Shown here piece by piece: positions 1 through 64,000 of a stretch of 64,000 nucleotides of DNA. The notes beneath the pieces were generated by a model. It worked only from the letters and a program-made list of their open reading frames with translations. It made no database searches and was not told the origin of the DNA. Source of the DNA: Clostridium sp. 1001271st1 H5 (GTDB lineage Bacteria; Bacillota; Clostridia; Lachnospirales; Lachnospiraceae); the NCBI RefSeq assembly GCF_005845215.1, contig NZ_SPHO01000015.1:57908-121907 (forward strand), read 5' to 3'. The stretch's first letter is position 1. The number at the start of each line of letters is the position of its first letter. The position numbers were made by a program, and so were the translations under genes.

Positions 1-21
1 TATCTTTCATAGGCTCTCCCT

Positions 22-951
22 TCATCGTTCCTGATCTCGTTGGCGTTTTTTCTGCCATTGTTCCAGCAGTTTAATAATGGTTTCCTGCATTTTGGCCGGT
101 GTATAGCTTTTGGGGAAATACTTTCGCAAGGTATCGCTGCTCAAGGTCACTTTATCCAGATCACCCTTTTTTTCCTCTGACATGATGGCAAGCATCACAT
201 CTTCTGACAATTTCCCGTCCTGGCTGAACTTTTTCATTCGCTGAGCCTGAGAAAGAGAAGGGGTGGCCTGCTCATAGTCCATTGTTTCCACCAGCATTTG
301 CTGTTCGTCCGGTTTCAAAAAAGAGAGTTCATAGGCTGGATTAAATGCGATTTTCTTTTCATCCACCATATCCAAAAGCTCTGGAATCAGCTCAGTCAAA
401 CGAACATATCGCATTACCTGAATACCGCTTCGTTCACCGGCTTCTTTTGCCACCTGGTCTCTGGCGCTCAACTTCTGTTCAACTTGAACAGAAGTCAGGT
501 CTGTTCTTGCTCCTTGATGTTTAATGGCTTCCAGCTTCATTTTGTAGGCAAAAGCCCTTTCACTGGGGAGCAGATTTTCTCGCTGCAAATTGCTGTCAAC
601 CATAATAATTGTGGCAGCATCGTCATCCAAGTCGCGCACAATGACAGGCATGGTTTCTTTTCCGGCCAATTCGCTGGCTCTGCGGCGTCTGTGACCGGCT
701 ACCAGCTCATAACCGCCATCAGGCAGTGGTCTGGCAATCGCAGGAACCAAAACTCCATACTTTTTGATGCTGTCTGCGGTTTCTAACATTGCATCATCAT
801 CCTTGACCTTGAAGGGGTGATCCTTGAACGGATGCAGTTCAGATAGGGGAATTTCCTGAATTTTTTCCAGTTGCTCGTCTTGCCGACTTTCTTCAGTAGA
901 AAACAGGTCATCTACTGAGGCCAGCTCTATTTTTTTCGCGCTGCTTTTCAA
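22..951 (-). CDS. ParB-like partition protein, mobile-element type (N-terminal ParB/Srx domain)
   Basis: Translation contains the HPFK...GVLVPAIARP...YELVAGHRRRRA ParB N-domain signature (GxxRxxA box). The 3' end overlaps the adjacent ParA ORF, as in parAB operons. Confidence 0.8.
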   Translation of the reverse strand: MKSSAKKIELASVDDLFSTEESRQDEQLEKIQEIPLSELHPFKDHPFKVKDDDAMLETADSIKKYGVLVPAIARPLPDGGYELVAGHRRRRASELAGKETMPVIVRDLDDDAATIIMVDSNLQRENLLPSERAFAYKMKLEAIKHQGARTDLTSVQVEQKLSARDQVAKEAGERSGIQVMRYVRLTELIPELLDMVDEKKIAFNPAYELSFLKPDEQQMLVETMDYEQATPSLSQAQRMKKFSQDGKLSEDVMLAIMSEEKKGDLDKVTLSSDTLRKYFPKSYTPAKMQETIIKLLEQWQKKRQRDQER

Positions 952-1729
952 GTTTCAATACCTCCTTCGTCAGATTTTTGTAGCCCTCAGCCACTTTGCC
1001 ATTAGGATCATGGGCATAAATGCTTTTTCCTTCAGCACTGATTTCTTTAGCCCTGACAGAATGAGGAATTTCTGATGTAAACACCTTGATCTTACTGCCA
1101 TAGGTTTCGCGCAGGAGAGCGGAGATTTCTTTGGCAAAATTGGTTCGGCTGTCTACCATCGTCAGCAGAATCCCATCAATTTGCAGCTTGGGATTGATTT
1201 GTCTGCGAACCTTATTGATAGTTTGCAAAAGCTGCTCTAAACCTTTAGCGGGAAGATACTCTGCCTGGACGGGGATTATAACCCTATTAGCGGCAGCCAG
1301 TGCATTGACCGTAAGCATACCCAGGGAGGGCTGGCAATCAATAAGGATATGGGAGTATTGCCCCTTCAGCGTGTCCAGATATTGTCGCAGAATGGTTTCT
1401 CGGCTCATAGCGTTTACCAGAGATACCTCCATACCAGATAGCTGGATGTCCGCAGGCATCAGGTCTACGCCCTCAGGGTGGTGCAGGATACCCTCGCCGG
1501 GACGAATTGGTTCATCCATCAAAATACGGCCCATAGCGTCTGACAGTGTAAAGGGCAGCTTGTCAGGTTGGGGATTGCCCAAGCTGATGGTCAGGCTTCC
1601 CTGTGGGTCTCCGTCAATCAGAAGGACTTTCTTCCCAGACTGAGCCAGACCAATTCCAAGATTGGCACAAGTGGTTGTTTTGCCGACACCACCTTTTTGG
1701 TTGGCTATGGCAATAATCTGTGTATTCAT
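908..1729 (-). CDS. ParA/Soj-family partition ATPase
   Basis: N-terminal deviant Walker A KGGVGKTTT, with DGDPQGSLT and the C-terminal ParA fold motifs. It sits directly upstream of and overlapping the ParB-like gene. Confidence 0.85.
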   Translation of the reverse strand: MNTQIIAIANQKGGVGKTTTCANLGIGLAQSGKKVLLIDGDPQGSLTISLGNPQPDKLPFTLSDAMGRILMDEPIRPGEGILHHPEGVDLMPADIQLSGMEVSLVNAMSRETILRQYLDTLKGQYSHILIDCQPSLGMLTVNALAAANRVIIPVQAEYLPAKGLEQLLQTINKVRRQINPKLQIDGILLTMVDSRTNFAKEISALLRETYGSKIKVFTSEIPHSVRAKEISAEGKSIYAHDPNGKVAEGYKNLTKEVLKLEKQREKNRAGLSR

Positions 1730-2071
1730 AATTTCACCTCATTTCTTTCTAAGTTTAGATATGAAAAAAAGTGCCTGCTCTACCTTTCCTGAGAAAGATA
1801 AAACAGGCACTTTTATTGGCTCAATACCTCTTGTAATGAGCCTCTATGTATGGTAGACTATGTCCACGAGACCATAAATATAATTAAGTCCCGACGGGAA
1901 TTGAACTTTTGGCTAACGCTAAAATTCGCGCCTTTGCAAACAGAGTGCAAACAATAGGGGGCTAAAATCCTTTGTTTTTGCTTGATTTTGCTTGTACGAG
2001 GTTTACAGTGAATGTGGAGAAATGCCTTGATATAACTGCATTTTCTTTATCTCCGTTGATAGGGAATATAT

Positions 2072-2126
2072 GCACTGGGTCCATCTCCTAAGCGGAAGGC
2101 CAGCGGTTCGAATCCGCTCAGGAACA
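2072..2126 (+). tRNA. Truncated tRNA 3' fragment (T-arm AGCGG-TTCGAAT-CCGCT plus 3' acceptor strand), probable att-site remnant
   Basis: A canonical T-stem-loop (GGTTCGAATCC) followed by a 7-nt acceptor 3' strand is present, but no complementary 5' acceptor strand or D/anticodon arms upstream. A native tRNA-type terminator follows immediately. Confidence 0.45.
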
Positions 2127-2134
2127 TACAAAAA

Positions 2135-2180
2135 CACGCCGGAAACCCTGGTTTAAGGGGCTCCGGCGTGTTTTCTTTTC
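2135..2180 (+). terminator. Rho-independent terminator (tRNA-type)
   Basis: GC hairpin ACACGCCGGA...TCCGGCGTGT followed by TTTTCTTTT. Confidence 0.6.
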
Positions 2181-2332
2181 CGTTTGCCAAAATTGTACAG
2201 GGCTGGGCAGCTGACCTATATACAGCTATAAGGCTACAAATGCTGCAGTTAAATTCATTTTTTATTTCTCTTTTGCCGTACACCTTCTGCGTGTCAGACA
2301 TATATTATCATAAAAGCACCAACTGAGGACCA

Positions 2333-3196
2333 TTGTATATGAATAACAATAACCCCTACTCTGAACCGTTACTTAGGATGACCCAGGCAGAAGACCCGAT
2401 TGACCCAGGTTTCACATATCCTGACACTGAAATGATGCTTCCGTCCCCTGACGATGATATCGACCCTGATTTTTCAGTCATGCCTCCTTACTATCCGGAC
2501 TACCCCGTACGTCCTGATTATCCGGTACGCCCTGACTATCCCGTCCGTCCGAATTACCCTGTGCACCCCTATCCGCCATATTATCCCATCCCCTGCGTGT
2601 TCTGCAATAATAACCAGTGGATTCACGGCGGAATACGCCTGTTAAACGGGGCCACCGGGTATAACCCATTTACCGTGTATATAGATAACCGGCCAGTATT
2701 CTCCGGGTTGGAGTTTTCTGAAGTGACCCAGTACCGCCAGCTGTCCCAGGGCTACCATACCTTCTCCGTCATGGGCTCAAACGGCTATGTATATCTCCGC
2801 AAATCCATGTATGTTGGCGACGGAATGGCCACCATTGCCATTGTCAACTCCTCCACAGGCCTGGACCTGGTATCCATCCAGGATACGGCCTGCCCCACGG
2901 ACCGGACCTCTGCCTGTTTCCGGGTCTGCAATTTAGCCTACTACAGCGGGCCCATCAATGCCTCCCTGGGCAATATTTACTTTAACTCAATCAACTTTGC
3001 CGATGCAGCCAGCTTCAGCCGGCTCAGCTCCGGCAGCTATACCCTGCGTGTGGCCCGTTCCGCCCGGCCGGAAAATACCCTGGTTACCACGCCGGTAACA
3101 CTGAATCCCTCCCGGATTTATACGCTCTATGTACTGAACTGGAATCCTTCCGTGGATACCATACAGACACTTCTGGTGGAGGACCGGAGAAGCTAA
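2333..3196 (+). CDS. DUF4397-like hypothetical protein with N-terminal PDYPVRP heptad repeats
   Basis: A 287-aa ORF with a Pro/Tyr-rich repeat N-terminus (PDYPVRP x4). The C-terminal half resembles clostridial DUF4397 proteins (YIDNRPVFSGLEF...). Its own terminator follows. Confidence 0.5.
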   Translation: MYMNNNNPYSEPLLRMTQAEDPIDPGFTYPDTEMMLPSPDDDIDPDFSVMPPYYPDYPVRPDYPVRPDYPVRPNYPVHPYPPYYPIPCVFCNNNQWIHGGIRLLNGATGYNPFTVYIDNRPVFSGLEFSEVTQYRQLSQGYHTFSVMGSNGYVYLRKSMYVGDGMATIAIVNSSTGLDLVSIQDTACPTDRTSACFRVCNLAYYSGPINASLGNIYFNSINFADAASFSRLSSGSYTLRVARSARPENTLVTTPVTLNPSRIYTLYVLNWNPSVDTIQTLLVEDRRS

Positions 3197-3210
3197 TCAA
3201 CAGCCTCACA

Positions 3211-3252
3211 GGGAGAAGGATGCAAAATTGATGCATCCTTCTCCCTTTTTTT
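3211..3252 (+). terminator. Rho-independent terminator
   Basis: Perfect hairpin GGGAGAAGGATGCA-AAATTG-ATGCATCCTTCTCCC followed by a T7 run. Confidence 0.6.
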
Positions 3253-3403
3253 GTATAAAAGCCTGTATTTTTCGGCCCTGTTCATGATAAAATAAAGGAA
3301 AGCCGGCGGATGAAACCCACGCCAGATGAGAGAGTTTTCTCTTGTGCGAAATACCAATCCGTCGTATACTATAAAATAATGCGAAAATTCAGGAGGATAC
3401 AGT

Positions 3404-4600
3404 ATGGACAAAATTAAGATGACCACCCCGATTGTTGAGATGGACGGCGATGAGATGACCAGAATTCTCTGGCAGATGATTAAAGACGACCTGCTGCTGC
3501 CATACATAGATTTAAAGACTGAGTACTATGACCTTGGACTGGAATACAGGGATGAGACCAACGACCAGGTAACCATTGATTCCGCCAATGCCACCAAGAA
3601 GTACGGTGTGGCTGTGAAGTGCGCTACCATCACCCCCAACGCGGCGCGTGTGGAGGAGTACCACCTGAAGGAAATGTGGAAGAGCCCCAACGGAACCATC
3701 CGCGCCATCCTGGACGGAACCGTGTTCCGCGCCCCCATTGTTGTAAAAGGAATCGAACCGTGTGTTAAGAACTGGAAGAAGCCTATCACCATTGCCAGAC
3801 ATGCTTACGGCGATGTTTATAAGGGTTCAGAGATGAAGATACCTGGACCCGGTAAGGTAGAACTGGTTTACACTGCCGCGGACGGCGCAGAGAGCCGCGA
3901 ACTGGTTCACGACTTTACCTGCCCGGGCATCGTACAGGGCATGCACAATATCAACCAGTCCATTGAAAGCTTTGCCAGAAGCTGCTTCAACTACGCTCTG
4001 GATACAAAGCAGGACCTCTGGTTCGCCACCAAGGATACCATCTCCAAGAAGTATGACCATACCTTCAAGGATATCTTCCAGGAGATATTCGACCGTGAAT
4101 ATGCAGGAAAATTTGAAGCTGCCGGCATCACCTATTTCTACACCCTGATTGATGACGCGGTCGCCCGTGTCATGAAATCCGAAGGCGGTTACATCTGGGC
4201 CTGCAAGAACTATGACGGCGATGTCATGAGCGACATGATATCCTCTGCCTTCGGTTCCCTGGCCATGATGACCTCTGTTCTGGTATCTCCTGACGGCAAC
4301 TATGAATACGAGGCTGCCCACGGAACCGTACAGCGCCACTATTATAAGCACTTAAAGGGAGAAGAGACCTCCACCAACTCCGTTGCAACCATCTTTGCCT
4401 GGACCGGAGCACTGCGCAAGCGCGGCGAGCTGGACGGCAATAAGGAACTGATGGAATTTGCGGACAAGCTGGAAAAGGCTACCATCGATACCATTGAGGG
4501 CGGCGAAATGACAAAAGACCTGGCCCTGATTACCACCATTCCGAATCCGGTGGTTCTTAACAGCGGGGACTTTATAAGGGCAATTGCAAAGAGGCTGTAA
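3404..4600 (+). CDS. icd: NADP-dependent isocitrate dehydrogenase (homodimeric, IDH1-like type)
   Basis: A 398-aa translation with the [16 protein letters not shown]...[22 protein letters not shown] motifs typical of eukaryotic-like NADP-IDH. RBS AGGAGG sits upstream. Confidence 0.9.
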
Positions 4601-4617
4601 AACAGAATACAGGGTCT

Positions 4618-4668
4618 AAAAAGACATCCGGTCCGGGATAGGATTCCCTGACCGGATGTCTTTTATTC
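4618..4668. terminator. Bidirectional rho-independent terminator between convergent icd and the trpB-like gene
   Basis: Hairpin AAGACATCCGGTC...GACCGGATGTCTT flanked by A-run and T-run. Confidence 0.55.
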
Positions 4669-5903
4669 TAATCCATAAACTGGTCCCCATAACCATAATG
4701 CTCCACCACATAGTCGATATCCTTATCGCCTCTGCCGCTTAAGCACACCAGGATGGAGCCCTGTCTCATCTCCTTTGCCCTGCGCATGGCGTACGCCACA
4801 GCGTGGGAGCTTTCCACTGCCGGTATGATACCCTCATATCTGGACAGCTTGAAAAATGCCTCCATGGCTTCCTCATCGCTTACCGTGTCGTATTTAACCC
4901 GGCCCAAATCGTGGAGGAATGCATGCTCCGGACCTACAGACGGATAATCCAGCCCGCTGGCAATGGAGTATACCGGCGCCGGCTCTCCCTTCTCATCCTT
5001 CAGCATAATGCTCTCAAATCCATGCATAACTCCCTTTTCACCAAATTTCATGGACGCAGCATGGTCCCCCAGCTTTTCGCCTCTTCCCAAAGGCTCCACC
5101 CCTGTGATGTCCACCGGGTCGTCCAGGAAGGGAATGAACATACCGATGGAGTTGCTGCCCCCGCCCACGCAGGCGCAGACCTCATCCGGCATCATGCCTG
5201 TCATTTCCAGGAACTGGTCCCTTGCCTCATATCCCACAACAGACTGGAAATCCCTGACCATAAGCGGAAATGGATGAGGGCCCAGGGCAGAGCCGATACA
5301 GTATATGGAATCCTTATAATTCCTGGCATAGGATTCAAAGGCCGAATCCACTGCCTCCTTCAGCGTCTTAAGACCATGGGTAACCGGCACCACCTTTGCT
5401 CCCAGAATCTTCATCCTGGTAACATTGGGCGCCTGCTTTGCTATATCCACTTCTCCCATATGAATCTCGCACTCCAGGCCGAAAAATGCAGCTGCCGTGG
5501 CCAGGGCCACCCCGTGCTGGCCTGCCCCAGTCTCTGCGATAAGGCGCTTCTTGCCCATGAATTTGGCCAGCAGTCCTTCCCCCATACAGTGGTTCAGCTT
5601 GTGGGCGCCTGTGTGGTTCAAATCCTCCCGTTTCAGATATATCTGGCAATTTCCAATTTTTCCGGACAGACGCTCGCAGTGGTAAACCGGAGTTGGCCTT
5701 CCCTGGAATTCCTTGCGGATCCGCCTCAGTTCATTGATGAACTGTGAGGAATGGCAGATGGTCTGGTATGCGTCTGCTATCTCCTCAAAAGCCGGTATCA
5801 GCTCCTCTGTAAGATAAGCGCCTCCGTATTCACCGAAACGGCCGTCCTTATCCGGATAATTCTTTAAATAGGTTCTGTAATCCATGTCCTTCTCCTTAGT
5901 CAT
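4668..5903 (-). CDS. Tryptophan synthase beta-subunit-like PLP enzyme (TrpB2 type), stand-alone
   Basis: The [12 protein letters not shown]-lysine motif, GAGQHGVA, and the GGGSNSIG glycine loop. It is 411 aa and has no other trp genes nearby. Confidence 0.85.
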
Positions 5904-5942
5904 ATATTTTTCTATCCATTATAGCTTTATTTCCCCTGGTTT

Positions 5943-8900
5943 TCAATCTGTATCTCTGGGTTTGAACCTGCAGAATCCCCGTTCATACGCCTCTGTCTCC
6001 ATGGGTCTTCCGTACAGATACCCCTGGCCTGCGGCGCACCTGCACTGAATCAGATAGTCCGCCTGGGCGGCTTCCTCCACCCCTTCCGCCACGGTCTGTA
6101 TCTTTAAATCCCTGCACATGGCTATCACATGCTTGACAATCTGCCGGCTCACCTTATCCCTTCCGATTTTGTCCACCAGGCTCTTATCCAGCTTCAGGAC
6201 GTCAAATTCTATATCGGACAGGATGTCCAGATTACTGTATTTGGTGCCGAAATCATCCAGGCAGATACGGTATCCCCGTTTCTTGAACTCCCGCAGCGCC
6301 TGATACACCACATCCCTTCCCAGGGCCCCGATGCTTTCCGTCACCTCTATCTCCAGCTGTTCCGGCCTTACATCATATTTCTGTACAATGGATTCCACGG
6401 AATCCACGATACCCTCGCTTAATAGGGTCAGCCGGGAAAAATTAAAGGACAGAATCTGCTCTGTATAACCGGCTCTCTTCCATTGCTCCAGCAGGCGGCA
6501 GCACTCTTCCATAACAAATAAATCCACATAGCTTATAAGGTTTTCCCGTTCCAATACACCGATGAACCTGGAGGGAAGCACATCCCCGCCTTCCTTTCCC
6601 TTAACCCGTACCAGAGCCTCGGCGCCAGCGCATACGCCTGTGTCAAAATACAGCTTAGGCTGCAGCAACGCACGGAATTCCCCCCGCTCAATGGTGGAAA
6701 GCAGCTCCTTTATAAGCTCCATCCTTCCCTTGCCGTGAAAGGACGGCTTGCTTTCATAATATTTCTGCTTGTCAATCCGCATCAGCTCACAGGCCTGCTT
6801 CACAGCCCAGTCCAGGTTTTTCTCCCTGTCATCCCATATCTTTCCCACTGCCGCGGACAGCTGGCTCTGCGCCCCCAGCTCCTGCAAAAGAAGGCCCGTT
6901 CTCTGCTCGAATTCCACCGAGGATATATCCTCCATTATGATATCAAATTCATTGCTGTTCAGGCGGAACACTCTGCGGTCCGGAAAATGCTTCTTGATGA
7001 TATCCGACACACTGCATATGATTCTGTCTCCCTGCTCAGTACCCTTTGTGTCATTGATGGATTTCAGGTCGTTGATATCCACCACAATCACGCCCAGGGA
7101 AACCACCCGGTCCGCCCTGTACTGCCTGCGGTACTCATCATAGCTGCCCCGGTTAAGCAGTCCGGTAAGGGAATCATGATATATGCTGTAATACAGGCTT
7201 TGGGAGTCCTGTCTCCTGTTGATTTCCTGGGCAATGAAATACACCAGCATATCCATCAGCGCCAGAGGCCGGCGGCTCTTGCGTTCAAACATGACAATAT
7301 ATCCCTGAAGCCCTTTGCGGCTGACAATGGGAAATACCGACATATCTGCGAGCCGCTCCCTCTCCATGCCCTGGAACACCTCAAAGGACTCCCCCAGCAT
7401 GTCCTGAGGTTCCACGTAGTCCATAACGCCGGAGGGCCGCTTATGGCTGAGCCACGCCTCCATGTCCTGCTCCAGGGTCAGGCTTATCCCGGGCCTGCCG
7501 TATTCATCCATGCGGCAGATGCAGCTGATACCGAAGGAATCCTTATCCTTCAGGAACATCCGCATATGGGACGCCCCGTAATAATCTGCCAGAATATCCA
7601 TCAGACGGCTCATGGCCTCCTCCATGTCCGGCGCATCTGTCATGGCATAGATACCGCTGATAACCTTATAGGCAATTTTCTGTCCATCCTCCTCCCCGGG
7701 CCGCGGTCCCCGGCCTTCAGCCTCTTTAGCGGCCTGCAGGATTCGCTCAGACAGCTTTTCCCGGCCTGCCCCGCAGACCTCTTTGTCCTGCGAAAGGCTG
7801 TGCTCCGTCCTCTTATACCGGTGAATATCCTTCATACAGAAAAATGCCCGCACATGGTCCCCGGCAGGGTCCATATACATGTATAATTCCACCCGTACCC
7901 AGCACAGCATGTCATGCCCCATCAGACGCCTGTATTCCAGCGCCGTCCTGCATTCCCCGTCATCATACTTCTGCAGCAGGCCGGTTCTGTTAAATGTCCG
8001 TAAAAATTCTTCCCTGTGTTCGGGTTTTACTGTCTCCTCAGCCATCTTCTGCACAAAACAGCTGTAGGAACAGCCAGCGGCTGCTTCCCGAATCTCCCGC
8101 CATTTTCCGGAGGCCCCTGTCACCCTATCCTCTGTCAGGTCCGCGTCCCCGTATGCCAGCATACCCTCCAGCAGAAACTGGTTTACACGCCTGGATTTCA
8201 TATATGCCTGCTCCAGCTCCTTCTGCCTGGATATATCCTGAATCCTGCCAAGAACAATTCCCGGTAAATCACCCTCATAAGCCATGATTTCCAGCTCCAG
8301 GCTGAACCACCCATAGTCCCCCTTCCGGTCTTTAAGCCGGACCTCGCACCGCGCAGTTCTCCCGCCCTCCTGTAACACGCGGAACGCCTGCAGGAACGCA
8401 TTCCGGCTCTGCGGATGGACCACCTGGTTCTTTACCACACACTGGGGAAAATCCTTAAACTGCCGTTCTTCCCCGTATGTAAGCTTGCGCTCCGTATAAA
8501 CCAGGGCTGTCCTGGTATTGATGTTGTACTCAAATATCTCCTGGCCGCCAATATACAGAGGCCACCGCATCATCTGGTCCAGGATGCCCATGTTCTGGTG
8601 ATACCCCGTGATGAGCACTCTTCCATCCTCCATCTGCCTGGACCGGCCTGCGCACCGCACCAGCATATCGCCCCACTCAGGATGATTCCATGTATACTGG
8701 ATTTCACACAGCTTATCCGCTGCCAGTATACGCTGCATGGCCTCGTTAACGTACACATAGTTTCCCCGGTTAATCCTTCCGTACCAGAATTCAAAGCATG
8801 CCTCGGGCTCCAGTTCCTCTTTAAGGCCCAAAAGCCAGGCCATGGTCCGGTCCACATACATCCCGGCCCGGCTCATGCTGCGGTCTGTAACCATGGCCCA

Positions 8901-8987
8901 TAACCCCATCTGCGTATGCTCCAGGATATGGCCTGACCACTCTGTATCATGAAAGATAAAGCATTTCCTTAAATCACTGTAATCCAT
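5943..8987 (-). CDS. Cyclic-di-GMP signalling protein: N-terminal sensor (PAS/GAF-like) region, degenerate GGDEF domain and EAL phosphodiesterase domain
   Basis: The GGDEF position reads RLNSNEF (degenerate). The EAL domain shows the EALVR, DDFGTKYSNL, EGVE and QGYLYGRP motifs. The protein is 1014 aa. Confidence 0.85.
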   Translation of the reverse strand: MDYSDLRKCFIFHDTEWSGHILEHTQMGLWAMVTDRSMSRAGMYVDRTMAWLLGLKEELEPEACFEFWYGRINRGNYVYVNEAMQRILAADKLCEIQYTWNHPEWGDMLVRCAGRSRQMEDGRVLITGYHQNMGILDQMMRWPLYIGGQEIFEYNINTRTALVYTERKLTYGEERQFKDFPQCVVKNQVVHPQSRNAFLQAFRVLQEGGRTARCEVRLKDRKGDYGWFSLELEIMAYEGDLPGIVLGRIQDISRQKELEQAYMKSRRVNQFLLEGMLAYGDADLTEDRVTGASGKWREIREAAAGCSYSCFVQKMAEETVKPEHREEFLRTFNRTGLLQKYDDGECRTALEYRRLMGHDMLCWVRVELYMYMDPAGDHVRAFFCMKDIHRYKRTEHSLSQDKEVCGAGREKLSERILQAAKEAEGRGPRPGEEDGQKIAYKVISGIYAMTDAPDMEEAMSRLMDILADYYGASHMRMFLKDKDSFGISCICRMDEYGRPGISLTLEQDMEAWLSHKRPSGVMDYVEPQDMLGESFEVFQGMERERLADMSVFPIVSRKGLQGYIVMFERKSRRPLALMDMLVYFIAQEINRRQDSQSLYYSIYHDSLTGLLNRGSYDEYRRQYRADRVVSLGVIVVDINDLKSINDTKGTEQGDRIICSVSDIIKKHFPDRRVFRLNSNEFDIIMEDISSVEFEQRTGLLLQELGAQSQLSAAVGKIWDDREKNLDWAVKQACELMRIDKQKYYESKPSFHGKGRMELIKELLSTIERGEFRALLQPKLYFDTGVCAGAEALVRVKGKEGGDVLPSRFIGVLERENLISYVDLFVMEECCRLLEQWKRAGYTEQILSFNFSRLTLLSEGIVDSVESIVQKYDVRPEQLEIEVTESIGALGRDVVYQALREFKKRGYRICLDDFGTKYSNLDILSDIEFDVLKLDKSLVDKIGRDKVSRQIVKHVIAMCRDLKIQTVAEGVEEAAQADYLIQCRCAAGQGYLYGRPMETEAYERGFCRFKPRDTD

Positions 8988-9202
8988 ATGTTTACCTCAG
9001 CACACGGACAAGCGGCGCCCGTCCAAATATTCAGTCCCACTTTATTATAGCATCTCTCACCCAGGATACGATAAAAAAATGTTTTATTTCAAAATTTCAC
9101 CCGGCATCCGCTGCTTCAACGCAAAAAGCGGTCAAATAGACCGCTCTGCATGAATATATGTATTTTGTTTTCTCCAGAAAAATCCTCGGATTATCCGGGA
9201 AT

Positions 9203-10513
9203 CTATGAAACTGACCGGAAGGCCTCCTCCAAATCCTCCAATATGTCGTCTATGTGCTCCGTACCAATGGACAGGCGGATGGTTCCGGGACGGATTCCCT
9301 GCTCCAGAAGCTCCTCCTCGTTCAGCTGGGAATGGGTGGTGGAAGCAGGATGAATGACCAGGGACTTTACGTCCGCCACATTGGCAAGAAGGGAAAACAG
9401 TTCCAGGTTGTCAATGAAGGCTCTTGCCTTCCCCGCCCCACCCTTGATTTCAAAAGTAAAGATTGAACCGCCGCCTCTGGGGAAATAAGTTCTGTAAAGC
9501 TGCTGCTGAACCGGGTCCCGGCTTACACTTGGATGATGGACCGCTTCCACCTGGGGATGGGCGTTCAGGTACTGCACCACCTTAAGGGCATTTTCCACAT
9601 GGCGTTCCACCCGCAGCGACAGTGTCTCCAGCCCCTGCAGAAACATAAAACCGTGGAATGGTGAAAGGGTGGCCCCCGTATCCCTTAAGAGAATGGCCCG
9701 TATCCTTGTGACAAAGGCCGCAGCCCCCACATCCTGGGCAAACCGTATGCCATGATAACTGGGGTTTGGCTCTGTAAGTCCCGGAAACCTGCCGGAGGCA
9801 GTCCAGTCAAACCTGCCGCTGTCCACAATCACGCCGCCCACCGTGGTACCGTGACCGCCGATGAACTTTGTGGCTGAGTGTACCACAATGTCAGCGCCGT
9901 ACTCAATAGGACGGACAAGATACGGCGTGGCAAAGGTATTGTCTATAACCAGGGGAATCTGGTGGCGGTGCGCTATGGAAGCGATTCTTTCTATGTCAGC
10001 AATATCGGAATTGGGGTTGCCCAGCGTCTCTATGAAAACAGCCTTTGTATTATCCCTGACGGCTGCCTCTACCGCCTCCAAATCGGCCGGGTCCACAAAA
10101 GTGGTCTTTACCCCGTATTCAGGAAAGGTGTGGGCCAGGTAATTGTAGGTGCCTCCGTAAATATGGCTGGATGATACAATATGGTCCCCTGACCGGGCCA
10201 GGTTCTGGAATGTATAGGACAGGGCCGCTGCTCCGGAAGCCGTTGCCAGGGCAGCCACACCGCCCTCCAGCTGCGCCATCCTCTGTTCAAATATATCCAG
10301 GGTAGGATTGGTTAGACGGCTGTATATGTTTCCGGGGTCGCTGAGATTGAACCGGGCCGCCGCATGGTCACAGCTGTCAAATACATACGACGATGTCTGG
10401 TAAATCGGCACTGCCCTTGCCCCGGTGGAAGGGTCCGGCTGCTCCTGCCCCCCATGAAGCTGGGTTGTCTCAAATTTAAAATGCCTGTCTGCTCTCTTAC
10501 GCTTCTCTCCCAT
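9203..10513 (-). CDS. metY: O-acetylhomoserine sulfhydrylase (Cys/Met metabolism PLP enzyme)
   Basis: A 436-aa protein with HFETLQLHGG-like FETTQLHGG, and a PLP-lysine region [10 protein letters not shown] characteristic of MetY/CysD. Confidence 0.85.
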
Positions 10514-10573
10514 GATACTGTCCTCCGTCTCTCTATTCCTACTATTTCTATAGGTTTAATTGATAGTATCATG

Positions 10574-10606
10574 GTATTTTTTTCCTGTCAAGAATTTATT
10601 TCAATA
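10574..10606 (-). promoter_or_regulatory. Sigma-A type promoter candidate for metY (TTGACA-N17-TACTAT)
   Basis: The reverse complement reads TTGACAGGAAAAAAATACCATGATACTAT, about 60 nt upstream of the metY RBS. Confidence 0.35.
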
Positions 10607-10646
10607 CATTTATATAACTGCATCCTCTATTCCCGGCCGGGCATTC

Positions 10647-11477
10647 TTAAACAGAGCCCCCCTTATCCATCTCAGGCATTCCCGGCCCATTCTTATCAGA
10701 AGGCGCACATCCAAACATCTTTTTGTAAGCCCTGAAAAAGCTGGAGTAGTCTCCGAAGCCTGCCCTGGACGCCGCCTCTGCTGCCGGCGCCCCCATGGCC
10801 AGTTCTTTCCTCACAACAGCCATGCGCTTATAGAGGATATACCGGGCCACCGTGGTTCCCGTGGCCCTCTTAAATACAGCAGTCAGATGGTTCTTACTCA
10901 TATAGAAGGTCTGTGCCAGCCCCTCCAGTGTCAGGGATTCAGAGAGGTTCTGGTTGATATAGCGGATGATTTCCTGGACCTGCCCCTCCTTTCCCCTGGA
11001 TGTCCCTGCCGCCTCCCTGTACATTGCAAAAATCTTAGTCAAAAGAGACAGCACCCGTGTGCGGATTGCAATATCCTGTAAATCCTTTCCATAGCCCCCG
11101 CACTCCTCCAGGGAATGGAAGTACCACTCCAGCTGAAACTGTTCCTCATAACAGCACCATCCTGTCCCAAAGGGCTTCAGCAAAAGGGCCTGCTCATTTT
11201 CCTCCAGAAGCTCCGGTGCAACGTGCAGCCGTATCCGGTTGTATTCATCCGAATCCAGGACCCTTAACCCGTGAAAGCAGCCAGGCGGTATGATAATCAG
11301 GCTCCCCGGCCTGGGCGTGTAGGTCCTGCCCTCCAGCAGATACTCCACATTGCCTGAAATCATGTAATAAACCTCATAGACATCATGGCAGTGCATCCTG
11401 TACTCCATATCCGCCTCGTCGCTGCGCGTATGGGCATAGACCACCTTCTGCGTCTTAAAGCTCTCTTCCTGGTACAT
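10647..11477 (-). CDS. AraC-family transcriptional regulator (cupin sensor + HTH_AraC)
   Basis: A C-terminal double-HTH AraC signature (IRYINQNLSESLTLEGLAQTF...) and an N-terminal cupin-like domain. Confidence 0.85.
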   Translation of the reverse strand: MYQEESFKTQKVVYAHTRSDEADMEYRMHCHDVYEVYYMISGNVEYLLEGRTYTPRPGSLIIIPPGCFHGLRVLDSDEYNRIRLHVAPELLEENEQALLLKPFGTGWCCYEEQFQLEWYFHSLEECGGYGKDLQDIAIRTRVLSLLTKIFAMYREAAGTSRGKEGQVQEIIRYINQNLSESLTLEGLAQTFYMSKNHLTAVFKRATGTTVARYILYKRMAVVRKELAMGAPAAEAASRAGFGDYSSFFRAYKKMFGCAPSDKNGPGMPEMDKGGSV

Positions 11478-11776
11478 GGACCTCCTCCTTTTAAAATCCG
11501 GTTTCTTTCATTCTAACACAGATTGTGCTGATTGCAATATTTCTTTGTCTTCTGACAATGGTTTTTGCAATATACCTGTATTATAATGTGTCCTGTAAGC
11601 AAGAGAAACACAGCAAATAAATTGTTGCAAAAACCGAAAGGGCCCTCCCCCTTTCACACATTTTATCCCCCTTTATACGCAGTAAAAGACCAGGCATCCC
11701 CAGTGCCTGGTCTTTCTGTAACTGCTGCTATATTGACTGGCTTTGATATTATCTGTAATAAATTCTGTGATGTGCT

Positions 11777-13039
11777 CTAGGGCCAGATTGCCCTTGCTGC
11801 CTTGGCTTCCACTACCCGCTTCACGGCAATCAGGTATGCGCCGGTGCGCATAGTGGCATTCTGTTTCTGTGAAATATCCCATACAGCCTCAAACGCAGGG
11901 TCCATAATATCCTTCAGCTTTTCGTTGACTTCCTCCTCAGTCCAGCTCACGGACTGGATGTTCTGGACCCACTCAAAATAAGAAACCACCACGCCTCCTG
12001 CATTGGCCAGGATATCGGGCACAACGGTAATGCCTCTGTCCCGGAGTATTTCATCCGCATCCGCGGCCACTGGTCCATTGGCTGCCTCCACAATGATTTC
12101 CGCCCGGATTTTATGCGCATTGGAAGCATTAATCTGGTTCTCAAGGGCTGCCGGCACCAGTACCCTGGCATCCATCTCCAGAAGCTCCTCGTTGGTAATG
12201 CGGCTCATGCCCTCCTCCGTGTAATCCTTTAACAGATTTTTCCTGTTAAGGGAAAGGTAATCCAGAATAGCCGGCACATTAAGCCCCTCAGGACGATAGA
12301 TTCCCCCGGACACATCGCTGACAGCTATGATTTTCATGCCTTCCCTGTGCAGCAGCTTGGCTGTGATGCTGCCCACATTTCCCATTCCCTGAATGGCCAC
12401 CGTGGTTCCCTCAGCAGGGATTCCCATTTTTTTCAAGATGTTCTTCGTGGTATACATAACGCCCCGTCCGGTGGCCTCGTTCCTTCCAAGCGCACCGCCC
12501 AGGCAGATGGGCTTGCCTGTAACCACTCCGTGGATGCAGTGGCCCTTCAGCATGCTGTAGGTATCCATCATCCATCCCATAACAGCCGCATTGGTGCCCA
12601 CATCAGGAGCCGGGATATCCTGTTCCGGCCCAATGAGCGGGGCGATGGCTGCCGTATATCTTCTTGTGATGGCACGGATTTCATTTTCAGACAGCTCATT
12701 TGGGTCGCACACAACGCCGCCCTTGCCGCCGCCGTAAGGAATGTTTACCACGGCGCACTTAAATGTCATCCAGGCTGCCAGCGCCCGGACCTCGTCAGGG
12801 TTAACGGCCGGATGGAAACGTACGCCTCCCTTGGCCGGTCCCCGGGATGTGGAGTGCTGTACCCTGTATCCCTCAAATACCTTGGTGGTGCCGTCGTCCA
12901 TACGCACCGGAATCGCAACCTTAAGCTCCCTCTCCGGGTATTTGATGGCTTCTATATCGCTGTCCGTATAGCCCAGTATATCGGCTGCTTCCTTTACTAC
13001 CTTTAACACATTGTCATAAGGATTATATGTTTTCTCCAT
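11777..13039 (-). CDS. gdh: Glutamate dehydrogenase (Glu/Leu/Phe/Val dehydrogenase family, 420-aa clostridial type)
   Basis: Catalytic lysine motif GGGKGGVVCDP, and Rossmann GMGNVGS. Confidence 0.9.
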   Translation of the reverse strand: MEKTYNPYDNVLKVVKEAADILGYTDSDIEAIKYPERELKVAIPVRMDDGTTKVFEGYRVQHSTSRGPAKGGVRFHPAVNPDEVRALAAWMTFKCAVVNIPYGGGKGGVVCDPNELSENEIRAITRRYTAAIAPLIGPEQDIPAPDVGTNAAVMGWMMDTYSMLKGHCIHGVVTGKPICLGGALGRNEATGRGVMYTTKNILKKMGIPAEGTTVAIQGMGNVGSITAKLLHREGMKIIAVSDVSGGIYRPEGLNVPAILDYLSLNRKNLLKDYTEEGMSRITNEELLEMDARVLVPAALENQINASNAHKIRAEIIVEAANGPVAADADEILRDRGITVVPDILANAGGVVVSYFEWVQNIQSVSWTEEEVNEKLKDIMDPAFEAVWDISQKQNATMRTGAYLIAVKRVVEAKAARAIWP

Positions 13040-13079
13040 ACCTGCTCTCCTTTTTCTGCCTGATTGTTTACACTGTAAC

Positions 13080-14366
13080 TTAGTTTCCCTGATTCATCAC
13101 TGACTCGATTCCTGCTATCTTCACGCACAGAATGAATATGTCCATGGCAGCCTTCAGTTCCTCCGGTGTGGGATAGGTGGGCGCAATGCGGATATTCCTG
13201 TCCTCCGGGTCTTTTTTGTAAGGATAGGTGGCTCCTGCGCCTGTGAGCGTGACACCGGCCTCCCCGGCCAGCTGTACCGTGCGCTTCGCACATCCCGGGA
13301 GGGTGTCCAGGGAAATAAAATAACCTCCTCTTGGATGGCTCCACACCGCCAGTCCGGTCCCTTTCAGCTCTTCCTCCAGACGGTCCAGCACCATGTCAAA
13401 TTTGGGCCTCAGCACATCTGCCAGTTCCTTCATATGGCGGCGGATGTTCTCCGGCGTCTTAAAATACTGCACATGCCTTAACTGGTTCAGCTTGTCATGT
13501 CCGATGGTCTGGGAGGACATATGTCCTTTCAGCTCCTTCATGTTGTCCGGGCCTGAGGCAACCAGGGAAACGCCTGCTCCCGGAAACGTTATTTTGGAGG
13601 TTGAAAAGAAATAGTAGGCCCTGTCCGGGTGTCCGCAGGCCCGGCATGCATCCAGGATGTTCTTAAGGGCCACTTCACCGTAGATATGATGTACGCCGTA
13701 GGCATTGTCCCAGAATATCCTGAAATCCGGGGCAGCTGTCTCCATGGCTGCCAGACGGTCCACCACCCGGTCGCTGTAGCAAACGCCCTGGGGATTGGAA
13801 TGAAGGGGAACACACCAGATTCCCTTGATGGACTCATCCTTTCCTGCCATGGCTTCCACCATATCCATGTCCGGCCCGTCCTCCAGAAGAGGTACGGGAA
13901 TCATCTGGATTCCCAGCTCCTCGCAAATCTGGAAATGCCTGTCGTAGCCGGGCACAGGGCACAGGAATTTTACCGGACTGCCCTCATATCCGTAATGGCT
14001 CCATGGCTTTTCTCCGCCGGTCCCAAAGAGGCAGTGAAATGCAATGGTGTCAAACATCAGGTTCAGGCTGGAATTGCCCCCCATGATAATCTGGTCCGGA
14101 TTCAGCCCCAAAAGCTGTCCAAACAGACGCCTGCATTCCGGAATCCCTTCCAGGACGCCGTAATTCCTTGTGTCCGTGCCGTCCTCCAGCACACAGTCCT
14201 TCGGAAACTCCAACAGGCCCATGTTCATATCCAACTGGGCTGCTGCAGGCTTTCCCCTGGCCATATTCAGTTTCAAATTCAGTTTCCTGGCTTCCTGAAA
14301 CTGTATGGTAAGCTCTTTTAACATATCATGCAGTTCCTGTCTGGAATATTCCGTTACATGGTTCAT
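13080..14366 (-). CDS. PLP-dependent aminotransferase (aspartate aminotransferase-like family, PF12897-type)
   Basis: A 428-aa protein with STSKITFPGAGVS containing the PLP lysine. A 40-bp gap to the downstream gdh suggests an operon. Confidence 0.7.
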   Translation of the reverse strand: MNHVTEYSRQELHDMLKELTIQFQEARKLNLKLNMARGKPAAAQLDMNMGLLEFPKDCVLEDGTDTRNYGVLEGIPECRRLFGQLLGLNPDQIIMGGNSSLNLMFDTIAFHCLFGTGGEKPWSHYGYEGSPVKFLCPVPGYDRHFQICEELGIQMIPVPLLEDGPDMDMVEAMAGKDESIKGIWCVPLHSNPQGVCYSDRVVDRLAAMETAAPDFRIFWDNAYGVHHIYGEVALKNILDACRACGHPDRAYYFFSTSKITFPGAGVSLVASGPDNMKELKGHMSSQTIGHDKLNQLRHVQYFKTPENIRRHMKELADVLRPKFDMVLDRLEEELKGTGLAVWSHPRGGYFISLDTLPGCAKRTVQLAGEAGVTLTGAGATYPYKKDPEDRNIRIAPTYPTPEELKAAMDIFILCVKIAGIESVMNQGN

Positions 14367-14496
14367 TCATTGCCTCCGCATCAAACATTTGTCAGATATA
14401 TTTGTTCTTGCCTTTATTATAAAAATAACCTAGAATAAAAACAAATATTTATATTTGAATAAAACTTATAATTAAAAACTTATAGGAGGTGCAGCT

Positions 14497-15462
14497 ATGT
14501 TCAGCGGGATGAATTATGTGTATGAAGTCTATAAGGAACAGAGCTTTTCCAAGGCTGCTGAGAACCTTTACATATCCCAGCCAGCCCTCAGTTCCATGAT
14601 TAAGAAGATAGAGACAAAGGTGGGAATGCCGCTTTTTGACCGGAGCACCAGTCCCATCCAGCTGACCGAGTGCGGCAGGAAATACATCAAGACAGCGGAG
14701 AAAATCATGGACCTGGAAAATGAATTTGCCTACTATGTGGGCAATCTCCAGGAGCTGAAAACCGGGCGGCTGTCCGTAGGCGGCACCTACCTCTTTTCCT
14801 CCTTCATCTTTCCTCCCATTATTGATAAATTCCGCAGGGCGTATCCTCACGTGAAGCTGAACCTGTTCGAGGGCCACACCCCTTTGCTGGAGCAGAAGCT
14901 CTTTGCCGGGGAACTGGACATTATCATTGACAATTATCTGCTGGATGCGGGCATCTACGAAAAGGAGCGGTTCATGGAGGAACGGCTGCTGCTGGCCGTC
15001 CCCTGCTCCTTTGACAGCAACCGGCGTGCAGTGAAATACCAGCTGAAGGCTGCCGACATAAAGCGCTGCCTCCACCAGAACGACACATTTCCGGCCGTAT
15101 CCTTAAAGAAATTCAAGGATGAGCCCTTTGTGATGCTGCGTTCCCACAACGATACCAGGGAACGTGTGGACGCCATACTGGGCCGGGCCGGAATCCAGTT
15201 AAACTACACCTTAAAGCTGAACCAGCTTTTAACCACCTATCACCTGACAGAGTACGGCATGGGCGCCTCCTTTGTCAGCGACACCGTGGTCAAGTGCCTT
15301 CCGGAAAACCCGGATATCATATATTATAAGATTGACGACCCTGAGGCGGTAAGGGAGGTCTACCTGTATTACAAAAAAAATAAATACCTGACCCGGAGCA
15401 TGATTGAATTCATCAAAATGGCCATTCCGGGCATTGAAAAAAACTCTGAGAAATATCTATAA
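14497..15462 (+). CDS. LysR-family transcriptional regulator
   Basis: N-terminal HTH YEVYKEQSFSKAAENLYISQPALSSMIKKIE. It is divergent from the aminotransferase-gdh operon, and a 10-bp direct repeat AAAACTTATA x2 lies in the shared promoter region. Confidence 0.9.
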   Translation: MFSGMNYVYEVYKEQSFSKAAENLYISQPALSSMIKKIETKVGMPLFDRSTSPIQLTECGRKYIKTAEKIMDLENEFAYYVGNLQELKTGRLSVGGTYLFSSFIFPPIIDKFRRAYPHVKLNLFEGHTPLLEQKLFAGELDIIIDNYLLDAGIYEKERFMEERLLLAVPCSFDSNRRAVKYQLKAADIKRCLHQNDTFPAVSLKKFKDEPFVMLRSHNDTRERVDAILGRAGIQLNYTLKLNQLLTTYHLTEYGMGASFVSDTVVKCLPENPDIIYYKIDDPEAVREVYLYYKKNKYLTRSMIEFIKMAIPGIEKNSEKYL

Positions 15463-15529
15463 GCGTATGCTTATAAGTGTTATAAACAGCATTTTTGTCA
15501 AAAAAAAAACACATACGGGGGTAAGAAAT

Positions 15530-17410
15530 ATGGTAGGATGGCCAGAAATCCTTAAGAAGGAAAACCTGACAAGAGAAGAGAAAAAATGTATCTGCAACCG
15601 GCTCATGACCACGGAAAGCCATATGGAGCAGCTGATACTGAAGCATTTCACGGAGGAGGATTTCCGCCGGGTCTGGATGCGCAAGATTGGAGGCGGCGTC
15701 ATCGGCGGAAAGGCCTGCGGCCTTTTAGTGGCCAGGAAGCTGATTGAGATGAACATGCCGGAATACGCCGGACATGTGGAGCCACATAACTCCTTTTTCA
15801 TTGGCACGGATGTGTTCTACCGGTATCTGGTGTATAACCGCTGCGCGGAATTAAAGGCCAGGCACCGGCTGGAAAAGGAACATTTTAAGGAAACAGAGGA
15901 GCTGACCAGACGGCTGCGAAACGGCTCCCTTCCCGAAGATATCCGGGAAGAGCTCAGCGACATGCTGGACCACTACGGAACCACCCCCATCATTGTCCGC
16001 TCCAGCAGCATCATGGAGGACGGATACGGCAATGCATTCTCCGGCAAATATGAATCCATTTTCTGCATGAATCAGGGTACCAAGGAGGAACGGATGGAGG
16101 AACTGGAGGAAGCCATCCGCCGGGTCTACGCCAGCACCATGAATGAACAGGCCATTGAGTACCGGAGGAAACGCCATTTGTTAGATGTGGATGAGCAGAT
16201 GGCCCTGCTGGTCCAGCAGGTGGCGGGCCAGCAGTACGGTGACCTCTATATGCCGGTGGCAGCTGGTATGGGCTGTTCCTACAACCCTTACAAATGGATG
16301 GAGCACTTAAACCCTGAGGCAGGAATGCTGCGCATGGTCATGGGATTAGGCACAAGGGCAGTGGAAAGGACACCCGGCGATTATCCGCGCCTCATCGGCC
16401 TGGACAGGGCCCAGGCCAACCTAAGGACCACCCTGGCTGAACGCCACAAATTCTCCCAGCGCAAGGTAGATGTCCTGGACTTTGGCACTAAGACGCTCTG
16501 CACCAAATCCCTGGAAAAAATTCTGGACCTCTTTCCCAAATGGCAGAAAAAAATGGTCCTCAGCAGGGACACGGATGCCGAGGACCTGCTGGCCGAGCGC
16601 CACATTTACAGGACCATCTATTTTGCGGACTGCCAGGGCCTGGTGGACAACCTGGAGTTCATACGCATGATGCGCTCCCTTATGAAGATGCTTGAAAAAG
16701 AGTATGAGCGTCCCGTAGATGTGGAGTTTGCCGTCACCAGCCCGGAGGAAGGCGTGTGGAGGCTGAACCTGCTGCAATGCCGCCCCCTTCAGACCGCCAA
16801 ATCCGAGCAGGTACATATACCGGACGGCGTGGACCATGAATTCCTCTTTGATGTCCGCAGGACCTCCATGCGCCGTTCCAAGGAGGAGCGCATCGACTAT
16901 ATTGTGTGGGTGGACCCGCAGAAATACTATGAATATGAATACTCCCGGAAACCGGATGTGGCCCGCCTCATCAGCCGCATCAACCAGCATTTTGAGGACA
17001 CGGATAGGAAGCTGATGCTTCTGGTGCCGGGCCGTATCGGGACATCCTCCCCGGAACTAGGCGTACCCGTGGTCTATGCGGAAATCAGCCAGTTCAGCGC
17101 CATCTGCGAGGTGGCCTATGGAAAAGCCGGCTACCATCCCGACCTCTCATACGGCAGCCACATGTTCCAGGACATGGTTGAGGCGGATGTGTATTACGGT
17201 GCCATCAATGACAACAGCAAGACCAGGCTGTACCACCCTGAGCTTCTTTCCAAATACCCAGAGGTGTTAAGGGACATCCTGCCCGATGAATCCCAGGAGC
17301 TGGCTGACATCGTAAAGGTCCATGACATAAGCCAATCCAGGGCCACCCTGACCCTGGATGCCCAGGAGGGCCGGGCCGTGTGCCGGATACGCGGCGCAGA
17401 GCAGGAATGA
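15530..17410 (+). CDS. PEP/pyruvate-binding domain protein (pyruvate phosphate dikinase N-terminal domain family)
   Basis: Contains GGGVIGGKACGL and the SSSIMEDGYGNAFSGKYESIFC motifs of the PPDK_N/PEP synthase ATP-grasp region. Start chosen at ATG 15530 after the LysR stop rather than the overlapping upstream ORF start. Confidence 0.7.
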   Translation: MVGWPEILKKENLTREEKKCICNRLMTTESHMEQLILKHFTEEDFRRVWMRKIGGGVIGGKACGLLVARKLIEMNMPEYAGHVEPHNSFFIGTDVFYRYLVYNRCAELKARHRLEKEHFKETEELTRRLRNGSLPEDIREELSDMLDHYGTTPIIVRSSSIMEDGYGNAFSGKYESIFCMNQGTKEERMEELEEAIRRVYASTMNEQAIEYRRKRHLLDVDEQMALLVQQVAGQQYGDLYMPVAAGMGCSYNPYKWMEHLNPEAGMLRMVMGLGTRAVERTPGDYPRLIGLDRAQANLRTTLAERHKFSQRKVDVLDFGTKTLCTKSLEKILDLFPKWQKKMVLSRDTDAEDLLAERHIYRTIYFADCQGLVDNLEFIRMMRSLMKMLEKEYERPVDVEFAVTSPEEGVWRLNLLQCRPLQTAKSEQVHIPDGVDHEFLFDVRRTSMRRSKEERIDYIVWVDPQKYYEYEYSRKPDVARLISRINQHFEDTDRKLMLLVPGRIGTSSPELGVPVVYAEISQFSAICEVAYGKAGYHPDLSYGSHMFQDMVEADVYYGAINDNSKTRLYHPELLSKYPEVLRDILPDESQELADIVKVHDISQSRATLTLDAQEGRAVCRIRGAEQE

Positions 17411-17435
17411 TTTCCCGCCTGCAATCATACGTTTT

Positions 17436-17500
17436 CCCGCAATGTATACCCGCCTTATTATCACGCGGGATATACATTGCGGGAAATAAATTATTTTTTA
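17436..17500 (+). terminator. Rho-independent terminator
   Basis: A long hairpin CCCGCAATGTATA...TATACATTGCGGG followed by a T-rich run. Confidence 0.55.
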
Positions 17501-17665
17501 CCATTGACAGACACCAAAAATCATGATATAGTTATCTCATATTTTTTATAAGATTTTGATTTCACATGTTTTTGTAAGTCATTATTCCTATGATGATTTA
17601 CAAAAATATGTGATTTTTTTATTTTTATCGAAAATATAATAATATTATATCAGGAGGTATCTTTC

Positions 17666-17869
17666 ATGAATAAAGGTACAGTAAAATGGTTTAACTCTCA
17701 GAAGGGCTTTGGCTTCATTACGAACGAAGAGGATGGAACAGATGTGTTTGTTCACTTTTCCGGTATTGCTTCCGATGGCTTTAAGTCACTGGAAGATGGT
17801 CAGGCAGTTACGTTTGACATCACAAACAGCCAGCGCGGATTACAGGCCGTTAACGTTTGCGGCGCTTAA
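17666..17869 (+). CDS. cspA: Cold-shock protein (CspA family)
   Basis: A 67-aa protein with [12 protein letters not shown] (RNP1) and VFVHF (RNP2). A long AT-rich 5' UTR (17500-17665) is typical of csp genes. Confidence 0.9.
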
Positions 17870-17879
17870 TCACCAGCGC

Positions 17880-17916
17880 ATTAAGGGGACCGTCTCTCAG
17901 AGGCGGTCCTTTTTGT
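17880..17916 (+). terminator. Rho-independent terminator
   Basis: Hairpin AGGACCGTCTCTCAGAGGCGGTCCT followed by a T5 run. Confidence 0.6.
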
Positions 17917-18004
17917 AATTATCAGCTGCACCGGATATGGGTCCGGAACTGTTAATGAACTATGTATGGGTACCAGGATAAGCCTGATACCCCAATGCCG
18001 CAGG

Positions 18005-18619
18005 TTACTGCTGTTTCACAAACTGCTTGTCAAACTCAGCATTAAAATAATAAAAATTCTTTTCATCCAGCTTGGATTTAATCTTTTCCAGGGCCTCCCC
18101 AAACCGTTGGAAGTGTACAACCTCACGCGCCCGCAGGAACTTAAGCGGTTCACGTACTTCCGGATTTTCAATTACACGAATCAGATTATCATAGGTGGTT
18201 CTTGCCTTCTGCTCTGCAGCCAGGTCTTCATGCAAATCTGTGATGGCATCTCCCTTTGACTGGAATTCACAGGCATTGAAAGGCACGCCTGCAGCAGCAG
18301 TAGGCCATAGTGCTGTGGTATGGTCAATATAATAAGCAGCAAATCCATCTGTTTTAGCCTGTTCAGGCGTTAGGTTTTTGGTAAGCTGGTATATGATGGC
18401 GCAAATCATTTCCAAATGAGCCAGCTCTTCCGTACCGATATCTGTAAGCAATCCGCCCACTTCCTTGCATGGCATGGTATAACGCTGGGAAAGATAACGC
18501 ATGGAGGCAGCCAGCTCCCCATCCGGTCCGCCGAACTGGCTGATAATCAAGGAAGCGGTCTTCGGACAGGTTTTAGTAATATTTACAGGAAATTGAAGTC
18601 TTTTCTCATACGTCCACAT
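18005..18619 (-). CDS. cotJC: Manganese catalase family spore coat protein CotJC
   Basis: The Mn-catalase di-metal glutamate/histidine motifs (EELAHLEM...), and it is the last gene of a cotJA-JB-JC arrangement. Confidence 0.85.
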   Translation of the reverse strand: MWTYEKRLQFPVNITKTCPKTASLIISQFGGPDGELAASMRYLSQRYTMPCKEVGGLLTDIGTEELAHLEMICAIIYQLTKNLTPEQAKTDGFAAYYIDHTTALWPTAAAGVPFNACEFQSKGDAITDLHEDLAAEQKARTTYDNLIRVIENPEVREPLKFLRAREVVHFQRFGEALEKIKSKLDEKNFYYFNAEFDKQFVKQQ

Positions 18620-18930
18620 TATACGGCACCTCCTTCATTATCCCAGGGAAGAGGTCCGTCGGACCAGGTAAAATGCTTCTGTCCCGGGTATTTTGTCTTG
18701 GTTTCTGTCTTGTTATTTGTGTCAGGACAGATACAGTTCAGGGTCAACGGCTCATATTCCTTTGCAAAGGCGTCCAGCAGCTGTTTTCTCTGGTTCAGGG
18801 CCTGACTGAACGCATCCAGGGCATCCTTATCCAGAGGATGGGTGTCCAGATACAGGTTCAGGTCATTGACTACGAAACTGGTTTCATTAATCTGTTTAAG
18901 AAGCTGGCAGCGGTCAGGCATGAGGTTCAC
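18619..18930 (-). CDS. cotJB: Spore coat protein CotJB
   Basis: A 103-aa protein. LNLYLDTHP is the conserved CotJB motif. It overlaps the cotJC start. Confidence 0.7.
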   Translation of the reverse strand: MNLMPDRCQLLKQINETSFVVNDLNLYLDTHPLDKDALDAFSQALNQRKQLLDAFAKEYEPLTLNCICPDTNNKTETKTKYPGQKHFTWSDGPLPWDNEGGAV

Positions 18931-19126
18931 CTCCTACTAAGAAAAATGGCAAATCCAGACATGGAAAAATGGTTCCCTGTTTCAGGGCCTTCGACGGCTC
19001 ATACGGCGTCTCCCAGGGCTGCATGGGAACAGTGGCTATGGCCAGAGAAAGTCCGGGTCCCGGGGCCGGAAGCTTATCCCCGCATCCGCAGGATGCCGGA
19101 GCCGGCTTGCAATCACATAAATTCAT
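18914..19126 (-). CDS. cotJA: Spore coat-associated protein CotJA
   Basis: A 70-aa protein ending ...QALKQGTIFP.LDLPFF, which is typical of CotJA. RBS AAAGGAG sits upstream. Confidence 0.65.
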   Translation of the reverse strand: MNLCDCKPAPASCGCGDKLPAPGPGLSLAIATVPMQPWETPYEPSKALKQGTIFPCLDLPFFLVGGEPHA

Positions 19127-19379
19127 AAGAACACTCCTTTCATCATGAACTTAACAACTCGTGTCCTTATTATTATCCCTTGGTGCCGGTTTTTTACCTT
19201 GCCAAAATTCTGTAAGATAATCCATAATTTTTTCAAACCGCCAGTTTCATATCCTCCTCTCCCGGCCGCAATATGTATGCTGGTATTCTGACTGCATATA
19301 TTAAGAAATAGACAATATGCAATTTTTGATTTACAATAGGACTTTATGCATTCATCTTACTGAACATTGGAGGTTTTAC

Positions 19380-20716
19380 GTGAATAACCCAGCTGACACT
19401 CAAAGGGACTCCTGGAAAACCAATTGGGGGTTCATCCTTTCCTGCATCGGCTCTGCTGTGGGCATGGGCAATATATGGATGTTTCCCGCCAGAGTCTCCA
19501 AATACGGCGGAGGCACCTTTCTTCTGCCCTATTTTTTCTTTGTTATCATCATCGGTCTGTCCGGCGTCATCGGAGAGATGGCCTTTGGCAGGGCCGCCCG
19601 CTCCGGTCCCATCGGCGCCTTTGGCCAGGCCACGCAGAGCCGGGGAAAAGGCCGGCATCTGGGTGAAGCCATCGGCTATGTCCCGGTTTTGGGCTCCCTA
19701 GCCCTGGCCATTGGATATTCCGTCATTGTAGGCTGGATACTCCGATACAGCATTGGCTCCTTTACCGGTTCCACGCTGATTCCCGGCGATGTGGAAGGCT
19801 TTGCCCTTGCATTTAATTCCATGGCTGGTTCCTTTGGCAATAATTTCTGGCAGACCGTGGGCCTGGCTCTTACCTTTATCATCATGGTCCTGGGCATTTC
19901 CGGCGGCATAGAGAAAATCAACAAGATAATCATGCCCCTGTTCTTCCTCATGTTCCTGGGACTTGCCGCCTACATGGCGTTCCAGCCCTCTGCCGCGGAG
20001 GGATACCGCTATATCTTCCGGATAGACCTGAAGGGTCTGGCAGACCCCATGACCTGGGTTTTCGCCCTGGGCCAGGCCTTCTTCTCGCTGTCACTGGCAG
20101 GCAACGGCACCTTGATTTACGGTTCCTATCTGGATGACCGGGAGGATGTGACAAACGCAGCATGGAAGGTGGCCCTTTTCGACACTCTGGCAGCCATGCT
20201 GGCCGCCCTCGTCATCATACCAGCCATGGCAACCGCTGGTTCCAGGCTGGATGAAGGCGGGCCGGGCCTGATTTTTATCTACCTGCCCAACCTTTTTAAA
20301 TCCATGCCCGGAAGCCGTATTCTGATTATCGTATTCTTTACAGCCGTATTGTTTGCAGGAATCTCATCCCTGATTAACCTGTTCGAGGCCCCCATCGCTG
20401 CCCTCCAGCAGCAGTTCAGGCTCAGCAGGAGAACATCGGTCACAGTGATTGCTGCCGCAGCTCTGGCTGTGGGACTGTGCATACAGGGTATTGTATCCGG
20501 ATGGACTTTGTTTCCATTTACATCTGCCCTCTCGGAGCCGGTTTGGCAGGCATCATGTTTTTCTGGGTACTTGGGGAGAATTATGTGAAAAAAGAAGTGG
20601 AAAAAGGCCGTCCCCGGCCAGTGGGTCCCTGGTTCCGTTTCATGACAGCCTATCTGTTCTGCGGACTTACGGTTGTTGTCTTTGTTTTGGGGATTGCCTT
20701 CGGAGGAATCGGCTGA
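19380..20716 (+). pseudogene. Sodium-dependent (NSS/SNF family) transporter, disrupted by a frameshift near 20500
   Basis: NSS motifs (GNIWMFP, GGGTFLLPYF) run from GTG 19380, preceded by GGAGG. The reading frame ends at 20588, but the C-terminal TM helices (MDFVSIYICPLGAGLAGIMFFWV...) continue in the +1 frame to 20716. Confidence 0.6.
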
Positions 20717-20832
20717 GTTCTTGACGTTTATTCCCGGACCGTAGTATAATCATATCAATGATACATGTGATTCCCTGTCACCTGCAAGCTGACAGGGAGT
20801 CTTCTTTTATTCACGAAAGACGAGGTAACCTT

Positions 20833-22236
20833 ATGACATCTTCATCATCTCACGAAAATCCATTGGGCGTTCTGCCTGTAAACCGGCTTTTGGTCCGCTT
20901 TGCCATCCCCAGTATCATAGCCATGCTGGTCAGCGCCCTGTATAACATTGTAGACCAGTTTTTTATAGGAAGAAGCGTGGGCATGCTGGGAAATGCCGCC
21001 ACCAACGTGGCATTTCCTCTTACCATCACCTGTACTGCCATCTCCCTGATGTGCGGAATCGGCGGCGCAGCCAATTTCAATCTGTCCCTTGGCAGCGGCG
21101 AAAAGGAGGAAGCCACCCGGTATGCGGGCAACGCTGTTTTCATGCTGTTTGCCATTGGGGCTATTCTCTGTCTCACGGTCAGGCTTTTTCTGAAGCCCCT
21201 CATGATTGTCTTTGGAGCAACCCCGGATGTCCTGGACTATTCACTGACCTATACAGGCATCACATCCCTTGGCTTTCCATTTCTCATCCTGACCACAGGC
21301 GGTTCCAACCTGATACGTGCGGACGGCAGCCCCAGATTCTCCATGATGTGCACCCTGACCGGCGCCATCCTCAACACCATACTGGACCCCCTGTTCATCT
21401 TCGGCTTCCGCATGGGAATGGCGGGCGCTGCACTGGCTACCATCATCGGACAAATCATATCCGGCATCATGGTCATCCTGTACCTGACACGGTTTAAGAC
21501 CGTCCGCTTGTCCCTCGGCTCCCTTACCCCCATCCCATCCCATATAAAGGCCATTGCCGCCCTGGGCATGGCCCCCTTCTTTAACCAGATGGCCATGATG
21601 GTGGTACAGATTGTAATGAACAATATCCTCCGCTATTATGGCGCCCAGTCCCATTACGGCAGCGAAATTCCTCTGGCCTGCGCAGGCATCATAACCAAGG
21701 TAAACATGATATTCTTTTCCCTGGTCATCGGCCTGTCCCAGGGACTGCAGCCCATTGTCAGCTTTAACTACGGCGCCAGGAAATTCAAGCGGGTCCGGGA
21801 GGCATATCTAAAAGCAGTGCTCATTGCCACCACCATATCCGCCATGGCCTTCCTGTGTTTCCAGCTGATACCCAGGCAAATCATCGGCATCTTTGGTTCA
21901 GGGAGCCAGGAGTACTTTCACTTTGCGGAACAATACTTCCGCATCTTCCTGTTCTTCACCTTTTTAAACGGACTCCAGCCCATCACTGCCAATTACTTTA
22001 CATCCATCGGAAAGGCTGCAAAGGGTATCTTCATCTCCCTTACCAGGCAGATTATCTTCCTCCTGCCCCTGATTGTGGTGCTGCCCATGTTTTTCGGCAT
22101 TGAAGGCGTCATGTACTCTGCGCCGGTTGCAGACCTTATGGCCGCCCTACTGGCCCTGGTATTTGTCACCAGGGAGCTCCGGAGGATGCGGTTGGCGGAA
22201 GACGGGATGGAGGGTAAGGTGGGTATTGCGGATTAG
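20833..22236 (+). CDS. MATE-family efflux transporter
   Basis: Twelve-TM MATE pattern (LVSALYNIVDQFFIGR, two internal repeats). Start chosen at ATG 20833, which has an RBS. Confidence 0.85.
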   Translation: MTSSSSHENPLGVLPVNRLLVRFAIPSIIAMLVSALYNIVDQFFIGRSVGMLGNAATNVAFPLTITCTAISLMCGIGGAANFNLSLGSGEKEEATRYAGNAVFMLFAIGAILCLTVRLFLKPLMIVFGATPDVLDYSLTYTGITSLGFPFLILTTGGSNLIRADGSPRFSMMCTLTGAILNTILDPLFIFGFRMGMAGAALATIIGQIISGIMVILYLTRFKTVRLSLGSLTPIPSHIKAIAALGMAPFFNQMAMMVVQIVMNNILRYYGAQSHYGSEIPLACAGIITKVNMIFFSLVIGLSQGLQPIVSFNYGARKFKRVREAYLKAVLIATTISAMAFLCFQLIPRQIIGIFGSGSQEYFHFAEQYFRIFLFFTFLNGLQPITANYFTSIGKAAKGIFISLTRQIIFLLPLIVVLPMFFGIEGVMYSAPVADLMAALLALVFVTRELRRMRLAEDGMEGKVGIAD

Positions 22237-22243
22237 TCCCGGC

Positions 22244-23476
22244 TCAGATGTCCTTCATTGCCCGGATAAAGAAATCCTCCCGGCCGAAGTTTCCGGACTT
22301 AAGAACCAGTTCCGGACCTTCCTGCCCCGCAGGATACATGACCGGGACGCCCGGGGCAATGGATTTTCCGATATAAAATGTATGCATTCCCAGTTTCTGC
22401 ATGACTGCGCCTGAAGTCTCCCCTCCTGCAGCAATGATTCGTTTTCGTCCGCATTCCAGGGCATAGGCGGCTGTCCGGGCCAATATATCCTCGTTATAAT
22501 GTCCCAGAGGCGGAAAAGCTTCCTTCCATTCCGCTTTTATATGATTTACTTCATCAGGCGGTGCCGAGGTGTAAACCAGGACCGCCTGATTTTTGTTATC
22601 ATCCAGAAACGCTTTGATATGGTCCATTGTCTGGATGCCCTGCACAAACTGCAGCGGATGGATGCGGTAAGAAACTCCCCCCTGTGACTCATAATACCTG
22701 ATTTGTTCCCTGGTGGCCTGTGAACAGCTGCCGGCCAGTATGATTGGGGCTGAACAAAGGGAGGGATTAAACCTTTTCCTTCCCTCTTCCGGTTCCCATG
22801 TCCGGGCAATCATCTTAAGCAGACCGGACCCCCCTGACAAAAGCGGGTGATTCCTGTATTTGTCTGCAATCATACTTCCGTGTCTCTCTTCATAATAATC
22901 CGGTATGAGATAATAATGCCCCGGGTCCCCAGGAGGCCTGAACTCCCGTTCAAGGGCACCCTCATCCAGATTATAACAGGGATACCGGCTCTGTCTTTCC
23001 ATCAGGCGCTTTAACCGGGAATCCCTCATTGGGTTAAGGGGATGGTCCCTCATGGAACTTTCCTCCAGCAGAACCCCATTGACATACAGCTTTCCATCCC
23101 TCACGCTTCTCCCGTTTTCCAACAGCGCAGGGCATAAAAGTGTGTATGGTATGTTCCATTGTTCCAGGACAGCATCCAGAACCGGTCCTATATTTCCCTT
23201 TTCCGTGGAGTCAAAGGTGGAACAGTATTTAAAATACAGCATACGTGCCCCGTGGGCTTTCAGCCAGGAAAACGCAGCCAGGCTCCGTTCCACTGCCTCA
23301 CAGGGAGGGCAGGTACGTGTCTTCAGTGCTATCACCACTGCCTGGGCCGGCATAATATCCTCATTCTCCCCCTCAGGTATCCCATTGCTGAGAATCACCT
23401 TGGCGCCTCCTGCCTGAAGGAAGGAGGCAGCATCGGCGGCCCCTGTGAAATCATCCGCCACACATCCTAATATCAT
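22244..23476 (-). CDS. Four-carbon acid sugar kinase family protein (DUF1537, OtnK-like)
   Basis: N-terminal MILGCVADDFTGAADAASFL is the hallmark of the DUF1537 kinase family. Start trimmed to that Met. Confidence 0.8.
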   Translation of the reverse strand: MILGCVADDFTGAADAASFLQAGGAKVILSNGIPEGENEDIMPAQAVVIALKTRTCPPCEAVERSLAAFSWLKAHGARMLYFKYCSTFDSTEKGNIGPVLDAVLEQWNIPYTLLCPALLENGRSVRDGKLYVNGVLLEESSMRDHPLNPMRDSRLKRLMERQSRYPCYNLDEGALEREFRPPGDPGHYYLIPDYYEERHGSMIADKYRNHPLLSGGSGLLKMIARTWEPEEGRKRFNPSLCSAPIILAGSCSQATREQIRYYESQGGVSYRIHPLQFVQGIQTMDHIKAFLDDNKNQAVLVYTSAPPDEVNHIKAEWKEAFPPLGHYNEDILARTAAYALECGRKRIIAAGGETSGAVMQKLGMHTFYIGKSIAPGVPVMYPAGQEGPELVLKSGNFGREDFFIRAMKDI

Positions 23477-23490
23477 ATCTCTGTCCTCAT

Positions 23491-24153
23491 TTATAATTCC
23501 TTCAGTGCTGCAGCAGCTGCCTCCACTCCTGAGTCCATGCTGCTCAGAATTGGCTTGGAAATGTCTGACAGACACGGAATCAATACGCTCATGCTGGCCT
23601 GCGCCAGCACCAGAACATCATACTGCTCCTGGGTATCACGAATCAGCGCCTCCAGTATCTGATTATGCTTGTCCTGGTTCTTCTCCGCCGTCAGCGCCTC
23701 AAAGGCATCGGAGGCCAGATAGGAATCCACTGCCACATCCTTTTCCGCTGATTCGGCAATGCGTCTTATCAGTCTTGCACTTGGCTCCAGCGTGGTCTTG
23801 ACCGTACCGTATACAGCTATTTTATCTCCCCTTTCCACAGCTGTACGCGCCATGGGTTCATCGATTTTAAGATAAGGAATCGTTAGCAGCGGTCTTATGA
23901 CATCCACGCCTTCCCCCACAGAGGAGCAGGCATTAAGAATCAGCTTTGCTCCCCAGTCCTGGGCTTCAAAAGCATATGTCATAAGCCGCCTTGTAACCTC
24001 CTTTGTCAGCTTTCCCTCCCTCTTCACATCATTCAGAAGACTGTCGTCCACAATGTTCATAACCTCTGCATCCGGCGCCAGCGCCTTAAGCCTGCTGTTG
24101 ATACCTTCGTAGGTAACGGCTGTTGTATGGATTACTGCAACCTTTCTTCCCAT
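23491..24153 (-). CDS. AroM / Asp-Glu-hydantoin racemase superfamily protein
   Basis: A 220-aa two-lobed protein with conserved Cys/Ser positions (ILNACSS..., LAQASMS...) typical of this fold. The family assignment is tentative. Confidence 0.5.
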   Translation of the reverse strand: MGRKVAVIHTTAVTYEGINSRLKALAPDAEVMNIVDDSLLNDVKREGKLTKEVTRRLMTYAFEAQDWGAKLILNACSSVGEGVDVIRPLLTIPYLKIDEPMARTAVERGDKIAVYGTVKTTLEPSARLIRRIAESAEKDVAVDSYLASDAFEALTAEKNQDKHNQILEALIRDTQEQYDVLVLAQASMSVLIPCLSDISKPILSSMDSGVEAAAAALKEL

Positions 24154-24168
24154 ATGCTCCTCCTGATT

Positions 24169-24837
24169 CTATAAAACTACATTTCTTCTTGCCAGTGACT
24201 TTTTCTTTGCCATTTCCATATAATCCTCCGGCAGCTTCCTTACCTGCCGTCCCGCGCCCAGAATTGCCAGATACATCTCACAGGCCCTCTCCACATTGTC
24301 GCTGGATATCATGGCATCCTCCATGGTAAGTCCGGTGCCAATGGCTCCGTGATTGGCCATGAGCAGGCCTGCATTTGTTCCAATGGTATTCCTTACATGG
24401 GCAGCCAGTTCTGCGGAACCCGGAGGCGCAAAGGGGGCCACCAGTATCTCCCCACCCAGGTACACCACACCCTCAATATCAATCACCGGCACCTTATGAA
24501 CACCGTCCAGTGCGCTGACAGCCGTGGCAAATTTGGAATGTGTATGTACAATACAGTTCACCTCCGGCCGTTCCCGGAAGATTCCCAGATGCATGAAACA
24601 TTCAATGGAAGGTTTATAGGGACCCGACACTATATTTCCATCCATATCCCCCACTGCCAGGTCCTCCGGCTTCATGGTAAGATACGGCCTGGCTGAAGGG
24701 GTAATCACAAACAATGGCTCCCCTTCCACCCTGGCGCTGATATTGCCTGCTGTTCCCAATGCATATCCCTTATCCACCATGGTCCTGCATCCCCACATGA
24801 CCTGCTCTTTTGCTTTTTGTACTGCTTCCTGTAACAT
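24169..24837 (-). CDS. Class II aldolase/adducin-family protein (OtnC-like putative decarboxylase/aldolase)
   Basis: GTAGNIS plus the HTHS metal-binding motifs of the class II aldolase fold. Confidence 0.8.
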   Translation of the reverse strand: MLQEAVQKAKEQVMWGCRTMVDKGYALGTAGNISARVEGEPLFVITPSARPYLTMKPEDLAVGDMDGNIVSGPYKPSIECFMHLGIFRERPEVNCIVHTHSKFATAVSALDGVHKVPVIDIEGVVYLGGEILVAPFAPPGSAELAAHVRNTIGTNAGLLMANHGAIGTGLTMEDAMISSDNVERACEMYLAILGAGRQVRKLPEDYMEMAKKKSLARRNVVL

Positions 24838-24884
24838 ATAAGTTTCTCCCCTCTTTGATTCATATTAGTTTCATCACTGTTTAC

Positions 24885-26810
24885 TCAAATATATTTCCGT
24901 ATCAGCCTCGCAATTTCGTGTACATCCCCGGCCCTGCGCATGGCATTTATATTACCCTCGTCCTCCAGCAAATCAAACAGCTGATAAAGCGCCGGCAGAT
25001 GCCCTGTCTTATCCGGCGTGGCCAGAACCACAATAATATCGGCATCCATATATCCGTTAAAGGACAGCTTTTCAGGCAGCCTAAGCAAAGACATTCCCAT
25101 GCAGTACACGCCGTCATCCACGCCCGCATGGGCGATAATCACGCCATCTGCAATCATGATGAACCGCTTTTCCGTCTCCACCATATCGATGGCCCTGTCA
25201 ACATAATTCCTGTTAATGAATCCATTGTCCAGCAAAGGCGCTGACGCCATCCGGATTGCATTCTGCCAATCCGTTCTTTCCTCTGTAATCTGAATCCGTT
25301 CATCCGGCAGCAGAAAGGGCAGACGGCTCTGCAGTTTTACCTGTCCCTCTGATATCCGTATATTTTCCAGTACCTTTTCCCTGAATGATTTCTTGGCAAT
25401 ATCATTGGCAAAGGGAAATACCACAAATTGTTTCTTGTCTGTCTCCAGCCTTACGGTAGAAAACACAATCTGGAAATCCTTATCATATTCGTAAAAGTCC
25501 CTTAAGGACAGGCACTCTAAAAATTCAATCTCAGGCAGAAGCTCTGACAGCGAAACGAAAAGGTACTGCGATACGGTAAGCCCGTTGGTACACACCACCA
25601 CTGCCCGTTCCTTTTCCCGGACCTGTATCAGCTTCCCCTCCTTATGGAGCCAGGATGCAAAGAGAACCGTAATATACACAAGCTCAGGGTCCGGAAATGT
25701 ACATTTGAGGTAGATTTCATAGGGCCTCACTGCCCTGCGCACGATTTCATGGAGATACTGGTATTTAGGCAGTATCATATCCGTGATATCAGGCTCCACA
25801 TGATATCCATACCATATCCGGTACACAGCCGGCTTCATGTGCTGATACAGGATTTCCAGAAATTCAGCCCTTCCGTCCAGGCGGACACAGCTGATGGACT
25901 CAAAGCGTTCCAGCATATGCATTCCCGCCTCCCTCAAAAGCTCCAGGTTTCCCATATCTTCATGGGTCCTGTTATGGACCTTTGAAATCTGTATCTGGAC
26001 TGCAAAATAAACAATTTCATTTTCATCCTTTATTCCGTATATGTCCGCAAACGCAGCTACCACGGAATACTCCCTGGTAGTTGTTACCAGACGGTACTGG
26101 TCCATGGCTTCTATGGTCTTTTGATTCTTAATCCTCAGCATGGTAAAATAAAAAATATACTGAAGCTCCTTCAGCCGTTCATCTGTAAACTGAAGCTGAA
26201 GCTTATTTTCTATCTCTTCAATATTGTCCTTAAGGTCTTCTGCCTGTGCTTCCTCTATTGCATATACCCGGTTCAGGTTTTCCTCACCGCCCGGCATGTT
26301 TAAAAGCTTTCTGAGAGCGTGGGTTAAAAGCTCTCTTTTATGGTATTCGCTTCCGTAAAGGCGGTATCCTTCCTTCCTGTTATACGCCAGCTCCAGGCTG
26401 AATTTATTAATCCGTTCCTGCACCTTTTTCAAATCACTGAGCAGGGTATTCTTACTGATTTGGAGCTCCTCTGTAAAATGGTAGGTGGAAAGCTCGTCCT
26501 CATGGCACAGCAGCCTGAGCTCAATCCAATACGCCCGCTCTTCGTCTGAATAAGTATAAGAAGACTTGGTGACCGCTGCCTCTTTGGTGGAATAATGCTC
26601 AGCCACCGGACCGGGCACCATGAAGTACCCGGTCTTCAGCCGTTTAATCTCTGGATGGCCGTTATCCTTAAGATAGTCATTGATTTTGTCAAAGCTATAA
26701 CTGAGCTGCTTTCTTGTAAGGCGGAATTTATCCTCCAGGCCCTTGCCTGTAGCGGATGTATTATTCACTATTTCCTGAAAAATCATATAACTTCTGCTAT
26801 CCAGATACAC
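24885..26810 (-). CDS. PRD-domain transcriptional regulator of the MtlR/LicR type (HTH + 2 PRD + EIIB-like + EIIA-like)
   Basis: A 641-aa protein with a C-terminal PTS EIIA-2-like domain, central PRD-like histidine regions, and an N-terminal HTH. It sits immediately downstream of the PTS genes. Confidence 0.75.
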   Translation of the reverse strand: MYLDSRSYMIFQEIVNNTSATGKGLEDKFRLTRKQLSYSFDKINDYLKDNGHPEIKRLKTGYFMVPGPVAEHYSTKEAAVTKSSYTYSDEERAYWIELRLLCHEDELSTYHFTEELQISKNTLLSDLKKVQERINKFSLELAYNRKEGYRLYGSEYHKRELLTHALRKLLNMPGGEENLNRVYAIEEAQAEDLKDNIEEIENKLQLQFTDERLKELQYIFYFTMLRIKNQKTIEAMDQYRLVTTTREYSVVAAFADIYGIKDENEIVYFAVQIQISKVHNRTHEDMGNLELLREAGMHMLERFESISCVRLDGRAEFLEILYQHMKPAVYRIWYGYHVEPDITDMILPKYQYLHEIVRRAVRPYEIYLKCTFPDPELVYITVLFASWLHKEGKLIQVREKERAVVVCTNGLTVSQYLFVSLSELLPEIEFLECLSLRDFYEYDKDFQIVFSTVRLETDKKQFVVFPFANDIAKKSFREKVLENIRISEGQVKLQSRLPFLLPDERIQITEERTDWQNAIRMASAPLLDNGFINRNYVDRAIDMVETEKRFIMIADGVIIAHAGVDDGVYCMGMSLLRLPEKLSFNGYMDADIIVVLATPDKTGHLPALYQLFDLLEDEGNINAMRRAGDVHEIARLIRKYI

Positions 26811-26835
26811 GATATCACCTCGTCAATTTGCTTGC

Positions 26836-28215
26836 TTACTGTCCTGCCTTTGCATTCTCAGCCTCCAGAGCTGCATCTTCCCTGGCCTCACGCATTAAAT
26901 CACGGTAGTATAATATAAACCCGGCCAGCCAGACTGCAAATATAATCAAAGGCACAAAATTCCCCTTTAAGAACATGAACAGATGTGAAATGGAATACGT
27001 AAATACAGGACCGTTAATCAGGCTGTTGCTAATCAGTTCACCTGCCTGGAGGTCAATACTGCCTGTTGCTATGGCTAACTCAGTCATAAACGGAGCAAAT
27101 GCAGTCCCCACCCACAGGAACACGGGCGCTCCGATAACACAGAGAATGGACATCTGGAGCAGGTTTCCCCTTGTCACCAGAAATGCCGGCAGTGCCAGGG
27201 ATGCGCTCATAAGTCCTGCAAAAGGAAGGATTCCATTGCCCGGCAGGAACATGGAATAGACCAGCATGAACGGAATGCTCCAAAGAATTGCCAGCCATAT
27301 CTCATTACAGCCCCCCAGGATAGGCCAGTCCAGCCCCACAATCAGGGTCTTTCCCTCAAACTTCTTATTCATGAAAGCGCTGACCGCCTCGGAGATGGGA
27401 GACAATGCCTGCATAAAATATTTGGCTACCACAGGGAACAGTGTCATGGCGGCGGCAGCCTTGATTCCAGTGGTAAGAATCTGGGCCAGGGAATATTTTG
27501 CCAGAATTCCGAATAAACAGCCCAGCAAAAATCCCATTACGTGATTTTCTGCAAAGATACCCACCTTATCCTTCAGCATTTCTGTGTCAAATTCCCTGTT
27601 TAGCCCTGGAATCTTTCTTAAAATCAGGGCAATGGGATATAGGATGGCGCCGAAAAACAACGTTGCATGGGTCACGGACACACCGGGAATACCTGTCAGC
27701 TTCTCAATACGGTGCTGATGCGCATCCGAAGATTTAAGTTCCAGTATAATCTGCACAGCCGCAATCACAAAGGCCAGAATCACACTGTGGGTAATGGATA
27801 CCACAGCAACTGCCGTAAATATCTTAAGCCATACATTCCATAAGTCAGCATTGATGGTATTTGTCTTATTGAGAAGTATCATCACCACATTGACTGCAAT
27901 CAAAAGCGGAAACATGAGAAATGCATAGGGCCATGCCCATGATATGGTAGCCATGGTGCTCCATCCGCCGTCAACAATGGGCAGTGAGATTCCTGTTGAG
28001 GTCATGATGGCTTGGGCCGCCGGGGTTATGCTGTCCTTCATAAAGGATATCAGCAGGTTCATGCCTGTAAACGCCACGCCAAGGGTGATACCGGACGAAA
28101 TAGCATCCTTTATCTTCATTCCCACCAGTATACTGCCAATAATCATTATGATTGGCACAAATATGGGAGCCCCCAGTCCCAAAAAGAAGTTGACAACATT
28201 TGTTAATACTTGCAT
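26836..28215 (-). CDS. PTS galactitol-family EIIC component
   Basis: Strong resemblance to the GatC N-terminus (LGAPIFVPIIMIIGSILVGMKIKDAISSGITLGVAFTGMNLLI...). The protein is 459 aa and multi-TM. Confidence 0.8.
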   Translation of the reverse strand: MQVLTNVVNFFLGLGAPIFVPIIMIIGSILVGMKIKDAISSGITLGVAFTGMNLLISFMKDSITPAAQAIMTSTGISLPIVDGGWSTMATISWAWPYAFLMFPLLIAVNVVMILLNKTNTINADLWNVWLKIFTAVAVVSITHSVILAFVIAAVQIILELKSSDAHQHRIEKLTGIPGVSVTHATLFFGAILYPIALILRKIPGLNREFDTEMLKDKVGIFAENHVMGFLLGCLFGILAKYSLAQILTTGIKAAAAMTLFPVVAKYFMQALSPISEAVSAFMNKKFEGKTLIVGLDWPILGGCNEIWLAILWSIPFMLVYSMFLPGNGILPFAGLMSASLALPAFLVTRGNLLQMSILCVIGAPVFLWVGTAFAPFMTELAIATGSIDLQAGELISNSLINGPVFTYSISHLFMFLKGNFVPLIIFAVWLAGFILYYRDLMREAREDAALEAENAKAGQ

Positions 28216-28237
28216 ACCTTTCCCCTCCTTCTACATA

Positions 28238-28519
28238 TCAGCTTTTGTTGACCGCATCAATGAGCTTTTTCAGTTCGTCCTCCTGCCTGACCCCTGTCAG
28301 GAACGCGATTCCGTTAATAACTGGCACCGGATATTCCTTTACCGTCTTAGTGATGGATATATAAGCCACACAGTCTTTTATATCCCGGTCCAGGGACTTA
28401 ATATTGACCGCGTCCACCATGGCGTCCACCTTTCTTTCTTTTAACAGACGGTTTACCTTGCTGGCAACTGCCTGTGATGTAGCAACTCCATTTGCACATG
28501 CCACTATGATTCTCTTCAT
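28238..28519 (-). CDS. PTS galactitol-family EIIB component
   Basis: A 93-aa protein with MKRIIVACANGVATS and the active-site Cys, as in GatB. Confidence 0.8.
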   Translation of the reverse strand: MKRIIVACANGVATSQAVASKVNRLLKERKVDAMVDAVNIKSLDRDIKDCVAYISITKTVKEYPVPVINGIAFLTGVRQEDELKKLIDAVNKS

Positions 28520-28523
28520 ATGT

Positions 28524-29000
28524 TCACCCTATACCTTCCATTGATAATACCAGATTAAAATATGTCTCTGCCGTTGCAGCCTGCCGCAGCCTTTCCATAA
28601 AATCAGCCCTTTGGCAATTGTTCACCAGTATCTGCAGCAGTTCCACATGGGCATCTCCCACATCCTCCTGTTTAAACCCAAGCAGGAATACAAACCGCAC
28701 CATATGGACTACCTCATTGGCAGCCATCTCCCTCCATGGAATCGGTTCCTTCAGGCGGATACAGGCAATGAATGCGTTCTTAATGCACTCCGGGTCCGTA
28801 TGGGGTATGGCCACTGCGTACGGCTCTATGGGAAGGGCCGTAGGATATTCCTTTTCCCTTTCTTTTATGCTTTCAAGGAAATCCCCTGTCACATACCCCA
28901 ATTCCATAAGCTGCCCGGACATGACCTCAAATAATTCGTCAGTACTTCTCACATCCAAATCCAGTTGAATCAGGTCCTTGTATACTATATCTCCCGTCAT
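28524..29000 (-). CDS. PTS EIIA component (mannitol/fructose/galactitol class)
   Basis: EIIA-2 fold motifs (AIPHTD phospho-His region). Start trimmed to the internal Met at 29000; the long upstream extension has no RBS and no similarity. Confidence 0.7.
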   Translation of the reverse strand: MTGDIVYKDLIQLDLDVRSTDELFEVMSGQLMELGYVTGDFLESIKEREKEYPTALPIEPYAVAIPHTDPECIKNAFIACIRLKEPIPWREMAANEVVHMVRFVFLLGFKQEDVGDAHVELLQILVNNCQRADFMERLRQAATAETYFNLVLSMEGIG

Positions 29001-29356
29001 GATTTGGTACTCCTTATTAATTAATATTAAAGCTACACGCGCGCTCATGTATCTTCTCCATATCTGCATTATAAGGGTCCGGCATTGGGATTTCAATTTA
29101 AATAGGGTCCATATTTTGTGCAATATGATGCTCATTCCTGTGATGCGCAATTATTTTATACATAATTGTGCCTTATTTTCACTGTTATACCCGGATGGTG
29201 CGGCATTATACACAACCGTATCCCTGTTAACTGACCGGAACAACAGACCGCTTCATGGTTATAAAAAAAGAACCCTGACAATGGTTCCTTCCAAAACCGT
29301 CATCCGGATTCTTTCCTATTCTTTTTCCATCTGCTGTCTTATATTCTGTTCCGGCC

Positions 29357-29542
29357 TCAAACCCAGCCATCCATCACATCAATGGAAAACTTAAAATGGT
29401 CTTCCGGCATGCCCTGTTCCTTCAGACGCCTCCTGATGGTCTTCATATAATGGTTTGATATTGCCCTGCATATATTCTCCGTGTTCCCGGTGCGGCACAC
29501 ATCCACCAGCTCCTTATGGATTGGGTACTGGCGTTCTATCAT
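29357..29542 (-). CDS. Small hypothetical protein (61 aa)
   Basis: The ORF is followed on the minus strand by a hairpin plus T7 run (about 29265-29300), which supports a real transcript end. No recognisable domain. Confidence 0.25.
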   Translation of the reverse strand: MIERQYPIHKELVDVCRTGNTENICRAISNHYMKTIRRRLKEQGMPEDHFKFSIDVMDGWV

Positions 29543-29794
29543 AGCCCTGCTGTCAGGATTGCCTGCATAATAATTAATGGCATTCCCATAATTTAAATCC
29601 GTCCATCCCTTAATCAGCCGGGGCAGACCGGTGGACCGGATAATGGCCTAATGAAAACCTTGTTTTTTATGCACTATTTCCAATTTCTGTTGATATTGCT
29701 CCATAGCGCCCTAATATGTTCCGCAGGATTTCCCATGTCTCCATTTCCGACCCGGGAAATTCCGACATGCCCAACAGGCTAAAGCCCATTTAAA

Positions 29795-29845
29795 AAAATT
29801 CCGCAGACAAACTTTTTTAGCCTGCCTGCGGAATTCATTGCGCAT
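29795..29845 (-). terminator. Rho-independent terminator downstream of gdhA
   Basis: Inverted repeat ATTCCGCAG...CTGCGGAAT with a T-run on the minus strand. Confidence 0.5.
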
Positions 29846-29887
29846 ACTCTGTTCCTATTCTATTACGGCTGCGTGATACCTTACGGA

Positions 29888-31294
<1,407 letters not shown>

Positions 31295-31444
31295 TTAGAA
31301 AAAGTATAGCAAGTTAATATGCTAAAGTCAAGAAGTATGTAAACCGATTTTACCGCGGGTTTACTGGCTGTTTCCTCATTTTCCTCCTTAAAACCTGCCT
31401 GAAAAACCCTTGGACTCCCCGGGCCGGATACCGCTTGCTTCAGT

Positions 31445-32557
31445 TTAATCCTGTACACCTGCCAGCTCAGCCAGCTGCTCCAGCACACCTTTGCCGCCGT
31501 TAAGGGATATATTGCCTACCTTGTCGCAGATTTTCTCCAGGTACTCCATTTCCTTTAACTTGAACAGGGTATGGTTCTCATCCATCAGCTTCGCGGTGTT
31601 CAAAAGACTTCTTGTGGAAGCCACCTCCTCCCTCCGCATGATGACATTGGCCTGGGCCTTTTTCTCTGCCAGCAGGACGGTATTCATAATTTCCCTTATC
31701 TCTCCCGGAAGTATAATGTCCTTGATGCCTGCTCCGGTTATCTCCACACAGTACTCCTCCTGATACTCCTTTAACTTATCCAGCACAAACCTTCCGATTT
31801 CCTCCTTTTGTTCCAGAAGTTCATCCAGTCTGTACCGTCCCACATATTCCCGCAGCTTCAGCTGGACATATGTATAAAGCTGGGAAGCCACTCCTTCCAC
31901 GGTCTGGACCAGTTTCTCAGGATTGGTTATCCGGTAATTGCAGATGACATTTAACCGCACAGCCACCTTATCCGCGGTGAGAATTTCCTGACCGGAGATG
32001 TCAAGCTGCTGAATCTTCATATTGAAGATTTTGCAGGTAACTTCCCTTCCGTAATTCCAGAAGTAGTATGACCCGGTACCCAGTATCTTTTCATAGCGGT
32101 TGTCAAAATACAGAAGACCTGTCTCACCGTCCTTTATAACTATTTTCTTATAATATTTGGCAGGCATCAGGTCCATGTACATCCTGGGAAGGGTATCCTC
32201 CATATATGGCTTGGTTATATCAATGAGCTGGAATTCATTTTTCTCAAATACATTCCAGTATAAAGTCTCAGGCTTTGTAATCACTTCCCTGTAGGCCCTG
32301 TTCACAAACCGCAGGGCAATGCACTCGTCCGGCAGTACTGCCTTTACTACCCTGGAGGCAAACTTCTCGTTCTTCATAAGGATTTCCTCGGGTATGCCGC
32401 AGGTCCTGACCTCCCCTGTCATAGGAACAGTCTGCACCTCATATCCCAGCATGCCCAGGTAAGAATACTTTCCTGCTGTCAGCAGTTCCACGAACCGGCC
32501 ATCCTTCATCAGATAGCCGCATTCCTGCTCTTTGATTATATATTTCTTTATCATCAT
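31445..32557 (-). CDS. SPFH/band-7 domain protein (stomatin/prohibitin-like)
   Basis: Central SPFH motifs (ILTADKVAVRLNVICNYRITNPEKLV) and a C-terminal coiled region. Start chosen at the Met with a GAGGGA RBS. Confidence 0.7.
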   Translation of the reverse strand: MMIKKYIIKEQECGYLMKDGRFVELLTAGKYSYLGMLGYEVQTVPMTGEVRTCGIPEEILMKNEKFASRVVKAVLPDECIALRFVNRAYREVITKPETLYWNVFEKNEFQLIDITKPYMEDTLPRMYMDLMPAKYYKKIVIKDGETGLLYFDNRYEKILGTGSYYFWNYGREVTCKIFNMKIQQLDISGQEILTADKVAVRLNVICNYRITNPEKLVQTVEGVASQLYTYVQLKLREYVGRYRLDELLEQKEEIGRFVLDKLKEYQEEYCVEITGAGIKDIILPGEIREIMNTVLLAEKKAQANVIMRREEVASTRSLLNTAKLMDENHTLFKLKEMEYLEKICDKVGNISLNGGKGVLEQLAELAGVQD

Positions 32558-41977: not shown

Positions 41978-42195
41978 ACAAAAAACAAAGTCCGCAGCAA
42001 TTGCGGACTTGAAAATATCTATAAATCTTCAAATCCTCTTATTGCTCGACCAAGCATGCTTTATCCTACCAGCATACTCCTCGCTCAGGCTGGCACCTTC
42101 CGGCCCTTTCGCATATCATGCCGATATACTCAACCGGGGTTGCCGTGACTTCACAGGTCCTTTGTACCTCCATCACTCTGAATAAGGGATATTTA
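41978..42195 (-). promoter_or_regulatory. SAM-I (S-box) riboswitch with terminator expression platform, leader of metK
   Basis: The minus-strand read CTTATTCAGAGTGATGGAGGTACAAAGGACCTGTGAAGTCACGGCAACC... matches the S-box consensus (CTTATCAAGAG.GG.GGAGGGA...GCAACC). GTGCCAGCCTGAGCGAGGAGTATGCTGG matches the AtggtGCCAA.tCC core. Terminator hairpin GTCCGCAATTGCTGCGGAC plus a T-run. Confidence 0.8.
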
Positions 42196-42308
42196 CGAAC
42201 TCTTTAATTGTAAAATGTGTTACCTTCCATATCTTATAGCAATTATATATATATGTCAATACTAAAATTTATCATTGCCCGTTCTGCCATTGCCTTCCCA
42301 TCCTGATT

Positions 42309-44153
42309 TTACCTTATGGAAATCCTCCCCTGGCCGGCCGGGTTCCCATACTCAGATGTCACAAAACCTCCCATCCGCCTTATATAGGAAGATAAGATAT
42401 CCACATCCACCATGACCTCATCCCGGATTACATTACATCCCCGGAACATGGTCATGCCGTCACCGCCCTGTTTCAGCATATAGTTATGGGACGCCACGGT
42501 ATATGTACCGGCCAAATCAATGGGCTCTCCCCCCACCTTGATGTCCGTTACCCTGTAAGCGCCTGACACACCGGTAAAATTCCCCTTGTCGTCTGTCCGG
42601 ACACCTGATTTAACAGATGCGTCAATGGTGTAGGTCAGACCGGACACCTGAAGGAAACCGCCGCTCTCTTCCGGATAATTCCTGGACGCCATTTCCAGTG
42701 CATCCTTAATCTGCTGTCCCGTTGCCTCGATGACGCATCCCATATTTCCATAAGGGAACACGGCCAGGGTGTCGTTATAGGTAATGTTACCCGGTTTAAT
42801 AATGCTCCGGATTCCTCCTCCGTTGCTGAGTCCGATATCAGCCCCCAGCTCCGCACGGTAGGCATCCGCTGTCAAATCCCCCAGATTGGTTTCTGCATTT
42901 CTGATCCTGCGCTGCCCTGTGGCAGGGTCATTGACCGTCAGCTCGTAAGATGTGGTGCCCAGAACAGTCTTTAATGTCTCATTGTATTGGTTCTCAATGG
43001 ACCGGATGAACCGGATGGTTCCATAATCCGCAGCCTTTCCGTCCTCATTGATAACGCTCTGGCCGGGAATCACAAGCTTAAGTCCCACAGGGATTACGTC
43101 AGCATCCTTTATCTTATCCAGGTTGCTGTTATAAATGTCAATCCAGCGGCTGTAGCTTCCCAGCTCCCTTTTTGCAATCCTGCTCAGGGAATCATGGTCC
43201 TTTACCGTATATTCACTGGCCAGGTCCGCGGCAGGCACCTTGGATACCAGCTCAGTCCGGATGGAACCGTCGGCAGATATGGTCAGCTTTCCAATATGAT
43301 TCAGCTTGGTTCCTGTCTGGGTCAGGACCACATTCTGTCCATTCTTATTCTTTATGTTCTCAGACGGTACAGTCTCATGGGAATGGCCGTCAATACATGC
43401 GTCAATTCCCGTTGTATTGGCAATCACACTGACGGATGACCACTTCCGGGTAATACCGTTTTCCCCGAGATGGCCTGCCAGAACCACATAATCAGCTCCG
43501 GCTGCCCTGGCTGCATCCGCACTGGCCTGTACCTGACTGTACAGCCTCTGTCCGCTCTCATCCTCGCAAAAGGAATACAGATAATTTCCCTGGCTGTCCT
43601 GGAAATATGCAGGCGTGGATTTTGTAAAGCTTTCCGGCGTGGTTACTCCCACAAATGCCACCTGGGTATCCCCGTATACAAACATCTTGTATGGAGCAAA
43701 CACAGGCGCTCCTGTGGCGGTATTTAAAAAATTGCAGGAATAATACCCGCAGTTTAATTTACCGGCCAGCTCCAGGAACCTGGACATTCCATAATCAAAC
43801 TCATGATTGCCCGGAACCGCAAAATCATATCCCACGTAGTTCATAATATCAATCAGATAACCGCCGTCTGAAAGCGTGCCAATGGGCGCACCCTGAATGG
43901 CATCCCCGGTATCAACCAGGGTCACATAAGGGGTCTGCTGCTGCATCTGCTTCTTGTACAGCGCCAGACCGGCATAGCCTATGTTGTCATCCACCCCGCA
44001 GTGGACATCATTGGTATACAGCACCACAATATCCCTGTCCGCTGCCAGGGCTGTCATTGGACTGCCTGTCAGAGGCAGGCCCGTCACGGCTGCTGCGGCC
44101 AGGACAATTGCAAGAAACAAACCCTGCAGCCATTTATAGCTCCTGTACTTCAT
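42309..44153 (-). CDS. Secreted bifunctional metallophosphatase/5'-nucleotidase with embedded LysM domain
   Basis: N-terminal signal peptide. Calcineurin-like motifs (DIVVLYTNDVHCG, GDAIQG, GNHEFDYG). A central LysM (YTVKDHDSLSRIAKRELGSY...). C-terminal 5'-nucleotidase domain. Confidence 0.8.
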   Translation of the reverse strand: MKYRSYKWLQGLFLAIVLAAAAVTGLPLTGSPMTALAADRDIVVLYTNDVHCGVDDNIGYAGLALYKKQMQQQTPYVTLVDTGDAIQGAPIGTLSDGGYLIDIMNYVGYDFAVPGNHEFDYGMSRFLELAGKLNCGYYSCNFLNTATGAPVFAPYKMFVYGDTQVAFVGVTTPESFTKSTPAYFQDSQGNYLYSFCEDESGQRLYSQVQASADAARAAGADYVVLAGHLGENGITRKWSSVSVIANTTGIDACIDGHSHETVPSENIKNKNGQNVVLTQTGTKLNHIGKLTISADGSIRTELVSKVPAADLASEYTVKDHDSLSRIAKRELGSYSRWIDIYNSNLDKIKDADVIPVGLKLVIPGQSVINEDGKAADYGTIRFIRSIENQYNETLKTVLGTTSYELTVNDPATGQRRIRNAETNLGDLTADAYRAELGADIGLSNGGGIRSIIKPGNITYNDTLAVFPYGNMGCVIEATGQQIKDALEMASRNYPEESGGFLQVSGLTYTIDASVKSGVRTDDKGNFTGVSGAYRVTDIKVGGEPIDLAGTYTVASHNYMLKQGGDGMTMFRGCNVIRDEVMVDVDILSSYIRRMGGFVTSEYGNPAGQGRISIR

Positions 44154-44303
44154 GATTCTCCTCCTTTTCCCCTACTCCGTCAAACCTTACACAACGTATA
44201 TCATACAGCCATCATATCACATTTCCAGTAAAAAACCATAAAAAAACAGCAGGCACGCCGCATTCGTCTCCTGCTGTTTCCTTTCCTCTGATTTACCGGA
44301 CTC

Positions 44304-45485
44304 TCATCCCCTGGCCATTTCCAGTATCTTCCGTACATCCCGGTGTGTCAGCGGTTCCAGTCCCCCGATTGTCTGGTTTCCATTCCTGAAATTTATATGG
44401 TCCAGCATGTCTTCCATATCGCAGTCCCCAATTCCGGCCTCTTTGAGGCTGACAGGCATCCTCATGGACCGGAAGAATGCCTCGGTGGCCTCTATCCCCT
44501 TATATGCAGCTTCCTCCGGGCCGTACTCCCTGGAGATTCCAAACACCTCATACCCGTATCTGGCAAACCGGTCCACATGGTTTTTATACACATACTTCAT
44601 CCATGACCCCATGATTACGCTTAAGGTAACTCCATGGGGTGTATCGTACAGAGCGCTCAGCTCATTTCCTATCTCATGAGTGGCCCAGTCCTGTATCCGG
44701 CCGATTCCAACCGTATCATTGTGGGCAATGGTTCCTATCCACATGACCTCCGCCCTGTACCGGTAGCTGTCCGGTTCCTTCATCAGGGCAGGTCCTGCCT
44801 CTGCCAGCGTCTTAAGAATTCCCTCCGCCATACGGTCAATCACCCCGATTTCATTGTCCGGAGTAAAATACCGTTCACACACATGGGAAAACATATCCGT
44901 AACAGAACAGGCCGTAACAAACGGCGGCAGGCTGGTTGTCAGCAGAGGATTCATAAAGGCCATCACAGGCCGCAGGGCCTGGGAGCTGGTCAGCAGCTTT
45001 TGCCCTGTTCCCGTATTGTTAATCACACACACATCCCCTGACTCGCTGCCCGTGGCAGGGCATGTAAGCACGACTCCCACTGGCAGGGACCTGGCCACGC
45101 GTATTCCTTTGGAGAAGAAATCCCATACGTCACCTTCGTACTGCGACCCTGCCCCGATGGCCTTGGATGAATCAATGACGCTTCCCCCTCCGATGGCCAG
45201 GATAAACTGGATTCCTTCCTGCCTGACCAGACGGATTCCCTGGTAAACCAGGTCCAGACGGGGATTTGGTTTGACGCCGGAGAGTTCCCATACCTGGATG
45301 CCGCATCGCTCCATATCCTCCTTAATATCCTTCAAAAGACCTGTATCATACAGATACGGTCCACCGTCATGGTGAATCAGCAGACGTTTTATCCCCAATT
45401 GCTTCAGTTTATCCCCAGCCCTGCGGTGTGCTTCCCGCCCAAATATAAATTCCGTATTCACACAAAAATCAAAATCCCTTATCAT
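44304..45485 (-). CDS. Iron-containing (group III) alcohol dehydrogenase
   Basis: GGGSVIDSSKAI NAD-binding motif, and His-rich metal site motifs. The protein is 393 aa. Confidence 0.85.
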   Translation of the reverse strand: MIRDFDFCVNTEFIFGREAHRRAGDKLKQLGIKRLLIHHDGGPYLYDTGLLKDIKEDMERCGIQVWELSGVKPNPRLDLVYQGIRLVRQEGIQFILAIGGGSVIDSSKAIGAGSQYEGDVWDFFSKGIRVARSLPVGVVLTCPATGSESGDVCVINNTGTGQKLLTSSQALRPVMAFMNPLLTTSLPPFVTACSVTDMFSHVCERYFTPDNEIGVIDRMAEGILKTLAEAGPALMKEPDSYRYRAEVMWIGTIAHNDTVGIGRIQDWATHEIGNELSALYDTPHGVTLSVIMGSWMKYVYKNHVDRFARYGYEVFGISREYGPEEAAYKGIEATEAFFRSMRMPVSLKEAGIGDCDMEDMLDHINFRNGNQTIGGLEPLTHRDVRKILEMARG

Positions 45486-46189
45486 ATTCCCACTGCACTC
45501 CCTTTCTCCCTTTTCCTTTCATACAGCACCTGTCCCAGAATCTCCCTGAGCTTCCATCCCGTATCCGCTGTCCAGTCCGGATGTTCCGCCAGAAGCGCCT
45601 TTGTATTTCCATCCCCGTATAAAACAGCAATCACAGGCAGACCGCAGCTTCTGGCAGCCGTTATATCGGTCCAGGTATCACCGACACAGACCGGATGCCG
45701 GGATGCAAACATTCCCCCCATGAGATACCTGTACACAGACGCCTTATTATCAGCTCCCGGTATTGAATCCAGGGAATAGGAAACCGGAATCAGCTGTTCC
45801 CATCCCTTTACCTTAAGAAGGCGCCTTAATGCCTCCCGGGGCTTTGAAGTGACCACGGTCCATGGTATGCCATGCATTTCCAGGTCATGGAATATTTCCT
45901 CCAGCCCCGGATACAGCCTTGTCTTTTCAAAGGGATTCATGGTCCTGTAATGGATTCTGACAGCGCTGCAGAATGCTTCCAGTTTTTCTATTCCGGGATA
46001 GGGCCTTACATGCCTTAGCAGCTCCTCTTCCGGGAGAGCCACATGGGACGTATCCTTCATAAAATCCCGGTCCATAATGCCCCCCACTATTTCCGAGGCA
46101 TATTCCACCGACGCCCACACATCCTCTATGGTATCTGCTATGACACCGTCAAAATCAAAAATCACACTGTCCGCTCTCTTTGTTCTCAT
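45482..46189 (-). CDS. HAD-superfamily hydrolase/phosphatase
   Basis: N-terminal FDFDGVIADT (DxDG motif I). It overlaps the ends of neighbouring genes, which fits an operon. Confidence 0.75.
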   Translation of the reverse strand: MRTKRADSVIFDFDGVIADTIEDVWASVEYASEIVGGIMDRDFMKDTSHVALPEEELLRHVRPYPGIEKLEAFCSAVRIHYRTMNPFEKTRLYPGLEEIFHDLEMHGIPWTVVTSKPREALRRLLKVKGWEQLIPVSYSLDSIPGADNKASVYRYLMGGMFASRHPVCVGDTWTDITAARSCGLPVIAVLYGDGNTKALLAEHPDWTADTGWKLREILGQVLYERKREKGSAVGI

Positions 46190-47103
46190 CTAAATTTCTC
46201 CTTTGCGGCAAAACACCATTTGCTCCAAAGCGTGCCGGCCACTACCAGTAATGCGCCAATAATGACAGGGAGCGTAATGCTGAGTCCCAGCATCCAGGCC
46301 GTTATGACCGTGGATATGATGGGAAGGAAATTGGAAGCCAGCACGACCACCAGCATATTTCCTTTTTTTATGGAAATGGTCCACAGCACATTGGCAATAC
46401 AGGACACCGCAATGGCCTGGTACAGCATTTCCCATACCAGCCTGGGCGTAAAATTCCTTGGCTCAGGAAGGAATACGGAAATACCGCCCAGTATCAGGGC
46501 AGACATAATCATGTATATTCCCACGCCGTCCACCGGCTTTTGTCCCAGGTATTTCTTTGTGAGATTGGTGTAAAAGGCCCATGACAGGGACACAATGAAC
46601 CCCATCAGATATGCCATCCAGTTTCCGCTGAGAATATCCCGTAAAAATGCCTGGGGATTGTGAATGCTTCCGCCCATTTTGGCTATGATGATACCGCACA
46701 GGCTGACCGCTACGCTGGCTGTCAGCCATGGGCTGGCTTTTTTATTCAGTATGGGAATGGTGAGAACCAGGGTGAACAGAGGCCATAAGAACCGAATCAG
46801 CACCATGGTCATGATTTCTGCCTCCGTATGAACCATCTCCATGGAGATATAGGAGGCAGCTGTGTAGATAACAAATAAACTTCCGCAGATAATCCAGTAT
46901 TTAGGAGGCGCTCCCTTATACTGCGCGGTTCCTCCGTTGGCGAGGAGCTGCTGGGCGACCACCACAGCTCCTCCGATTAAATTAACCACTGCCGCTGCCG
47001 TATAAGGACCAAGGCCGGAACTCAGATTTTTTGTAAATGCAGCGCTGGTTCCCCATATAATGATGGTTATAATCCCAAGCAGTGTATATTTATTAGACTT
47101 CAT
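46186..47103 (-). CDS. DMT-superfamily (EamA-like) transporter
   Basis: Ten predicted TM helices in two EamA-like repeats. The protein is 305 aa. Confidence 0.75.
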   Translation of the reverse strand: MKSNKYTLLGIITIIIWGTSAAFTKNLSSGLGPYTAAAVVNLIGGAVVVAQQLLANGGTAQYKGAPPKYWIICGSLFVIYTAASYISMEMVHTEAEIMTMVLIRFLWPLFTLVLTIPILNKKASPWLTASVAVSLCGIIIAKMGGSIHNPQAFLRDILSGNWMAYLMGFIVSLSWAFYTNLTKKYLGQKPVDGVGIYMIMSALILGGISVFLPEPRNFTPRLVWEMLYQAIAVSCIANVLWTISIKKGNMLVVVLASNFLPIISTVITAWMLGLSITLPVIIGALLVVAGTLWSKWCFAAKEKFR

Positions 47104-47146
47104 CTGAACACCTCATTATCCTTTTCGCAATATTTTTATGTGCTTA

Positions 47147-48127
47147 TTACGGATAACAGGCCAGTGTCCTGTTCAGAAGTTCTGTAAATCCCTGAAAATC
47201 CAATGTAAGACCAGCCTCTGCATTGGGCTGTTCCCCCCTGAAGTCCATGGTGGGTTCCCTGTGCAGGTCAATCTCAGGCTCCGGTCCCCGCAGATGCCGG
47301 TAATCGCAAACCGTCATTCCCCTTGTGAATTCCCCCTTTAACTCCACTGTTATATGCATGGGGGCACCTTTTATAAGGGTATCATCAATCAGCCACGCCA
47401 CCGCGCATGCATCATGGATATTGGCTCCGGCCAGGCTGGCATTCTTCTCAGTTGCGTCCATAAAGTACTCTACCAGCTGTGCTGCAAACACAGCGCTTCT
47501 TGTTCCTATCCGGTAAAATTCATCCACATGCTTCTGTACCAGGAAACACTGGCGTGTCAGGTTGACACCGCACATCTTTACGTGCATTCCCGAATTAAAC
47601 ACCCTGTACGCTGCCTCCGGGTCCACGAATATATTAAACTCAGCTGCCGGCGTCCAGTTGCCGTATGTGACGGAACCGCCCATGATGCTTAATTCACGGA
47701 CACGCTCCACAATTCCGGGCTCCCGGTTGATGGCTGCCGCTATATTGGTGAGGGGACCGGTGGCAATCAGGGTTACATCGTCTGTATTCATGATTGTCTC
47801 AATCATAAAATCAACTCCGTGTTTATCCTGGGCCTTAACAGACGGCTCAGGAAGCACCGGACCATCCATTCCCGTAGGTCCGTGAAACTGGGGCGCTGTC
47901 ACCAAAGGCGCTACCAGAGGACAGGAATGGCCCGGATATACCTTGATATCCTCCCGTCCAATAACCTCCAGTACCTTCAGCGCATTTTTTGTGACATTCT
48001 CCAGGCTGCAGTTTCCGCCTATGGTGGTGATTCCCAGCAGGTCCAGATGGGCCGCCGCCAGCATGATGGCAAAGGCATCATCATGACCAGGGTCACAATC
48101 CAGTATTACTTTTCTCTTATCGCTCAT
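47147..48127 (-). CDS. Inosine-uridine preferring nucleoside hydrolase family protein
   Basis: N-terminal DCDPGHDDA aspartate cluster, diagnostic of IU-nucleoside hydrolases. Start trimmed to the Met of MSDKRKVILDCDPG. Confidence 0.85.
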   Translation of the reverse strand: MSDKRKVILDCDPGHDDAFAIMLAAAHLDLLGITTIGGNCSLENVTKNALKVLEVIGREDIKVYPGHSCPLVAPLVTAPQFHGPTGMDGPVLPEPSVKAQDKHGVDFMIETIMNTDDVTLIATGPLTNIAAAINREPGIVERVRELSIMGGSVTYGNWTPAAEFNIFVDPEAAYRVFNSGMHVKMCGVNLTRQCFLVQKHVDEFYRIGTRSAVFAAQLVEYFMDATEKNASLAGANIHDACAVAWLIDDTLIKGAPMHITVELKGEFTRGMTVCDYRHLRGPEPEIDLHREPTMDFRGEQPNAEAGLTLDFQGFTELLNRTLACYP

Positions 48128-48149
48128 ATTACCTCCATCCAAAGCCGCC

Positions 48150-49139
48150 TTAACCTCTCTGTGGTTTTGGCCGCTTTTCAGCTATGAATAATTCCACATC
48201 TTCCCTGCAGGGACAGGACCTGGCGCCCTTTCGCTCCACGGTATAACCGGACACAGCATTTCCGTATTCCAGACACTGTCCCAGGCTGCCGCCTGCCAGC
48301 CTTTTTGCTATGAATCCTGCATTATACACATCCCCTGCCCCTACGGTATCCTCTACCTCTACATGAAAGGCCGGGCACCCGGTCTCTCCTTCCGTGGAAA
48401 AAGCTTTGCTTCCATTTTCTCCCATACGCGCAATCATGACATGCCCTACGGATACCAGGCCCCGCACGCTGTCCTCCCAGTCATCCCTGGGATTCAAATA
48501 ATAGAATTCCTCTTCCCCTGAGCCCAGGACATAGCTTGAATACTTCATAATTTCCATCACAGCATCCCGGTAGGACCTGTCCAGTTTACCGTCGTCCACT
48601 CTCAGGTTCAGGTCAAAGGAGGTGGGTATCCCCCTCTCGTACGCGGCCCGGAACATCTGTATGATGGAATGTCTGGCGGACGTGTCATCCACAATTGCCA
48701 TGCCGGACGAGTGAAGCCATCTGGTATCGGAAAGCCAGCCGTCACCCATGCGCCTAAGGTCGATTTCCTTAAACGCCTGGTCTGTGCGCGGCCATCCCCA
48801 CAGATACCGCTCCCCATACTCGTCTATGAAGGCAAACACACACACGGTATTCCTGTCCGGGTCTTCCATCATATACGTGGTATCCACGCCTTCCCTTTCA
48901 AAATCCCTGCGTATATACGCGCCGTACTGGTCACATCCAATGGTGCCTGCAAATCCTGTCTCGACCCCCAACCGGCTTAAGGCCACCGCCGTGTTGGCAC
49001 AGGTTCCCCCTCCTGCCATGCAGGGAGAGGGGTATTCCACCAGGGTTCTCCGTTCATTGAGAAACCTGGGGAAGGGCACAATCAAATCCACATTGGCATC
49101 GCCTGCCACCAGGACTTTAGGCACTAAGGGACGCCTCAA
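48150..49139 (-). CDS. PfkB-family carbohydrate/nucleoside kinase (ribokinase-like)
   Basis: N-terminal GG dipeptide region (AGGGTCANTAVA) and a C-terminal GAGDVYNAGF anion-hole motif. Confidence 0.8.
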   Translation of the reverse strand: MRRPLVPKVLVAGDANVDLIVPFPRFLNERRTLVEYPSPCMAGGGTCANTAVALSRLGVETGFAGTIGCDQYGAYIRRDFEREGVDTTYMMEDPDRNTVCVFAFIDEYGERYLWGWPRTDQAFKEIDLRRMGDGWLSDTRWLHSSGMAIVDDTSARHSIIQMFRAAYERGIPTSFDLNLRVDDGKLDRSYRDAVMEIMKYSSYVLGSGEEEFYYLNPRDDWEDSVRGLVSVGHVMIARMGENGSKAFSTEGETGCPAFHVEVEDTVGAGDVYNAGFIAKRLAGGSLGQCLEYGNAVSGYTVERKGARSCPCREDVELFIAEKRPKPQRG

Positions 49140-49815
49140 TGAAGGCCTTTACCTTTTCCGGGTCTTTGCAGGATTTTCCTTCCTCCACATGGTCGAAGTT
49201 GGTGAGGCTGAAGGAATCCACCCCGTAAGGCCGCGTCTCCGCAATGGCCTTTGCCACATTGGAAGCGTCCAGTCCCCCCGCTATAATGCAGGGAACGGAT
49301 GTGCTCTCAATGATAGCCCTGTCTATGCTTCTGTCGTGGGTCAGCCCTGTGGCGCCTATGTCATTGGCTGTATCTGCCTTTGTGTCGATGAGGAAGAAAT
49401 CGGAAACAGCCTCATATTGCTTTACATATTCCAACGCCTTCTGCTCCTCTAAGGGCACATTCTGGAGCACCGGGATTGCCTGCATGATTTTAAGGCCGGG
49501 AAACCGGTTTTTCAGCTCCCGTACCTGTTCCGGGCTGATTCCCTCTATATTTCCGGAAAGATGAAGCACATCCGGCAGGACCTCCTTTAAATTCTCCGTA
49601 ATCTCCTCAATGTCCTCAGCAATGGTCAAACCTATCTTAACAGCCTCAGGCTGCACTCCCTCAAAAATTTCCTTTGCCCTCTCAAGGGTCAGCTGTCCGG
49701 GGGTTCTCTTGATTTTACCGTAGGAAACCCCAATATGGTGGGCCCCCATCTCAATCACCATTCTCGCATCTTCCACGGTACGTATGCCGTAAATCTGAAT
49801 CTTAACGTCTGCCAT
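49117..49815 (-). CDS. Phosphoribosylanthranilate isomerase (TrpF)-like TIM-barrel protein
   Basis: VKIQIYGIRTVEDARMVIEMGAHHIGVSY resembles the TrpF N-terminus (KICG.T..EDA). It sits in a non-trp context. Confidence 0.55.
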   Translation of the reverse strand: MADVKIQIYGIRTVEDARMVIEMGAHHIGVSYGKIKRTPGQLTLERAKEIFEGVQPEAVKIGLTIAEDIEEITENLKEVLPDVLHLSGNIEGISPEQVRELKNRFPGLKIMQAIPVLQNVPLEEQKALEYVKQYEAVSDFFLIDTKADTANDIGATGLTHDRSIDRAIIESTSVPCIIAGGLDASNVAKAIAETRPYGVDSFSLTNFDHVEEGKSCKDPEKVKAFIEASLSA

Positions 49816-49865
49816 ATTATTTTCTCCTTCTCCCAATCATTCTGCTGCCTGCGGGAATGCAATGC

Positions 49866-50690
49866 TTATATCCCGTCCCCGGCTCCCTTTATGGATGCTT
49901 CAAGGCATTTCATAAATGCATCCACCTTAAACACAGTTTCCTTAAGCCCTGCACCCTGGGCAACCCTGGTGATGGGCGGCGGGGATACAAAGCTCTGTTT
50001 TAAAAGCTCTGTCCTGGCAAATACCTCTGCAGCAGGACCGTCAACCAGCACCTTTCCTTTGCACATGACCACCACCCGTTCAAAATTTTCCACCACGAAT
50101 TTCATGTCATGGGAAATTGTGATGCAGAGTTTTCCTCTTTCCTTTAAGGCTGTAACGATGTCCTTCAGCCGCTTGTTTCCGTCCACATCCTGGCCGCAGG
50201 TGGGCTCGTCAAATACCAGGGCCTGCGGGTCCATCATGATGATGGAAGCCACTGTACAGAATTTCTTTTCCGTAGCAGTCAGGTCAAAGGGATGCTCCTC
50301 CAGCTTATCCTCCAGACCGCACAGCCTGGCTGTCCAATCCAGCAGCTCCTTTATCCTGTCCTCGTCCATCCCAATCTGTCTGGGGCCAAATTCAAGCTCT
50401 TTCCTGACACTGTCCAAAAACAGCTGGTCGTCCGGGTTCTGGAACACATATCCCACTGTTTTGGACCATTGGGCCGTTGACCTGCTGTTGATATCCTCTC
50501 CATTGACCAGCACCTGGCCGGATGTGGGCCGGAGAATTCCGTTAAAATGCTTCACCAGCGTGGTTTTTCCGGCTCCGTTCTGTCCAATGATGGCCACGGG
50601 CTCATTTCCCTCTATCACCAGGTCGATTCCCTTTAAGGCTTCATCCCCAGTTGGATAGACGTGCTTCATTCCTTTTAATTCCAGCCTCAT
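49866..50690 (-). CDS. ECF transporter ATPase component (EcfA2)
   Basis: Walker A GQNGAGKTTL, ABC signature, and Walker B. It forms a tandem ATPase pair with the upstream gene, as in ECF modules. Confidence 0.85.
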   Translation of the reverse strand: MRLELKGMKHVYPTGDEALKGIDLVIEGNEPVAIIGQNGAGKTTLVKHFNGILRPTSGQVLVNGEDINSRSTAQWSKTVGYVFQNPDDQLFLDSVRKELEFGPRQIGMDEDRIKELLDWTARLCGLEDKLEEHPFDLTATEKKFCTVASIIMMDPQALVFDEPTCGQDVDGNKRLKDIVTALKERGKLCITISHDMKFVVENFERVVVMCKGKVLVDGPAAEVFARTELLKQSFVSPPPITRVAQGAGLKETVFKVDAFMKCLEASIKGAGDGI

Positions 50691-51541
50691 CCTGCCATCA
50701 CCTCCTTAACCAGCTGAATGGTATCTTCCTCAATAACCTTTACCGGTCCATTGTACAATCCCCTGTCCTTAAGGGCCTGTGAGACAGCCACATAATCAGG
50801 CGCTCCAATGTGGTGGGACATGATATCCGGATTTCCAAATATAGCCTCCGGCGTATCCAGGGCAATCTGCTCTCCCTGGTCCAGCACCAGAATCCGGTCC
50901 GCGCATCTGGCCACCCGTTCCATATCATGGTCTACCATAATAACGGTTACGCCGTTTTTATTCAGTTCCTTTACAATATCAAATATCTCTTCACTTCCCA
51001 GGGGGTCTAACTGGGTGGTGCACTCGTCTAACACCAGAATGCTGGGTTCCATAATAAAGGTGGAACCAAAGGCAACTCTCTGTACCTGGCCGCCGGAAAG
51101 CTCCAGCGGATTTTTGTGTATGATATGGTCAATCCGCATGAGCTTGGCCACATACTCCACCTTCTTTAACATATCCTCCCTTGGTATCCCCTTATTGCCC
51201 AGCCCGTAGGCCAGTTCCTCTGCCACGCTTCCGGCCGTGTAGGAAAGCTGGTTAAAAGGATTCTGGAACACCAACCCGATTTTGGACGACAGCTCTGCAA
51301 TGGAACTTTCCTGTGTATCCACTCCGTCCACAAAAATCTGCCCTTTCAGCTTACCTGTAAAATAGTAGGGAATCAGGCCCACCAGTGCATTGCACAGGGT
51401 GGACTTGCCTGAGCCGTTCTGCCCGATAATGCACAGGAACTCCCCTTTTTTTACCTGAAAATTAAGCCCGTTCAGCACTCTTCTTTTGGCGTCCCTGTAT
51501 TTAAACTTCAGGTCTTTTACTTCCAATACTGCTTGTTCCAT
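50687..51541 (-). CDS. ECF transporter ATPase component (EcfA1)
   Basis: Walker A GQNGSGKSTL, LSGGQVQRVAFG signature, and ILVLDECTTQLD. Confidence 0.85.
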   Translation of the reverse strand: MEQAVLEVKDLKFKYRDAKRRVLNGLNFQVKKGEFLCIIGQNGSGKSTLCNALVGLIPYYFTGKLKGQIFVDGVDTQESSIAELSSKIGLVFQNPFNQLSYTAGSVAEELAYGLGNKGIPREDMLKKVEYVAKLMRIDHIIHKNPLELSGGQVQRVAFGSTFIMEPSILVLDECTTQLDPLGSEEIFDIVKELNKNGVTVIMVDHDMERVARCADRILVLDQGEQIALDTPEAIFGNPDIMSHHIGAPDYVAVSQALKDRGLYNGPVKVIEEDTIQLVKEVMAG

Positions 51542-51562
51542 AGTGTCCTCCTAATACATACC

Positions 51563-52351
51563 TTAAATAACATGAAGCCTCATGAGAATGCTGGCTGCCA
51601 GAACCGCCATAAAAAAGAGAATCAGACAGGTCTTGCATATCCGGTCCGAGAGGGAAGTGGTCACCTCCACATAGGTGGTGGGCTTCACCCCTTTTATGCC
51701 GAATCCCCTGGTTTCCAGGGTCATGCCTCTTTCCTGGGCATCTGTAAGGGAAGACATAACCACCGGTCCCAGTAAAGGTATGTAGGCCTTCAGCCTGGCC
51801 ATCATGGTGCCTTTGGTATCCACGCCCCTGGCATTCTGCGCTTCCTGGATTACGCTCATCCTGCGCTGCATCTGAGGAACCACATTCAGGCTTGCCAGAA
51901 TCAGATATCCCACCTTAGGATTCATGCCTGATGCAGTGAGGGCAGCCACCAGCTTACCCGTGTATGTGGTGGTGGACATCAGATAAAAACTTCCCAGGAA
52001 TGTAAGGAGCGTACCCACGATTTTAAGGGCATACAGGGTTCCCTCCAGTCCCAGCTTTGCAAATCCCAAATCAGCGATAATGGTCACGTTTTTCGGACTG
52101 TACAGGCCCTGTATAAACATCAGCATCACAAAAATAGGGACAAAAAACATAAAGATAAATTTAGAGAATTTCTTTAACAGCCCTGCCAGGGCGGCCACAA
52201 CAAACAGACCGGCCACAATTATATATCCCAATATGAATCCCGGATAAATAAGGGCGCTTAATCCCAGGCAGAATATCGCATATATCTTTACCATTGGGTT
52301 CATCCTGTCAATGGGCGAATCCATTGGTATGTAATTAGATGTCTTTGCCAT
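51563..52351 (-). CDS. ECF transporter transmembrane T component (EcfT/CbiQ family)
   Basis: A 262-aa multi-TM protein with a C-terminal ARG-containing coupling motif (AQNARGVD). Confidence 0.8.
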   Translation of the reverse strand: MAKTSNYIPMDSPIDRMNPMVKIYAIFCLGLSALIYPGFILGYIIVAGLFVVAALAGLLKKFSKFIFMFFVPIFVMLMFIQGLYSPKNVTIIADLGFAKLGLEGTLYALKIVGTLLTFLGSFYLMSTTTYTGKLVAALTASGMNPKVGYLILASLNVVPQMQRRMSVIQEAQNARGVDTKGTMMARLKAYIPLLGPVVMSSLTDAQERGMTLETRGFGIKGVKPTTYVEVTTSLSDRICKTCLILFFMAVLAASILMRLHVI

Positions 52352-52409
52352 CTTTTTTCAACCCCCATAAGAGTATTTTCAGAATCATACCTTCCTGCCG
52401 CTGTCCGGA

Positions 52410-53045
52410 TTAATCCTCATCGTCATCATCATCGTCCGCTGCATCCACTGCATACTGGCTTAAGAACCTCTTGGGAATCCTCTTTAACAATATGTAGGCA
52501 ATGGCAAACGCAATGGCGCGGTCCGCCAGGTTCTCAACCATGGATGAGGCAAACACGGATTTAACAATATCCTTTGTAGCGGCAATCAGGCCGGCTGTCA
52601 GTACGGAGGTTCCTGTTGCTCCCGTTGCCCCGCCGAATACAAAGATGGTTATGCAGGAAGAAATCACAACAGATGAAAAGGTAACAACCAGCCATGTGAC
52701 AACCACGCCCCAGGTCTTCTTAAACATGCCGCCCTTAATCATATAACCGGTAATCAGACCGGCCGCAATGCTTACAAGTGAGTATGGCACATAGATTGGA
52801 TTGGACACCAGGGCCAGGAAGATATTGGTGAGGAATCCGACCAGGGCAGCTACCCAGGGACCTGCCAGGGCAGCAGACAGAATGGTGCCTATCATATCCA
52901 GGAACAGGGGAAGCTTCAGCGTGGAAGCAAGCGTTCCTCCAATCAGGTTGATTCCCACCGCAATCGGTATGAGAACCAGGGACTTGGTTGAGAACTGCGC
53001 CTTCAAACCTTGTACAAATGTCAGTTTCTGTTTCTTGTTGTTCAT
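52410..53045 (-). CDS. ECF transporter substrate-specific S component (specificity unknown), with poly-Asp C-terminal tail
   Basis: A 211-aa protein with six hydrophobic segments. It is the first gene of the ECF operon, with RBS AGGAGGG. The C-terminus is DAADDDDDDED. Confidence 0.55.
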   Translation of the reverse strand: MNNKKQKLTFVQGLKAQFSTKSLVLIPIAVGINLIGGTLASTLKLPLFLDMIGTILSAALAGPWVAALVGFLTNIFLALVSNPIYVPYSLVSIAAGLITGYMIKGGMFKKTWGVVVTWLVVTFSSVVISSCITIFVFGGATGATGTSVLTAGLIAATKDIVKSVFASSMVENLADRAIAFAIAYILLKRIPKRFLSQYAVDAADDDDDDED

Positions 53046-53124
53046 GTTACACCCTCCTAAAATAGTATGATTTTCATGCAGTACATCCTGTATGCCACGA
53101 CCCCTTTTGCCTTAAAAAACATAT

Positions 53125-53151
53125 CTTGTAACATATAAGATGTAATACAAG
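53125..53151. promoter_or_regulatory. Candidate GntR-type operator (CTTGTA-N15-TACAAG) upstream of the ECF operon
   Basis: An inverted repeat sharing the CTTGTA/TACAAG arms with a second copy upstream of the GntR gene itself (53997-54019). Confidence 0.3.
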
Positions 53152-53217
53152 TTGATTATATAAAAAATACATTGGAAATAATTTTCCTAATGCATTTTTT
53201 ATGTTCCATATACCCTG

Positions 53218-53967
53218 TCAGGCTTCGTCATGTACCATGTTCTCCCTGACCTCCAGCTCAATCTGGTCAAAGAGTTCATTGTTCAGTTTTTTTAATTTGG
53301 GGACATCCCCTGTTTTGATATATTCCAGCATCTTTGAATGGAAATCAATGCCCTCTTCTGCTCCCCGTTCCGTCACCGCTTCCTTCATGGCTGCGCTGAG
53401 TATATCGTAAATCAGATTGCTGATTTTTATGATGAAGGGATTGCCTGTCATCTCATACAGCTTCATATGGAATTCCAAATCATATTTGGTATACTTTTTA
53501 AGATTGGTCCTGTAGTACTGTTTCATCTTATCCAGTGTCCTGGATAAGAAGACAATATCCCGCTCCGTGGTATTCCTGGTATACAGGTCAATGATTCCCA
53601 CTTCCAGAATTCTTCTGTATTCCACCACAAACAGTATATCCCCCGGGGTCATGAGAAGCATGGGCGTCAGGGACTTCAGATAATTATTGGTGGTAAACTC
53701 CTTGACAAATGTCCCTTTTCCCCTGTATGTCTCCACCAAATCCATGGCAGCTAACTTCTGTATAGCTTCCCGCACAGATATACGGCTGACGCCCATAATG
53801 CTAGTCAGCTCATTCTCTGAAGGTATCTTCTCTCCCGGTTTCCATTTGCCTGTGGTAATCTGTGAAAGAAGCTGGTCAAAAACCTGTTCCCTTATATCCT
53901 TTTTATCCAATGCATGCAAATCAAATTCTGCACTCATATCATCATCCATTCTCCGGGCCTTCTGCAT
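53218..53967 (-). CDS. GntR-family transcriptional regulator (FadR/FCD subfamily)
   Basis: N-terminal wHTH (LPSERELAxxxGVSRxxVREAL-like: IPSENELTSIMGVSRISVREAIQKL) and a C-terminal all-helical FCD domain. Confidence 0.85.
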   Translation of the reverse strand: MQKARRMDDDMSAEFDLHALDKKDIREQVFDQLLSQITTGKWKPGEKIPSENELTSIMGVSRISVREAIQKLAAMDLVETYRGKGTFVKEFTTNNYLKSLTPMLLMTPGDILFVVEYRRILEVGIIDLYTRNTTERDIVFLSRTLDKMKQYYRTNLKKYTKYDLEFHMKLYEMTGNPFIIKISNLIYDILSAAMKEAVTERGAEEGIDFHSKMLEYIKTGDVPKLKKLNNELFDQIELEVRENMVHDEA

Positions 53968-53996
53968 GTCAGGCCGTTTATTTTTCCTATCTCTGA

Positions 53997-54019
53997 TAAC
54001 TTGTATTATAACTTACAAG
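53997..54019. promoter_or_regulatory. Candidate autoregulatory GntR operator (AACTTGTA-N8-TACAAGT)
   Basis: A perfect 7-bp inverted repeat about 30 bp upstream of the GntR start. Confidence 0.3.
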
Positions 54020-54161
54020 TACTTTTCTGTCAAATACTTCTTATAATTACAGGTATTTTTCTCATATTTAATACATTTTTACTTGGGTTTTTCTTCCGCG
54101 GACGCACTTTTATTGTGTATATTGCACTAATACAATCCGATTTCCGGATTTCAGCGCGTCT

Positions 54162-55193
54162 TTATGACTCTCCCGACAGCTCCCCTTCATTGGCCTCTTC
54201 CCTGCATATCTCCTGCCCGGGCTGGTAATCCGTCACAGCCAGCTCCATCACGGCCTGGGGGTAATTCACGGACATCCTGACAAACCTTCCCTTTTCCCTG
54301 GCAGCCTCAGACGCAATTCCTGCAATCTGCTCCAGCACGTCCCTGGTCAGATACCCGCCCCGCCAATGGAATACATAATAGGGCTGTTTCTTCCTCAGCA
54401 CTGTCTTAAAACGCCCGGCCACATCCTCCAGCCTGGTCAGGGACAGCCGGTTCTCCCTGTAATAAAACCTGCCTCCGTCCGTACATTCAGGCACTTTATA
54501 CACCAAAGGCTGGTGGTCCCTGAATATCATCTTGTCATCCAGGTTAAAATAATCAAACCGCTTCTGTCCATACCGTCCCAGGGAATTGTCAAAGGTGGCA
54601 TCCAGGTGGTACCATGTGTTTTTTAGCTTTACCAGATTCCAAGCATGGCGGTATTTAATTCCCCTGTCAGGGGCTGATTCGCTTATGGCTATGATGCATT
54701 CCAGTCCCAGCCTGCCGCACAGTATTTTCACGGTCTTGGCAATGCCTTCACAGACCCCGATTCCCTGCTGGAGAGGGCCTATGATTTCATGGGAATACTG
54801 CTTTTTCAGCTTGTCATAGGTAACATTGGAGCAGATAAAGTCATGTACATACTTCTCCTTATCCTCCGGCGTCATAGCCTCTGCCTGACGCACCAGGCGG
54901 CTGATTCTGGACTCCAGAGCTGTCCGCATTTCCTTTATCTTCTTTTTCTCAAACATATATTCCGGTATCATCTGTACATACTCTGAATTCTGGGCAAACC
55001 GGTAATGAAAGCCCTCCACAAAAAATATAGACGGATGGTCCAGGCGCAGCCTGAAGAAAATATCCGACAGCTCCTTTCCATCCAGGCGCAGGACCGGAAA
55101 TTCCGGCGATAAGGCCTCAAATCCGTCCAGCATGGCCCTGTAGGCATTCTGCTGCGCTTTACTCATCTGCTGGTAATAAAATTCCTGTTTCAT
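54162..55193 (-). CDS. Transglutaminase-like (TGc) domain protein
   Basis: Cys-His-Asp core (GVCEGIAKTV...HAWNLVKL...WYHLDATFD). Start trimmed to the Met of MKQEFYYQQM. Confidence 0.75.
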   Translation of the reverse strand: MKQEFYYQQMSKAQQNAYRAMLDGFEALSPEFPVLRLDGKELSDIFFRLRLDHPSIFFVEGFHYRFAQNSEYVQMIPEYMFEKKKIKEMRTALESRISRLVRQAEAMTPEDKEKYVHDFICSNVTYDKLKKQYSHEIIGPLQQGIGVCEGIAKTVKILCGRLGLECIIAISESAPDRGIKYRHAWNLVKLKNTWYHLDATFDNSLGRYGQKRFDYFNLDDKMIFRDHQPLVYKVPECTDGGRFYYRENRLSLTRLEDVAGRFKTVLRKKQPYYVFHWRGGYLTRDVLEQIAGIASEAAREKGRFVRMSVNYPQAVMELAVTDYQPGQEICREEANEGELSGES

Positions 55194-55311
55194 ATTCGTT
55201 CCACATATCCTTCTTATGTCTGTTTGTCCGGGTTCTGTTCTGCCTCTGAAAGAAAAGGCAGGAACCATGCACCTTCCGGTACACCCTCCTGCCTTGTATT
55301 CTCTCCTGTTA

Positions 55312-56604
55312 TCAACCAACCCTCAGTTTAAACTTCTGTACTTCCCGGTCAGAATCTACTTTTTCAATCATGGCTCCCAGTCCCTGGAGCTTTTCTTCAA
55401 AACACTCATATCCGCGCTGGATATATCCGATTTCATCCACCACCGTATAGCCGTCAGCCGCCAGTCCTGCAATCACAAGGGCTGCTCCCGCCCTCAAATC
55501 CGGTGCATTGACCTGGGCTCCTGTCAGGCGTTTCACGCCGTCTATGACAGCCACATTGCCCTCTACCTTTATATTGCTGCCCATGCGGGCCAGCTCGTCC
55601 ACATATTTGAACCTGTTCTCAAAAATACTCTCCGTTACCATGCTGGTTCCATTGGCCAGGACCAGGGCAACCGACATCTGAGGCTGCATGTCCGTAGGAA
55701 AGCCGGGATAAGGAAGGGTCTTAATATCCGTATGTCTCTGGGAAGGTTTTCCCACCACCCGGACCGCATCGTCAAATTCAATAACCTCACAGCCAATCTC
55801 CGTCAGTTTGGCGGAAATGGCTTCCAGATGTTTGGGAATCACGTTTTTAATCATGATATCGCCTCTGGTAGCTGCAGCAGCGCACATAAACGTACCTGCC
55901 TCAATCTGGTCCGGAATAATGGAATACTCCGTGCCATGGAGCCGGTTCACGCCCCTGATACGGATGGTATCCGTACCCGCGCCCTTAATATTGGCGCCCA
56001 TACTGTTCAGGAAGTTGGCAACGTCAACTATGTGGGGTTCCTTTGCAGCGTTCTCCAAAATAGTCTGGCCCTCTGCCAGGGCCGCAGCCATCATGATATT
56101 GATGGTGGCTCCCACAGAAACCACATCCAGATAAATATGGCTTGCCACCAGGTCGATGGCATGGGCTATAACAGCCCCGCGCTCAATGGTAACCTCGGCT
56201 CCCAGAGCCCTGAATCCCTTGATATGCTGGTCAATGGGCCTGCTGCCGATATTGCATCCTCCCGGAAGAGGAACCTGGGCGCTCTTATACTTGCCCAAAA
56301 GAGCTCCTATGAAATAGTAAGAAGCACGTATCCTTCTGATATACTCATCATCAACAGATACCTCGCTTATATTGCTTCCATTTATCTTTACAGTGTGTCG
56401 GTCAATCCTGTCAACCCTTGCACCAATTTCCTGAATTGCCTCTAACAGTACATTGATATCCCTTACATCCGGCAGATTATCAATCACCACATCCTCGTCT
56501 GTCATGATAGAAGCAGCCAGTATTCCCAGTGCGGCATTCTTGGCTCCGCTTATGGTCACATCTCCCACCAGTGGATTCCCGCCTTTGATAATATATTGTT
56601 CCAT
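55312..56604 (-). CDS. murA: UDP-N-acetylglucosamine 1-carboxyvinyltransferase
   Basis: MEQYIIKGGNPLVGDVTISGAKNAALGILAA N-terminus and the active-site Cys region. Start at ATG 56604. Confidence 0.9.
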   Translation of the reverse strand: MEQYIIKGGNPLVGDVTISGAKNAALGILAASIMTDEDVVIDNLPDVRDINVLLEAIQEIGARVDRIDRHTVKINGSNISEVSVDDEYIRRIRASYYFIGALLGKYKSAQVPLPGGCNIGSRPIDQHIKGFRALGAEVTIERGAVIAHAIDLVASHIYLDVVSVGATINIMMAAALAEGQTILENAAKEPHIVDVANFLNSMGANIKGAGTDTIRIRGVNRLHGTEYSIIPDQIEAGTFMCAAAATRGDIMIKNVIPKHLEAISAKLTEIGCEVIEFDDAVRVVGKPSQRHTDIKTLPYPGFPTDMQPQMSVALVLANGTSMVTESIFENRFKYVDELARMGSNIKVEGNVAVIDGVKRLTGAQVNAPDLRAGAALVIAGLAADGYTVVDEIGYIQRGYECFEEKLQGLGAMIEKVDSDREVQKFKLRVG

Positions 56605-56767
56605 TCCACACCTCTGATTTTTATTTAAACAAACCCTATATATAAGGAAAATACTCCTAAAGAAATCTTTAAACATTTGTTCATAATTTATTTACATCTT
56701 CTTAGATTATACCATAAGAATCAGATTTGTAAAGTAAAACGAAAATGCACACCCTAAAGTACACTGT

Positions 56768-59248
56768 CTACTCCACTGCCAGAGCGCACAGGAAATCATT
56801 CTGCAGGTTCTTAAAATACTCTGTGGCATCATTGAGCCCCATCTTTTGTGTCTCCTGGGTCTGAGGGTCATAGAGTGTCACATTATACTGGTCATAGCCG
56901 GATAAAAGCACATACTGTCCTGATTCCACATAAGCTATCACAGGGATACCCTTGTCAATATAGTACAGAATCTGGTTCAGGCTGCATCCTCCTGCATCGA
57001 TTAGTATAAGTCCGTCCTCATAGACACGGCTGCCGTCAAATGCGTCCAGATACTTTGTAACCTTCCTTGCCTCATCCACCGGAGCTTTTATATTGCGTAT
57101 GGGCTGCCTGTTGATTCTGTCCCACACAATATGCTGGCTGCTGTCCGTCACATAGCCCATCTGTCCATAGGCCATCTCCACTGCCTGGCTGAAGGTTCTG
57201 GATGAGCCAATGTAATGCCCGCCTCCATATGCCCTGAATACCATGCCGTTCTCAGATGACGGGGATGCCGCCTTTCCTGTATCCAGAACGCTTGTATATT
57301 CATAGGAAAATGCCTTGGGCGCAGATGTACGGACCTTATCTCCGTTAATTTCCGAATCTGACTGGACAAAATAAACCTTTCCCTTATCCTGGGAGGCAAA
57401 CCAGCCGATTCCCTCTAAGGGGTCCTTCTCAACTCTCTGGTTACACACAATGGTATCCTCATTCTGATACAGATACTGGTTCTCTCCCAACGGCACCAGA
57501 CGCTTCAGATGAATTCTTCCGTCCTGGGCCACTACATCCGTTATATAAATGCCGTCCTTCCTGTATTCGCTCTCCACCTGCATCTGTGTATCCACAATGT
57601 ACATTGCATACATAGGCATACCCTTCAGGCGGCCGTTGACAATCCACTTATCCTTGGAGTTGCTCAGTCCGTAAATCAAATCATTTCCAACAAACCCCAG
57701 TACCCTGACATAATCATTTACCTCTCCCACGATTTCCTGTTTCTGGGAAGTATTGAAATCCATAACATGGACCTTCTGGGACTCATACAGGTTCTGGCCT
57801 TCCTGCCATGCAAACCGGCTGGCGTCCCCGCTGACAGCATAGCTTCCCTCCGTCAGCCCCTGGGCCACCACAAGGGATTCATTGCTCTTAAGGTCAATAC
57901 CGAATACAGTGCCCTGAAGCATAATGTACATCATATCATTTTCACTGAGATAGGACAATTTGTCCACATCTGCTTTCACCATCTCATAGGATTCGGATGC
58001 AGGCAGGAAAAACTTCTCCTGAACCGTATCCTGCTCCTTATCATAGCGGTAAAATACAACACCCATCCGGCCCTCATATTTGCCCCTGTTCATATATCCA
58101 TACACCAGGAAATCCATGGAACCATCGTCCTGCACGGACAATATCTTTATATCATGTCTGTCGTAACCGCTTCTTACCCTGTCGTCTGAATTGCTTCTGA
58201 AGGAGAATACGCATACGGCCTGTTTATCATCATAATCATAACACCACAGGTCACCGCCTGTTTTAAACGCCACATAATTGGACTTTGGACTCTTCATGGT
58301 CCTTACCTTGTGGTCATTGGTGATTCCAAGAAGAATCTTTTTGCCTGAAAAAGACCGGGGTCCTCCGTCAAACTCTTCATTGGCATTTCGCTCATAGTTC
58401 ATGAGGTAAATTCTCTGTTCATTCCACTTCATGGTGAAATTGTCCTCTGCATTCACCAGGGAACGTGTTCCGTCCTCCTCATTAATGGCAACCTGGTACC
58501 GAATCTGGATTTGTCCCATGATGCCGTCAAACTCCTGGAGAGTTACCAGGGGCTCACCCACCATCTCCACATCCAGGCCATCCCATGTCAGATGACTGAA
58601 GCTGGCCCTGATGGTAACATGGCCCAGGGAGCTGTTATCCTCTGTATCATTGGTTTCCAGATAGAATACCAGGTCCCTTGCCTGATTGTAATCCAGGCTT
58701 TTTCTGGTAAACTCCTCAGCCAGCCGGACCATATCTGATGCATAGGTGTTATCCGGCCACATGATTCTTGTGTAATAATGTATCTCCTTTTCCCCTGTGG
58801 TTACTGTAATTGACAGAAGATATGTTTCATTCCTGGCCAGCAGGTTTTGAATCGGCAGCACTGCGCTGACACTTCCGTCTCCGCTGTCCCACTCTTCCAC
58901 CACAGTCCGCTCCACCAGCCTGTCCAGAGTAAGATTCCTCACCTCGTAGCTGATGCCTGTAATGGTGCTTCCATACTCCTGTATCCGGATATGAAGCCCA
59001 CGGTCTTCAGGCAGCACAGAGATACTTTCCCTGGCTGCCTGATTCCCCATCTCCTGCATGTATCCATGCAGGCAATTGATTTCCTGACTGCCCAGTTGAG
59101 TATAAACCACTGGCAGCGACGGTTCTTCCATGGATGTATATACGGCTGATTCTTTTTCCATTGTGTTTCTGGCACTGATGAAATACACAACCAATGCCCC
59201 TATGAATATCAGGAACAAAATCCCTGCTTTTTGCAATATTTTCTTCAT
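56768..59248 (-). CDS. Large membrane-anchored hypothetical protein (single N-terminal TM helix, ~790-aa extracytoplasmic region)
   Basis: An 826-aa protein with N-terminal KKILQKAGILFLIFIGALVVYFI. No recognisable catalytic motifs. Confidence 0.5.
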   Translation of the reverse strand: MKKILQKAGILFLIFIGALVVYFISARNTMEKESAVYTSMEEPSLPVVYTQLGSQEINCLHGYMQEMGNQAARESISVLPEDRGLHIRIQEYGSTITGISYEVRNLTLDRLVERTVVEEWDSGDGSVSAVLPIQNLLARNETYLLSITVTTGEKEIHYYTRIMWPDNTYASDMVRLAEEFTRKSLDYNQARDLVFYLETNDTEDNSSLGHVTIRASFSHLTWDGLDVEMVGEPLVTLQEFDGIMGQIQIRYQVAINEEDGTRSLVNAEDNFTMKWNEQRIYLMNYERNANEEFDGGPRSFSGKKILLGITNDHKVRTMKSPKSNYVAFKTGGDLWCYDYDDKQAVCVFSFRSNSDDRVRSGYDRHDIKILSVQDDGSMDFLVYGYMNRGKYEGRMGVVFYRYDKEQDTVQEKFFLPASESYEMVKADVDKLSYLSENDMMYIMLQGTVFGIDLKSNESLVVAQGLTEGSYAVSGDASRFAWQEGQNLYESQKVHVMDFNTSQKQEIVGEVNDYVRVLGFVGNDLIYGLSNSKDKWIVNGRLKGMPMYAMYIVDTQMQVESEYRKDGIYITDVVAQDGRIHLKRLVPLGENQYLYQNEDTIVCNQRVEKDPLEGIGWFASQDKGKVYFVQSDSEINGDKVRTSAPKAFSYEYTSVLDTGKAASPSSENGMVFRAYGGGHYIGSSRTFSQAVEMAYGQMGYVTDSSQHIVWDRINRQPIRNIKAPVDEARKVTKYLDAFDGSRVYEDGLILIDAGGCSLNQILYYIDKGIPVIAYVESGQYVLLSGYDQYNVTLYDPQTQETQKMGLNDATEYFKNLQNDFLCALAVE

Positions 59249-59372
59249 ATGTGATTTTATCCTTTAAACTGGTTGCTCTGTATCATATCTATTTTATATA
59301 ATATCCAGTAAAACTACAACTTAATCTTTTCGGAATTTTATTAATAATATATTTGTCATATCCTTACTGCTC

Positions 59373-60797
59373 CTATAAGGCGCACATGCCTCTGGCGCAT
59401 CTCCTGTGGAACATTTCGTTGAGCAGAAGCACCTTAATCATGTCTCTTAACCAGGATGGTTTGTTTCCGTGATTGGGAGGCGGAGGAACCGGCCTGGGAG
59501 GTCTGGGCGGCCTGGGCATGGGCCTCGGAGGAGGTGTAGGCCTGGGCGGCTGCGGCGGCGTGGGCCTGGGCGGCTGCGGCGGCCTCGGTGGCTGTGGCGG
59601 TCTCGGCGGCGGCGTGGGCCTCGGTGGCTGCGGCCTTGGTGGTGGTGGCGTGGGCCTCGGTGGCTGCGGCGGCCTCACCGGACCAGGTCCCATGGGTGGT
59701 CTGCCTTGACCAGGTCCCATAGGCGGTCTTTCCGGGCCAGGGCCCATAGGCGGTCTTTCCGGGCCAGGTCCCATAGGCGGTCTTTCCGGGCCAGGTCCCA
59801 TAGGCGGTCTTTCCGGGCCAGGTCCCATAGGTGGTCTGCTCTGGCCGGGTCCCATAGGTGGTCTGCTCTGGCCGGGGCCCATAGGCGGTCTTTCCGGGCC
59901 AGGTCCCATAGGCGGTCTTTCCGGGCCGGGGCCCATAGGCGGTCTGCTCTGGCCAGGTCCCATAGGCGGTCTTTCCGGGCCAGGGCCCATAGGCGGTCTT
60001 TCCGGGCCAGGTCCCATAGGTGGTCTGCTCTGGCCGGGGCCCATAGGCGGTCTTTCCGGGCCGGGGCCCATAGGTGGTCTGCCCGGACCAGGTCCCATGG
60101 GTGGTCTTCCTTGGCCGGAGCCCATAGGCGGTCTTTCCGGGCCGGGGCCCATAGACTGTCTTTCCGGGCCGGGGCCCATAGACTGTCTGCCTGATTTATT
60201 TCCCATGGGCAGCCTGCCTGAACCCTGCCCCATATTAGGTCGTCCACCCATTCTTTCATTTCCCGGAAAACCAGGTTCCATAGCTCTTATTTCCTGAGTC
60301 TCCATTATGATTCCGGATGGATTTACCACTGATTCCCTGTATCCCTGGAAATCATATTGGGTATTGGAAATGGCCTGCTCTTCCTGTAATTCCTCAGTGA
60401 TTTCTACGTCCTCATTCTCACCAATGTCTTCCGCCTCACTTATGTCATCTGCCGGAACATTCACTAATTCCTGTTCCTGCTCTACTTCCAACTCATTATC
60501 CTCTGTAAACAAATCCTCATCCAGCCGGCTCATATCTTTTTTGAGTTCTGCCATTTCCATGACGGCTTTGTCATTCTCTGATATGTTCCACATGCTTTTG
60601 ACTTTTTCCGCACCTTCAGATGCAATCACAGTATCACAGATTGTATTGCAAATCCGGTTAATCATCATATGGTCAGGATACTCATCATACATAGGGCTGT
60701 TTTTATAATCCAATCTGTCGCAAGCTTCTGCCACATACCCCTGCAAGATTCTTATTCCTGATGGATACATACTTTTCAGGTATTCAATGTCCTGCAT
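59373..60797 (-). CDS. Pro/Gly-rich tandem-repeat protein (acidic N-domain + ~20x PGPERPPMG nonapeptide repeats + PPRP repeats)
   Basis: A continuous 474-aa ORF with no signal peptide. The central 27-bp DNA repeats translate in frame, and the antisense frames are also open as a repeat artefact. Confidence 0.55.
   Translation of the reverse strand: MQDIEYLKSMYPSGIRILQGYVAEACDRLDYKNSPMYDEYPDHMMINRICNTICDTVIASEGAEKVKSMWNISENDKAVMEMAELKKDMSRLDEDLFTEDNELEVEQEQELVNVPADDISEAEDIGENEDVEITEELQEEQAISNTQYDFQGYRESVVNPSGIIMETQEIRAMEPGFPGNERMGGRPNMGQGSGRLPMGNKSGRQSMGPGPERQSMGPGPERPPMGSGQGRPPMGPGPGRPPMGPGPERPPMGPGQSRPPMGPGPERPPMGPGPERPPMGPGQSRPPMGPGPERPPMGPGPERPPMGPGQSRPPMGPGQSRPPMGPGPERPPMGPGPERPPMGPGPERPPMGPGPERPPMGPGQGRPPMGPGPVRPPQPPRPTPPPPRPQPPRPTPPPRPPQPPRPPQPPRPTPPQPPRPTPPPRPMPRPPRPPRPVPPPPNHGNKPSWLRDMIKVLLLNEMFHRRCARGMCAL
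59470..60195. repeat. Tandem repeat array: ~18 copies of a 27-bp unit (GGTCCCATAGGCGGTCTTTCCGGGCCA and variants) preceded by a GC-rich PPRP-coding minirepeat
   Basis: Directly visible periodicity in the sequence from about 59680 to 60195, with degenerate GGC/GGT-rich repeats from 59470 to 59680. Confidence 0.8.
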
Positions 60798-60930
60798 CTA
60801 CTCTCCCTTTTCCAATTTTCTCTTACCAATATCATATGCAGGCCAAATCCATTATGCGCCAACTTTCCAACCATTTCTCTAAAAAAATAAAAGACCGGAT
60901 ATTTTCCAGTCTTTTACAATTATTATGTGG

Positions 60931-61443
60931 TTAACTTTTTTTAATATAACCAAGAGCCTGTTCCAACGCCTCTTGTTCCTCATTGCCCAGAACAATATCG
61001 GTCTGTCCCATATCCACCACTTTAATATACAGATAACAACCTTCTCTGCTGTGAACGCAGTTTAATACAAATCCGCTGTTTGTGTAATCCAACATGGCAA
61101 ATGCAAAACTGAGGTTCCCTCCCATTCCTTTAAAGGCATTATATTTGACAAGCCCATACTTTTGAAATGAGGCTCTCTGATTCCGGTTTAATGTTCGGAT
61201 GGAATCCTTATTTGACCTGTCTTCGGCCCTTAAATCCCTGATTTCTTCAATCTGGTCCAGAATGACATCTTCCAGAGTCTCTGCATCTTTTCCTCTCATA
61301 AAATAGTCATATTGGCGATTTAGCCTTCTTACATTTGTCATTGTTGTAATCGTCAATATCAGCAGCAGAACCACTAATATCAATAACCCTGCTATGATAT
61401 ATGCAGGGTCAAAGGGAATTTGATTTAAGATGCTGTTCTCCAT
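60931..61443 (-). CDS. DUF4446-family membrane protein (conserved downstream of spo0J in Clostridia)
   Basis: A 170-aa protein with an N-terminal TM helix. Its position and size are typical of DUF4446. Confidence 0.65.
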   Translation of the reverse strand: MENSILNQIPFDPAYIIAGLLILVVLLLILTITTMTNVRRLNRQYDYFMRGKDAETLEDVILDQIEEIRDLRAEDRSNKDSIRTLNRNQRASFQKYGLVKYNAFKGMGGNLSFAFAMLDYTNSGFVLNCVHSREGCYLYIKVVDMGQTDIVLGNEEQEALEQALGYIKKS

Positions 61444-61467
61444 ATAATATCCATCTCTCCTTTGTAC

Positions 61468-62388
61468 CTAGCGAATTGATTCAATCATTTCCACAATCCG
61501 CTCTAATTCTGCTTCAGAATAATATTCAATTTCAATGCGTCCTTTATTTTTATCCTTGTTGTGGATGCTGACCTTTGTACCCATGACGCTCTTCATACGC
61601 TCTTCCAGGCTCTGATATATCAAGGCTAATGCCTCGTCCTTAGATTTGTCCTTCTTTTCTTCTCCTGTCTCTGCTTCCTTTGCCAGCCGTTTTACAAGAC
61701 GCTCTGTTTCTCTGACGCTGAGTGATTCATCCAATATCATCTTTGCAGCCTTCAGCTGAAGTCCTTTATCTTCCAATGACAATAGCGCTCTGGCGTGACC
61801 GCTGGAAATAAGATTCTGAATCAGCATCTCCTGTATTTGGCCATCCAGTTTTAAAAGACGCATGGAATTGGTGATGGTGGCTCTGTTTTTCGATACCCTG
61901 GCCGCTATTTCCTCCTGGGTCAGCTTAAATTCAGATACAAGACGCTGATATGCCAAGGCCTCCTCAATAGGATTCAGGTCAGCTCTCTGCACATTCTCAA
62001 TCAGTGCTATTTCCATGCTTTCCTGCTTGTTGTACTCCCGCAGAACAACCGGTATTTCCTTTAATCCAGCTATCTTGGCAGCACGCCATCTGCGTTCTCC
62101 GGCAATAATTTCATAAAATGTCCCCTTTTTCTGAACCAAAAGGGGCTGCAAAATACCATATCGTTTAATGGAATCAGCCAGCTCTGCCAGCTGTTCTTCG
62201 TTAAAATCCTTTCTGGGCTGTTCCCTATTGGGTTCAATCAAGGCCATTTTCACCAATAATTCCCCGCTGTTGCCATCTCCTTTATCAGTGGTAGCTGCCT
62301 TTGCCTTTGCAATCTCCTCTTCGCTTTCCTTTATGACATCTTCTCCAAAGATGGCTCCCAATCCTTTACCCAATCCTTTTTTAGCCAT
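61468..62388 (-). CDS. spo0J: Chromosome partitioning protein ParB/Spo0J
   Basis: ParB box (YEIIAGERRWRAAKIAGLKEIPVVLRE), an HTH region, and a C-terminal dimerisation domain. It abuts soj. Confidence 0.9.
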   Translation of the reverse strand: MAKKGLGKGLGAIFGEDVIKESEEEIAKAKAATTDKGDGNSGELLVKMALIEPNREQPRKDFNEEQLAELADSIKRYGILQPLLVQKKGTFYEIIAGERRWRAAKIAGLKEIPVVLREYNKQESMEIALIENVQRADLNPIEEALAYQRLVSEFKLTQEEIAARVSKNRATITNSMRLLKLDGQIQEMLIQNLISSGHARALLSLEDKGLQLKAAKMILDESLSVRETERLVKRLAKEAETGEEKKDKSKDEALALIYQSLEERMKSVMGTKVSIHNKDKNKGRIEIEYYSEAELERIVEMIESIR

Positions 62389-63158
62389 TACAACTCTTCT
62401 CCTCTGCTCATAACTTCTGCCGCAAGCATTCTATAGCTCTCAGCCCCCGTTGACCTTGAATCGTAAAGATTAATAGACATGCCATGACTGGGTGCCTCAG
62501 CCAGGCGTACATTTCTTGGTATAATGGTTTTATATATTGTTCTGTTTAAGCTGCTTTTAACACTTTCCACTACTTCCAGTGACAGATTTGTCCTTGCATC
62601 GTACATGGTAAATACCACGCCTTCTAATTCCAACTCCGGATTCAGTTTTCTCTTAACCAAATCCACAGTTTTTAACACCTGATTGAGTCCCTCCAAAGCA
62701 TAATACTCACACTGTATAGGAACCAGTACGGTATCTGCGGCCGTCAGTGCATTTATAGTCAGTATATTTAGAGATGGGGGACAATCAATGATGATAAAAT
62801 CGTATGTATCTCGAACTTGATTCAGATAGCTGCTCAGAAGCTTTTCCTTATTCTCGACTTCCTGAAATTCAATCTCTGCTCCTGCCAGATTCATATCGGA
62901 AGGAAGCACGTCCAGATTTGGCTGTATTTCCTTAATAATGCATTCATCCACAGATGCCTCTTCAATCAGCATGTCGTAAACAGTCCTATCAAAATCTTCC
63001 TGTTCCAGTCCCAGACCACTACTGGCATTTCCCTGGGGGTCAAAATCCACCAGCATAACATGTTGTCCTGCTTCAGCCAGACAGGCAGAAAGATTAATGG
63101 CTGTTGTCGTTTTACCAACCCCACCCTTCTGATTGGCTATTGTTATGATTCGTCCCAT
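62388..63158 (-). CDS. soj: Chromosome partitioning ATPase ParA/Soj
   Basis: MGRIITIANQKGGVGKTTTAINLSACLA and DFDPQGNASSGLG. Start trimmed to the Met of MGRIITIAN. Confidence 0.9.
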   Translation of the reverse strand: MGRIITIANQKGGVGKTTTAINLSACLAEAGQHVMLVDFDPQGNASSGLGLEQEDFDRTVYDMLIEEASVDECIIKEIQPNLDVLPSDMNLAGAEIEFQEVENKEKLLSSYLNQVRDTYDFIIIDCPPSLNILTINALTAADTVLVPIQCEYYALEGLNQVLKTVDLVKRKLNPELELEGVVFTMYDARTNLSLEVVESVKSSLNRTIYKTIIPRNVRLAEAPSHGMSINLYDSRSTGAESYRMLAAEVMSRGEEL

Positions 63159-63451
63159 ATGTATAAATTCCTTTCTCGAAAAAAACAAACTTTTCTTCGA
63201 TTACTTTTACGATTATAACACAAGTCCTATGCTTTTCCTACGGGAAATTAGGAGAAAAAAAGAATTTTCATGTTTTATACAAAAAAATGTTTCACGTGAA
63301 ACATTTTTAATGCAGAAAAGTGGCATCCTAATCCTACCCTGTCTTAATAATAATTTAATTCTCTAACCGTTGTAATAGCCCCCAGCTTGTATTATAATGG
63401 AGAAGAATCAAAAAACCGGCTATATAATATGTAATTTCAGGAGACTATTGA

Positions 63452-64000
63452 ATGAAAACCAGGAATAAATTACTGACCTTACTTATACTGTCATCCGGAG
63501 CTGCTGCTGCTACTGCTCTGATTAACAAAGCTATAAAACTTTCGGCCACGTCCCGGAATGTACTGGAAGAACCAGAGGCACTGTGTTATAAATGGCGCTT
63601 AGGAAATATACATTATACTAAGGTAGGAACTGGTAAACCTATTCTGCTGGTACACGACCTGGCTCCTGCCTCCAGCGGATATGAATGGAAGAATCTGGTT
63701 GGAAAATTAGCAGAGACATATACAGTATACACCATCGACCTCCTTGGTTTTGGCCGTTCAGAGAAGCCGAATCTCACCTACACCAATTATCTGTATGTCC
63801 AGCTTCTCTCTGATTTTATAAAATCAGAGATTGGACACAGGACAGATATGATAGCCAGTGGTTCCTCAACCGCATTAGGTGTCATGGCCTGCAGCAATAG
63901 TCCTGAGCTCTTTAACCAGCTATTCTTTATAAACCCTGAGAGTCTTCTCTCCTGCAGTCAGGTGCCTGGAAGGAATGCAAAACTTTATAAGATTATATTA
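63452..64000 (+). CDS. Alpha/beta-hydrolase fold protein (N-terminal TM/signal anchor), 3'-truncated by the window end
   Basis: An ORF from ATG 63452 with an AGGAG RBS that is open to the window end. It has a G-x-S-x-G-like ASGSSTALG nucleophile elbow and an HGxxxxS-like LLVHDLAPASSGY. Confidence 0.55.
   Translation, partial: MKTRNKLLTLLILSSGAAAATALINKAIKLSATSRNVLEEPEALCYKWRLGNIHYTKVGTGKPILLVHDLAPASSGYEWKNLVGKLAETYTVYTIDLLGFGRSEKPNLTYTNYLYVQLLSDFIKSEIGHRTDMIASGSSTALGVMACSNSPELFNQLFFINPESLLSCSQVPGRNAKLYKIIL

Follow-up and report, generated by a model that had tools for sequence, protein, structure and literature searches.

The first 2,084 nucleotides of the window (the whole 64,000-nucleotide stretch from Clostridium sp. 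1001271st1 H5 that was analysed) are best explained as the ParA/ParB-proximal end of a horizontally spreading ICE, which fits the Tn1549 family through the T4SS genes of its sister copies. The sequence that follows is best explained as its attR junction, in which an ICE arm, a core, the 3′ half of a native tRNA gene and the native terminator succeed one another. This explanation, taken as a whole, is very likely correct. As an ICE boundary the junction is ordinary; the interesting by-product is the design with a spare tRNA, together with the arrays of orphan tRNA 5′ halves that it apparently generates. For annotation, the initial ~2.1 kb of the window should be read as foreign DNA and the tRNA-like piece as a gene fragment, not a gene.

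ParA/ParB genes and conjugation genes of the element

The ParA/ParB operon that a preliminary description placed at 22–1729 is present. Two genes on the minus strand overlap by 44 nt and encode a ParA-like Walker ATPase of 273 aa (908–1729; Pfam AAA_31, E 4e-55; CbiA, E 1e-27) and a ParB-like protein of 309 aa with a TTG start (22–951; Pfam ParB_N, E 1.3e-19). This is the arrangement of ParABS systems, with a Walker-type ParA ATPase and an N-terminal-domain ParB in an overlapping operon. From their family membership, the two proteins presumably stabilise or position an excised, replicating form of the element. ParA is the first gene at this edge of the element, and its protein is 100% identical across the copies L001–L010. 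At the other side of ParB, positions 1–10 hold the initial codons (ATGAAAGATA, minus strand) of the next ICE gene, which was recognised by its match to L004 and which sister copies have annotated as DUF5720. Window 1–40, read as reverse complement, equals L004 10931–10951 and beyond, and the element extends upstream past the window start.

The ParA/ParB pair had been taken for an accessory copy, and it is indeed 100% identical in many unrelated hosts and missing from sister strains, hence non-syntenic. The second, soj/spo0J-like pair that was described with it lies on the minus strand at 62409–63152 and about 61945–62253. Its proteins are 39% and 35% identical to those of the ICE, and the ICE pair should not be mistaken for the chromosomal soj/spo0J. 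The start of the window had also been described as AT-richer than the DNA downstream. The difference exists but is only mild (GC 0.457 versus 0.495), and 6.7% of equal-sized windows elsewhere are equally low. GC3, at 0.48–0.50 in ParA/ParB versus 0.63–0.66 in four neighbouring host genes, differs clearly.

Copies with the identical ParB carry VirD4, Maff2, TrbL_2, PrgI and VirB4. Downstream of ParA/ParB, L004 and L010 contain the genes expected of Tn1549, namely VirD4-like (PF02534/PF12696), VirB4-like (PF12846), Maff2, VirB6-like and PrgI genes; the window itself shows none of these. The 10-kb stretches that were read contain no directly visible relaxase (MOBP7, PF03432). In P0283 and P0284, two gene calls of the database, the 99%-identical integrase is fused with PF03432, which hints at a relaxase nearby. 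MobA_MobL relaxases were observed in L001 and L003, where they are part of inserted elements.

Tn1549-family ICEs named ICE_..._tRNAarg have been described in Faecalibacterium, as have tandem or nested composites (PMC12084326). As presented there, that family and the ICE studied here share the VirD4/Maff2/VirB6-like/TrbL/PrgI/VirB4 module, integration at tRNA-Arg, frequent tandem or nested composites with mobilisable elements inside the ICE, and a very broad spread over Lachnospiraceae and Oscillospiraceae. They differ in that none of the stretches read here showed the family-defining MOBP7 relaxase or topoisomerase III. Conversely, the main text of PMC12084326 contains neither an anticodon-loop crossover nor an element-borne replacement tRNA.

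It is unlikely that the source genome holds only a decayed remnant, in which a ParAB-bearing stub lies beside a tRNA fragment and nothing mobile is left. Only ~2 kb of the element falls within the window, and deletion derivatives are proved to exist by L234, a 3.3-kb derivative with a ParB cut short at 135 aa; most T4SS genes are likewise gone from the S. variabile copy, with none recognisable past TrbL. However, the ParB of the window is full length, unlike the cut ParB of L234, and its next ICE gene begins at positions 1–10 as in complete copies. In addition, VirD4 and VirB4 lie downstream in most long contigs.

The attachment arm and the attR junction

Between ParA and the junction, the ParA-side attachment arm of attP (1730–2084, plus strand, ending ...GGGTCCAT) is nearly identical among the ten independent ICE copies L001–L010. 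A single base differs from ParA to 2092 (window position 1816), and the flanks diverge past 2092. Just upstream of ParA, the arm contains a stable long hairpin with T-runs on either side (1764–1817), which was identified by a terminator scan, as inverted repeat I1 and by folding (−31.8 kcal/mol over 1760–1822, z = −8.1). This hairpin probably shields the ICE genes against read-through. Three pairs of direct repeats, GCTAAAAT (1918 and 1961), TGCAAACA (1935 and 1946) and TTGnTTTTGC (1972 and 1982), are candidate arm-type binding sites for integrase or Xis, a role on which conservation is uninformative because the repeats are invariant between copies. In sister copies the integrase-side arm, too, has two occurrences of TGCAAACA, which gives two per arm. 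A search for clustered GCTAAAAT and TGCAAACA as markers of a second arm returned copies of the ParA-side arm only.

The arm is followed by the common core CTCCTAAG (2085–2092, plus strand), 8 bp that correspond to the anticodon loop and first stem base of tRNA-Arg(CCU). This core is the sole sequence common to attB (L011), attR (window), attL (L330, L234 and OY725843.1) and all host variants, and strand exchange occurs inside it. The core also opens the orphaned 3′ half of the native tRNA-Arg(CCU) gene of the host (2085–2126, plus strand), which is identical in the empty-site loci L011, L013, L014 and L015. This half consists of the anticodon loop CTCCTAA, the 3′ anticodon-stem strand GCGGA, the variable loop AGGCC, the T-arm AGCGG-TTCGAAT-CCGCT, the acceptor strand CAGGAAC and the discriminator A; CCA is not encoded. 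A tRNA fragment had been placed at about 2072–2126 and described as T-arm plus acceptor strand. The fragment is real, but it starts at 2085 and reaches back to the anticodon loop. A 5′ half is absent from the window, as the same description held, and ARAGORN calls zero tRNAs in the whole window. Around the junction, Rfam gave sub-threshold matches only, driven by the T-arm and the terminator.

The tRNA-type terminator downstream of the fragment is likewise borne out, with limits of 2131–2184 rather than 2135–2180. It is the intrinsic terminator of the native tRNA gene (plus strand), formed by a nested hairpin (2131–2174) and a T-run, and it is supported by its fold and by an identical sequence in L011 (9794–9850). 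The 102-nt stretch 2084–2185 has a minimum free energy of −47.1 kcal/mol (z = −5.5). The assignment as attR thus stands in so far as the element abuts the distal fragment of a split tRNA; the crossover, however, lies in the anticodon loop and not in the T-arm or at the tRNA 3′ end. The first host gene past the junction, outside the element, encodes a DUF4397 protein (2339–3196, plus strand; Pfam DUF4397, E 8e-29).

The far end in sister copies and the empty site

The far end of the element lies beyond the window, and its order was taken from sister copies and is inferred for the source genome. It is visible in four sister copies (L234, OY725843.1, L330 and L331), all of which have 62 nt of non-tRNA spacer behind the core, ahead of a separate complete tRNA. 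The order runs from the host 5′ half through the core and spacer to a complete ICE tRNA-Arg(CCU) with encoded CCA, a terminator, an arm with TTGCTAAC and TTGCAAACA repeats, a tyrosine integrase (463–465 aa) and an Xis-like HTH_17 gene. Three hosts have integrases that are 99% identical, and the protein matches Pfam Phage_integrase, SAM-like domains and, weakly, an arm-binding domain; the HTH_17 assignment of the adjacent gene also comes from Pfam. ARAGORN calls the ICE tRNA as tRNA-Arg(cct), and its sequence does not differ among three hosts.

Both ICE ends lie on a single 7.7-kb contig in L234, where the flanking host 5′ and 3′ halves are mutually complementary. The S. variabile assembly (OY725880.1 and OY725843.1) holds an element of ~45 kb with the same far end, its two records being joined solely because their matches abut at one VirD4 position. 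A circular OY725880.1 with the ICE crossing the origin was considered and rejected: the record ends inside VirD4 and the remainder is host DNA (150 kb read). The same integrase module recurs in E. bolteae 90A9, where its last 8.2 kb are 95% DNA-identical to the S. variabile copy. It sits at the orthologous DUF3881/tRNA site, and the host 5′ half there is identical to that of the window species itself.

The order predicted some 40–60 kb upstream in the source genome, on the strand of the tRNA fragment, is the DUF3881 gene, the native promoter, the 5′ half GTTTCTGTAGCTCAGCAGGATAGAGCGTCCGC, CTCCTAAG, a spacer of ~62 nt (GTT[A/G]TGCTCTACC...), the tRNA GTCTCTGTAGCTCAGCAGGATAGAGCGTTCGCCTCCTAAGCGAAAGGCCGTGGGTTCGAATCCCGCCAGGGACGCCA, a terminator, the TTGCTAAC/TTGCAAACA repeats and, on the opposite strand, an integrase with at least 98% identity to P0242. 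A scan of the 62-nt spacer for a consensus sigma-70 promoter found none. The ICE tRNA is placed where the host tRNA promoter probably could drive its expression.

The preliminary description had expected an integrase and the intact tRNA at this other end, with an identical direct repeat of 40–60 bp inside that tRNA. A tyrosine recombinase and an intact tRNA are found there in sister copies, but this tRNA is a separate, ICE-borne copy. Rebuilding of the split tRNA is contradicted, as attP and attB share just the 8-bp CTCCTAAG in the sister copies. An identical 40–60 bp direct repeat should therefore not exist, and because the shared repeat is only 8 bp, a test for the longer one would have failed despite the correct main idea. 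In a classical tRNA island, the element would carry a 40–60 bp copy of the tRNA 3′ end, the tRNA would be rebuilt at attL and 2072–2126 would be the displaced duplicate. Such an island would also show an element, a tRNA 3′ fragment and a native terminator in this general arrangement, and other elements at the same site do work in this way (for instance in L010, L022 and L128, where a 3′ half and terminator stand directly before the integrase-side arm). It is nevertheless a very improbable explanation of the window: all four sister copies with a visible far end show the 62-nt spacer followed by a separate complete tRNA, only 8 bp are shared, and the 3′ half of the ICE tRNA is ~74% identical to window 2093–2126, differing from the native half at 9 of 34 positions.

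The integrase of L010 (470 aa, with TTATTAGCA arm repeats) was also considered as that of the ICE, with the adjoining junction as attP, and was rejected. L010 is a two-element tandem, because L022 and L128 have the same integrase, arm and 3′ half next to a host 5′ half, and L144 has them next to the arm of another element. P0144 and P0121, relatives of the L010 integrase, belong to further tandems.

The DUF4397 gene (2339–3196) served as the anchor of a search for empty sites. In L011, L013, L014 and L015, whose DUF4397 protein is identical, an intact tRNA-Arg(cct) separates the DUF3881 gene from the DUF4397 gene. Over the stretch compared, these same-species contigs match the window base for base from 2085 through the terminator to the next gene. 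Comparison of the empty and occupied sites thus shows insertion in a tRNA gene with a tRNA fragment displaced distally, as in Islander-type islands. That the tRNA-like stretch is a chance resemblance or a part of the element, with the true boundary elsewhere, agrees with the lack of a significant ARAGORN or Rfam tRNA call in the window but is hardly conceivable, because the empty-site match places 2085 onward inside an intact tRNA-Arg(CCT) and element-specific identity ends at 2092 in copies from other hosts. The junction seen in the window recurs in L016, and L012 carries a different element at the same core.

Proposed splitting and replacement of the host tRNA

We propose that the ICE entered an Enterocloster-like Lachnospiraceae chromosome at the single-copy tRNA-Arg(CCU) site, where its lambda-type tyrosine integrase exchanged strands within the anticodon-loop core CTCCTAAG (2085–2092). 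Integrases with an anticodon-loop crossover were reportedly recognised as a class by K. P. Williams in 2002. The host tRNA gene would be split into two orphan halves and its function taken over by the ICE tRNA; it would be replaced and not rebuilt, because a complete separate ICE tRNA lies at the far end and only 8 bp are shared. The AGG codons might instead be covered by tRNA-Arg(UCU) in place of the spare tRNA. If the ICE excised precisely, by recombination of the two outer cores, the host tRNA gene would be restored. A third core is provided by the anticodon loop of the ICE tRNA itself, and recombination there would leave behind a cassette of spacer and 5′ half. Such events could account for the arrays of orphan 5′ halves that many Lachnospiraceae carry at this locus, a view that L270 supports; arrays of this kind were found at 40 of 119 Lachnospiraceae species loci.

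We lean slightly towards the broader view that a widespread family of gut-Clostridia ICEs uses this “split and replace” strategy, with a cut in the anticodon loop and a spare tRNA 62 nt from the attP core, as the ICE counterpart of phage tRNA-dependent lysogeny, and that the core-bearing spare tRNA permits the leftover cassettes of which the arrays are the fossil record. If so, the orphan 5′-half arrays would be a readable record of past mobile-element visits at one locus. No description of split-and-replace integration with a spare tRNA in ICEs was found in the literature searched.

The closest known analogue is the “tRNA-dependent lysogeny” of actinobacteriophages, for example Fionnbharth and Cluster L (Guerrero-Bustamante & Hatfull 2024, PMC10865867). 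Common to both are a lambda-type tyrosine integrase with arm-type sites, an attB in a host tRNA gene and a common core of ~8–10 bp, hence no functional tRNA is rebuilt. For the ICE, these features are seen as a tyrosine integrase (by Pfam), the 8-bp core and the absence of an ARAGORN tRNA at the attR of the window, and the sister copies add the complete tRNA-Arg(cct), identical in three hosts. The ICE differs as a conjugative element of Clostridia rather than a phage, and its dependence on the tRNA is putative. Moreover, only 62 nt separate its spare tRNA from the attP core, so that integration brings this tRNA directly after the orphaned 5′ half of the host gene, and the anticodon loop of the spare tRNA duplicates the core.

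The ICE can also be set beside the tRNA/tmRNA islands of the Islander/TIGER type, which regenerate their target gene via a 30–45 bp identity block over the 3′ part of the tRNA (PMC4383910). The ICE shares with classical islands a tyrosine integrase, the anticodon-loop sublocation and a displaced tRNA fragment at the distal end, whereas it has an identity block of 8 bp and leaves the host gene as two orphan halves. Rebuilding of the Islander type is not seen in L234, OY725843.1, L330 and L331, which have the 8-bp core, the spacer and a separate tRNA. The 8-bp core and spare tRNA explain why tools that rely on long tRNA repeats would miss or mis-delimit such elements.

The identical ParB recurs in 1035 collection blocks with many kinds of chromosomal surroundings. 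ParB relatives from IMG/VR were tried as informants on the att module and set aside: they are at most 82% identical, show no tRNA-Arg junction and have unrelated DNA upstream of ParA. The ICE arm and core were found in 120 metagenome contigs; by a strict test 100 of them carry a tRNA 3′ half, ~6 others have a minor variant of one, and the arm is joined in these contigs to at least 47 distinct tRNA-Arg(CCU) 3′ halves. In human-gut metagenomes one ICE with an identical ParB thus sits on at least 47 tRNA-Arg(CCU) variants, which makes it a major vehicle of gene transfer whose landing pad is universal. Its 8-bp core and spare tRNA also offer a candidate broad-host-range integration module for gut Clostridia. 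The flanks of L001–L010 are each a different tRNA 3′ half, with compensatory changes in the T-stem.

ParA/ParB operon and the split tRNA gene

Two ORFs overlapping on the minus strand can be read directly from window positions 1–3000. They encode a ParB-like protein of 309 aa (22–951; Pfam ParB_N, E 1e-19) and a ParA-like ATPase of 273 aa (908–1729; Pfam AAA_31, E 4e-55). The operon is an accessory copy, as the preliminary description had proposed: a second ParA/ParB-like pair is found on the minus strand at 62409–63152 and approximately 61945–62253, to which ParA and ParB are 39% and 35% identical, respectively. The same description regarded the start of the window as AT-richer, which is clear for GC3 (0.48 for ParB and 0.50 for ParA versus 0.63–0.66 in the next four host genes) and only partly so for overall GC (0.457 for 1–2083 versus 0.495 for the rest of the window, with just 6.7% of equal-sized windows this low). 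Thus, GC3 is a much better separator of element and host genes than overall GC. The assembly collection has 1035 blocks with an identical ParB sequence, and the ten places listed represent six different genomic contexts. In these copies, ParB is followed 3' by DUF5720, DUF6017, Bro-N/ANT, DUF3801, VirD4, Maff2, TrbL_2, DNA methylase, PrgI, and VirB4. This gene content marks the element bearing ParA/ParB as a conjugative element (ICE). VirD4 is interrupted in several ICE copies by a Tn4451-like element with a large serine recombinase, TnpW/TnpV, and its own relaxase, and one ICE copy contains a group II intron; these insertions (L003, L005, and L007 at ~13747–16200; L002 14813–16630) are nested mobile elements.

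An orphan tRNA 3' half begins at the anticodon loop on the plus strand (2085–2126; read by eye as CTCCTAA/GCGGA/AGGCC/AGCGG-TTCGAAT-CCGCT/CAGGAAC/A), and is followed by a strongly folding terminator, a nested hairpin (2131–2174, +) and then a T-run. The minimum free energy of the 102-nt stretch 2084–2185 is -47.1 kcal/mol (z = -5.5). Both features had been recognized earlier, and the preliminary observation is borne out in all its parts, except that the tRNA fragment is longer than the T-arm and acceptor strand then described. ARAGORN called no tRNA over the whole 64-kb window, and Rfam returned only sub-threshold matches around the junction (~2006–2179), driven by the T-arm and the terminator. 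Outward from the ParA start codon, all ICE copies are the same as the window up to 2092 except for one base (window 1816) and diverge beyond, and alignment and a motif scan of the copies identified every divergent flank as a tRNA 3' half. The T-stems of these halves differ compensatorily (AGCGG/CCGCT, GCTGG/CCAGT, GCAGG/CCTGT, and others), and some of the halves encode CCA. Since identity stops after 2092 and the flanks are differing tRNA halves, the element-specific sequence ends with ...GGGTCCAT at 2084. The 8-bp core CTCCTAAG (2085–2092) is common to all junctions, which places the crossover in the anticodon loop and not, as had been suggested, at the tRNA 3' end. In L016, a same-species contig with the same ICE junction, ARAGORN calls an 80-nt pseudo tRNA-Arg from the ICE arm and the host 3' half (9–88, equal to window 2048–2127). 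This ICE variant has CCCTG instead of CTCCG at window 2052–2056, and the window version is not called; the ICE arm thus weakly mimics a tRNA 5' half.

The first host protein past the junction, DUF4397 (2339–3196, +), served as the anchor in a search for the empty site, and its look-up led to same-species contigs in which the protein is 100% identical. The N-terminus of this protein carries a run of PDYPVRP-like proline-rich repeats. Four contigs (L011, L013, L014, and L015) lack the ICE and its ParAB, and have an intact tRNA-Arg(cct) between the DUF3881 and DUF4397 genes; they match the window from CTCCTAAG across the terminator into the DUF4397 gene. L012 has a different element at the same core, with a 457-aa tyrosine integrase. 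These comparisons bear out the junction between element and chromosome at a split tRNA gene, which is ordinary as a class, and show that the site is polymorphic and that ParAB is not syntenic among related genomes. Conserved synteny of ParAB was one of the results that the preliminary description had named as refuting it, and the outcome is in its favour.

Far end of the element and proposed replacement of the host tRNA

The far end lies outside the window and was judged from sister copies of the same ICE in other hosts. In a Subdoligranulum variabile assembly, OY725880.1 (PLSDB) carries the ICE end at 98.2% identity. OY725880.1 is labelled a circular plasmid; it behaves as a chromosomal contig that stops inside the ICE VirD4, the rest being host DNA. 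It also holds two identical tet(W) genes 8 kb apart (L138 10757–12673 and 18768–20684, within OY725880.1 60757–70684). OY725843.1 from the same assembly begins at the exact VirD4 position where OY725880.1 stops, and carries 38.3 kb more, read in the ICE direction. Its ICE end consists of an HTH_17 gene (145 aa), a tyrosine integrase (465 aa), an arm with four TTGCTAAC and two TTGCAAACA repeats, a terminator, a complete tRNA-Arg(cct), a 62-nt spacer, and CTCCTAAG. The sequence past this core is a tRNA 5' half, and the 3' half found at the ParA end complements it in both the acceptor and the anticodon stem. The integrase has Phage_integrase, two SAM-like domains, and a weak arm-DNA-binding domain (Pfam); it is 99% identical across three hosts and falls within a cluster of 3042 member sequences (P0242). 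The 8-mer TGCAAACA occurs twice in the window arm (1935 and 1946) and twice in the integrase-side arm, which fits two arms of one attP.

Both ICE ends are found on one 7.7-kb metagenome contig (L234) as a 3.3-kb deletion derivative, in the order host 5' half, core, spacer, ICE tRNA, terminator, integrase-side arm, truncated integrase, Bro/ANT, truncated ParB, full ParA, ParA-side arm, core, and host 3' half. Here, too, the host halves complement each other. The same integrase module adjoins the DUF3881 gene in Enterocloster bolteae 90A9. There, the host 5' half does not differ from the one in the window's species, and over its final 8.2 kb the element shares 95% identity with the S. variabile copy. 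This site is orthologous to that of the window because the flanking chromosome is ~90% identical to the empty-site contig L011. The ICE tRNA, identical in three hosts, differs compensatorily from the native tRNA in all stems and, unlike the native gene, encodes CCA.

The empty site (attB) reads ...GAGCGTCCGC|CTCCTAAG|CGGAAGG..., the window junction (attR) ...CTGGGTCCAT|CTCCTAAG|CGGAAGG..., and the far junction in sister copies (attL) ...GAGCGTCCGC|CTCCTAAG|GTT[A/G]TGCTCTACC..., followed by the spacer and the ICE tRNA. The direct repeat is thus 8 bp only, where 40–60 bp had been expected. Strand exchange would take place inside the core by a lambda-type tyrosine integrase, aided by the HTH_17 Xis-like protein and arm-type sites, and would split the host tRNA into two non-functional halves. 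Four sister copies, each from a different host context and one of them occupying the orthologous site in a close relative, lead us to infer that in the window copy the host tRNA is replaced by the ICE-borne copy and not rebuilt. Because the ICE tRNA lies ~100 nt beyond the point where the native tRNA starts, it is probably transcribed from the native promoter; a consensus promoter scan of the 62-nt spacer found none. Excision between the outer cores would restore the host gene. A third core copy is the ICE tRNA's own anticodon loop, and L270 reads ICE arm, core, ICE spacer, ICE 5' half, core, and host 3' half, the order expected if the inner core had once recombined, leaving a cassette behind, and an ICE had re-entered later.

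The classical island model relies on an identity block of 30–45 bp to regenerate the tRNA (PMC4383910, PMC10865867), whereas the ICE has no such feature. An element that splits its target tRNA but brings a spare is known from the tRNA-dependent lysogeny of actinobacteriophages, in which the tRNA is split at a ~10-bp common core and left unreconstructed, and a phage-borne tRNA of matching isotype is required (PMC10865867). Of the 23 papers that use this term, none of the 20 listed concerns a conjugative element by title or abstract.

Range of targets and the locus across species

A metagenome scan with the terminal 25 nt of the ICE arm together with the core matched at least 120 contigs. After the core, 100 of the 120 listed continue into a sequence that a strict structural test recognizes as a tRNA 3' half, ~6 more are minor T-loop variants, and the remaining ~13 have other material known from this locus, mostly cassettes of a spacer and a tRNA 5' half. 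The contigs listed include at least 47 distinct 3' halves and at least 18 different anticodon-stem strands. The ICE thus targets the tRNA-Arg(CCU) anticodon loop across a very broad spectrum of gut Clostridia and requires little sequence on the right-hand side of the core. L219, L258, L319, and L254 have a second element-borne tRNA-Arg(CCT) just 3' of the ICE junction; it is atypical in that its D-arm is unusual (GTCTCCTTAGTTAAATGGATATAAC...), and it belongs to another element family inserting at the same core.

The locus was also scanned with the 5' half plus core in one genome per species, giving 126 matches at 119 loci, nearly all of them with a label of Lachnospiraceae or related Clostridia. 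A normal 3' half follows ~85 of the 126 matches, and ~35 continue into other sequence, of which at least 25 types were distinguished. At 40 of the 119 loci, two to four orphan tRNA-Arg(CCU) 5' halves are arrayed ahead of one complete tRNA; each half ends in CTCCTAAG, and the spacers between them measure 40–550 nt (for instance, among L017–L135, L022 6183–6314, L085 438–651, and L113 6816–7512). The same spacer cassettes recur across species in differing orders, and just 3' of many arrays are integrases 35–74% identical to one another. Different elements stand in tandem at the same core in L005, L010, L142–L144, L252, and L279. ICE relatives with ParA 56–72% identical occupy the same tRNA in the opposite orientation (L096 2685–6301, L052 1988–5400, L121, and L252), with ParAB on the side of the element's own tRNA. 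Tn1549-family ICEs in Faecalibacterium, named for tRNAarg integration, also form tandem and nested ("matryoshka") composites (PMC12084326).

Other RNA features of the window

An intergenic tRNA-like stretch at 32946–33012 (-) matches Rfam YrlA (Y RNA-like) at 39.4 bits (E 2e-7), below the gathering score of 69. Immediately 5' of it is an RtcB RNA-ligase gene, with a divergent WYL-domain gene nearby (neighbours at 33193–34434, -, and 34710–35993, +), and the stretch may be a Y-RNA-like partner of an Rtc RNA-repair locus. A SAM riboswitch at 42058–42188 (-) scores 57.5 bits, above the Rfam gathering score.
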